A stretch of DNA of 31,825 nucleotides from an uncultured Thermotogaceae bacterium. Lineage in GTDB: Bacteria > Thermotogota > Thermotogae > Petrotogales > Kosmotogaceae. Below the pieces are notes generated by a model. That model did no database searches. It saw nothing but the letters and a program-made list of their open reading frames with translations, and had not been told where the DNA came from. Shown here one piece after another: positions 1 through 31,825 of the stretch. Every line of letters begins with the position of its first letter. Within the stretch, counting starts at the first letter, position 1. Location of the stretch: the NCBI GenBank assembly GCA_964529955.1, contig CAZGZM010000001.1:6510-38334 (forward strand). Direction: 5' to 3'. A program made the translations under genes and the position numbers.

Positions 1-2
1 CT

Positions 3-527
3 GAGGAAGGGTACCTTTTTACATACTGCCCGCCAGCAAGATCGGAAGAAGAAAAGAACATACTGAGAAAAGAATTGAAAATGGGAAATATCGACTCTAT
101 TGGAACTGATCATTGTCCATTTAAGAAAAATGAAAAAATCGAGAATAGAGATGATTATTCAAAAATGCCAAATGGTATTCCTTCTCTTGGATTAGCTTTT
201 TCCTTGCTTAATAATCTATGTATAGATATAAATCAATCAATAAGATTAATGAGCGTGAATCCAGCTAAAATATTTGGATTGTTTCCAGAAAAGGGTTCTC
301 TGTTACCCGGAACAGATGCAGATATAGCAATTATTGAAAATGAAAAAAACTTTGAAATAAATGCTTCATTAGGAAATTGCGATTATTCTCCATACAAAGG
401 CATTAGAGTTAAGGGTAGAGTTGAAAAAACAATAACTCGTGGTAGAATCACTTATGAAAATGGTAAAATCTTAACAGATAATTGCAAAGGAAAATTCATT
501 CACAGAAACCCAATAATGTGGGGGTGA
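3..527 (+). CDS. Dihydropyrimidinase/hydantoinase-family cyclic amidohydrolase, C-terminal part (5'-truncated by the window)
   Basis: The frame is open from base 3 (EEGYLFTYCPPARSEEEKNILRKELKMGNIDSIGTDHCPF), so the ORF-track start at 75 is internal. Motifs: CPPxR, TDHCPF (metal-binding Asp), PNGIP, NPAKIFGL, KGSLLPGTDADI, GRVEKTITRG. Confidence 0.88.
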   Translation, partial: EEGYLFTYCPPARSEEEKNILRKELKMGNIDSIGTDHCPFKKNEKIENRDDYSKMPNGIPSLGLAFSLLNNLCIDINQSIRLMSVNPAKIFGLFPEKGSLLPGTDADIAIIENEKNFEINASLGNCDYSPYKGIRVKGRVEKTITRGRITYENGKILTDNCKGKFIHRNPIMWG

Positions 528-531
528 AGTT

Positions 532-1839
532 TTGATCACAAAAATCAAAAATATTAATATCTTTACTAACGATGAAAAATTCATAGAGAATGGTTTTGTG
601 CTTTTCGATGAAAATGAAATAATAGCTTTAGGGAAAGATGATTCTAATATTGGATGCGATGTGGAAATTGACGGAAATGGGAAATTACTCATACCCGGTT
701 TGATCAACTGCCACACACATATTTATTCAACTCTATCAAGGGGAATTCCCTTAAATCCATTTAATCCAAAATCATTCACTCAGATTCTGGAGCAGTTATG
801 GTGGAAACTGGATAAAAAATTATTACTGGAAGATATTTCCATTAGTTCCTATATTTATGCGATTGAATCCCTTAAAGCCGGTGTAACCACGGTCTTTGAT
901 CATAATTCTTCACCCTATGCAATTGAAGGCTCTCTGCAGAAAATATTTTCCGGGGTCAATGAAACTGGTTTAAGATGCTGTACTTGTTTTGAAGTTTCTG
1001 ATAGAGATGGGAAAAGCCGAGCAGTTGATGAAATTGAGGAAAACTCATCATATATCGGAAAAGACAGCAATATGAAATCTATCATGATGGGCTTGCATGC
1101 TTCTTTTACATTGAGCGATAAAACTTTAAAGAGAATTTCTTCTGTTGAAGATGTCCCAATCCATGTTCATGTTGCTGAAGGACCTGAAGATGAAGAAATG
1201 TGCAAAGATAAATATGGAAAAAGAATTCTGGAAAGATTTAAGAAGTTTAAATTGACGAGAGAAAATTCTATTTACGCTCATTGTATAAGAATTAACGAAA
1301 AAGAAATGGAAATCATAAAAAAAACTGGTGGTTATATAGCAATTAACGCCCAATCAAATATCAACAACGGAGTTGGAATTTCTTACTGGCCAAAGTTCAT
1401 GAAATATGGAATACCTGTTGTTATTGGAAATGATGGTTATGGGAGTAATCTTTCACATGATATAAGGTTTTTTGTTCTAACACCCCATGAAAAAAAGGGT
1501 AAATCAACTGTCAGCTCGGCATTTGATCTTAAAAATACCCTGTTTATTAATAATTACTCCCTTGCTGAAAAAATGTTTGGAGTTAAATTGGGGAAAATAA
1601 AAAAAGGATATAAAGCCGATTTCTCACTTGTGGAATATGATTCTCCAACTCCAATAAATTTTGAGAATTTTATTAATCATTTTTTCTTTGGAGTAATTGA
1701 AAACTTTAATGTAAAAGATGTTTTTATAAGTGGCAAAAAAGTATTAAGTGGTGGTGTTCCTGTTTCTGTTAATTCTGATGAGCTTTATTCAGAAAGCAGA
1801 AAAATTTCCAAAAAATTATGGGAAAGATTTGGAGGGTAG
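532..1839 (+). CDS. ssnA: SsnA-like metal-dependent amidohydrolase (chlorohydrolase/deaminase family)
   Basis: PGLINCHTHIYSTLSRG (HxH), WWKLDK, TTVFDH, GLHASFT, HVHVAEG, YAHC and GNDG match the SsnA pattern. TTG start follows GGGGTGA, 4 nt after the upstream stop. Confidence 0.8.
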   Translation: MITKIKNINIFTNDEKFIENGFVLFDENEIIALGKDDSNIGCDVEIDGNGKLLIPGLINCHTHIYSTLSRGIPLNPFNPKSFTQILEQLWWKLDKKLLLEDISISSYIYAIESLKAGVTTVFDHNSSPYAIEGSLQKIFSGVNETGLRCCTCFEVSDRDGKSRAVDEIEENSSYIGKDSNMKSIMMGLHASFTLSDKTLKRISSVEDVPIHVHVAEGPEDEEMCKDKYGKRILERFKKFKLTRENSIYAHCIRINEKEMEIIKKTGGYIAINAQSNINNGVGISYWPKFMKYGIPVVIGNDGYGSNLSHDIRFFVLTPHEKKGKSTVSSAFDLKNTLFINNYSLAEKMFGVKLGKIKKGYKADFSLVEYDSPTPINFENFINHFFFGVIENFNVKDVFISGKKVLSGGVPVSVNSDELYSESRKISKKLWERFGG

Positions 1840-1842
1840 ACT

Positions 1843-2928
1843 ATGAATTTAAAGGTAAATATCTGTGGACTAGAATTGAATAACCCTGTAATGCCTGCTT
1901 CAGGACCTTTGACAGGTGACTTGAATAAGATGATAAAACTTGAAAACTCCGGCTTAGGTGCAATGGTAACAAAAACTATTTCAACAAAGGCAGCTGTTGT
2001 TCCAAGGCCATGTATTGTTGGAACTAATAATTATATTCTAAATACTGAGCTATGGTCAGAATACAGTCCAGAAAAATGGGTGTCCGAGATTTTACCTGCT
2101 TATAAAGAAATTACAAAAATTCCTCTAATAATAAGCATGGGATATTCACCTGATGATCTTTCATCTCTTACTCCTAAGTTATCTCAATTTGCTGATGCAT
2201 TTGAAATATCGACTCATTATGTTTCTGAAGATCCTGATCTTTTTAAAAAAATTATTGATTCAATTAAAAACTATTCAGATAAACCCGTCTTCATAAAGTT
2301 CGATCCTACAATTCCCAGTCCGGAAAAAATGGCTCAAGCTGTTCAAAATGCCAATGGAGATGGAATTGTAATTATGAATTCACTGGGTCCTGTTTACCCA
2401 TTAAATATATCTGAAAAAAATTCTCCATTAGGAAGTTTAAATGGTTTCGGTTGGATTTCAGGTCATGTGATTAAACTACTGGCTTTAGCTCTTATTAAAA
2501 GAGTAGGAAAATCTTGTGATCTTCCTATAATAGGAGTTGGAGGAATAAGTACTTCAAAGGATGTAATAGAATTTATGATGGCTGGAGCCACCGGTGTACA
2601 GTTATTATCTTCAGCAATGATAAGGGGCAAAAAAGTATTTTCTGATATAATAAACAATTTACCTAATGAACTTAAAAAACTAGGATACAATGATATAAAT
2701 GGAATAATTGGAATAGCAAAGAATTCTAATGAAGAAGAAACCTTTATTAAAAAAACTCCAGTTATTAATCTAAGCAAATGTGTTAAATGTGGACTTTGCG
2801 TTAGAGCTTGTCCATATTATGCGTTAACAATGACTGATGAGGGCATTAAACTTAACCCTGAAGAGTGCTTCGGCTGCGGATTATGTCAGTCAAGATGCCC
2901 AACAAAGGCTATTTCTGGAGTTTTTTAA
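1843..2928 (+). CDS. Dihydroorotate/dihydropyrimidine dehydrogenase (PreA-like) FMN barrel with C-terminal 2x[4Fe-4S] domain; atypical active-site loop
   Basis: N-terminal GLELNNPVMPASGP and KTIS; PVFIK; GIVIMNS; GWISG; PIIGVGGI; AGATGVQL. Ferredoxin motifs CVKCGLCVRACP and CFGCGLCQSRCP. Confidence 0.85.
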   Translation: MNLKVNICGLELNNPVMPASGPLTGDLNKMIKLENSGLGAMVTKTISTKAAVVPRPCIVGTNNYILNTELWSEYSPEKWVSEILPAYKEITKIPLIISMGYSPDDLSSLTPKLSQFADAFEISTHYVSEDPDLFKKIIDSIKNYSDKPVFIKFDPTIPSPEKMAQAVQNANGDGIVIMNSLGPVYPLNISEKNSPLGSLNGFGWISGHVIKLLALALIKRVGKSCDLPIIGVGGISTSKDVIEFMMAGATGVQLLSSAMIRGKKVFSDIINNLPNELKKLGYNDINGIIGIAKNSNEEETFIKKTPVINLSKCVKCGLCVRACPYYALTMTDEGIKLNPEECFGCGLCQSRCPTKAISGVF

Positions 2929-2936
2929 AAACAAAG

Positions 2937-4286
2937 TTATTTTTGAACAACTTTGTTTCTACCTGATTCTTTAGCTTCATACAAGGCTTCATCAGCTATT
3001 TTTATCAGCTCATTTTCATCCTTTGCATCGTATTGAGGATATGACGTGCATCCTATACTTACAGTAAATTTTATTACCTGTTTACCATGCTGGGTGACAC
3101 TTTCTTGAATGATTCTTCTGATTCTTTCTGCTACATCTTTAGAATCCTCTTTAGAAGCACCAGGCAAAACTATCACAAATTCTTCTCCACCGTATCTGAT
3201 AACAAAATCCCCTTCTCTTAAACCGATACGAATAAATTTAGCAATGTTTCTTAAAACTTTATCGCCAACCGTATGTCCATAAGTATCATTTATGCTTTTA
3301 AAATGGTCTATATCAAACATTAGTACTCCCAGGGGCTCTCCTGTTCTTGATGATCTCTTATACTCTTCGACAAGTCTGTTCAAACCAAAATGTCTATTGT
3401 ACAATCCAGTTAATTGATCAAACGCAGCCAAAGTCTGTAGTTGATTATATGTAATTGAATTTCTTAAGGCTAAAGATAAAGTATTCAAATGCAGCTCTAA
3501 ATTTGTTTTTAAATTTGAATTAAAAGATTCCTTGAAAGCAAGTACAACTATTCCCAATGAAACATTTTTATAAGAAATTGGTTCAATTCTTATTTCATTT
3601 GGAACAAATTCCAAAAGCAATCCATCTATTTTTATTTCTTTTGGTAAATGAATGGTTTTTGATAAATTTTTGTAGTATGACTCTGTAATCAAATCATTAT
3701 TAATAAGTTTTTCAGGATTTTTAATTCCCCTTGAAGAAACTGGAACAAGCTCCCCGTTTTGTTCAATTATTAAACATCCAGCATCAGAATTCATATGTTC
3801 AAGAAGTTTATCTACTGCTTTTCTAGCTAACACTTCCAATTCAATTTGAGTTGAAAGAATTTGATTAAATTCCTTAACTTCTTTTTCTGTTTTCATAAAT
3901 CCTGATAAAGTCATTATAAGCTCGTTAAAGGAATGAGCCGATTCTCCTATTTCATCATTTGAATCCACTTCTATATAACATTCGTCATTAACGCAATCCT
4001 GTATAATTGAAGACCCCATACTATCACTAATTTTATTTTCAACTTTATTCATATGTTTAGCAAGAATACGGAGACGCTTACCAACAACAATTTTTGAGAT
4101 GAAAAAATTAAATGCCCCCACAGCTAATCCGGCTAAAATACATAAAAAGAAAAACAAGGGAGAAAGAGCGATTTCATTTGATACACCTAAAAGCATTACA
4201 AAAAATGGAAATACAATTCCTATTCCCAAACCAAAAGCTATCATAAATATGCCAAGATCCAGAAAAACCTTTTTAGTGAGCCTCAT
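2937..4286 (-). CDS. Membrane-anchored diguanylate cyclase (2 TM - HAMP - GAF-like - GGDEF)
   Basis: Two N-terminal hydrophobic helices; HAMP signature DEIGESAHSFN; DQLTGLYNR, MFDIDHFKSINDTYGHTVGD, an intact RYGGEEF active site and an RxxD inhibitory site (REGD). Confidence 0.93.
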   Translation of the reverse strand: MRLTKKVFLDLGIFMIAFGLGIGIVFPFFVMLLGVSNEIALSPLFFFLCILAGLAVGAFNFFISKIVVGKRLRILAKHMNKVENKISDSMGSSIIQDCVNDECYIEVDSNDEIGESAHSFNELIMTLSGFMKTEKEVKEFNQILSTQIELEVLARKAVDKLLEHMNSDAGCLIIEQNGELVPVSSRGIKNPEKLINNDLITESYYKNLSKTIHLPKEIKIDGLLLEFVPNEIRIEPISYKNVSLGIVVLAFKESFNSNLKTNLELHLNTLSLALRNSITYNQLQTLAAFDQLTGLYNRHFGLNRLVEEYKRSSRTGEPLGVLMFDIDHFKSINDTYGHTVGDKVLRNIAKFIRIGLREGDFVIRYGGEEFVIVLPGASKEDSKDVAERIRRIIQESVTQHGKQVIKFTVSIGCTSYPQYDAKDENELIKIADEALYEAKESGRNKVVQK

Positions 4287-4354
4287 TTTAATCTCCTTGA
4301 ATAATCAAAATAAAAAAAACCAAATAATTATAGATTTAGTTTATCATAATAAAT

Positions 4355-4384
4355 AAAAAAAAAGAGCCTGAATTACCAGGCTCT
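4355..4384 (-). terminator. Intrinsic terminator of the DUF5320 gene
   Basis: Stem AGAGCCTG (4363-4370) / CAGGCTCT (4377-4384), followed on the minus strand by a long T run. Confidence 0.8.
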
Positions 4385-4400
4385 ATATTTATAATTTTTT

Positions 4401-4631
4401 TTACCAGTCTCCGTTTCTTCTACCAAGACCTCTACCGAGACCTCTACCATATCCTCTTCCGTAACCTCTACCTAAATTTCTTCTTGGATATCTAGGTCTA
4501 ACTACATCTCTTTCATCTTCAAAATATCTTTCGTCTCTAACATCATCCCTAACATTATCATTACAATATCCTAATCTTCTACCTGTCATTGGTCCTCTTC
4601 CCTCTGGACCTCTACCATCAAATCCTGGCAT
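4401..4631 (-). CDS. DUF5320-family small Gly/Arg-rich protein
   Basis: Family N-terminus MPGFDGRGPEGRGPMTGRRLGYC; C-terminal GRGYGRGYGRGLGRGLGR repeats; strong RBS AAGGAGGTG. Confidence 0.85.
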   Translation of the reverse strand: MPGFDGRGPEGRGPMTGRRLGYCNDNVRDDVRDERYFEDERDVVRPRYPRRNLGRGYGRGYGRGLGRGLGRRNGDW

Positions 4632-4675
4632 CTTCTACACCTCCTTGAAGTATATTATATATTTATTACATATAT

Positions 4676-4704
4676 ATAATATTCCTTTTTTCCATATATG
4701 TCAA
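4676..4704 (-). promoter_or_regulatory. Sigma-70-type promoter for the DUF5320 gene
   Basis: Minus strand TTGACA (4704-4699), 17 nt, TATTAT (4681-4676). Confidence 0.6.
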
Positions 4705-4748
4705 GAGTAGAAGGTTAAGATTATTTTAATATATGATAATGTTATATA

Positions 4749-5684
4749 CTATTTTTCTAACAGCTCAATGAAATCCTTTATGTCTCTTTTATATACGTTT
4801 TCAGAAAATGCCTTACTAACTTCATAACTACTAGTTTTATAAAAAATCGCAGGGGTATTACTTACTGCATAAATAAAAATATCATCATATTTATAAATCG
4901 GGTCAACAATTGTAGTATGTTTTGATGCTTCGATAGTTCTGCCTGTATCTGCAGCTGCATCAATAATAAAACAACCCCTTTTAAGTGATTTTAAATCTTT
5001 ATTAGATATAATTGGCTCGTCAGTTCCCTGTAACTCTATTCCATTAATTATCACATCATATTGCCCCATATTCTCTTTAAACTCTTTCATTGTGCTTCGA
5101 TAATATAATTTTCCATCTGCTCCAAATTTATTCACAACTGCTAAAGCTCCCTGAGCAACATTCCCAGCCGAAAGAACAGCTACTTTAATATTTGAGTCAG
5201 GTATGAGTCCAAATGAGGTAAGTCCATGAATAGCAGCTGCATAACCGGCTATATAACTATTTTTCCACACGAAATTTCTATGAAGATAAATATTGTCAAC
5301 TTCTTTTTTGCCTCTGTAAATTCTAGGATGTGTATTTTCTAAATCAATAATTATACAATCCTTAGAACGACCAACTCCTTCACAAAACTCCTTTCCTGAA
5401 GCATAGGGATGCGTCCAACCAACTATTATCTGCCCCTTTCTTATTTTTTCATAATCTCCCTTCTGAATTAGTTTCAAAGAAAACACTGCTTCACATTTCT
5501 CAAAAATTTCTCCCCGTTCTAAAATAGCACATCCTCGTCTTTCATACTCTTCGTCTGATATAGAAAGATATCCACCAAATCCCCTCTCCACAAAAATTTC
5601 ATTTTTAAAATCCGAAATATGTTCGGGTAAAATTGCTACCCTTCTTTCACAAGGATAATCAGGGATAATAAAACCTAATTTCAT
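4749..5684 (-). CDS. N5-(carboxyethyl)ornithine synthase-like protein (AlaDh/PNT superfamily NAD(P)H-dependent reductase)
   Basis: ERRVAILPE, FVERGFG, GQIIVGWTH, KNSYIAGYAAAIH, VAVLSAGNVAQGA, YDVIING, IIDAAAD and IYAVSNTP follow the Ceo/alanine-dehydrogenase domain order. Start at 5684 is preferred over 5693 because the RBS AGGAGATGAT overlaps the first ATG. Confidence 0.75.
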   Translation of the reverse strand: MKLGFIIPDYPCERRVAILPEHISDFKNEIFVERGFGGYLSISDEEYERRGCAILERGEIFEKCEAVFSLKLIQKGDYEKIRKGQIIVGWTHPYASGKEFCEGVGRSKDCIIIDLENTHPRIYRGKKEVDNIYLHRNFVWKNSYIAGYAAAIHGLTSFGLIPDSNIKVAVLSAGNVAQGALAVVNKFGADGKLYYRSTMKEFKENMGQYDVIINGIELQGTDEPIISNKDLKSLKRGCFIIDAAADTGRTIEASKHTTIVDPIYKYDDIFIYAVSNTPAIFYKTSSYEVSKAFSENVYKRDIKDFIELLEK

Positions 5685-5779
5685 TTTTATCATCTCCTTA
5701 ATATAAAAAAAATTTAAATACAGTAATAAATCTTCTTACAGGTTATATATTCATTTTAGCATAATGAGTTATATAAATA

Positions 5780-5803
5780 AAAACACCCGCTTTTCAGCGG
5801 GGG
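5780..5803 (-). terminator. Probable intrinsic terminator
   Basis: CCCGC (5786-5790) / GCGGG (5797-5801) stem with a T run downstream on the minus strand, just past the 5829 stop. Confidence 0.5.
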
Positions 5804-5828
5804 CTCTTCTGTTTTAATATTTATCTAT

Positions 5829-6647
5829 TTATTCAATTCCGGCATATTCTGCTAATGTGTTCATTAGTATTTCTAATGGTTCTATGCCTTCAACATTTTT
5901 ACCTAATCTTCCTAAAAGATTTCCTAAAGCGAATTGATTAACATTTCCTACTACATTTCCTTTAAATCCCTGAACATTCATTCGAGGACCCTCTGCACCA
6001 ATATTTCCCTGTTGTCTTCCAATTTGATTCACAGGTATATTAGCTTTATTTCCGAGCTGTTGCCCTGTTATTTGGTTCTTAACTGTGCTTTGCACCTTAC
6101 TCTTAATTTGACTCTGTAGTTTTTCTGCTTGCTCAGGATCCATATTTTTCATCTTTTCCCATGCTTGTGGATTGTTTTCCTTAATATTATTCTTCATTGT
6201 TTCCACTTGTTTTTTTACTTGCTCTTGTACTCTATCAGAGATTTTATCAGTAAAATACTCCTGAATTCCCTCAACCTGGCTCACTGTTAGTGTTTCCTTT
6301 AATACATCCAAAATACCTGTTCTGTCTTCAAAATCTTCCTTTGCACCGTCTCTGAATTCTTCCACCGCTGCCTTTGCAGCTTCAATTTCTTCTTCTGTTC
6401 CATCTAGTAGTGCTGATTTATAATTTTCAAGTAGTTGGAATAATTCTGATTCATGAGCATCTCTTTCTTCAATTTGTTCGTTTAGGGCATTGTAAATTGT
6501 TGTTGCTTGCTCCTGAGTTAATCCTATACTGTTAAAAATATCTAAAAGGGCTATTTCACCAGTTAATTCTGCTACTTCTACCGGTGTTGCCAGTGTAAAT
6601 GTTCCTATTGAAACTACTGCTAATAATAACACTAAAAATTTCTTCAT
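5829..6647 (-). CDS. Exported helical protein with two LTxxQ motifs (Spy/CpxP-like?) and a Gln/Asn-rich region
   Basis: Signal peptide MKKFLVLLLAVVSIGTFTLA; LTQEQ (aa 43-47) and LTVSQ (aa 120-124); acidic coiled-coil character; RBS GGAGGTGG. Family assignment is tentative. Confidence 0.6.
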   Translation of the reverse strand: MKKFLVLLLAVVSIGTFTLATPVEVAELTGEIALLDIFNSIGLTQEQATTIYNALNEQIEERDAHESELFQLLENYKSALLDGTEEEIEAAKAAVEEFRDGAKEDFEDRTGILDVLKETLTVSQVEGIQEYFTDKISDRVQEQVKKQVETMKNNIKENNPQAWEKMKNMDPEQAEKLQSQIKSKVQSTVKNQITGQQLGNKANIPVNQIGRQQGNIGAEGPRMNVQGFKGNVVGNVNQFALGNLLGRLGKNVEGIEPLEILMNTLAEYAGIE

Positions 6648-6720
6648 TACCTTCCACCTCCAAATTTGTTGTTATATAAATACTTTAATCTTCCTAACTT
6701 AAAATAAACTTAGAGGAACC

Positions 6721-7485
6721 TTATAATTTCCTTTGAATTTTTATCTTAGGTATTCCTACTGGTGCAAGGTAAACTACAAATTCTTCTTCACCATCTATAT
6801 CCATGACTTCATTCATCTGCTTATCACTAAATGCATCTATTGCGCAAATTCCTAATCCACCTCCCTCACAAGCAATATAAATGTTTTGAAGAACATGGCC
6901 CGCATCAAGTAGAACAAGTTTTGTTGAGTACTTTCTATATCTCAATTCTGTTCTGTATGGAATTGCGGTAAGCACATATGTAAATGGTGCAGTTCCAACA
7001 AAAACCTGACCTAAATTAGCTGATGTGACTTCATCTTTGAAATCTCCACCTTTAATAAGTTCTAATTTATGTTCATTAGCTAAATAATGATATATCCCCA
7101 TCTCTAATCCTTCTACATTCCTTATTATGGCATAACTTTCAAAGGGATGCCGTCCTCCTGCTGAAGGTACAGTTCTTAATGAGGAAAGTCCTTCATTGAG
7201 AATCATTTTTACTCTCTGACCAGCCCATAAAATAAATGCTAATTTTTCCAGACTAACAGGCTTATCTTTATAGACTCTAACACTTCTTCTATCCCATATA
7301 ATTTGAATTAAATCTTTATCATTAAGAATCTCAGGTTTTGGATCTGGCAACTTAATTATTTCTTTAGAATGATATTTTTTGAGAATCTCTGGTTTTAGAA
7401 CGCCTTTTTTTTGATCTGAAATAGCCTCCTCGCTCATTTCATCCCAGCATTTGTTTGTCATAACCTTTCTTTCTAAGTATTCCAT
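6721..7485 (-). CDS. SagB/ThcOx-family FMN-dependent dehydrogenase (nitroreductase fold), stand-alone
   Basis: IWDRRSVR, LRTVPSAGGRHPFESY, GIYHY, LLDAGHVLQNIY, GICAIDAF. Confidence 0.88.
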   Translation of the reverse strand: MEYLERKVMTNKCWDEMSEEAISDQKKGVLKPEILKKYHSKEIIKLPDPKPEILNDKDLIQIIWDRRSVRVYKDKPVSLEKLAFILWAGQRVKMILNEGLSSLRTVPSAGGRHPFESYAIIRNVEGLEMGIYHYLANEHKLELIKGGDFKDEVTSANLGQVFVGTAPFTYVLTAIPYRTELRYRKYSTKLVLLDAGHVLQNIYIACEGGGLGICAIDAFSDKQMNEVMDIDGEEEFVVYLAPVGIPKIKIQRKL

Positions 7486-7571
7486 AATTTACCTCCCCCT
7501 GTATTTATGTTTAATCTTACCAAAAAAAATTATTTTATAAAGTATAATCTTTATTAAAGGAGATGATCTTT

Positions 7572-8087
7572 ATGGGTAAGGGATATATTCAAATTTATAC
7601 TGGAAATGGAAAGGGAAAAACAACTGCAGCTTTTGGTCTATCAGTAAGGGCAGCTTGCGCAGGAAAAAGAGTGTTTATAGGTCAATTTATAAAGGGAATG
7701 GATTATTCAGAATTGAAACTTCCTGAATACTTCTCAAATATCACCATCGAACAATTTGGAAGAGGATGTTTTATTAAAAACAAGCCCTCTCCAGAGGATC
7801 ATGAAGCAGCGAAAAAAGGCTATGAGAAAGCCTTAAAAATTCTGAAAAGTTGTGAATATGATGTTGTAGTTCTGGATGAAATATTTATTGGTTTATTTTT
7901 CGAACTCTTTACTGAGGAAGATATTTTAAAACTTATGGATAAAAAACCTCCAGAAACAGAATTAATACTAACTGGAAGAAAGGCAACTCAAAATCTAATC
8001 GATAAAGCTGATCTGGTTACAGAAATGAAAGAAATAAAACATTATTATCAAAGGGGAATTATGGCTAGAAAGGGAATTGAATTTTAA
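7572..8087 (+). CDS. cobO: Cob(I)yrinic acid a,c-diamide adenosyltransferase (CobO/BtuR type)
   Basis: IQIYTGNGKGKTTAAFG, GQFIKG, YDVVVLDEI, ELILTGR, ADLVTEM, KHYY, ARKGIEF. Start at 7572 is inferred from RBS spacing. Confidence 0.93.
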   Translation: MGKGYIQIYTGNGKGKTTAAFGLSVRAACAGKRVFIGQFIKGMDYSELKLPEYFSNITIEQFGRGCFIKNKPSPEDHEAAKKGYEKALKILKSCEYDVVVLDEIFIGLFFELFTEEDILKLMDKKPPETELILTGRKATQNLIDKADLVTEMKEIKHYYQRGIMARKGIEF

Positions 8088-8093
8088 AAAACA

Positions 8094-8108
8094 GGGAGAG
8101 TTTCTCCC
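8094..8108. terminator. Short hairpin between convergent cobO and Cache genes
   Basis: GGGAGA-GTT-TCTCCC flanked on the left by an A run. Confidence 0.4.
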
Positions 8109-8123
8109 CCCCCAATTTATAAT

Positions 8124-8597
8124 TTAAGTTTCTGGATAATATCCCATACCTAACATATATACTTTTTCTTCGAATACTGCCTTTGTCACGTAAGCTAATT
8201 TCTTTGATTCTTTTTCTTCTCCAGGTTTCTCCCAGTAGTATTCTACCCAATCCCCATTATCGTTAAGAGCAGCATCCAAAAGTTTTACAATAACATATAA
8301 ACCTCTTTTATCTTTCCTTGTTATTAAATCCTTTCCCTGTATTGATGGGTTCCCTACATTAACAAGACACACTCCGGAGTCATTATAAAGGAAAATGTAT
8401 TCGTTTCCCAGTATATAAGGACCATCTTTATCAAAGAATTCTGGAAAGGATTCGGGGCCAAATTCTTCAATCATTTGAACAGCTTCATTTACAATTTTCT
8501 CAATGTCCATTTTTACTTTGTCTACGTTATTAGAAGAAGAAAAAACTAGCAAAGCTAAGAATATTACAGCAGCAGTAGTTAAAAGTACTCTTTTCAA
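8124..8597 (-). CDS. Stand-alone single Cache (sCache_2-like) domain protein with N-terminal signal/anchor
   Basis: YIFLYNDSG, NPSIQGKDL, KDKRG, GDWVEYYWEKPG, KLAYV and LGMGYY match the sCache_2 pattern. TTG start after GAGGTGG; no cytoplasmic output domain. Confidence 0.85.
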   Translation of the reverse strand: MKRVLLTTAAVIFLALLVFSSSNNVDKVKMDIEKIVNEAVQMIEEFGPESFPEFFDKDGPYILGNEYIFLYNDSGVCLVNVGNPSIQGKDLITRKDKRGLYVIVKLLDAALNDNGDWVEYYWEKPGEEKESKKLAYVTKAVFEEKVYMLGMGYYPET

Positions 8598-8659
8598 ATT
8601 ATTCCACCTCTCATATTAAAATATATATATATATATTTTATATTCTAAAAAAAAATTAG

Positions 8660-9580
8660 TCAATAAGTATTTTTTAAAAAAAGTCTGTTTATCGCCTCTG
8701 CAACCCCATTTTCCTTATTAGTATTCACTCGCATCTTTGATATCTTTTTCACATCTTCCACTGCATTTGAAACAGCTATGGGCATCCCAACTCTTTTCAT
8801 TAATGGAATATCATTATAGTTATCTCCAATAAAGGCAATTTCCTCTTCCTTTAAATTATATTTATCAAGAAAAAAATCCAATGCTTCTCCTTTAGTAACT
8901 CCTATTGACGATAAATAACAGTAACCCCATTTATGAAGTTCAGAATCAAACATTTCATGGAGTTTATCTTGCTGGGGAAAGATGTTCCAGTAATATTGGT
9001 GGAAAGACCAATCTTCAATAGTACTTGTATATGTCCATTCTATCTTCCCATGCATTTGATTTTCAGTGAATTTAATTAAAGATATTATATCCTTTTCATA
9101 TCCGTTAATAGCTATATGAGCTGCGCCTTTAATACTTTCAACAGCTTCCATAAGGTTATCAACTTTTTTTATCCTATCTTTCTGGCTTAATAAAAAGGGT
9201 GTAAAGGGAGTGAGATTATTTAAATCAAAATCAGTGAGAAGATCTGGCAGGTCAATGAAATTTGAATGAATGAATATATTTAAATTATTTTTCTTAGCTT
9301 CAATTATTATTTTTATTGTATCCTCTCTTGAAATCATCTTTTTGAGAAAAATTTCTCCTTCATTATTGGTTATTAAAGCCCCGTTATGCAACACAAAAGG
9401 GATTTCTAATTCCAATTCTTCAATATAATCTCTTGCCAGATGATACTCTCTTCCTGTAAATACAGTGAAAAGTATTCCCTTTTCTCTAAGTTTTTTTATT
9501 GCCTTTTTATTTATTTTTGAAATTCTCTTGTTATCATCTAGCAATGTGTCATCAAGATCAACAATAAACATTTTATACAT
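8660..9580 (-). CDS. Cof-type HAD-IIB family hydrolase (phosphatase)
   Basis: Motif I DLDDTLL, motif II FTGR, HNGA, motif III GVTKG, motif IV AFIGDNYND, AVSNA, NGVAEAI. Confidence 0.9.
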   Translation of the reverse strand: MYKMFIVDLDDTLLDDNKRISKINKKAIKKLREKGILFTVFTGREYHLARDYIEELELEIPFVLHNGALITNNEGEIFLKKMISREDTIKIIIEAKKNNLNIFIHSNFIDLPDLLTDFDLNNLTPFTPFLLSQKDRIKKVDNLMEAVESIKGAAHIAINGYEKDIISLIKFTENQMHGKIEWTYTSTIEDWSFHQYYWNIFPQQDKLHEMFDSELHKWGYCYLSSIGVTKGEALDFFLDKYNLKEEEIAFIGDNYNDIPLMKRVGMPIAVSNAVEDVKKISKMRVNTNKENGVAEAINRLFLKNTY

Positions 9581-9642
9581 TAATATTCCCCATTAATTTT
9601 ATCCTATTTTATTATCAAAAAACAAGAAGATAAAAACACTTA

Positions 9643-10383
9643 TTATTTATTAAACACTAAAAAAATCAGATCATCAACTGATTTGTCTTTTTTCAAATAA
9701 AAACCACTTTTTAATCCGAGCTCAATTAATGAATGATTATCCTGTTTTTTATTTTCCCACATAATTCCATAATTCGTATCAATATAATTATCTTTAACCT
9801 TTACTTGAATAGAAACAATAAAAATATCTTCTTTTTCAGTTACTCTTTTGGGTATTTTCAGGTCCCAAATATAAAAGAATCCTTCGTTCTTCAAAACTCT
9901 ATACGCTTCTTTAAATACTTTCATAATTGTCTCATCTGACATATACATTAAAGAAAAAAAAGCAGTACAGTTATGAAAGCTATTATCATTAAATGTCATG
10001 TCAGTAGCATCCATAACTATTTTTTTACATTTGCAGTTTTCTGCTTCTTCCAATTCCTCTTTACTTTTATCTATAACTGTAACTAATTCTCCAAAGCGTT
10101 GCCCAATAATTCCTTCGCCTCCACCTCCAATATCTAAAATGTTTCCACTAATTTGCATATCATCAAGATTCAAAGAAATAATACCCTGGTGAAAAAACCT
10201 ACTTTTATTTTCTAATCTATATAACAAAAAATCATTCTTTCTCAGAAAAATTTTTCCATTTTCATTAATAAAATTAATTTCATTTTTTTTAATAGGTGAT
10301 TTCAGTCTTTCAAAATTGAAATCAGGAAAGATTATCTTCAATTCTTCTAAAGAATAATACCTAAAGTTATTTATTATTTTCAT
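9643..10383 (-). CDS. Class I SAM-dependent methyltransferase with about 60 aa N-terminal extension
   Basis: ILDIGGGGEG (motif I), VIDKS, MDATDMTFNDNSF, EAYRVLKNEG; RBS AGGGGG. Confidence 0.85.
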   Translation of the reverse strand: MKIINNFRYYSLEELKIIFPDFNFERLKSPIKKNEINFINENGKIFLRKNDFLLYRLENKSRFFHQGIISLNLDDMQISGNILDIGGGGEGIIGQRFGELVTVIDKSKEELEEAENCKCKKIVMDATDMTFNDNSFHNCTAFFSLMYMSDETIMKVFKEAYRVLKNEGFFYIWDLKIPKRVTEKEDIFIVSIQVKVKDNYIDTNYGIMWENKKQDNHSLIELGLKSGFYLKKDKSVDDLIFLVFNK

Positions 10384-10402
10384 ATATTTGAACCCCCTAA
10401 AG

Positions 10403-10427
10403 AAAAAACGACCCTTTTTGGGTCGTT
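10403..10427 (-). terminator. Intrinsic-terminator-like hairpin upstream of the methyltransferase RBS
   Basis: Stem AACGACCC / GGGTCGTT (10407-10414, 10420-10427), then TTTTTTCTTT on the minus strand (the first Ts are shared with the stem). Confidence 0.65.
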
Positions 10428-10435
10428 CAGTTCTT

Positions 10436-10463
10436 ATTATACCATATATTCAGATTTTGTCAA
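10436..10463 (-). promoter_or_regulatory. Consensus sigma-70 promoter (extended -10)
   Basis: Minus strand TTGACA (10463-10458), 16 nt ending TGG, TATAAT (10441-10436). Confidence 0.75.
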
Positions 10464-10492
10464 CGCCTTTTCTTTTAATACATTATTAACAA

Positions 10493-11779
10493 TCATAGAG
10501 GTTTACTTCCTGGCAAATGAAGCCAATCTTCAATATTTTTCTTCATATCCTCCACTCGGCTTGTCCAGAATCGCTCGAATATACGAGAAGTGATTTCCAT
10601 AGATTTAGATAATTTATAAAAATCTCTGCATAACTGGAAAAATCTTTGCTCTTTTATATGATCATAAATTTCATAGAGCATTAAAGATCCCTTTAAATAT
10701 CTTATCGTCATTCCATCTCCGCTATTAGATAAAGGATGTTCATAAAGACAGTGAGCATCTTTATTAACTTTTTTTACTGCTTCTCTATATTTTTTTATAT
10801 ATTCCTCAATATTTGAGTCATTTATATTTTTAAGAGCTAATAAACAAAAAAATTCTGCAAATGACTCGTTTATCCAGTCATGGTTTCCCTTTGAAAAGTT
10901 CCACCACATATGAGCTAATTCGTGAGCATTCCCCTTTAGAAGATTTATTTTTGGATATTTATTCAATAAATCTAAAATATAGCCTTGAGAGAATACAGTC
11001 ATTCCTCCTCTCTGAAAGGCTCCCTGACCATTTTTCTTGGGTGAAAAGATTCTTTTAAAAAAAATCTTTTTCTTTGAAGGCAACTCCATTTTTTCCTGGA
11101 AAAAATTATATGTTTCAATAGTTTGCTCATAGTCATTTTTGATAAACTTCTCTGAAAGGTCTGTGTAATATGCTTCATAAGATATATTATCGTTTTGTTC
11201 CATTTTGAATTTGAAATCTCTGCTACCAAGAACAACTATATCCATTGTGATATCACATTTCCATCTAGTAATAGATTTATTGTTAAAAATTTTTTCTGTT
11301 ATTTTATCCCCTTGAGCGACCATTTTATAGTCTGGAGAAACATAAAGTACAATATCGTAGGAAAAGAGTTGGCCAAAATCGCAGAATTGAGGATACCATG
11401 AAGAATAACTTGCAAGTTCAATTCTCAGTTCGTTAATTCTATCATCAAGAAATAGCTCTGAGTCTATTTCACCAAATTCTGGAAAATAGAGCAGTTGCCC
11501 TGAATAGTTAATCCTAATCTTTACTTTCTTTTTCTCTGGTATATCGAAGTAATGTCTCTTAACAGCAGGGTTAACTGGGATAGGTTTTAAATCTTCTTTT
11601 TTTATTATTTTTACTTCATCATCGTTTATATTAAAATCATGAATTTTAAAGGATTTATGCAAATCAAGATATCCTCTTTGAACTTTTTTTTGATTAATTA
11701 AGTATATATCGCCTTCTACATTTATTTTTCCTTTTTTAGGATTTATCTTAATTTCTAATTCGTATTTTTTAGGGATCAT
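10493..11779 (-). CDS. M1-like (gluzincin) zinc metallopeptidase
   Basis: AHELAHMWW (HExxH), downstream WINESFAEF (third-ligand Glu) and YLKG (catalytic Tyr); N-terminal beta-rich domain; no signal peptide. Confidence 0.8.
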   Translation of the reverse strand: MIPKKYELEIKINPKKGKINVEGDIYLINQKKVQRGYLDLHKSFKIHDFNINDDEVKIIKKEDLKPIPVNPAVKRHYFDIPEKKKVKIRINYSGQLLYFPEFGEIDSELFLDDRINELRIELASYSSWYPQFCDFGQLFSYDIVLYVSPDYKMVAQGDKITEKIFNNKSITRWKCDITMDIVVLGSRDFKFKMEQNDNISYEAYYTDLSEKFIKNDYEQTIETYNFFQEKMELPSKKKIFFKRIFSPKKNGQGAFQRGGMTVFSQGYILDLLNKYPKINLLKGNAHELAHMWWNFSKGNHDWINESFAEFFCLLALKNINDSNIEEYIKKYREAVKKVNKDAHCLYEHPLSNSGDGMTIRYLKGSLMLYEIYDHIKEQRFFQLCRDFYKLSKSMEITSRIFERFWTSRVEDMKKNIEDWLHLPGSKPL

Positions 11780-11866
11780 GATAACCTCCTAAAGAAAAAA
11801 TAACTTCTTTATTTATTTATTCAGCAATGACTAATTTTATTAAAACTATATGATAATTCACAATAA

Positions 11867-12658
11867 TTAAATTTTCAAAGAATATAAATAAACTTTGTTT
11901 AACTCCTCAAAACCTATTTTCTTATATAGATTTATCCCCATTACTGAAGATTCCAAAACTGCTGATTTAAGTCCTCTCTTTTTTATTTGTTTTAACATAT
12001 ACGTTGTAAGAGAAAATCCATATCCCTTTTTCCTACATTCAGGAACTGTAGATATCCAATATAATCCTGCGACACCTCCCTCAATGTATAATAATCCTGT
12101 ACATTGAGGACAATTTTTATAGTAACCAACAAATAATTCCTGTTTTGGAGAAGCATATCTCATCTTTTGAATAAAGTTTTTATAAAGATACTCATATTTC
12201 TTTTCTATTTCAAAACCTTTGAAAGAAGCTTCTCCAAAATCATCAAGTTCTTTTTTAGATGAAACTCTTTTAATAACTAGATCCTCATCAGGTGCTAGTT
12301 CTACAATATCATTCTCCAAATTGAATCCCATTGCAGAAGAAGCTAACTTCACATGCATATTATTCTCTTCAAAAAGCTGTTTCAATTCCTCAGTAAGATT
12401 ATTTTCAAGTACCCACCATATAAATGGTTTCTTCACGGCTTCATAGTAAGAAATTGTTTCCTTTACCAGTGGCTTAATCCTTTCTCTTGAAGCTCTTGTT
12501 GAAAACACCCAATTAAGCTCAGGTATTGGCACCTCAGTTGAAATACAAACAATAGGATCAAGTTCAACAACATTGCTTCCGGTGCTTTTTCCCCAAAAAA
12601 CACCACTTTCAATCATATTTAGATCAAGAGATTTTATCAATCTTTGTTTTTCAATCAT
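11867..12658 (-). CDS. GNAT-family N-acetyltransferase
   Basis: C-terminal AGLYWISTVPECRKKGYG (acetyl-CoA motif A) and GINLYKKIGF (motif B). Confidence 0.9.
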   Translation of the reverse strand: MIEKQRLIKSLDLNMIESGVFWGKSTGSNVVELDPIVCISTEVPIPELNWVFSTRASRERIKPLVKETISYYEAVKKPFIWWVLENNLTEELKQLFEENNMHVKLASSAMGFNLENDIVELAPDEDLVIKRVSSKKELDDFGEASFKGFEIEKKYEYLYKNFIQKMRYASPKQELFVGYYKNCPQCTGLLYIEGGVAGLYWISTVPECRKKGYGFSLTTYMLKQIKKRGLKSAVLESSVMGINLYKKIGFEELNKVYLYSLKI

Positions 12659-12874
12659 AGCAATCCCCCTGCATAAAAAAATAAGGTGTAGTTATTATTA
12701 ATCTAAGTTCAACATGCTGTGCCATATCTAAAAATAAATATATCTCTAAAAATAATTATATCATCGAAAACAACATTATAATTTATTTGCAGCAAATATC
12801 ATATAGAGTCTTTTTTCTTTTAAATCATCCTGCTTAAGATGTATAATTATTAAAAGTATAACGAGGTGAAAAAA

Positions 12875-13978
12875 ATGGAATATCGAAAATTGGGAAATAC
12901 CGGTCTAAATCTCTCTTTATTAGGCTTAGGTGGATTTCATTTACTGGAAATAGATTTCCACTCTGTTAAAAATATTGTAAAGGCTTTTCTCGATTCCGGA
13001 GGAAATTATATAGAAACTGCTCATTCCTATGGAAATGGCTTATCTGAGAGAAAGTTGGGGAAAATTCTTCCAAAGAACGGAATAATAGTTGCAACAAAAA
13101 CTGAAGCCAGAGACGCTGAAACAGCAGAAAAGGAATTGATGCAAAGCTTAAAAAATTTGAACAGAAAGCATATAGATATTCTTTTTTTACACGCTGTCAC
13201 TAAAGAAGATTACTGGGAAAAAATCAAAGGAGAAAACGGAGCTCTGGAATTTGTTGAATGGGCTAAAAAGAAAGGTTTTATTAGGTTTGTTGGGATTACT
13301 TCACATGGATATAGCGGTCCTCTATTAAAAGCTATAAAGGAATATCCATTCGATCTATTGATGACAGGAATAAATTATTATGACAGATTTAATTTCCCGG
13401 AAATCGAAAGCGAAATTATTCCATTTGCTGAAAAAAATGAGATAGGTATATTAGCAATGAAATCACTTGCTGATGGTTATTTATGGAGAAATGTTGAATA
13501 TGCATTCAGATACACTAAAAGATTTCCAATTACCACTATTGTAAGTGGAATAAATACAATGGAACAGCTTGAAAAGGATTTAAGTTTAATACATAAATCT
13601 CCTCTTTCAGACGAAGAAACAACAAGATTAATTAATAAATCACCGGAATTAAACAATTATGTTTGTAGACAGTGTATGAAATGTCTTCCATGTCCGGAGG
13701 GTATAGATATCCCTTCTATTTTTCTAGCTGAAGGGCGCTATGATAGGCAGATGATAGATGGGAAGGTCAGATCTGCACCTGATTATGCTATTAGAAAAAG
13801 GTTAGCCCATTGGTTTCAAAGTGAAGAAATAGCAATTGAAGAATTCAATTCTATTCAACCTGGTCCAGCTAAATGCACCGAATGTGGAATTTGTTCGAAT
13901 AGATGTCCCTATAAAATTAATATTCCAAGAAAATTAAAAATTATAAAATCAAAAATCGAAGAGGGATATATATGGTAA
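12875..13978 (+). CDS. Aldo/keto reductase with C-terminal 4Fe-4S dicluster domain
   Basis: YRKLGNTG, NYIETAHSYG (canonical Asp replaced by Glu), VATK, DILFLHAV, GITSHG, LAMKSLADG, CRQCMKCLPCP, CTECGICSNRCP. ATG 12875 follows RBS GAGGTGA. Confidence 0.9.
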   Translation: MEYRKLGNTGLNLSLLGLGGFHLLEIDFHSVKNIVKAFLDSGGNYIETAHSYGNGLSERKLGKILPKNGIIVATKTEARDAETAEKELMQSLKNLNRKHIDILFLHAVTKEDYWEKIKGENGALEFVEWAKKKGFIRFVGITSHGYSGPLLKAIKEYPFDLLMTGINYYDRFNFPEIESEIIPFAEKNEIGILAMKSLADGYLWRNVEYAFRYTKRFPITTIVSGINTMEQLEKDLSLIHKSPLSDEETTRLINKSPELNNYVCRQCMKCLPCPEGIDIPSIFLAEGRYDRQMIDGKVRSAPDYAIRKRLAHWFQSEEIAIEEFNSIQPGPAKCTECGICSNRCPYKINIPRKLKIIKSKIEEGYIW

Positions 13979-13982
13979 AAAA

Positions 13983-14004
13983 ATGAAGGCCCCTTGGGCC
14001 TCAT
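13983..14004. terminator. Hairpin between convergent genes (likely bidirectional terminator)
   Basis: AGGCCC-CTT-GGGCCT extended by ATG/CAT with one bulge. Confidence 0.55.
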
Positions 14005-14006
14005 GT

Positions 14007-15377
14007 TCATTTGATTTCTAATATAGGAATTTTATTTACATTTGATTTTTTATTTATACCTTTATTAAATATTGCAACAACTGAGACTGTTATTATAAAA
14101 GTTAGTATGTCTGCAGCTGGTTGAACACAAAGAATTCCATTTACACCAAAAATTAATGGTAATACAAAAACTATTGGGAAGAAACAAATACCATGTCTGC
14201 AAAAGCTTAAAAAGCTTCCTTCCTTTGCTTTGCCGATTGCAAGAAACATTGATGCATAAATCATGCTTATTGAAAAGAAAGGAAAAGTAATGCTGTAGTA
14301 AAGTAACCCTCTAGAAGCAATTTCTATTACAGTAATGTCACTGGAAAACCACTCTACAATGTTTGATCCAAAAACTATTTGAACAAATGAATATATAAGG
14401 GCAAAAACTGTACTATAAATAACAGAATAATTTATAGATTTTTTAAGTCTTTTAATATTTCCAGAGCCATAACTAAATCCCACTATTGGCTGAAATCCCT
14501 TGGCATATCCATAAATTACATACATTCCAATAAGCATTATTCTACTTATTATACCTATTGCTGCAACCGCTTCATTTCCATAATTTGCAGCCTGTCCATT
14601 TAAAATACCTATAGCGATACTTGCAAGCAACTGAAAAACAAATTGCGGAGTCCCAATTTTGAATATTTCAGAAAGAATGTCCTTAGATAAACTGAAATCT
14701 CTGATCCTTATTCTCAAAATACTATCTTTTTTCATGTAAAAGACAAATAAAAAGAGCATCGAAACTGCCTGTGATAAAACAGTTGCTATTGCTGCTCCTC
14801 TTATTCCCCAACCGAATGTAAAAATAAAGATAGGATCCAATATAACATTCAAAATTGACCCTAAAAGCATACCAAACATGCTGTAAAACATGGCTCCTTG
14901 TGCCCTTATAGTGTTTGATAGAGTTACAGTGATTAACTGAAAAACACACCCTCCGATGTATATATATGCATAGTTCAGTGCATAGGGAAGAATATCTTCA
15001 GTAGCTCCAAATAGCCTCAAAACATCATCTATAAATAATAAACCTATCAAAGTTACAATCACCGCTGTCAAAATTGATAGAAAAAAGCTTACAGATAGTG
15101 TTTTCTGAGCCTTATCCTTATTGTTTGACCCAAGTAACCTAGATATATATGACGAAGCTCCTGCTCCAAAAATGTGACCTATTCCTACAATAATAAGCAC
15201 TATAGGAAACACGACTGTTGCTGCTCCCATTTGAACTGTTCCTAATTGCCCAACGAAAAGTGCATCAAAAAAATTATATAGTGCATTAACAATGAATCCT
15301 ATTATTGAAGGAATTCCAAATACTAATAATACCTTAGATACTTTCCCATTTTCCATTAATTTTAATCTTTTATCCAT
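14007..15377 (-). CDS. MATE-family efflux transporter (MepA-like)
   Basis: About 12 hydrophobic segments; LYNFFDALFVGQLG, ISRLLG, LNVILDPIFIF, GIRGAAIATV, QPIVGFSYG. Confidence 0.93.
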   Translation of the reverse strand: MDKRLKLMENGKVSKVLLVFGIPSIIGFIVNALYNFFDALFVGQLGTVQMGAATVVFPIVLIIVGIGHIFGAGASSYISRLLGSNNKDKAQKTLSVSFFLSILTAVIVTLIGLLFIDDVLRLFGATEDILPYALNYAYIYIGGCVFQLITVTLSNTIRAQGAMFYSMFGMLLGSILNVILDPIFIFTFGWGIRGAAIATVLSQAVSMLFLFVFYMKKDSILRIRIRDFSLSKDILSEIFKIGTPQFVFQLLASIAIGILNGQAANYGNEAVAAIGIISRIMLIGMYVIYGYAKGFQPIVGFSYGSGNIKRLKKSINYSVIYSTVFALIYSFVQIVFGSNIVEWFSSDITVIEIASRGLLYYSITFPFFSISMIYASMFLAIGKAKEGSFLSFCRHGICFFPIVFVLPLIFGVNGILCVQPAADILTFIITVSVVAIFNKGINKKSNVNKIPILEIK

Positions 15378-15388
15378 TTTATCCTCCC

Positions 15389-15417
15389 AATTAGTGTATA
15401 GTTACTATACACTAATT
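15389..15417. promoter_or_regulatory. Putative MarR operator upstream of the MATE gene
   Basis: Perfect 13-bp inverted repeat AATTAGTGTATAG-TTA-CTATACACTAATT; the core matches the repeat at 15911-15927. Confidence 0.75.
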
Positions 15418-15428
15418 ATAAAAAAAAA

Positions 15429-15902
15429 TTATTCTTTTCCCTTTTTAGTTTTTTCTTCCAGTTTCAAAGTGGTTTTTAACACATCACATAAAAATTTTTC
15501 TATTGAACTCTTTTCCTCTTCTGACATACTTTTCAAACTTTCCTCTATCATTTTGTTAAATAATTCATGAAATTCGTTATGAGTCCTCTGAGCTATGATT
15601 CCCTTTTTTGTTAAATTAATCATTAACCTTGATAAATTTTCGGGATCGGGAAGTTTGCTTAATAAACCCTTTTTCTCCATTTTTTTTACTAACTGTGAAA
15701 CCGCCCCTCTTGTCACTCCTATCCTTTTGGCTATTCCAGATATATGTATCCCGGGATTACTGCTAACGGTATCAAGAATATGTATTTCAGAGATTGATAT
15801 CTTCACATCTGTGCCATAATATTGAATTTTTTCTTCCATTTCCATTACCTTATAAATGATTTTCAATAAGGTATGAATTAAATCATTATTATTTTTTTTC
15901 AT
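15429..15902 (-). CDS. MarR-family transcriptional regulator
   Basis: SEIHILDTV, ISGIAKRIGVTRGAVSQLVKKMEKKGLL (wHTH), LTKKG. Start at 15902 is preferred over 15920, which lies inside the promoter/operator. Confidence 0.92.
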   Translation of the reverse strand: MKKNNNDLIHTLLKIIYKVMEMEEKIQYYGTDVKISISEIHILDTVSSNPGIHISGIAKRIGVTRGAVSQLVKKMEKKGLLSKLPDPENLSRLMINLTKKGIIAQRTHNEFHELFNKMIEESLKSMSEEEKSSIEKFLCDVLKTTLKLEEKTKKGKE

Positions 15903-15908
15903 ATTTAT

Positions 15909-15937
15909 AGTGTATAGCATCTATACATTGTTGTCAA
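15909..15937 (-). promoter_or_regulatory. marR promoter overlapped by a palindromic operator
   Basis: Minus strand TTGACA (15937-15932), 17 nt, TACACT (15914-15909). TGTATAG-CAT-CTATACA (15911-15927) covers the spacer and the -10. Confidence 0.72.
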
Positions 15938-16041
15938 GTATTACAAAAAATATTTTTTTATCAAAATAATTAGATATAATAAAATGAGAATATTTACCTT
16001 TTAATAGTATAATTTAATAAACTAATTTATGAGGTGATTTT

Positions 16042-16419
16042 ATGAAACTTACTCATTTATGTATTGTAACTGAGGATGTTAAAAGGCTAAGTGATTTTTA
16101 TCGAACAGTATTGAATATCGAACCAAATGAATATGGAAACGATTATGTAGAATTTGAAACCGAAGGAGCTTTTCTTTCAATTTATAGTTTAAAGATGCAA
16201 GAAAATATCACTCCGAATCTTATTCAGGCCAAATCCAACAAAAATCTTATTCTTGAATTTGAAGTAGAAGATGTAGATAGCGAATTTTTTAGAATACAAA
16301 AAACAGGAATTGAAATCGCAAAAAAACCTACCGTTCAAGACTGGGGAACAAAATCCTTTTATTTCAAAGATTCCGATGGTAATATTGTTTCTTTTTATTC
16401 TAATGTCGAGAAGAAATGA
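16042..16419 (+). CDS. VOC (glyoxalase/bleomycin-resistance) family protein
   Basis: LTHLCIVTEDV, FYRTVL, LEFEVEDVD, PTVQDWG, FYFKDSDGNIV; RBS GAGGTGA. Confidence 0.9.
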   Translation: MKLTHLCIVTEDVKRLSDFYRTVLNIEPNEYGNDYVEFETEGAFLSIYSLKMQENITPNLIQAKSNKNLILEFEVEDVDSEFFRIQKTGIEIAKKPTVQDWGTKSFYFKDSDGNIVSFYSNVEKK

Positions 16420-17333
16420 AACTTTTAAAAGTTAATGACAGTTTAAGAAAGGATTTTATCCAATTCTGTAAAATATACTCAAAAATTAATGATGATTCAT
16501 TCACTCCAGAGACGGATTTTAAAGCTGATGAGGATCATCCTTCCTTTGTAATATGTAATAAGGAAAATAAAATTGTAGCTTCCTGTTCTTTAATCCTTGA
16601 AAGACCCTATAGACTTAAGAAGAAGGGTAGATTTATGATTTTTTATTCTACATTTGAAGATTATGGAATTTATAAGAAAATGCTAACTGAATCAGTTCGA
16701 GAAATTAATGAAATAGATAACCTATATCTTTTTACTAGGCAAAGACCTTATAGAGAAGAATTTTGTGAAATCCTTGATAATCTTGGTTTTAAAATCGAAA
16801 GATATTCATTTGTTTTAAAAAGAAAAGATCTTTTTAATGTTGATTATGAGATTCCTTCTAATGTTCATTTTAAAAACTATGATGATTCAGCAATAGATAG
16901 AGAAAATTACTGTAAAATTATTAATAAATCGTTCGCTCATCTCGAAGGTCATTATGATGTTATTCCTTCAGATCTTGACAGGATATTTAAACATTGCAAT
17001 GTTCCGGAAAATGGCATTGTCTTTTTATACAAAAATTCAAAACCTGTTGGGCTAGTTTTTACAGAAATTGAAACCAACGGTGAAGATAAAGAAACACTTT
17101 TTATTGGGCCAATAGCAGTTATTCCAAAGGAACAGAAAAAGGGCTATGGAACAATTCTTTTGAGGAAAGCAATTCAGATAGCTTCCAATTTAGAACTCGT
17201 ACAATCACTTTCTGTTAATGGAAAAAATGAAAAGGCGATTTCACTTTATCTAAAAGAAGGTTTCAGGAAAATTGAAACTATTATCTGTTTCAACATTGAC
17301 TCAATCAACATGAAAAAGCTTCTAAAAGAGTAA
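16416..17333 (+). CDS. Tandem-domain GNAT acetyltransferase
   Basis: C-terminal IAVIPKEQKKGYG and NEKAISLYLKEGF; degenerate N-terminal GNAT repeat; ATGA overlap with the VOC gene. Confidence 0.85.
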   Translation: MKLLKVNDSLRKDFIQFCKIYSKINDDSFTPETDFKADEDHPSFVICNKENKIVASCSLILERPYRLKKKGRFMIFYSTFEDYGIYKKMLTESVREINEIDNLYLFTRQRPYREEFCEILDNLGFKIERYSFVLKRKDLFNVDYEIPSNVHFKNYDDSAIDRENYCKIINKSFAHLEGHYDVIPSDLDRIFKHCNVPENGIVFLYKNSKPVGLVFTEIETNGEDKETLFIGPIAVIPKEQKKGYGTILLRKAIQIASNLELVQSLSVNGKNEKAISLYLKEGFRKIETIICFNIDSINMKKLLKE

Positions 17334-17340
17334 AAGGGAA

Positions 17341-18744
17341 TTATTTAGGTAATTTTATAAATAGATCTTTATTCCTTTCATATAGGTTTCTATAAACTTT
17401 GAAGAGCTTTGTATATTTTTGATGTATCATCATATCAGGTTGATAGGTTTTTTTTATTGAAATAAGTCTATCAGCTGTTTGGGATATTTCCTCATTTGAA
17501 TCATTTGCTATTGCATAAATAGCAGTTCCAAGCAGTTCAGATTCAGATATATCAGGCAGTTCAATTTCTCTACCCAAGATATCAGCTTTCAGCTGGTTGA
17601 ATAATTCACTTTGGGTTTGCCCTCCAGTCATTCTGATTTTATTTATTTTTAATCCATTCTCCTCCATTCTTTCAATTATGTCTCTAATTGAAAAGGAAAT
17701 ACCTTCCATTATAGAAACAAATAAATCTTCTCTATTTGAATCGAGATTCAGCCCAAAAAATATACCCTTTGCATCAGGGTTCCAGTAAGGGCTTCTTTCA
17801 CCACTCAAATAGGGCAAAAAAACTATTCCTGTTGGTCTTTTAACAGATTTCAGATTTTTTAAATTTTTTACCTGACTGTGTAATACTTCTTCTGTAAACC
17901 AGTCCAAAGCTCTACCTGATGTTTTCATAATTCCACTTATTTTCCATAAATTATTTAAAAAATATGGAGTAGTTATCAATCCTTTAATATCCCTTTTAAT
18001 ATCACTGCATAGTGTTACTCCCTGAGAAGTGCCTCCTCTATCACATAGAAATCCACTTTTAACAGTTCCTGTACCGACAAGTCCTGCTGCAAAATCCGGA
18101 GAACCAGAAACAACTTTAATACTTTTAGGTAAAGAAAGCTCCTCTGCAACATTTTTTTGGATTAGGCCAACTGTTTTTGATGATTCAACGAGCTCAGGAA
18201 GGATAAAATGATCATTAAGTTTCTCACTTTCTATGAGTTCTTTATTCCATGGCAAATAACCAAACTGTTTAAAGGACATATTTACAATTCTTCCCGTTAA
18301 TCTGTACGCAATATAATCTGCGGGTTGTATTAAATAATTTTTATATCCTACATTATCCTTTACACATTGAAGTTTTGAGATAACAGAAGCAAATTGGGGA
18401 TCTAAACCCTTATTTATCAATTTCGTCTGATACTCTTCTCCTCTACTATCAAGCCATGTAATAGCGTTTAAGGAAATATCTCCGCTATCTCTTATTCCAA
18501 TAATTGTGGGTCCCTGACCGGTAATACTCAATGAATGAATTCTTTTCCTTTTATTTTCAGGAACTCTACCAATTATTTTTTTAAAGGATTTCCACCATGT
18601 TTGAGGATTTATTTCAGAATTTCCATTTAAATTTTTTCCAACCTGTCTTTCCTGAAAAAAATCAGACATATTTCCATTTATGTCAAAAAGAGCGATTTTC
18701 ACATTAGTTGTTCCTATATCAATAGCTAAATAAAGTTTATACAA
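17341..18744 (-). CDS. FGGY-family carbohydrate kinase (xylulokinase-like)
   Basis: LAIDIGTTNVK, ITWLDSRG, ADYIAYRLTG, GGTS, FLPYLSGERSPYWNP, MTGG, ELLGTAI. Confidence 0.9.
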   Translation of the reverse strand: MYKLYLAIDIGTTNVKIALFDINGNMSDFFQERQVGKNLNGNSEINPQTWWKSFKKIIGRVPENKRKRIHSLSITGQGPTIIGIRDSGDISLNAITWLDSRGEEYQTKLINKGLDPQFASVISKLQCVKDNVGYKNYLIQPADYIAYRLTGRIVNMSFKQFGYLPWNKELIESEKLNDHFILPELVESSKTVGLIQKNVAEELSLPKSIKVVSGSPDFAAGLVGTGTVKSGFLCDRGGTSQGVTLCSDIKRDIKGLITTPYFLNNLWKISGIMKTSGRALDWFTEEVLHSQVKNLKNLKSVKRPTGIVFLPYLSGERSPYWNPDAKGIFFGLNLDSNREDLFVSIMEGISFSIRDIIERMEENGLKINKIRMTGGQTQSELFNQLKADILGREIELPDISESELLGTAIYAIANDSNEEISQTADRLISIKKTYQPDMMIHQKYTKLFKVYRNLYERNKDLFIKLPK

Positions 18745-19591
18745 CTCCTTTGTCTCCCTTTCGTTTTGAATTAATAATATATTCGAAATTACTGTAACTC
18801 TTCTTAAATTTGTCCTTTCCCATTTCTATTAATTTTAAAAACAAAGTATCCACAGCTAATAGCTGAATATACCTTGTTAAAATTCCTCCCTCAGGTAGAA
18901 CTTTAGCTCTTGGATAAACTGGAAGTTTAATATCAGACTTTTCAAGAATCTTCGAGTTTGGTGGAGCCATGCTTATAATTTTTGCTCCAGATTCCTTTGC
19001 ATACTTCATTGAATCAAGTAAGTCTGATGATGAATGACTGCTGGATATAACAATAGCTGTACTTTTTTCATCCATCTGATAAGCTGAAAGACTTTGCATA
19101 AATGGATTGTCAAAAAAGTTAGTCTGAAAACCTAGAAGTTTCATCTTAATAAAGAGATCATGTCCTGCAACACCATCAAAACCATAAGCCATAATATCAA
19201 TCATTTTACTATTTAATATATATTCACAAGCCTTTTCTATACTTTCAGGAAACAACTGTAGTAACGAATATTCAAGATTTTCATTTATAACATCTAGAAG
19301 ATTTCTGGATATTTTAGAAACTTTATCTAAATTAAACTTCATAGATTCAACCATTTCCAATTCCTGGGCAAGGGCTATTTTTAAATCTCTAAATCCTTTG
19401 AAATTTAATTTTTTACAAAAATCAACAACCGTTGAAGGAGCTGTATTGGTTTTTTGTGACAATTCCTTAATAGTTATATTTATTACATATCTTGGATTTT
19501 TTATTATATATTTTGCTATCCTAGCCTGAGCAGCTTTTAAATATGGCAACTCATCCTTTAATCTTTGAAAGAAACTGCATTTGCTAAGCAT
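18737..19591 (-). CDS. MurR/RpiR-family transcriptional regulator
   Basis: N-terminal HTH (IAKYII, STVVDFCKKLNFKGFRDLK) plus SIS domain (IVISSS, AKESGAKII). Confidence 0.9.
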   Translation of the reverse strand: MLSKCSFFQRLKDELPYLKAAQARIAKYIIKNPRYVINITIKELSQKTNTAPSTVVDFCKKLNFKGFRDLKIALAQELEMVESMKFNLDKVSKISRNLLDVINENLEYSLLQLFPESIEKACEYILNSKMIDIMAYGFDGVAGHDLFIKMKLLGFQTNFFDNPFMQSLSAYQMDEKSTAIVISSSHSSSDLLDSMKYAKESGAKIISMAPPNSKILEKSDIKLPVYPRAKVLPEGGILTRYIQLLAVDTLFLKLIEMGKDKFKKSYSNFEYIINSKRKGDKGVV

Positions 19592-20471
19592 TTACATTTT
19601 TCCTTTTAGCTGAATAGAAAATCATTACTGCAAGAGTAACCAAAAAAGGTACTGTCAGTAAAAGTTTAGGAGAAATATCCGTGGTTGCCTGAAATAAATT
19701 AGATAGAGCTGAAGCTGCACCGAAAATAACTGAAGCAATTAAAACTCCCACCGGGTTTCCTCTTCCCAACACAACTGCTACCAGGGCAATCCAGCCTCTT
19801 CCATTTGTCATTCCCCCAACAAATGTTTTTAAGGGAAGAGAGAGAGCAGCTCCACCAATTCCAGCAAAAAAACCGCTTATTAAAAAAGAAATAAATCTTT
19901 GTTTATATACTGATATTCCCACACTTTCAGAAGCTCTATAATTTTTTCCAACAGATCTGAGATGGTACCCATAGGGTGTTTTGAATATTACTATAAAGCA
20001 GATTATTACTGCTAAAAATACCAGATAGTCAAGAATATCATATCCGCTAATTAAATCTCCGATAATCGGTATGTTTTCAATTCCTGGAATATTTATCTCA
20101 GACATTTTAGGAGCATTCTGAAAATAAACTGTACCTTTAGAACCACATAGATTATAGGAAAGAAAAACTGTAATTCCTGCAGCAAATAAGTTTGTAGCTA
20201 ATCCAACTACAAAAACGTTAGCCTTTAAATTCAAGCTTACATATCCCATTACTGCTGCAAGTACCATAGAAAAACCTATTCCAGATAAAATTCCTAATAA
20301 TATACTTCCAGTATTTGCTGCAACATAAATTGAGGAAAATGCTGAAGCTAACATCATACCCTCTAATCCAATATTAAGCATTCCACCTAAATCAGTGAAT
20401 AAGCCTCCAAGTGCAGCCCATAGTATTGGAGTCATCATAGCAATTGTTGTATGTAAAAAATCACCAATCAT
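19584..20471 (-). CDS. ABC transporter permease (nucleoside/monosaccharide CUT2 type)
   Basis: GGMLNIGLEGMML, TPYGYHLRSVG, GRGWIALVAVVLG. Confidence 0.92.
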   Translation of the reverse strand: MIGDFLHTTIAMMTPILWAALGGLFTDLGGMLNIGLEGMMLASAFSSIYVAANTGSILLGILSGIGFSMVLAAVMGYVSLNLKANVFVVGLATNLFAAGITVFLSYNLCGSKGTVYFQNAPKMSEINIPGIENIPIIGDLISGYDILDYLVFLAVIICFIVIFKTPYGYHLRSVGKNYRASESVGISVYKQRFISFLISGFFAGIGGAALSLPLKTFVGGMTNGRGWIALVAVVLGRGNPVGVLIASVIFGAASALSNLFQATTDISPKLLLTVPFLVTLAVMIFYSAKRKNVNA

Positions 20472-21505
20472 GCTTCAGCCTCCTTTTTTCTTCTCTTTCC
20501 AATAAATGAAACTAGCCCTTCAGCTGTAACGAGATAGAAAATAACTGATTGAATTATTCTCGCTACTTCTGGAGTTATATCAGACATTAACGAGCCTACA
20601 TTTGCTCCACTTTCAAGAAAAGCAAAGAATAATGCTGCTGGTATAACTAACAAAGGGTGATTTCTTGCTATTAATGCAACAGCTATACCATTCCAGCCAT
20701 ATCCGATTGAATAACCCCTTATCATTCTCCCGTGAATTCCTAAATTATCTATTATTCCTGCTAATCCCGCCAAACTCCCACTTAAAAACATAGAAAGTAT
20801 TATTACTTTCTTTACAGGTATTCCAGAATAATTGGAAAACCTTCGATTTCTTCCTGTAATTGTTATTTCATATCCAGTCGTACTTTTTTTATAAATGAAA
20901 TAGAAAACTATTATCACCGATATAGCAATAAAAAGCCCCGCATGCAAATTAGATGGAGATAAGATTTTTGGAAGCATAAAATTTGAATTAATATATGGAG
21001 AAGCGGCTAATCCAGCGGTTGGATCATTGAAGGGTCCTTCAAGAAAATAATCAACAACATACACCAGGGTATAACTTACTAAAAGAGAAGAAATCAACTC
21101 GTTTACTTCCCATTTTGCCTTTAACCATCCAGATAAACCAGCAATTATTCCACCTACAATAGCTGAAACTATTATAGAAATAACTATTACAATTATTGCT
21201 GGAAATCCAGACATCTGCACAGCTAAAAAGGTTCCTACGAGAGCTCCAAAATACAATTGTCCTTCTAATCCGAGATTAAAGGTAGATGCGGAAAAAGCTA
21301 AACTCGCTGCAAGCCCCGTTAGCATAAGTGGAATTGAAGTTGCTATCATATTTCCAAAGAAATAAGTATTACTGAAAGGACCTAAAAAAAACTGTTTAAT
21401 TGCATTTGCAGGCTCACTGCTTGTAACTACTATTGCTATTACTCCTATTACAAGTGCAATTATTATTGTGATTGCTGTTTTTATTAGTCCGTTTATCTTT
21501 TGCAT
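20468..21505 (-). CDS. ABC transporter permease (nucleoside/monosaccharide CUT2 type)
   Basis: FNLGLEGQLYFG, VNELISSLL, GYEITITG, GYGWNGIAVALIAR. Confidence 0.92.
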   Translation of the reverse strand: MQKINGLIKTAITIIIALVIGVIAIVVTSSEPANAIKQFFLGPFSNTYFFGNMIATSIPLMLTGLAASLAFSASTFNLGLEGQLYFGALVGTFLAVQMSGFPAIIVIVISIIVSAIVGGIIAGLSGWLKAKWEVNELISSLLVSYTLVYVVDYFLEGPFNDPTAGLAASPYINSNFMLPKILSPSNLHAGLFIAISVIIVFYFIYKKSTTGYEITITGRNRRFSNYSGIPVKKVIILSMFLSGSLAGLAGIIDNLGIHGRMIRGYSIGYGWNGIAVALIARNHPLLVIPAALFFAFLESGANVGSLMSDITPEVARIIQSVIFYLVTAEGLVSFIGKRRKKEAEA

Positions 21506-23061
21506 TATGAATCACATTCCTTTGCCTTTTTTCTCTTTAAATGTAATCCCATCATATATTCACCAATTTCAGCCTTTGATAAACCGCTGCAGTTATCAAA
21601 CTTTTTAACTATTTCTCCTTCATAAATGACAAGAATTCTATCAGATAAATACATTATTTCATCCAGATTTCCAGAAACTAAAAAAATTGCCCTTCCCGAA
21701 TTCCTTATTTTGACTAACTGATCGTAGACAAATTTCTGTGATCTGATATCTAAACCCCATGTGGGTTCACATACAATAAGAAACTGCGGGTTTGAAGAGA
21801 ATTCTCTTGATATAATTAATTTTTGAATATTTCCACCTGATAGCATTCCAACCATCGAATTAATACTTGATGCTTTTATGTCATATTCCTTTATTAGTTC
21901 CTTGGAAATTTTTACTGTGTTATTTTTATTTATCCAACCTCTTTTTGACATAGCTGTTTTATAATATTTAGTAGATATTTCATTTTGAAGAATACTTGAT
22001 TGGGGCGATGATCCTTCCATAACTCTATCTTCTGGAATATAGCTTATTCCTTCTTCTCTTCTTTTTCGTGTTGAAAAATTTGAAATATCCTTTTTATTGA
22101 GAAAAACACATCCCTTTTCTATTTTTCTCAAACCGACTATAGCTTCAACCAATTCCTGTTGCCCATTGCCATCTACTCCTGCTAATCCAACAATTTCTCC
22201 GGCTTTTATACTCAAATCTATTCCTTTCACTTTAATATATTGATCTTCAATATCTTTAACAAAGAGTTTGTTTACGGATACAATTTCATCTCCTATCTCA
22301 TCTGCACATTTTATTCTTTCAAAGGTTATGTTTTCACCAACCATAAGACATGAAATCTTCTGAATACTCATATCCTTTATATCTCCGTTAAAAACAGTTT
22401 CTCCATTTCTCAAAACAGTTACTTGATCAGATATTTCTCTAACTTCCTCAAGTTTATGACTAATAAAAATAATTGTTTTTCCCTGTTCTTTAAGCATTCT
22501 TACCGTTTTGAACAATTCTTCCACTTCCTGTTCTGTTAAAACAGAAGTGGGTTCATCAAGAGCAATTATTTCTGCTCCTCTATATAGTGTTCTTAAAATT
22601 TCTACCTTCTGTTTTTGACCTATTGATAAACTTCCCACCCTTGTACAGGGGTTAAGATCGAGTCCTGATTTACTTGAGAGTTCTGATACTTCATCTTGAA
22701 TTTTTTTAAAATCAATGAGCCCGTGCTTTTTTCTTTTTTCTATCCCCAAAGAAATGTTTTCAGCAACTGTGAAATCGTCCACCAATTTAAAATGTTGATG
22801 AACCATTCCTATTCCTAATTCAAAGGCTTTTTTTGCATTATTTATTTCTTCAACTTTTCCTCTTAATAAAATTTCACCGTTATTCATTTTTTCAATTCCA
22901 CAAAGAATTTTCATTAAGGTAGTTTTTCCTGCTCCATTTTCCCCAACTAGTGCATGGACCTTTCCCTTTTCTAATTTTAAGTTCGCCTTTTTTAAAGCAA
23001 CAACATTGTTTACTGAGTATACTTTGTGAACATCTTTCATCTCAAGAATATAATCCTGCAT
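21505..23061 (-). CDS. ABC transporter ATP-binding protein, tandem ATPase (CUT2 type)
   Basis: Walker A GENGAGKTT, IGMVHQHF, LDEPT, ISHKL; second domain GVDGNGQ, YIPEDR, LSGGNIQK. Confidence 0.95.
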   Translation of the reverse strand: MQDYILEMKDVHKVYSVNNVVALKKANLKLEKGKVHALVGENGAGKTTLMKILCGIEKMNNGEILLRGKVEEINNAKKAFELGIGMVHQHFKLVDDFTVAENISLGIEKRKKHGLIDFKKIQDEVSELSSKSGLDLNPCTRVGSLSIGQKQKVEILRTLYRGAEIIALDEPTSVLTEQEVEELFKTVRMLKEQGKTIIFISHKLEEVREISDQVTVLRNGETVFNGDIKDMSIQKISCLMVGENITFERIKCADEIGDEIVSVNKLFVKDIEDQYIKVKGIDLSIKAGEIVGLAGVDGNGQQELVEAIVGLRKIEKGCVFLNKKDISNFSTRKRREEGISYIPEDRVMEGSSPQSSILQNEISTKYYKTAMSKRGWINKNNTVKISKELIKEYDIKASSINSMVGMLSGGNIQKLIISREFSSNPQFLIVCEPTWGLDIRSQKFVYDQLVKIRNSGRAIFLVSGNLDEIMYLSDRILVIYEGEIVKKFDNCSGLSKAEIGEYMMGLHLKRKKAKECDS

Positions 23062-23090
23062 TTAAAATCCCCCGATTTCAGTTTAGAAGA

Positions 23091-23117
23091 AAGCCCACTC
23101 ATTGATAGAGCAGGCTT
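23091..23117 (-). promoter_or_regulatory. Intercistronic stem-loop after the substrate-binding protein gene (likely mRNA stabiliser or partial terminator)
   Basis: Minus-strand RNA AAGCCUGCUC-UAUCAAU-GAGUGGGCUU forms 10 bp including two G-U pairs. Such hairpins are common at this position in ABC operons. Confidence 0.55.
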
Positions 23118-23127
23118 AGAGGTTACT

Positions 23128-24123
23128 TTATTTTAATGGATCAACTTCTCCACTTTTCAAAGATTCAAATATCTTCAACATTTCGTCTCTAATATCCTGA
23201 GGTACGTTCTTTATATAGTCAGGATCATCAAATGTAAATCCGATTGCCCCTTCCTTAATACCCCATCTTTCAGATGTTCCAAATGGAAGTTCTCCTTTGC
23301 AAGCTCTAACAAGAACATTCTTCATTGCGATATCAGCATTCTTTAATGTACATGCAAGAATAGTATCTGGAGCCATATTTATATAGTTTGAATCAACTCC
23401 AATTACGTAATTTCCTGAATTTCCAGCTGCTTGAATTGCTCCTACTCCAGTTCCACCAGCAACTGTCAAGATAATATCTACTCCCTGACTCAACTGAGCT
23501 TGAGATAATTCCTCCCCTTTATTAGGATCAGACCAGCTTCCAGCAGCGGAAAATACTACATCGATATTCTCATTTATTGATTTTGCTCCATTTTCGTATG
23601 CAGGCTTCATTCTATCAGTCATAGCTGGGTATATATCTCCTGCTAATAATCCAACTTTTAAATCTTCATTTGCACCTGGCATATCACTTATTGTAACCAA
23701 TCCTGCAAAGGAACCAGCTAAATATGTCATTTCTTCATCTTTAAATCCAAGAGAAAAAACATTTGGCAAATCAGCTGCTATACCATCTAAAAGAGCAAGT
23801 TTCTGATTTGGGAACATCTTTGCAACTTTTTCTACACTTCTCGGCATTCCTTCAGTGAAAGTAACCACTAAATCATATTGTCCGGTTGAAGCAAGACTTA
23901 TTACATTTGGTTCCCAGTTTGCGAAGTTATAGCCACCTTCAACAACTTTAAGATTAAATCCTGCTTCTTCAGCAGCAGCTTTCGCACCATTAACCATCAT
24001 TTCGTATATCGGATTACCTCCGACTTCTCCTGTAACCATTATTGCAACTGAATATGAAAATCCCAACGAAACAATTAATAACAAACAAAATACTAAAAAC
24101 ACTAACTTTTTCACATATTTCAC
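23128..24123 (-). CDS. BMP (PnrA-like) family ABC substrate-binding protein
   Basis: GFKDEEMTYLAG, SAAGSWSDPNKG, GVDIILTVAGGTGVGAIQAA, YVIGVDSN, KEGAIG; cleavable signal without a lipobox. Confidence 0.9.
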   Translation of the reverse strand: MKYVKKLVFLVFCLLLIVSLGFSYSVAIMVTGEVGGNPIYEMMVNGAKAAAEEAGFNLKVVEGGYNFANWEPNVISLASTGQYDLVVTFTEGMPRSVEKVAKMFPNQKLALLDGIAADLPNVFSLGFKDEEMTYLAGSFAGLVTISDMPGANEDLKVGLLAGDIYPAMTDRMKPAYENGAKSINENIDVVFSAAGSWSDPNKGEELSQAQLSQGVDIILTVAGGTGVGAIQAAGNSGNYVIGVDSNYINMAPDTILACTLKNADIAMKNVLVRACKGELPFGTSERWGIKEGAIGFTFDDPDYIKNVPQDIRDEMLKIFESLKSGEVDPLK

Positions 24124-24144
24124 CCCCTGGTTTTTTAGATATTA

Positions 24145-24930
24145 TTATAGTTCGCTCATAGCTTCTTTAACTGATGCTCCATCATGTATGATAATCTTTA
24201 GAGCTTTTGTCATCTTTCCCGGTTCAGAATATCCCCATATATTCCTACCTATCGCCACTCCACAAGCTCCTGAATCAACTGCATTCTTTACCATAACAAG
24301 AAGATCTTCGGGGTTATCAGATTTTGATCCTCCTAGAACTACTATAGGTTTAAAAACACCTTTACTCATTTCTTTAAATTTATCCATATCCTTTGGGTAT
24401 TCTGTTTTAACAATATCTGCTCCGATTTCTACTGCAATTCTAGCAGACATGGAAATGTTTTCTGAAGTATGGAGGCTTTTATTAAAACCTCCCGGCAAAG
24501 CTTCGGCAAGAACAGGAACTCCCCAATCATGAGCCTCAGCGCAAATATTTGCTAAGTAAGTAAGGGTTTCGTTCTCATAATCAGTTCCAGGCAGCCCCAT
24601 ACAGCCAACTGCGTCAGCACCTAATTTTAGTGCTTCTTCAACAGAAAACAGCTGACTGTAGTTCTTTTTTCCCTCTCTTATCATTGTTATACCACCATCT
24701 ATTCTCAATACTATTCCACAATCCTTTAATATACTCCAGTAATTCTTAACTATTCCATATGTCGTTAAAAATGCATCTGCACCGTTTTTAACAATTTCTG
24801 ATAAAACTTTTCCTGTATTATTCAAAGCTGGAAATACATTCATTGTGCTTCCATGATCCATAGCAACAATCAAACTTTTACCATCTTCTTTAAAAATCCT
24901 ATGCATTCTTTTCATACTAAAAATGTTCAT
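24145..24930 (-). CDS. DhnA-type class I aldolase (FbaB/LsrF/ADH-synthase family)
   Basis: LIVAMDHG, VEEALKLGADAV, WGVPVLAE, ARIAVEIGADIVKTEY (Schiff-base Lys), VVLGG, GVAIGRNIW. Confidence 0.9.
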   Translation of the reverse strand: MNIFSMKRMHRIFKEDGKSLIVAMDHGSTMNVFPALNNTGKVLSEIVKNGADAFLTTYGIVKNYWSILKDCGIVLRIDGGITMIREGKKNYSQLFSVEEALKLGADAVGCMGLPGTDYENETLTYLANICAEAHDWGVPVLAEALPGGFNKSLHTSENISMSARIAVEIGADIVKTEYPKDMDKFKEMSKGVFKPIVVLGGSKSDNPEDLLVMVKNAVDSGACGVAIGRNIWGYSEPGKMTKALKIIIHDGASVKEAMSEL

Positions 24931-24945
24931 TAATCTATTCCTCCT

Positions 24946-25971
24946 TTAAAATAATACTACCGTTCTCTGTTCATGTCCTGCCGGAACAAGTGATAATTCA
25001 TTACCCAGTTCTTCTAGCGTAATCGTTTTTGTCACCAGGCATTTTAAATCCTCATGAAATGATGAAATCAAATTTGTTGCCTGCCTGAAATCCTCAATCG
25101 TTCTTCCTTCTGTGCCTGTTATTTTTACTTCTGAATAATGAATTTTATTGCAATCAATGTTCAAATCTCCGGTTGGATGCATAGAAGTATATAGAACGAT
25201 CGTGCCTACTTTTCTAACGTATTCTATTGTTTTATTTACAACGTCAATTACTGGTGCAGTTATGAATACAGCATCAAAACCAAATCCTTCGTTGATTTCA
25301 GGAAGAATTTCTTCGATTTCTTCAGGTTTAATAGCCTTAAAACCCATCTTCGATATAAAATCTCTCCTATTATCCTCAGGATCACTTATTACTGCCTTTG
25401 CTCCTCTTTTTTTTGCTAAGAAGGCATGCAGAATTCCCATTGTTCCTCCACCAATTATAAGTACCGAATCACCAAATTGTAAATCAGCTTTCTTAATACT
25501 GTGGAGACAACAGGAAAGAGGTTCAGTAAGAGCAGCCACTTTCAATGGGGTATCCCTTAATAATTTAAAAGCTTGTTTCTCCTTTACAATAGCATATTCA
25601 GAAAATCCTCCAGCGATTAAAAACTTTTCTTCAATTCTTCTTCCCTTTCTTGCATTTATACATAGATTATCCATTCCTCTGACACAGTAATAACATACTC
25701 CACATCTGTTAATAGTATCAAGAGTAACAAAATCACCCTCTTTTACTTTTTTTACTTTTTCTCCAATTTTCACTACTTCTCCAGCTGCTTCATGACCACC
25801 TATCATAGGAGTAGGAACATTTATCTTTCCTGTAAAAATTCTTCTATCTGTTGTACAAACACCACAGCTTTTCACCTTGACTAAAATTTCATTTTTCTTT
25901 AATTCAGGCATTTGAATTTCTTCGATTTCTGATTGTCCCACTTCCTTAATGATTAATGCTTTGCTCTTCAA
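24946..25971 (-). CDS. Zinc-dependent medium-chain dehydrogenase (sorbitol/L-iditol 2-dehydrogenase-like)
   Basis: CGVCTTD, GHEAAGEV, structural-Zn CGVCYYC...NLC, EPLSCCLH, Rossmann IIGGGTMG; TTG start after GGGAGTGAT. Confidence 0.9.
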   Translation of the reverse strand: MKSKALIIKEVGQSEIEEIQMPELKKNEILVKVKSCGVCTTDRRIFTGKINVPTPMIGGHEAAGEVVKIGEKVKKVKEGDFVTLDTINRCGVCYYCVRGMDNLCINARKGRRIEEKFLIAGGFSEYAIVKEKQAFKLLRDTPLKVAALTEPLSCCLHSIKKADLQFGDSVLIIGGGTMGILHAFLAKKRGAKAVISDPEDNRRDFISKMGFKAIKPEEIEEILPEINEGFGFDAVFITAPVIDVVNKTIEYVRKVGTIVLYTSMHPTGDLNIDCNKIHYSEVKITGTEGRTIEDFRQATNLISSFHEDLKCLVTKTITLEELGNELSLVPAGHEQRTVVLF

Positions 25972-26125
25972 ATCTAATCACTCCCGTATTTTTTTTCGTT
26001 TGTCATAGAATTATTTTCAGTATTACATTTTTTGACATTTTTTTCCAAATCTATTGAAAATGAATGATAAGCATTTAATCGAATTTATTTTTATTTATAT
26101 CGAATTTTCTTCGTTTTTTATAAAT

Positions 26126-26154
26126 AAAAAAAATCCCTCCTTATAAAGAGGGAT
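26126..26154 (-). terminator. Intrinsic terminator of the LruC-domain gene
   Basis: ATCCCTC (26133-26139) / GAGGGAT (26148-26154), followed by a T run on the minus strand. Confidence 0.75.
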
Positions 26155-26172
26155 ATAATAAAGAATTATTTA

Positions 26173-28125
26173 TTAATGCAGATAATTATAATTTTTATTT
26201 CCAGGCAAATCTAAATACCAATCCTGCTTACGCTGTCCTTTAGAATTTACCCATTCATTATAATTATTATAAGCTTTACTTATTTCAACATCATCCGCAG
26301 GGTAATCAAATGTCTCTGGAAGATTCAAACCCCATGGAAATTCATCTGTAGTCTTATACATATGATTTGTTCCTAAAATCGACCCATCGTCCTCTGAACC
26401 AAAATAAGGTGTCCAGATTAGATCTGTCGGTTGATAACCAGGAAGATGAATTTCTCTTCCCCTTTCTCCGTTAGCAATAATGAAAGGATTATATGGAGCA
26501 TAACCTATTTCATTTCTTGTTACAGCTCTACTGAAATTAATTGTGACGAATACTTCGATTTCTCCATCGGGATCATAATGATTATTTGCAATATCAAAAA
26601 CGATAATTACAGCCTTTGTCTGCCTTGATTCAACTCCATTTTCTTCCATATAAATTTTATCATCCCCTGTTGCCTGATATCTGTTTTCACTGCCTATAAC
26701 CGATTCAACAGAGTCTGGAGATATATTATTAAATTGAAATCCAAAACCGTTTTTCATACTTGCAACTATGGCCTTCACTTTAAATGTTCCTGTTACTTTC
26801 ACTATATCGTTATCCTTATTTAAAAACTCTTCGAAATTGTAATCGATAATAAGATCATTAAAATCATAATCTCCTCTATAAGGCCAGAGATCTTCAAAAG
26901 CTAAACTTGCAAACTGTCCTTTTCCTGGTGTACTTATGGAAGAAACTATATTATTATCGTAGGGTTCAGCATCAATAATATCTGGTATTCCATCATCGTC
27001 AGAATCTAAAGGTGGTTCATCTGTAGTCTTTACTACTTCTGTTTTTGCTATGGCGGTTATAGGATTAGATGTTACATAAAAGACAGCATCATTGAAATCA
27101 TTATCTCCTGCCGGTCTTAATAAATCTTCAAAGGAAAGAATAAGTTTATCTTCTTCTTCATAATTCAATAAAACTGTGTGATGTTTATCATTAGTATTGG
27201 ATTCTGGATTAAGCTTACTATCAGAAAAGAATTTATTGAAGCCTCCTCCTACCACATCCTGTTTAGTATTATATCCATTTGTGATTATTACCCATCCTAT
27301 AGAAGTTCCGGGATCGAATTCTCCGATATTTACCTTATCACCAGATGTCAGACCTCCACCACTCCCTTTATAAGAAACATTTGGAAATATTAAAGTTATA
27401 TCTTCATCATTGACAACATCCGGTGCACCATCAGCAGTATTATAAGTATAGAAACCTAATGAATTTTTATATCCCGCTCCTTCATGTATGAAAGTTACAA
27501 ATACATTTGCATGTTCAATAATATCAAGATTAGTTTTTGCAGAATCTGCAATATAATGAGGATTATAATCAGGAACAGGTTCTTTTTCAGGCAGAGAATT
27601 GTTAATCGTAGTTAATAAATCGGAGCTGATTAAATCTCTCTCCATTAGATAATCAGGAACACCATTTGTATCCCAGTTTCCAATTTTTTTATAGCTCATT
27701 GTATAACTTGAATCCATAAATATAATCTCGTCATCTTCTTCAACTACAACTGGATCTGAATAATCTAGAAAAAGTATGCTATCCTCTATAGCTACTAATA
27801 CTTCACTCAATCCTCCGATAAATCCTCTTTTTACGTACAACTGGTCAACATAAGTTGGAAGTGTTAGATAAGTAACTAAATTTCCATCTTCATTGGTTAC
27901 ACCAGAAAAATTTATTTTTGCATACTTCTCGCCTGTTTCAGGATGATTTTCTATTTGGTATATTTCAATTAAAACATTTGGTATTTGGGCTTTTATATCC
28001 ACCTTTACTTTTTTGGTAGTTTCATAATTAAAATCATTTAAATCATTCTCATTGTTTGGTGTCACACATCCAGTTATCACCATAGCTAAAATAACAATTG
28101 ATATTAAATATAAAAATTTTTTCAT
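26173..28125 (-). CDS. LruC domain-containing lipoprotein (DUF4114 + DUF4842/LruC C-terminal domain)
   Basis: Lipobox ITG|C; LSFEDLLRPAGDNDFNDAVF and LAFEDLWPYRGDYDFNDLIIDY repeats; YNPFII...RGREIHLPGYQPT; PWGLNLP; Ca-binding-like DSDDDGIPDIID. Confidence 0.85.
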   Translation of the reverse strand: MKKFLYLISIVILAMVITGCVTPNNENDLNDFNYETTKKVKVDIKAQIPNVLIEIYQIENHPETGEKYAKINFSGVTNEDGNLVTYLTLPTYVDQLYVKRGFIGGLSEVLVAIEDSILFLDYSDPVVVEEDDEIIFMDSSYTMSYKKIGNWDTNGVPDYLMERDLISSDLLTTINNSLPEKEPVPDYNPHYIADSAKTNLDIIEHANVFVTFIHEGAGYKNSLGFYTYNTADGAPDVVNDEDITLIFPNVSYKGSGGGLTSGDKVNIGEFDPGTSIGWVIITNGYNTKQDVVGGGFNKFFSDSKLNPESNTNDKHHTVLLNYEEEDKLILSFEDLLRPAGDNDFNDAVFYVTSNPITAIAKTEVVKTTDEPPLDSDDDGIPDIIDAEPYDNNIVSSISTPGKGQFASLAFEDLWPYRGDYDFNDLIIDYNFEEFLNKDNDIVKVTGTFKVKAIVASMKNGFGFQFNNISPDSVESVIGSENRYQATGDDKIYMEENGVESRQTKAVIIVFDIANNHYDPDGEIEVFVTINFSRAVTRNEIGYAPYNPFIIANGERGREIHLPGYQPTDLIWTPYFGSEDDGSILGTNHMYKTTDEFPWGLNLPETFDYPADDVEISKAYNNYNEWVNSKGQRKQDWYLDLPGNKNYNYLH

Positions 28126-28162
28126 TCAATCACTCTCCTTTTGTTCATTCTTAAAGAACTAT

Positions 28163-28178
28163 AGCAATATTATGCCAA
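28163..28178 (-). promoter_or_regulatory. Sigma-54-like motif copy 1 (probable LruC gene promoter)
   Basis: Minus strand TTGGCATA-ATA-TTGCT; GG-N9-GC instead of canonical GG-N10-GC. Predicted start near 28152, 27 nt above the ATG. Confidence 0.55.
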
Positions 28179-28190
28179 AAAAAATGAGGA

Positions 28191-28214
28191 AACCCCTCTA
28201 GGGCAAGAGGGGTT
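28191..28214 (-). terminator. Strong hairpin between motif copies 2 and 1
   Basis: AACCCCTCT / AGAGGGGTT 9-bp stem. The T8 run follows 6 nt later on the minus strand, so this is not a textbook terminator. Confidence 0.55.
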
Positions 28215-28306
28215 AGGGGTAAATCAGTAGCAAAAAAATGAGGTTACTTTCTGTAGTATCTCTAGTCTTGAAAGATTTTTAGACTAAAGGTCGATTAATT
28301 AGTAGA

Positions 28307-28322
28307 TGCAACTTCGTGCCAA
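28307..28322 (-). promoter_or_regulatory. Sigma-54-like motif copy 2
   Basis: Minus strand TTGGCACG-AAG-TTGCA; same N9 spacing. Confidence 0.55.
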
Positions 28323-28335
28323 TATTAAAATCTAT

Positions 28336-28370
28336 AAAAAAAATCCTCTTCCCGGGGTGTGGAAGAGGAT
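28336..28370 (-). terminator. Intrinsic terminator between motif copies 3 and 2
   Basis: ATCCTCTTCC (28343-28352) / GGAAGAGGAT (28361-28370) perfect 10-bp stem, directly followed by a T run on the minus strand. Confidence 0.8.
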
Positions 28371-28432
28371 AAGTTTATAAAGGGGGGTATCTTATAAAAA
28401 AGTTTCTGTTAGTTCGTTCTCAGTTATTTATA

Positions 28433-28448
28433 TGCAATGGTATGCCAA
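28433..28448 (-). promoter_or_regulatory. Sigma-54-like motif copy 3
   Basis: Minus strand TTGGCATA-CCA-TTGCA; same N9 spacing. Confidence 0.55.
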
Positions 28449-28523
28449 CTTTATTATTTTTTCTTTTTCTATTTTATGTAAAATGATATAATATGCATAT
28501 TTAAACAATTATGGAGGAACACT

Positions 28524-29192
28524 ATGAATATAATTGAATCAATTAAAACAAGACATTCTACAAGATCATTTATTGAAGAAAGAATATCGAGCAGCAAATT
28601 ACGTGAAATCAATTCCATATTAAGTGATGTACAACCAATACAAAAAGAGAATATTGTTTGGACTATAGAAAAGGATGATAAAAGAACAGGAAGATTTTAT
28701 GCTCAGGTTGACAATGATTGGGAATCATATTGTTCTTATGGTTTTCAGGGGGAACAAATAATTTTAAAACTCACTCAGTTAGAATTTGATACTCTTTGGA
28801 AAGCTCTTGGAGGTCATAAACCTGCTGAAATACTTTTTGGCCACGGAAAGAAAAGAAGCTTGAAGGCTTCTTTTTCTGGTATATTTACAGGAAATGGAAG
28901 AAGAAAATCTCTTGAATCATTTTTGATGAAAGATGTTTCAAACATTTCCCCCCTTGCAGTTGAATGCTTTGAACTTTGTAGATTGTCTCCCTCAGGTATG
29001 AATAAGCAACCATGGAAATTTGATGAAGTGGAAGGAAACATTGTTATTGAAGTAACAGGAAGATCCTTGCTCAACGCTGTTGACTTTGGAATAGTGATTT
29101 CACACGCATACTTATATCTAAAGGAAGCGGGGAAAGAGATTTCACTTTTTTTTGAAAACGATTACAAATGCATAATAAAACTGGAGGATTAA
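28524..29192 (+). CDS. Nitroreductase-family protein (TM1586-like)
   Basis: IKTRHSTRSF, YGFQGEQIILKLTQLEFDTLW, RLSPSGMNKQPWKF, VDFGIVISH; RBS GGAGG. Confidence 0.85.
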   Translation: MNIIESIKTRHSTRSFIEERISSSKLREINSILSDVQPIQKENIVWTIEKDDKRTGRFYAQVDNDWESYCSYGFQGEQIILKLTQLEFDTLWKALGGHKPAEILFGHGKKRSLKASFSGIFTGNGRRKSLESFLMKDVSNISPLAVECFELCRLSPSGMNKQPWKFDEVEGNIVIEVTGRSLLNAVDFGIVISHAYLYLKEAGKEISLFFENDYKCIIKLED

Positions 29193-29193
29193 C

Positions 29194-30111
29194 ATGAAAA
29201 AAAAGAAAAAAGTTTTTGTCGTTATTATAATAGTTTTAATAGTTATTATAGCTAATATGGTTGGTTTTTCAATTTTCTTAATTGGGAAAAAAGCTTCCAA
29301 CAGAGTTGAAGTATTTGAATATAAACCAGAAGATTATGGATTAATTTCTTCAGATGCGCTTTTTAAAAGTGATGATGGAATAGATTTAATGGCCTATTTT
29401 ATCCAGAACCCCAATCCCAAGGGAACTGTGATAGTTCTACATGGGATGAATAATATGGATGCTTCTTCTTTCATGGGACATGCAAAATATTTAAATGATT
29501 CAGGATACAACACTTTACTTTTAGATATGCGGGCTCATGGAAGAAGTGGTGGTAATGAAATTACTTTTTCTTACAGAGAACCTTTAGATGTTAAAGCTGC
29601 AATCAATTGGCTAAAAAGCAAAGAGGCAATTTCAGAGAACCCAATTTTTTTACTTGGATTTTCCATGGGAGGTTCTACTGCTATTAGAACAGGTGCAATA
29701 GATGAATCTCTGTCTGGAATAGTTACAGTTGGGGCTTATTCAGCTGTTCAAGATGTATTGGAAGCTGGCATGGCTTCCTTTAAAATGCCTGAATTGCTAC
29801 AAACTGTTTTATCTCCATTTTTAAAAATTGCTTTAGCAATTAAATTCAGATTAAATCCATGGAAAGAATCTCCTGAAGTAGATATCAGAAAAATAGAAAG
29901 CACCCCTCTTCTTCTAATTCATGGAGAAAATGATGAACAAATACCTGTTGAGAATGCTAAAATTCTTCAACAAAACGGTAATGAAAATGTTTCGATTGAA
30001 ATTATTGAAGGTGGTGGTCATTTAGTGTTTAGAAGAGACGGTACAACGGAAATTGACAAAGAATATAGAGAAATGATCATAGATTTTTTTGATAGTTGTT
30101 TGGAAAAATGA
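29194..30111 (+). CDS. Membrane-anchored alpha/beta hydrolase
   Basis: N-terminal TM helix; VLHG, LDMRAHGRSGG, nucleophile GFSMG, LLLIHGENDEQIP (Asp), GGGH (His). Confidence 0.9.
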   Translation: MKKKKKVFVVIIIVLIVIIANMVGFSIFLIGKKASNRVEVFEYKPEDYGLISSDALFKSDDGIDLMAYFIQNPNPKGTVIVLHGMNNMDASSFMGHAKYLNDSGYNTLLLDMRAHGRSGGNEITFSYREPLDVKAAINWLKSKEAISENPIFLLGFSMGGSTAIRTGAIDESLSGIVTVGAYSAVQDVLEAGMASFKMPELLQTVLSPFLKIALAIKFRLNPWKESPEVDIRKIESTPLLLIHGENDEQIPVENAKILQQNGNENVSIEIIEGGGHLVFRRDGTTEIDKEYREMIIDFFDSCLEK

Positions 30112-31070
30112 AAATAATTGATTTCGATAAAAGATACTCTGATCAAGTCATTGATTTATTTCTTGATAATTATCTGAAATTGAATAAAAAATTCAATAAT
30201 ATTTTTCCATCCTCGATAAACATGAAGGAACAAATATCTAATAAATTATTTTCACTTTCAGAAGAAAATCCCCTTCTTTTATGCTTAGAAAAGGATGAAA
30301 TAATCGGTTATATGGGAGGGTATGTATTTTCAAATGAAAGGCACGGGAAAGCAGTCTATATACCTGAGTGGGCAAATTGTTCTGTATCAAAGAATTCAAA
30401 TCACATATATGAAATTCTTTTTTCAAGGTTATCCTCAATACTGAATAAAAGAGAAATTGAAAAATACATAATCTCAGTTCTAATAACAAAAAATTCTGTT
30501 TATTCAACTCTAAATTTATTAGGTTTTGGATGTTTCGTTATAGATGTAATAAAAGATCTAAGAAATTTAATCGTTACCGGAAATGATTCCTACAATATAA
30601 GAAAAGCAACTATCGATGATGTTGATGTTCTATATAATTTTAAACTTAAACTTTCAAAATACCTTTCAAAAGCACCAATTTTCCTACCTTTTCTTGAAAT
30701 CCCTTTAAAAAAAGAAATAAGAGATCAAATTGAAAAAGATGAATTTCCTTTTTTTATTTATTCATATAAAAATCAAGATGTTGGATTCATTAAGACCTCC
30801 AAAGAAAACAATGGAGCATCATATATTGCAAGAGATCCTAAAACATTCAGCATAACAGGAGCTTTTTTAGATAAAGAATTCAGACATCATGGATTTGGAA
30901 AAGAACTCCTTGATAGGGTTTTTCTTTGGGGACTGGAAAATAATTACATAGGGTGTGAAACTGATTTCGAATCTTCAAATATCCCTGGAAGGATTTTCTG
31001 GACAAGAAATTTTGAACCTTTCAGTTATTCATTTAGCAAAATACTTGATAAAGGAGTATTCAAAAAATAA
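30108..31070 (+). CDS. GNAT-family acetyltransferase (tandem fold)
   Basis: C-terminal GAFLDKEFRHHGFG and ESSNIPGRIFW; ATG 30108 overlaps the upstream stop (ATGA). Confidence 0.8.
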   Translation: MKIIDFDKRYSDQVIDLFLDNYLKLNKKFNNIFPSSINMKEQISNKLFSLSEENPLLLCLEKDEIIGYMGGYVFSNERHGKAVYIPEWANCSVSKNSNHIYEILFSRLSSILNKREIEKYIISVLITKNSVYSTLNLLGFGCFVIDVIKDLRNLIVTGNDSYNIRKATIDDVDVLYNFKLKLSKYLSKAPIFLPFLEIPLKKEIRDQIEKDEFPFFIYSYKNQDVGFIKTSKENNGASYIARDPKTFSITGAFLDKEFRHHGFGKELLDRVFLWGLENNYIGCETDFESSNIPGRIFWTRNFEPFSYSFSKILDKGVFKK

Positions 31071-31090
31071 ACCCCTCCTGAGAGGGGTTT
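31069..31090. terminator. Bidirectional terminator between convergent genes
   Basis: AAACCCCTC-CTGA-GAGGGGTTT 9-bp stem. Confidence 0.7.
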
Positions 31091-31106
31091 AGATAATTTA
31101 TTTATA

Positions 31107-31544
31107 TTAACCAGGATATTTGTCGGATAAATAATCCTTCAACATTCTGTTTTCAAATTCCAGTTCTCTATATTGAAGCTTAACAATATCCCCGATAGAA
31201 ATAATTCCAATTAAACCTGTCTCATCACATATAGGTAGATGCCTTATCCTTAATTCTGTCATAGTATTGATAGCATATTGAACATCATCATCAGCTCTTC
31301 CACAAACTACATCCTTAGTCATTATGGATTCAACAATTCCTTTTGAAGTGTCTAAACCTCTCTGACATACTGTTTTTAATAAATCTCTTTCGGTAAAAAT
31401 TCCCATTGGGCATTTTCCTTCTGTTATTATTACTGATCCTACACCTTTGTCCACCATCATTTTTACTGCGTCAGCAATCGAAGTATCTTTACTTACTGAA
31501 TAGATTTCACTTCCCTTATCCTTTAAAATATCTCTGAGTTTCAT
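31107..31544 (-). CDS. Tandem CBS-domain protein
   Basis: MVDKGVGSVII, GIFTERD, MTELRIRHLPI, GIISIGDIVK. ATG 31544 follows RBS AGGAGGTGG, so the ORF-track start at 31592 is too far upstream. Confidence 0.92.
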   Translation of the reverse strand: MKLRDILKDKGSEIYSVSKDTSIADAVKMMVDKGVGSVIITEGKCPMGIFTERDLLKTVCQRGLDTSKGIVESIMTKDVVCGRADDDVQYAINTMTELRIRHLPICDETGLIGIISIGDIVKLQYRELEFENRMLKDYLSDKYPG

Positions 31545-31723
31545 AATTCCACCTCCTATTATTATATCTAATTTGTATAAAAATTGTATCAAAAAGAATT
31601 AAATAGACAAACAAAAATCAAACCTCATTCCTTATAAAATACTTATCAGTATAATAGTTTTCCTTCGGTAAATTAAATATTAAAATGTATAATTCAATAA
31701 ACAATCAAAAAGGGGTGTAAATA

Positions 31724-31825
31724 ATGAATAAAAGAATTTTTCTATTTACAATGCTAGTTATTATTATAATTTTTATTTTTTCAGGTTGTTTTATATTCAG
31801 AGAAAACAATAACTATGTTGCCTGG
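31724..31825 (+). CDS. Putative lipoprotein, N-terminus only (3'-truncated by the window)
   Basis: MNKRIFLFTMLVIIIIFIFSGCFIFRENNNYVAW; lipobox FSG|C; RBS AGGGGTG. Confidence 0.65.
   Translation, partial: MNKRIFLFTMLVIIIIFIFSGCFIFRENNNYVAW

Follow-up and report, generated by a model that had tools for sequence, protein, structure and literature searches.

The reductive uric-acid (2,8-dioxopurine) pathway, which is relevant to urate disposal in the gut and to gout, was elucidated only in 2025. Within this pathway, YgfK has been described in a Stanford preprint as specific for 2,8-dioxopurine among three xanthine isomers, and UacX has been defined, in C. difficile, as a PF01180 protein found in place of YgfK beside SsnA (PMC12507026). 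According to the legend of Fig. 2d-f of the latter paper, either EcYgfK or CdUacX in combination with EcSsnA converts yanthine (2,8-dioxopurine) into ureidomethylhydantoin and some 5-ureido-dihydrouracil; methyl viologen was the donor in the conversion by CdUacX and EcSsnA, and reduced ferredoxin is proposed as the donor of UacX. Within the DHODase/DHPDase superfamily, Barba et al. 2013 (PMC4016543) distinguished a clade named 'dehydrogenase X1', uncharacterised at that time, which branches before PydA/PreA and is found together with hyuA, ygeW, ygeY, ssnA, xdhABC and yqeA. Thermotogota are mentioned neither in the Life Metabolism paper (PMC12507026) nor in the Stanford preprint, both of 2025.

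The gene studied here belongs to a Thermotogota metagenome-assembled genome (MAG) of about 80% completeness. The window (the whole stretch of 31,825 nucleotides that was analysed) carries at positions 1843..2928 of its forward strand an open reading frame free of internal stops, encoding a 361-aa protein with an FMN barrel and a 2x[4Fe-4S] domain. On the contig this uacX-type gene is the last of a same-strand series consisting of ygeY, a ygeW-like carbamoyltransferase gene, hyuA, ssnA and the uacX-type gene itself. The first of these was recognized at equivalog level (608 bits against a cutoff of 321), and the YgeW-like carbamoyltransferase (OTCase) shares 40% identity with E. coli YgeW. Of hyuA (D-hydantoinase), the window holds the 3' part (3..527, forward strand), the gene running on upstream across a run of Ns in the scaffold (contig positions about 6421-6508, upstream of the window); since the break in hyuA is this N run, a frameshift was rejected and the gene is not a pseudogene. 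The ssnA-type amidohydrolase gene (532..1839, forward strand, 435 aa), encoding the predicted ring-opening partner, scored 422.5 bits with the SsnA model NF005540, slightly under its cutoff of 444, the next family reaching 163 bits. Its stop codon (1837-1839) ends 3 nt ahead of the ATG of the uacX-type gene, and a Shine-Dalgarno sequence, GGAGGG (1831..1836, forward strand), lies within the end of ssnA; translation of the two genes is therefore probably coupled.

Outside this series, XDH-like genes and a carbamate kinase gene are located on other contigs of the same MAG, and a search of this approximately 80%-complete assembly for ygeX returned none. A canonical PyrD with the NLSCP motif is encoded on another contig (C5) beside a pyrC-like gene. 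The presence of this enzyme led us to reject the idea that the uacX-type gene is the housekeeping pyrD.

Pfam recognizes two domains in the 361-aa protein and nothing else: a DHO_dh TIM barrel (PF01180; residues 3-277, positions 1849..2673, forward strand, E 1.2e-37) and a C-terminal ferredoxin domain (Fer4; residues 306-358, positions 2758..2916, forward strand) bearing two CxxCxxCxxxCP motifs; an FAD/NAD(P)H domain (Pyr_redox_2) was not detected by Pfam in this protein. Both Cys clusters (C313/316/319/323 and C342/345/348/352) are intact and invariant across 149 aligned relatives. The top NCBIfam matches all fall far under their curated cutoffs, these being PyrD class 1 (173 bits, cutoff 270), PRK07259 (169 bits, cutoff 269) and PreA (153 bits, cutoff 335). 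An AlphaFold2 model built from the 149 relatives reached a pLDDT of 96.6 and a pTM of 0.93, with a single dip at residues 121-130 (mean pLDDT about 80). The best solved match to this model in Foldseek was pig DPD (E 1e-28), whose TM-score of 0.89 on the query implies a match to the Fe-S domain as well as to the barrel, followed by L. lactis DHODB (TMt 0.87). The dN/dS ratio was about 0.05 against an 80%-identity homologue, a comparison in which dS is saturated. The whole gene is thus under strong purifying selection and is not a pseudogene. The first-pass annotation of this DNA had likewise judged the barrel and both 4Fe-4S motifs to be intact and had seen no sign of a pseudogene, and the dN/dS value and the conservation of the short loop described below bear it out.

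The feature that sets the protein apart is the short loop FEISTHYVSEDPD (2200..2238, forward strand), which stands in place of the E(L)NxSCP motif and the flexible catalytic loop and includes S123-T124-H125-Y126. In phmmer alignments with the solved PyrD 1B structures (1ep1, 5ksw), FEISTHYVSEDPD lies opposite a 22-residue PyrD stretch with 9 gap columns, and neither the loop Asn nor the catalytic Cys of PyrD 1B has a counterpart in it. In place of the N-x-S-C-P of class 1 DHODH and DPD the loop reads EISTHYVSEDPD and is at least 9 residues shorter. Between the end of strand beta4 and the D-P helix cap there are about 8 residues in the UacX-type protein versus about 17 in DHODB; the same segment has about 20 residues in pig DPD. 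Altogether, the loop is shorter than those of the class 1 enzymes by about 9-12 residues. This agrees with what the first-pass annotation had read from the letters, i.e. that the catalytic Cys and the pyrimidine-binding Asn are missing and the loop is some 10 residues shorter; the segment it had quoted is present too, at positions 2200-2238, one codon upstream of the 2203-2241 that it had given. On the other hand, K44, N67, K152 and N179/S180 occupy the Lys, Asn, Lys and Asn-Ser positions of class 1 DHODH in the alignment and are retained, their counterparts binding FMN and substrate in those enzymes.

The conserved absence of the usual catalytic Cys loop is real. A set of 26 homologues (46-80% identity) shows no variation at F120, E121, S123, T124, H125 and Y126, giving the consensus FE(I/L/V)STHY, and of 80 genomic loci, drawn from Thermotogota, Clostridium, Mollicutes and Spirochaetes, 79 have FE.STHY and one has SAHY. 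An ungapped reading from the invariant beta4 Glu would put S123 at the place of the loop Asn, H125 at that of the Ser and Y126 at that of the catalytic Cys. A catalytic role for this Ser/His/Tyr loop is suggested by conservation only. The terms 'cysteine' and 'proton donor' are absent from the 2025 Life Metabolism paper (PMC12507026), whose three 'active site' passages all concern UacY and XdhD, and our search of the literature turned up no report that mentions the Cys-less loop.

Several other positions show the same constancy. Residues N67 and N179/S180, which align with residues of DHOD that bind the substrate, do not vary, and neither do E69, W71, S123-Y126 and W204. Cys57 of the RPCI motif (codon at 2011..2013, forward strand) replaces the Arg that is conserved after Pro in the NxSCP-type enzymes; it is invariant in the 80 UacX loci, and its equivalent is found in 14 of 14 YgfK sequences, within KPCI or RPCI. 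Among superfamily representatives, Arg follows the conserved Pro56 in 20 of the 31 with a Cys loop and in none of the 66 Cys-less ones, in which position 57 is occupied by Cys, His, Asn or Tyr. According to the secondary structure of the model, Cys57 is situated at the base of a beta-hairpin (strands 58-60 and 64-67) ending in N67, which aligns with a substrate-binding Asn of DHOD; Cys57 is therefore probably close to the substrate pocket. Its invariance makes it a candidate for a Cys that takes the catalytic position from another part of the protein, the case which the first-pass annotation had named as counting against its reading.

The scan for homologues, restricted to one genome per species, retrieved 80 loci of 44-80% identity from Thermotogota, Clostridium, Mollicutes/Izimaplasma, Bacilli and one spirochaete. 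Public annotations name relatives 'dihydrouracil/dihydrothymine dehydrogenase'. An ssnA gene lies directly upstream on the same strand in 55 of the 74 loci whose upstream DNA was long enough to evaluate, and no adjacent ssnA was seen in the other 19. Within 10 kb, an XDH-like gene accompanies 43 of the 80 loci, hyuA 41 and ygeY 33; YgfK was found at none of the 80. The ssnA-uacX(-xdh) core recurs in Clostridium spp., with proteins of 47-51% identity and identical active-site motifs. At least 16 of the 19 loci devoid of adjacent ssnA have a threonine-synthase-like (ThrC-like) PLP enzyme immediately downstream. The possibility that these unlinked loci represent a separate paralogue was rejected, because linked and unlinked copies interleave inside one tree clade (support 99%) and SsnA is encoded elsewhere in all four genomes with an unlinked uacX copy that were tested. 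Among 151 Thermotogota genomes, 92 encode both UacX and SsnA, 4 UacX only, 4 SsnA only and 51 neither, counts that, related genomes not being independent, do not amount to a statistical test. Invariance of the STHY loop and co-occurrence with ssnA were two of the properties by which the first-pass annotation had proposed to probe its reading, and both hold: the loop residues are constant in the 26 homologues and in all but one of the genomic loci, ssnA is adjacent in about three quarters of the evaluable ones, and only 8 Thermotogota genomes carry one gene of the pair.

In a superfamily tree of 150 representatives obtained by clustering at 50%, the proteins with an xxHY loop make up one clade (support 91), apart from the NxSCP-loop clades and also from several other Cys-less clades that have even shorter loops, e.g. 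ELVSY or ELPAY. Distant members with the xxHY loop, from archaea and Armatimonadota, often do not have Cys57. The suggestion in the first-pass annotation of a distinct subfamily is borne out by this topology and fits the 'dehydrogenase X1' of 2013.

A comparison with YgfK was also invited by three motifs which the first-pass annotation had named, AGPHT, KPCI and NTEWSTE. All three do occur in E. coli YgfK and are aligned to SGPLT, RPCI and NTELWSE of the UacX-type protein by both BLASTP and hhalign. BLASTP matched residues 5-157 of the UacX-type protein to residues 44-186 of YgfK (pairwise E 3e-5). Profile alignment by hhalign of 14 YgfK N-domains (11 from Proteobacteria and 3 from Clostridia) with the UacX barrel gave a probability of 93.4% and an E-value of 2.5e-7 over 258 columns (YgfK 43-405), pairing GPAAGPHT with PASGPLT, KPCI with RPCI, NTEWSTE with NTELWSE, NMSVGY with ISMGY and TLSTMHGCPP with EISTHYVSEDP. 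The paired YgfK motifs are conserved in the 14 YgfK sequences, including the Clostridial ones. Over its N-terminal half, the YgfK domain could be aligned with Cys-less groups only, whereas the NxSCP group aligned over just 130 C-terminal columns. The pairing of FEISTHY with YgfK FNMSVGY seen in BLASTP was rejected in favour of the profile alignment, which pairs ISMGY with NMSVGY and EISTHY with TLSTMHGC. From the correspondence of TLSTMHGCPP with EISTHYVSEDP it follows that YgfK too has a short S-T-(x)-H loop.

Taken as a whole, the protein has a PF01180 barrel and an Fe-S domain without an FAD/NAD(P)H domain, and its gene resides in an ssnA/uricolytic neighbourhood of a genome in which, at about 80% completeness, no YgfK N-domain was found. 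We consider it likely that the gene encodes a UacX-type 2,8-dioxopurine (yanthine/isoxanthine) reductase responsible for dearomatisation in the reductive anaerobic breakdown of uric acid. The substrate of this Thermotogota protein is suggested by analogy, the reaction having been demonstrated in the literature for a UacX family member. That it is an orthologue of the C. difficile enzyme used in the assays (Q181U4) is suggested by gene context, domain content and the published operational definition. The first-pass annotation had pointed to a different heterocycle, possibly a dioxopurine, and the ssnA operon context together with the published reaction of CdUacX and SsnA supports it. Its idea was in essence correct, but for the family as such it had already appeared in print, with a description in 2013 and an assay in 2025, and the gene itself is accordingly ordinary.

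Some sequence and structure matches of the protein could be taken to indicate a ferredoxin-dependent dihydropyrimidine dehydrogenase of the PydAc/PreA type in a reductive pyrimidine pathway, an assignment under which the role of dihydropyrimidinase would fall to the hydantoinase and that of ureidopropionase to the M20 peptidase. Sub-threshold NCBIfam matches to PreA (153 bits) and to dihydropyrimidinase, the public annotation of the relatives and the rank of DPD as top solved structural match would all suit this assignment. Nonetheless, PreA and PyrD scores stay far under their cutoffs (153 vs 335 and 173 vs 270), the NxSCP Cys and the uracil-binding Asn are invariably missing, the UacX clade is separate from the Cys-loop clades, and ssnA, the ygeW-like gene, the equivalog-level ygeY and the XDH of the relatives make up the uric-acid set and not the Pyd set, which renders a pyrimidine dehydrogenase very improbable. 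The loss of the canonical acid/base loop could alternatively mean that the barrel is catalytically dead and that the protein is an Fe-S/FMN electron-transfer subunit for, e.g., an XDH-like dehydroxylase, as could the frequent proximity of XDH-like genes and the Clostridial XdhD, which is without an FAD subunit. Such a role is hardly credible for a protein that has kept N67 and N179/S180 invariant, along with the new pocket residues E69, W71, S123-Y126 and W204, and whose entire gene is under strong purifying selection; moreover, CdUacX and SsnA alone convert yanthine.

The third question concerns not the class of the enzyme but its substrate, which could be another purine-derived heterocycle (xanthine, uric acid or a hydantoin-type intermediate), the protein then not being isofunctional with the C. 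difficile enzyme. The indirect nature of the match to the assayed CdUacX leaves room for this, as do the YgeW-like carbamoyltransferase found in place of UacY, the ThrC-like PLP enzyme of the relatives in place of YgeX and the frequent lack of Cys57 in the distant xxHY proteins of archaea and Armatimonadota. We nevertheless hold a different substrate to be unlikely, in view of the same ssnA-uacX(-xdh) core with identical active-site motifs in the Clostridium spp. and of the signature motifs shared with YgfK, whose specificity among the three xanthine isomers is for 2,8-dioxopurine.

For a UacX-type 2,8-dioxopurine reductase, electrons would flow from reduced ferredoxin or another low-potential donor through the two C-terminal [4Fe-4S] clusters to the FMN of the barrel and from there to the substrate; low-potential electrons likewise reach FMN via clusters in the ferredoxin-dependent PydAc (PMC7332683). 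A hydride from FMN N5 would be delivered to C6 of 2,8-dioxopurine, and the unstable dihydro product would be passed on to SsnA for ring opening, a hydrolysis that could pull the unfavourable equilibrium. HyuA, the YgeW-like carbamoyltransferase and YgeY of the same operon would take the onward steps toward diaminopropionate. The S-T-H-Y loop, together with Cys57, E69, W71 and W204, presumably reshapes the pocket for a bicyclic substrate. As candidate proton donors the conserved residues point to His125 and Tyr126 of the S-T-H-Y loop and to Cys57, with solvent as a further option; were a ring nitrogen, and not a carbon, to receive the proton, the requirement for a Cys would be relaxed.

It is conceivable, and we advance it tentatively, that UacX, the FMN domain of YgfK and many sister Cys-less clades with short loops constitute a separate mechanistic lineage in which the Cys loop was deleted and the acid/base role moved elsewhere. 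The residues taking over this role may be His125/Tyr126, or residue 57, where the conserved Arg has given way to Cys (to His in other clades). If such a lineage exists, its chemistry would suit the reduction of C=N/amidine-type bonds in bicyclic or other heterocycles, and the clades with ELVSY, ELPAY and other short loops would be reductases for further heterocycles.

The conserved absence of the Cys poses the question of the proton donor and leaves the picture of the pathway unchanged. The analysis also shows that Thermotogota widely carry the ferredoxin-type variant of the key reductase (96 of the 151 genomes sampled). The signature FE.STHY + (R/K)PCI + N.ELWSE separates UacX-type enzymes from dihydroorotate and dihydropyrimidine dehydrogenases, and it can be used to re-annotate proteins miscalled 'dihydroorotate/dihydrouracil dehydrogenase'.

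Among the known systems, PyrD 1B is the top sequence match with a solved structure (5ksw, E 1e-25; 1ep1 from L. lactis, 3e-23; 26-28% identity) and has the same FMN-binding Lys and Asn residues, but it has no ferredoxin domain, works with a PyrK partner and carries the catalytic Cys loop, unlike the UacX-type protein. The DPD family (pig DPD, E. coli PreA, Clostridial PydAc) shares the barrel followed by a C-terminal 2x[4Fe-4S] domain, with Fe-S clusters feeding FMN. It differs in its N-x-S-C-P motif, whose Cys is catalytic (Cys671 of DPD), in its long mobile loop, in the Arg after the conserved Pro, which is Cys in the UacX-type protein, in Gly and Leu positions that have become Trp (W71, W204), and in a gene context related to pyrimidines instead of purines. 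YgfK/DOPOR, an NAD(P)H:2,8-dioxopurine oxidoreductase whose gene adjoins ssnA, carries out the same reaction as that proposed for the UacX-type protein, and its N-terminal region of about 400 aa is a homologous barrel sharing the motifs GPxxGP(H/L)T, (K/R)PCI, N.E(L)WS.E and S.GY and the short (I/L)-S-T-(x)-H loop. At 1032 aa, however, YgfK uses NAD(P)H and has a GltD-like FAD/NAD(P)H domain (Pyr_redox_2) as well as Fer4_20/DPD-type Fe-S domains that are absent from the UacX-type protein; a conserved Cys is present in its short loop (STMHGCP) but not in that of UacX, and the identity between the two is merely about 22-25%.

The remaining comparison is with the systems to which we assign the gene. 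The 'dehydrogenase X1' clade has the same gene context as found here; the sections of the 2013 report used here define it solely by phylogeny and synteny and are silent on the active site, and the match is by description. UacX of C. difficile (Q181U4) resembles the Thermotogota protein in its PF01180 FMN barrel and Fe-S content, in having no FAD/NAD(P)H domain and in the location of its gene beside ssnA and hyuA. The two clusters differ in that UacY of C. difficile is replaced by the YgeW-like carbamoyltransferase in Thermotogota, and the proteins in that UacX is likened in PMC12507026 to PydAc, with two ferredoxin domains, of which the Thermotogota protein has the C-terminal one only.

The interruption of hyuA at the upstream edge of the window is an assembly gap and not a frameshift: the two-frame appearance of the gene, which had raised the latter reading, was rejected because the scaffold carries a run of about 88 N (contig C1 of the source genome, approximately 6421-6508; locus L002) just before the window, which begins directly after it. 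At the opposite end, uacX meets a convergent gene for a 449-aa GGDEF diguanylate cyclase (window 2937-4286, -), the two stops being only 8 nt apart, and the purine operon therefore ends at uacX. Further downstream the window encodes a SagB-type nitroreductase-family dehydrogenase (6721-7485, -; TIGR03605, 128 bits, cutoff 78), and no RiPP genes were found among its scanned neighbours. A single in-frame stop (TAA, TAG or TGA) occurs in the match to ssnA, or the match falls into two pieces, in several genomes, among them Clostridium bovifaecis (G001, C1:1274564-1275810), G176, G178, G179 and others; most of the stops seemingly lie at the extreme end of the match, and these may or may not be genuine gene breaks.

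Loss of the Cys loop is also seen in a third DHODH-like paralogue of the source genome (C30:2386-3285, -), where it is replaced by ELNFYYVP and the Fe-S domain is absent; going by this motif, it may be of the NCBIfam 'dihydroorotate dehydrogenase-like protein' type. Among representatives P0143-P0220, several large clades combine the DHODH-like barrel and two [4Fe-4S] motifs with Cys-less loops shorter still than that of UacX (E-L-V-S-Y, E-L-P-A-Y), and have His or Cys where Arg57 stands. Some of them may correspond to the 'X2' of Barba et al. (2013; PMC4016543). Shortened versions of YgfK, 569-576 aa in length (L084:1084-2814, -; L085:1486-3195, +), additionally occur in Clostridia. They cover only the first ~425-447 of the 1012 positions of the YgfK model (TIGR03315) and are flanked by ssnA-like, hyuA-like or ygeY-like genes; they may represent a third architecture of dioxopurine reductase, possibly ferredoxin-dependent.

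Whereas the operon of the source genome stops after uacX, the clusters of its relatives run on into thrC-like and xdh genes. A threonine-synthase-like PLP enzyme (PF00291; TIGR00260, ~200 bits) is encoded at L016:11089-12294, L033:10980-12314, L034:11077-12297 and about 35 further loci. In many Thermotogota clusters its gene directly follows uacX, and in Mollicutes-type loci it lies a few kb 3' of uacX. The enzyme is absent from the window, and its closest matches in the source genome reach only 33-34% identity. This enzyme may stand in for diaminopropionate ammonia-lyase as a non-orthologous substitute; in Clostridium clusters, by contrast, ygeX takes the place of its gene.

Follow-up and report, generated by a model that had tools for sequence, protein, structure and literature searches.

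Small RNAs transcribed from sigma-54-dependent promoters are represented by Qrr1-5 of Vibrio and by GlmY/GlmZ of Enterobacteria. Small-RNA genes may also stand in tandem as recognisable paralogues, as at the PrrF1/PrrF2 locus of Pseudomonas, OmrA/OmrB of E. coli and LhrC1-4 of Listeria. A further class, C-rich RNAs directed against Shine-Dalgarno sequences, includes RsaE/RoxS and the UCCC loops of RNAIII from S. aureus. To our knowledge, almost no regulatory RNAs have been characterised in Thermotogota. The candidate described here, RNA 2, lies with a neighbor, RNA 1, upstream of a surface-lipoprotein gene, lruC.

The RNA 2 unit resembles the Qrr and GlmY/GlmZ systems in that a short non-coding RNA, ending in a hairpin and a U-run, follows an activator-needing -24/-12 promoter, in its multi-copy arrangement, and in that Hfq is encoded in the same genome. 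It differs in its Thermotogota host, in the GG-N9-GC spacing of its promoter, and in the lack of sequence or structure homology to those RNAs (Rfam searches were negative), of a cross-species seed and of predicted targets; its expression is a prediction. As in the PrrF, Omr and LhrC loci, two promoter-RNA-terminator units with the same promoter type are placed head to tail, but RNA 1 and RNA 2 are not recognisable as paralogues, and the array is stacked on the promoter of a protein gene. The unpaired C-rich patches of RNA 2 (ACCCCU, the loop UGCCCU, and two copies of CCUCA), set against the G-rich ribosome-binding sites of the genome, recall RsaE/RoxS and RNAIII; unlike those, RNA 2 pairs with translation starts no better than shuffled sequences do, and RNA 1 is much the better fit to the class. 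The last comparison is with transcription attenuators and leader terminators, as a weak-looking hairpin and U-run lie between an upstream promoter and lruC. RNA 2, unlike attenuators, shows no anti-terminator, known aptamer or leader peptide, and a further lruC promoter lies downstream of its terminator.

The genome is a 2.44-Mb assembly of 30.7% GC in 337 contigs. In the window, by which we mean the whole 31,825-nucleotide stretch of DNA analysed, all three promoters (P1, P2 and P3) and both RNAs occupy a 398-bp gap between two divergent genes. The features of the region are as follows.

26173-28125, minus strand: lruC-like lipoprotein gene, with DUF4114 and DUF4842 (LruC) domains
about 28152 to 28126, minus strand: lruC 5' UTR, with Shine-Dalgarno sequence AAGGAGAG
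28164-28178, minus strand: P3, the lruC promoter, TTGGCATAATATTGC, with the same GG-N9-GC spacing as P2
28308-28322, minus strand: P2, called motif copy 2 in a preliminary description of this DNA, TTGGCACGAAGTTGC, a sigma-54-type -24/-12 element, GG-N9-GC
28335-28448, minus strand: unit 1, comprising P1 (28448-28434), RNA 1 (about 28422-28335) and a strong terminator, T1 (28370-28343 plus U8)
28524-29192, plus strand: TM1586-type nitroreductase gene

P2, TTGGCACGAAGTTGCAT, contains the conserved GG and GC doublets of TGGCAC...TTGCW. A pattern search for TGGCAY-N5-TGC finds three sites in the window, where 0.17 would be expected, with all three in the lruC-nitroreductase intergenic region; all three copies fit TGGCAY-N4-TTGC. 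By a weight matrix trained on nine other ORF-proximal sites, with the three local sites excluded, P1 falls within the best 7 positions genome-wide, P3 within the best 8, and P2 within the best 13.

The distance from GG to GC is 9 bases at P1, P2, P3, and every ORF-proximal site of the genome, not the canonical 10; the sigma-54 consensus attributed to Barrios and colleagues in 1999 is said to have exactly 10 bases between the doublets. The pattern [TA]GGCA-N5-TTGC occurs at 18 sites in the genome. Fourteen of these are non-coding, most of them 20-60 nt 5' of a ribosome-binding site and start codon, and three of the 14 lie in front of pilin-like genes. When the doublets are 8, 10 or 11 bases apart, the sites found in the same genome fall nearly all within ORFs. 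Across 25 genomes of the family, the short-spacing GG-N9-GC pattern has 227 sites, against 28 for the reversed control, while the canonical-spacing pattern has 107 against 45. The motif is kept before orthologous pilin, protein-kinase and C39-like genes in two genomes of the same genus. The sigma factor itself is encoded (rpoN, with a Sigma54_DBD profile match of 122 bits on contig C49), as are at least two good enhancer-binding activators (Sigma54_activat matches on C25 and C81). The sigma-54 protein of the genome shows 81% identity to one labelled "Kosmotogales bacterium" and 47-48% to those of Kosmotoga pacifica and Mesotoga, which places its uncultured host in the Kosmotogaceae (Thermotogota).

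From the non-coding bias, the enrichment in the family, the retention before orthologs, the presence of rpoN and activators, and the promoters of lruC homologues described below, we conclude that the GG-N9-GC motif is a genuine functional promoter class in the family Kosmotogaceae. Its dependence on sigma-54 in this family is predicted. The predicted sigma-54 promoters of Kosmotogaceae fall one base short of the universal consensus, which we rank as more remarkable than RNA 2; the RNA 2 unit adds support to this family-wide spacing, the more interesting observation.

One genus, g5, seems to favour the canonical spacing (28 sites vs 0 for the control). The 384-residue sigma-54 of the genome studied here (G000:C49, L001:1000-2154, minus strand) lacks about 11 residues that the sigma-54 chain of PDB 7qxi has between the helix-turn-helix that reads the -12 element and the RpoN box that reads the -24 element. 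This gap of about 11 residues may be a structural reason for the shorter promoter spacing.

P3 sits 53 nt from the lruC ATG, and homologues of lruC elsewhere have a -24/-12 promoter that is equally far from theirs. At loci L043, L077, L078 and L079 this promoter has the canonical GG-N10-GC form and lies about 45 nt upstream of the ATG; the Mesotoga-like homologues of G017 and L041 each have one GG-N9-GC promoter in the corresponding place. A gene for an NtrC-type activator adjoins the lruC homologue in all four of the loci with canonical spacing. By these comparisons lruC appears to be a widely conserved sigma-54 target, and we rank this link, too, as more remarkable than RNA 2. Because the homologues bear a -24/-12 promoter at the same position, P3 is the ancestral lruC promoter, and P1 and P2 are extra copies found only in this species. 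A separate response-regulator gene lies upstream in three of the four loci (L043, L077 and L078). The DNA of RNA 2 was also considered as a homologue of the region upstream of lruC in G017 and L041, and was rejected as such; the promoter motif alone aligns.

We infer from its sequence that P2 fires. By the established geometry of sigma-54 promoters, it would give an RNA with these parts.

28296 +/- 2, minus strand: predicted start of RNA 2, 12 nt past the C in the GC of the -12 element
28260-28289, minus strand: hairpin H1, a 9-bp stem (CUUUAGUCU/AGACUAGAG) with a 12-nt loop, in both the MFE and the centroid fold
28215-28259, minus strand: linker of 45 nt, C/U-rich and mostly unpaired in the centroid fold, with ACAGAAA, the first copy of CCUCAUUUUUUU, and UUUACCCCU
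28191-28214, minus strand: terminator stem T2, the 3' hairpin, AACCCCUCU-UGCCCU-AGAGGGGUU, dG -14.6 kcal/mol
28177-28190, minus strand: tail, UCCUCA plus U8, with the second copy of CCUCAUUUUUUU

Every minus-strand feature listed in the preliminary description is present at 28177-28296, and these features exceed chance. What was described as a UAGUCU/AGACUA hairpin is the H1 stem of 9 bp, in which 28289-28281 pairs with 28268-28260 (dG -7.9 kcal/mol for H1 alone). The sequence reported as duplicated is an exact 12-nt direct repeat (plus-strand positions 28232-28243 and 28178-28189, repeat family D3), a duplication not kept exactly in the sister strains L039 and L040. The tandem ACCCCU-AACCCCU is found at 28220-28208, the 9-bp hairpin with loop UGCCCU at 28214-28191, and ACAGAAA, which was said to be common to both RNAs, does occur in both. 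The 118-nt stretch folds with a dG of -27.0 kcal/mol (z = -3.64), a value equaled by one of 200 shuffles. RNA 2 contains no ATG and no ORF of 40 or more residues on the minus strand. Two other candidate signals were rejected: a small peptide (no ATG, and a single TTG whose frame runs for 6 codons and lacks a Shine-Dalgarno sequence) and the C-over-G skew of RNA 2 (+14, equaled by 15% of random windows). As far as sequence can tell, the proposal of an RNA unit of about 120 nt before the lruC promoter survives as a non-coding, structured stretch of about 115 nt with a terminal hairpin and U-run, conserved in sister strains. The two roles proposed for it, as a sibling of RNA 1 or as a switch, are not supported.

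The interpretation we prefer, held tentatively and at somewhat less than an even chance, is that 28322-28177 (minus strand) is a small, lineage-specific sigma-54-type transcription unit, which makes a structured RNA of about 105-118 nt and terminates leakily before P3. P2, predicted to require an activator, would start the RNA near 28296. The RNA, having no reading frame, would fold into H1, an open C/U-rich linker of 45 nt, and the stable T2 hairpin. Transcription would mostly end at T2 or just past it, giving the predicted 3' end, and a fraction of the P2 transcripts would cross the leaky terminator and P3 to enter lruC as an mRNA with a long leader. The short RNA would most likely be a trans-acting regulator, co-induced with lruC and RNA 1. 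If the product is the short RNA, it is understandable that a terminator should stand right before the promoter of lruC itself. The promoter type, the fold, the absence of coding potential, the conservation, the context of unit 1, and the presence of Hfq favor this small-RNA interpretation. It is weakened by the reliance on three sequences with no covariation among them, by recombination, by the lack of homologues and of a target signal, and by the sub-standard terminator and non-canonical promoter spacing.

T2 has the form of a GC-rich stem with a loop of 3-8 nt (9 bp, 5 GC pairs, loop of 6), and its computed pair probability is at least 0.97 for eight of the nine pairs, with 0.74 for the end pair. 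A terminator scan flags it as one of three terminator-like sites in 27900-28700, where 0.2 would be expected. The U-run is set off from the stem: UU(U)CCUCA precedes U8, leaving a 6-nt gap, UCCUCA. In the d'Aubenton-Carafa scheme, a distance-weighted U-count, the tail of T2 scores 1.7-3.1 and that of T1 scores 5.4. In L039 and L040 the tail reads UCCUCAUUAUUUA and its U-run UUAUUUA, so that U8 is broken. Because UCCUCA separates the U-run from the stem, and because U8 is broken in the sister strains, T2 is probably a weak, leaky terminator. Partial read-through from P2 into lruC would then be likely.

Such a terminator, with its 6-nt gap, low tail score and interrupted U-run, would also suit an arrangement in which P2 is a second, upstream promoter for lruC, and T2 a constitutively leaky or factor-controlled attenuator. 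The product would then be an lruC mRNA with a structured leader of 171 nt, and the short RNA a by-product. We regard this as possible, though rather unlikely. In its favor, the RNA block and lruC share their presence or absence when the sister species L076 is the reference, and RNA 2 gives no trans-target signal; another sigma-54 promoter of the genome, on contig C202, also has a leader of about 185 nt, and the lruC promoter of L041 (TAATTTTGGCACG...TTGCAT) is closer to P2 than to P3, a difference that is not significant. However, lruC has its own promoter, whose position is conserved in all homologues, and in the read-through fold the Shine-Dalgarno sequence of lruC is only weakly sequestered, being unpaired in the centroid. 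No alternative structure was found that could serve as a switch. The hairpin previously proposed to compete with T2, GAGGG-GUU-UCCUC directly before A and U8, is present as sequence, but at -3.6 kcal/mol its equilibrium probability is about 1e-7, and the T2 hairpin is complete before the competing 3' strand is transcribed. The claim of a switchable leader is not supported by this comparison; of the claimed read-through into lruC, a constitutive partial form is plausible given the weak terminator, while structural switching is not. A riboswitch had also been suggested as something to look for, and neither that nor any leader family emerged: an Rfam search of the whole window at gathering thresholds gave no matches, and a permissive search of 27900-28700, to E of 10, gave nothing on RNA 2.

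The C202 promoter has an unusual setting. On the minus strand of that contig of G000, at about 3340-3500, approximately 100 nt of 7-nt repeats (CACCAAT/CACGACT/CACCACT) lie directly 5' of a strong sigma-54-type promoter, which is followed by the leader and then by a CheB/CheR-like gene.

The last U of the RNA 2 tail is the T of TGGCA in P3, so that the U-run overlaps the promoter (TTTTTTTTGGCAT). Because the terminator U-run is in this way the upstream edge of P3, a more speculative scheme can be drawn, which we judge very improbable: sigma-54 holoenzyme parked at P3 would act as a roadblock, forcing termination of the P2 transcript and so yielding the small RNA. The closed complex at P3 would block, and when P3 had been fired by its activator or stood empty, polymerase from P2 would read into lruC. 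The locus would then carry a terminator controlled by promoter occupancy, within a horizontally mobile cassette of two small RNAs plus lruC.

Conservation could be judged from three near-identical sequences, namely the window and L039 and L040, metagenomic contigs of close relatives whose LruC is 94% identical to that of the window. Between the window and L039, P2, RNA 2 and the preceding spacer are identical at 136 of 136 positions, while identity is 86% for lruC, 89% for the alcohol dehydrogenase gene, 84% for the nitroreductase gene, and 53% for the lruC leader. Between the window and L040, 105 nt show 8 differences, roughly half of what the background rate would give. All 8 are among the 69 unpaired positions and none among the 36 paired ones, so that each of the 18 base pairs is kept; the last 47 nt before the tail are free of change. 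Four of the differences are in the H1 loop, one of these a 1-nt deletion, and four are in the linker. We estimate the hypergeometric probability of finding 0 of 8 changes in stems at about 0.03. In the sister strains the second copy of the 12-mer reads CCUCAUUAUUUA, and the first copy is one U shorter. The H1 and T2 stems are invariant in three strains. Among these no covariation or compensatory change is seen, which leaves the structure neither proven nor contradicted.

Downstream of P3, L039 and L040 share 99.9% identity; in the 5' 65 nt of RNA 2 they nevertheless show 8 differences, and at these L039 matches the window (28232-28295). This pattern points to an exchange between strains with a breakpoint in or near RNA 2. 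Recombination between strains could give the observed conservation, which is accordingly not clean evidence of selection, and the comparison of the window with L040 is more honest than that with L039.

Alternatively, RNA 2 itself could have no function, its DNA being either a relic of promoter duplication or of insertion of an lruC cassette, or else a site for binding the activator of P3. This is unlikely in our view. Confinement of the unit to one species would fit it, as would the absence of covariation and of a target signal and an origin of the apparent conservation in recombination between strains, and the inverted repeat of H1 is centred, by its coordinates, about 120 bp upstream of the P3 start, a typical enhancer distance. 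However, the H1 dyad is unique in the genome; a search upstream of the 14 sigma-54-type promoters found no activator-binding dyad that the other 13 share, and neither P1 nor P2 has an equivalent dyad at a matching distance. The change of 1 nt in its spacer in L040 would be poorly tolerated by a dimer site and harmless to a loop, and so argues, mildly, for an RNA hairpin over a protein-binding DNA dyad. P2, moreover, is near the family consensus and 100% identical in L039, and a GC-rich stem with a U-run is the signature of a terminator, not of an enhancer.

The small-RNA interpretation leaves the relation of RNA 2 to RNA 1 to be considered. The preliminary description proposed a paralogous sibling arisen by duplication. 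As a diverged duplicate of RNA 1, RNA 2 might act in the same way, with C-rich loops that block ribosome-binding sites. The two do share an architecture, in promoter type, hairpin, C-rich unpaired stretch, and terminator with a C-rich loop, and the order of ACAGAAA, a U-run and UACCCC is common to both, a correspondence that is statistically indistinguishable from chance. Their similarity proves to be at chance level: the local alignment score is 16 (shuffle mean 15), and 137 of 1000 shuffles match the score of the global one. The covariance model of RNA 2, R1, run against its own genome (G000), finds RNA 2 itself and no paralogue, RNA 1 included. Descent of RNA 2 from RNA 1 with a shared mode of action is quite improbable, since the two also diverge in their pairing with translation starts.

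The open region of RNA 1 reaches a minimum of -33 kcal/mol against translation starts, compared to -20 to -26 for shuffles, and RNA 2 shows no such excess. With 2028 putative translation starts as targets, a crude method gives the RNA 2 linker a minimum of -26.6 kcal/mol, within the -24.9 to -30.8 of shuffles. The best BLAST matches of RNA 2 are 14-15 nt long, with E of at least 0.2. Duplex predictions using the whole RNA against the 2028 starts were set aside as uninformative, as long loops are allowed and the mean equals that of the shuffles. The lruC gene ranks 1788th of 2028 in duplex predictions and is not a predicted target of either RNA. In RNA 1, by comparison, nt 22-46 (window 28377-28401) are complementary at 23 of 25 positions to G000:C89:1381-1405 (BLAST E = 0.009), a match that covers the Shine-Dalgarno sequence and start codon of a gene for a 415-residue ABC solute-binding protein. 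Unit 1, with its strong terminator and this complementarity to the start of a gene's translation, has the look of a genuine small RNA. The other top predicted targets of RNA 1 include the gene behind the C25 sigma-54 promoter.

No homologue of RNA 2 was found in 60 Thermotogae genomes by blastn or by covariance model. The blastn matches of the intergenic region to these relatives consist of AT-rich low-complexity sequence alone. The best foreign matches to model R1, with per-genome E of 0.02-0.1, were not credible where inspected: one falls inside an ornithine carbamoyltransferase gene, in antisense orientation, and the other, judged to be chance, has an unrelated setting and lacks a -24/-12 motif upstream. 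A degenerate pattern scan of JGI metagenomes matched the L040 contig alone. Across the genomes and metagenomes searched, then, the RNA 2 unit is confined to one species. The lruC gene itself occurs in just two of 61 related genomes. In the sister species L076, the alcohol dehydrogenase and nitroreductase genes are directly adjacent (2737-4678, corresponding to window 24946-29192), so that RNA 1, RNA 2 and lruC together form a block inserted or lost in a lineage-specific manner. L076 keeps the dehydrogenase promoter region and is missing a 2.4-kb block of lruC, three promoters and two RNAs.

If expressed, RNA 1 and RNA 2 would rank as the first candidates for sigma-54-controlled small RNAs in Thermotogota, and a surface-lipoprotein gene would be seen to travel in company with RNAs that regulate it. 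As matters stand, RNA 2 is a candidate restricted to one species and with no target, and its value is mainly as a well-defined test case, one that supplies exact predictions of start, stop and promoter for transcript mapping.

An apparent tandem pair of promoters in another genome, at G005:C1:2298018-2298166 (L050), was rejected as an RNA unit; it is a plain, exact 134-bp tandem duplication that takes in a sigma-54-type promoter and the first codons of an aminotransferase-like gene. Contig C45 of G000 (minus strand, about 3000-3321) has a sigma-54-type promoter, AGGCATATAGTTGCT, and after it an ORF-free stretch of more than 500 nt, which could be another non-coding transcript or, with a run of N nearby, a misassembly.

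Follow-up and report, generated by a model that had tools for sequence, protein, structure and literature searches.

The window analysed here is a 31,825-nt stretch of genomic DNA from an uncultured member of the Thermotogota, with a G+C content of 31.8%, whose sequence matches a marine-sediment metagenome contig in ENA (L014) and marine-sediment runs. For an ABC ATPase conserved in the window, the best named relatives belong to Kosmotoga, Kosmotogaceae, and Petrotogales, and a cluster 75% identical to it contains a protein labeled "Kosmotogales bacterium"; the host is thus one of the Kosmotogales. On its minus strand lies lruC, preceded by three copies of a -24/-12-type promoter motif (P1, P2, and P3) and two predicted non-coding units, in the tandem order P1-sRNA1-terminator T1, a 13-nt spacer, P2-unit 2 (about 118 nt, with hairpin T2), and P3-lruC. 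The features of this array are as follows.

26173 to 28125, minus strand: lruC, encoding a 650-aa lipoprotein with DUF4114, DUF4842, and LruC domains, downstream of the array
28163 to 28178, minus strand: P3, the third motif copy (TTGGCATAATATTGCT), 37 nt upstream of the start codon of lruC
28179 to 28296, minus strand: unit 2, a conserved non-coding unit with a hairpin near its 5' end, CCUCAUUUUUU twice, the tract ACCCCUAACCCCUCU, and another hairpin (28191-28214)
28307 to 28322, minus strand: P2, the second motif copy (TTGGCACGAAGTTGCA), predicted +1 at 28296
28323 to 28335, minus strand: the spacer between T1 and P2, 13 nt, fast-evolving
28336 to 28422, minus strand: candidate sRNA1, 87 nt, with an A-rich unstructured 5' part, a weak AU hairpin round a C6 tract, and an intrinsic terminator
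28433 to 28448, minus strand: P1, a -24/-12-type motif (TTGGCATACCATTGCA, GG-N9-GC), predicted +1 at 28422

The divergent upstream neighbor of the array is a gene for a TM1586-type nitroreductase. A cluster at 17341-25971 on the minus strand codes for a Bmp-family binding protein, an ABC ATPase, two permeases, an FGGY kinase, a DeoC-type aldolase, and a zinc alcohol dehydrogenase, i.e., for sugar or nucleoside uptake and catabolism, and at least its promoter-proximal half (alcohol dehydrogenase to first permease) has the same gene order in the relative L015. On the plus strand, a lipoprotein-like gene (MNKRIFLFTMLVIIIIIFIFSGC...) with a GGGGTG ribosome-binding site (RBS) starts at 31725 and runs off the window end (31711-31825).

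Sequence and predicted fold of sRNA1

A first-pass annotation had proposed a small RNA with two C-rich loops at 28336-28422, and the minus-strand sequence that it quoted turned out to be an exact reading of the window. It had also described the stretch as free of ATG-initiated ORFs and closed by a 10-bp terminator. Both descriptions agreed with our analysis: the minus strand of 28336-28422 contains no ORF of at least 20 aa that begins with ATG, GTG, or TTG, and the terminator stem, with five GC pairs and the loop ACACCCCG, was located within 28343-28370 and is followed by U8. The minimum free energy of sRNA1 was -17.2 kcal/mol (z = -3.2), and an equal fold was obtained in 1 of 200 shuffles. 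The predicted fold comprises hairpin 1 (positions 25-32 with 42-49, the loop holding AUACCCCCC) and the terminator stem, while positions 1-24 are A-rich and free of predicted structure. The parts of sRNA1 are the following.

28399 to 28420, minus strand: the 5' part, positions 3-24 (AGAACGAACUAACAGAAACUUU), single-stranded by prediction
28374 to 28398, minus strand: hairpin 1, positions 25-49, with the loop GAUACCCCCC including the C6 tract at 28382-28387
28336 to 28370, minus strand: terminator T1, stem AUCCUCUUCC/GGAAGAGGAU, loop ACACCCCG, U8 tail

Taken alone, hairpin 1 contributes only -1.3 kcal/mol at 37°C. In the window sequence the T1 loop contains CCCC. Of the 28 minus-strand runs of at least four C's in the 31.8-kb window, 4 are located within the 244 nt of 28179-28422.

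A putative promoter motif in three copies

The 16-base P1 motif ends 10 nt upstream of sRNA1, and its predicted +1 lies 12 nt past the C of TTGC. The pattern TTGGCAYR-N3-TTGCW is present in the whole window in three exact copies, all on the minus strand; three or more copies were found in none of 100 shuffles. The sigma-54 promoter consensus is TGGCACG-N4-TTGC(T/A) (PMC9765219). All three copies have the TGGCAC and TTGCW elements with their GG and GC dinucleotides, but the distance between the latter is 9 nt (GG-N9-GC) instead of the 10 nt (GG-N10-GC) of the consensus. The short N3 spacing was found in every copy, that is, in the three of the window, the three of the related locus L016, and one each in L018/L019 (2675-2690 of L018) and L028 (9943-9958), the loci of the LruC homologue with 58% identity. 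A scan of the window with the canonically spaced pattern gave no convincing site, and a literature search found no sigma-54 promoter written with the short spacing. At enterobacterial promoters, a one-base change of the -24/-12 spacing abolishes activity.

Counterparts of P3 were detected upstream of lruC in L018, L028, L020, L026, L027, and L029 to L031. In the six distant loci among these (L020, L026, L027, L029, L030, and L031) the motif is canonical (TGGCAY-N5-TTGCW) and stands 25-60 nt before the lruC ATG, and in five of the six an NtrC-type activator gene (Response_reg, Sigma54_activat, HTH_8) adjoins lruC. Since P3 occupies the place equivalent to that of the canonical motifs of these lruC homologues, it corresponds in position to a sigma-54 promoter. 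Sigma-54 is present in some Thermotogae (PMC3162934), and Kosmotoga olearia has a gene for it, Kole_1408 (PMC5674127). No gene for an enhancer-binding activator (Sigma54_activat) was found among the window ORFs scanned. As to gene neighborhoods, the flanks of the lruC homologues in L020, L026, L029, L030, and L031 repeatedly contain genes for an NtrC-type activator, a stand-alone response regulator, and glycosyltransferase/polysaccharide functions, none of which adjoins lruC in the window.

The genome of L028 is rich in sulfatases and giant cadherin-like proteins and does not look like one of the Thermotogota; the short motif occurs there too, so the short form travels with this lruC subclade. 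Between L018 and L028, and likewise between the window lineages, its cores are kept while the spacer letters differ, which is the pattern of a used promoter. The earlier claim of sigma-54-driven transcription thus stands as far as the position of the motif is concerned, which is that of the sigma-54 promoters of lruC homologues, and is weakened by a spacer 1 bp too short. We regard the short-spaced motif as a putative sigma-54 promoter.

Conservation across lineages

Four further lineages were recovered from other metagenomes, i.e., B (run X7, L017, and the flanks of L016), C (X3 and X4), D (X16), and E (X15 and X17), the last covering unit 2 only. Their sequences were rebuilt from difference tables, and the lruC gene of L016 with its flanks served as a proxy for lineage B in the divergence estimates. 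Between the window and L016, lruC was 85.9% identical, with 44% of the four-fold degenerate sites different, and the lruC 5'UTR was 53% identical (47% changed), so that the neutral divergence is high. For sRNA1 of lineage B (run X7), 7 of 87 sites were changed.

Summed over the lineages, variable sites numbered 11 of 85 in sRNA1 and 11 of 114 in unit 2. The two predicted RNAs together had 22 variable sites of 199, versus 24 of 47 in the untranscribed non-core positions (promoter spacers, positions -1 to -10, the 13-nt stretch separating T1 from P2, and the tail that follows T2), corresponding to an odds ratio of 0.12 for transcribed versus untranscribed non-core positions (Fisher p = 9e-9). 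The promoter cores had no variable site among 22. In lineages B, C, and D the hexamer and pentamer of the P1 core were unchanged while all five spacer letters varied; the P2 core was also unchanged, and one of its spacer letters varied. The conserved block of both units extends from about the predicted +1 (+3 in sRNA1) to the terminator tail. Positions -1 to -10 and the spacer past the U-tail vary freely, the spacer between T1 and P2 being changed at 6 of 13 positions in lineage B and by four substitutions and a 3-nt deletion in lineage D. These comparisons show that purifying selection is restricted to the promoter cores and the predicted transcript. The coincidence of the conserved blocks with the predicted boundaries is the strongest evidence that the selected objects are RNAs having those ends.

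Within sRNA1, positions 3-24 had no substitution in any lineage and one single-base insertion in each of two lineages. The three independent indels found in sRNA1 are all 1 nt long and lie inside the conserved part, which argues against coding. The T1 stem was unchanged in all five sequences, with U7-8 in every lineage, and the T1 loop varied at four of its eight positions (A63C, C64A, C66U, and G70A), its CCCC becoming UCCC in one lineage. The C6 tract with its flanks (GAUACCCCCCUUUAU) had no substitution and one extra C, in L016 only. The outer stem of hairpin 1 is broken in lineage B (A48U) and in lineage D (U27A and deletion of 49), each time uncompensated. None of the 18 pairs in the covariation test was changed on both sides, hairpin 1 showing one unpaired cell and one gap; the covariation that had been suggested as a check of the structure thus gave no compensatory change for any helix in the lineages available.

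The two C-rich loops therefore fared differently from the way they were proposed. The C6 tract is kept, apart from its length, while the hairpin supposed to expose it is weak and suffers the breaks just described; a more fitting description of hairpin 1 is a conserved C6 tract within AU-rich surroundings of little structure. A CCCC is indeed present in the terminator loop, but half of that loop varies. The best-conserved part of sRNA1 is, in these lineages, the predicted single-stranded 5' 24 nt, which was not among the seeds put forward earlier.

In unit 2 the tract ACCCCUAACCCCUCU was invariant, and the 5' hairpin kept its stems while its loop was changed at up to five positions, including a 1-nt deletion in B and D. 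The U8 tail of T2 was found in the window lineage only, the U-tract being missing in B, D, and L016.

Over 28185-28411, L016 is identical to the window, and its flanks are of the lineage B type. L017 encodes a LruC protein identical to that of L016 and has a diverged unit 2 (L016 395-665 versus L017 1-125), from which it follows that L016 is a mosaic, by assembly or recombination. The reading of its identity to the window as extreme constraint was dropped, and the block was left out of the evidence.

The intergenic stretch between P1 and the start of the divergent nitroreductase gene (28449-28523) had 1 to 3 changes per 75 nt in lineages B and C and in L016 and 8 in D. It contains the palindrome ATATGCATAT at 28490-28499 and may include the promoter of the nitroreductase gene as well as sites for an activator.

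Occurrence of the cassette

The closest LruC homologues are sparse, at 94% identity (same species group), then 58%, then 49% or less. L015, a syntenic Kosmotogales relative with neighbor proteins 63-75% identical, is without lruC and both non-coding units: at its positions 5763-6000, the counterpart of window 26173-28448, the alcohol dehydrogenase and nitroreductase genes are directly adjacent. The cassette of about 2.3 kb is thus a lineage-specific gain or loss.

No sRNA1 homologue was found beyond lineages about 85-95% identical by Rfam, a JGI metagenome scan, or blastn and a covariance model applied to the fetched loci. In Rfam, the whole window gave no hit at gathering score, and the sub-threshold hits were terminator-driven, with at most 25.6 bits against thresholds of at least 50. 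The JGI scan for the promoter plus ACCCCC plus T7 returned five matches, all unrelated, and blastn and the covariance model R1 recovered only the window, L014, and L016 among the fetched loci. A marginal match of sRNA1 in L028 proved to be the antisense of a gene's Shine-Dalgarno (SD) region and was discarded. The candidate sRNA1 is thus an orphan with no homologue in the searched collections beyond the species-group level.

Pairing with initiation regions

The first-pass annotation had pointed to several G-rich RBSs in the window. All four sites that it named are real, and several others exist. They include AGGGGG before 9643-10383, CAGGGGG before 11867-12658, CAGGGG-GTG at 23128-24123, and AAGGGGTG before the ATG at 31725. 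When the C-rich parts were tested against 31 initiation regions of the window, as had been recommended, the pairing was no better than that of shuffled oligonucleotides: 20-72% of the latter equaled or surpassed the best duplex formed by the 5' part, by loop 1, by the T1 loop, or by the C-rich part of unit 2. Since any C-rich oligonucleotide pairs with the frequent GGGGG-type SDs, the observation about the RBSs is true but non-discriminating. The lruC leader and the 5' region of the nitroreductase gene were also considered as partners of sRNA1, and neither pairing was significant against shuffles.

The antisense of sRNA1 positions 22-50 reads AAAGGGGGG, 6 nt, and AUA AAA AAG UUU, a layout typical of the initiation regions of this genome. 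Its likeness to the initiation region of lruC (20 of 28 matches) was not significant (p = 0.14), and other genes scored as high, likewise without significance. Of the earlier picture, a small non-coding transcription unit with a function has reasonable support; the trans-acting anti-SD sRNA is a plausible hypothesis that the pairing predictions do not back.

Transcripts in sediment metatranscriptomes

lruC mRNA was detected in six sediment metatranscriptomes from two studies, with more than 80% of the sampled words present in two of them, so lruC is expressed in situ. In the five metatranscriptomes inspected, three of which had lruC mRNA over the examined stretch, no contig covered 28278-28560, and no indexed RNA run contained words of 28325-28450. 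This absence of sRNA1 from the RNA contigs is weak counter-evidence, given that these are assembled contigs and that libraries usually lose RNAs shorter than 100 nt. A 144-nt piece in run X6 (28134-28277) crosses T2 and P3, as would be expected if P2 is active and T2 is a leaky terminator. Together with the loss of the T2 U-tract outside the window lineage, this piece indicates that unit 2 is probably a long lruC leader; a leaky sRNA would be the other form it could take.

Alternative explanations for sRNA1

The same RNA piece bears on the first alternative, in which P1 and P2 would be extra lruC promoters, T1 and T2 conditional terminators, and the short RNA a by-product of regulated read-through. 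In its favor, P2 transcripts of lineages B and D and of L016, whose T2 has no U-tract, would probably enter lruC, and all three promoters point toward that gene. It has to contend with a strong and invariant T1 whose U-tract is kept in every lineage, with the failure to find an alternative antiterminator pairing, and with the lack of RNA contigs over 28278-28560 and the free evolution of the spacer between T1 and P2. We consider such a cis-acting leader or attenuator unlikely.

Another explanation accepts sRNA1 as a real RNA, one that titrates an RNA-binding protein or another RNA and does not block RBSs. The strongest conservation falls in the unstructured A-rich 5' part and in the AU-rich region before the terminator, which we take to resemble Hfq-type binding modules, and no specific mRNA target was found among the window regions, the lruC leader, and the nitroreductase 5' region. 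Against a role as a protein-binding or sponge RNA speak the lack of repeated protein-binding motifs and the single copy, and we hold it to be improbable to a clearly greater degree than a leader.

Much the same low probability attaches to a function at the DNA level, in which the region would serve P2 and P3 as architectural DNA and as a place for activator (enhancer) sites, while the P1 RNA would have no function. The stretch lies 30-115 bp upstream of P2, the usual place of sigma-54 activator binding, and the intergenic part upstream of P1 is conserved as well. However, the three upstream regions share no motif (a common activator site upstream of P1, P2, and P3 was sought as a 9-mer with at most two mismatches and rejected), 85 nt are conserved without interruption, with limits exactly at the predicted +1 and at the last base of the U-tail, and invariant stems with loops of varying letters and length suit RNA hairpins better than protein-binding dyads.

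Least probable of all is the absence of any function, i.e., a duplicated promoter and terminator or the relic of a plus-strand gene or type I toxin, conserved in appearance through recombination or mosaic assembly: L016 is indeed a mosaic, window-identical over 28185-28411 between flanks of the lineage B type, and the antisense of positions 22-50 does look like an SD and start, with I-K-K-F-L-L-V encoded and a 30-codon hydrophobic ORF following in the window, but the same constraint pattern is seen in B, C, and D, three lineages that are not mosaics, the plus-strand ORF has an ATA/ATT start and no predicted promoter and is broken in B and C, and the likeness of unit 1 to the lruC 5'UTR past the motif is not significant (p = 0.37), so that an origin of unit 1 from a duplicated lruC promoter and 5'UTR was rejected. 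The frame in question, opposite sRNA1 at 28394-28486 on the plus strand, consists of the SD-like AAAGGGGGG, 6 nt, and 30 ATA-initiated hydrophobic codons (IKKFLLVRSQLFICNGMPTLLFFLFLFYVK); its candidacy as a type I toxin was abandoned because it is frameshifted in lineage B and, in lineage C, ends at a stop in codon 10.

DISCUSSION

We infer that sRNA1 is transcribed and terminated as predicted. The segment from P1 to T1 (28448-28336, minus strand) would then be an independent, selectively maintained non-coding gene whose RNA is about 85-88 nt long, and it is likely that sRNA1 is a functional RNA gene. It would form part of a cassette of about 2.3 kb (P1-sRNA1, P2-unit 2, and P3-lruC) in which one -24/-12-type motif is used three times. 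Because the same motif precedes sRNA1 and lruC, a single signal would govern the production of sRNA1 and of the LruC lipoprotein, and sRNA1 is probably an sRNA gene specific to this lineage and regulated together with lruC. Its conserved parts without predicted pairing, namely the 24 A-rich nt at the 5' end and the C6 tract between AU flanks, may serve for pairing in trans. We tentatively favor a trans-acting, base-pairing sRNA co-induced with lruC that would use the 5' part, the C6 tract, or both to reach initiation regions in other parts of the genome, and rate this as possible, at somewhat less than an even chance. Action in trans would fall on ribosome-binding sites; the specific anti-SD mechanism is plausible, at a rather low probability.

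Blocking of SD sequences by C-rich unpaired motifs is an established sRNA mechanism, and for the C-rich tracts of Firmicutes sRNAs, pairing with Shine-Dalgarno sequences rich in G has been either proposed or demonstrated (PMC2790875). sRNA1 resembles RsaE/RoxS, the other Firmicutes sRNAs with C-rich motifs, and the loops of RNAIII in its length class (about 90-115 nt), its intrinsic terminator, and its unpaired C-rich tracts (PMC2790875). Unlike them, it belongs to the phylum Thermotogota, and it has no sequence or covariance-model similarity to them (RsaE, RF01820). Its promoter is of the -24/-12 type, whereas those of RsaE and RoxS are sigma-A promoters under redox regulators, and its predicted target pairing, in contrast to theirs, is no better than that of shuffles.

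Besides Qrr of Vibrio, sigma-54-dependent sRNAs include CrcZ, GlmY, and NrsZ. Like Qrr, sRNA1 is by prediction a short terminated RNA right behind a -24/-12-type promoter, and its synthesis would require an active enhancer-binding activator. It differs from Qrr in having no Rfam match (RF00378), a spacer 1 bp short, no activator gene in the window, and no multi-copy family. Tandem sRNA genes beside a co-regulated gene are known from PrrF1/PrrF2, OmrA/OmrB, and AbcR1/AbcR2. The two tandem non-coding units described here are comparable to these pairs, each standing behind its own copy of one promoter motif, but sRNA1 and unit 2 are not detectably similar past the promoter, and unit 2 is more like the lruC leader. 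RepG of Helicobacter pylori binds a G-rich tract of an mRNA leader through its C/U-rich terminator loop. The terminator loop of sRNA1 likewise contains CCCC; in contrast to RepG, it is the most variable part of the RNA, and the C tract that does not vary precedes the terminator.

More unusual is the short spacing of the -24/-12 motif documented here. The motif is conserved, duplicated, and replaces canonical sigma-54 promoters at orthologous positions. That the short-spaced class is functional, that the tandem array drives two non-coding RNAs and lruC as one sigma-54-type module, and that sRNA1 is a new anti-translation-initiation sRNA of the Thermotogota is, as one combined reading, rather unlikely. 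Should sigma-54 read the short motif, the supposedly rigid -24/-12 spacing could shift in nature.

To our knowledge, the regulatory RNAs of the Thermotogota have been little studied, and the host lineage of sRNA1 is uncultured. With an sRNA placed on the promoter type of a surface lipoprotein gene, an envelope-related response of the sigma-54 type would gain a post-transcriptional branch in these bacteria.
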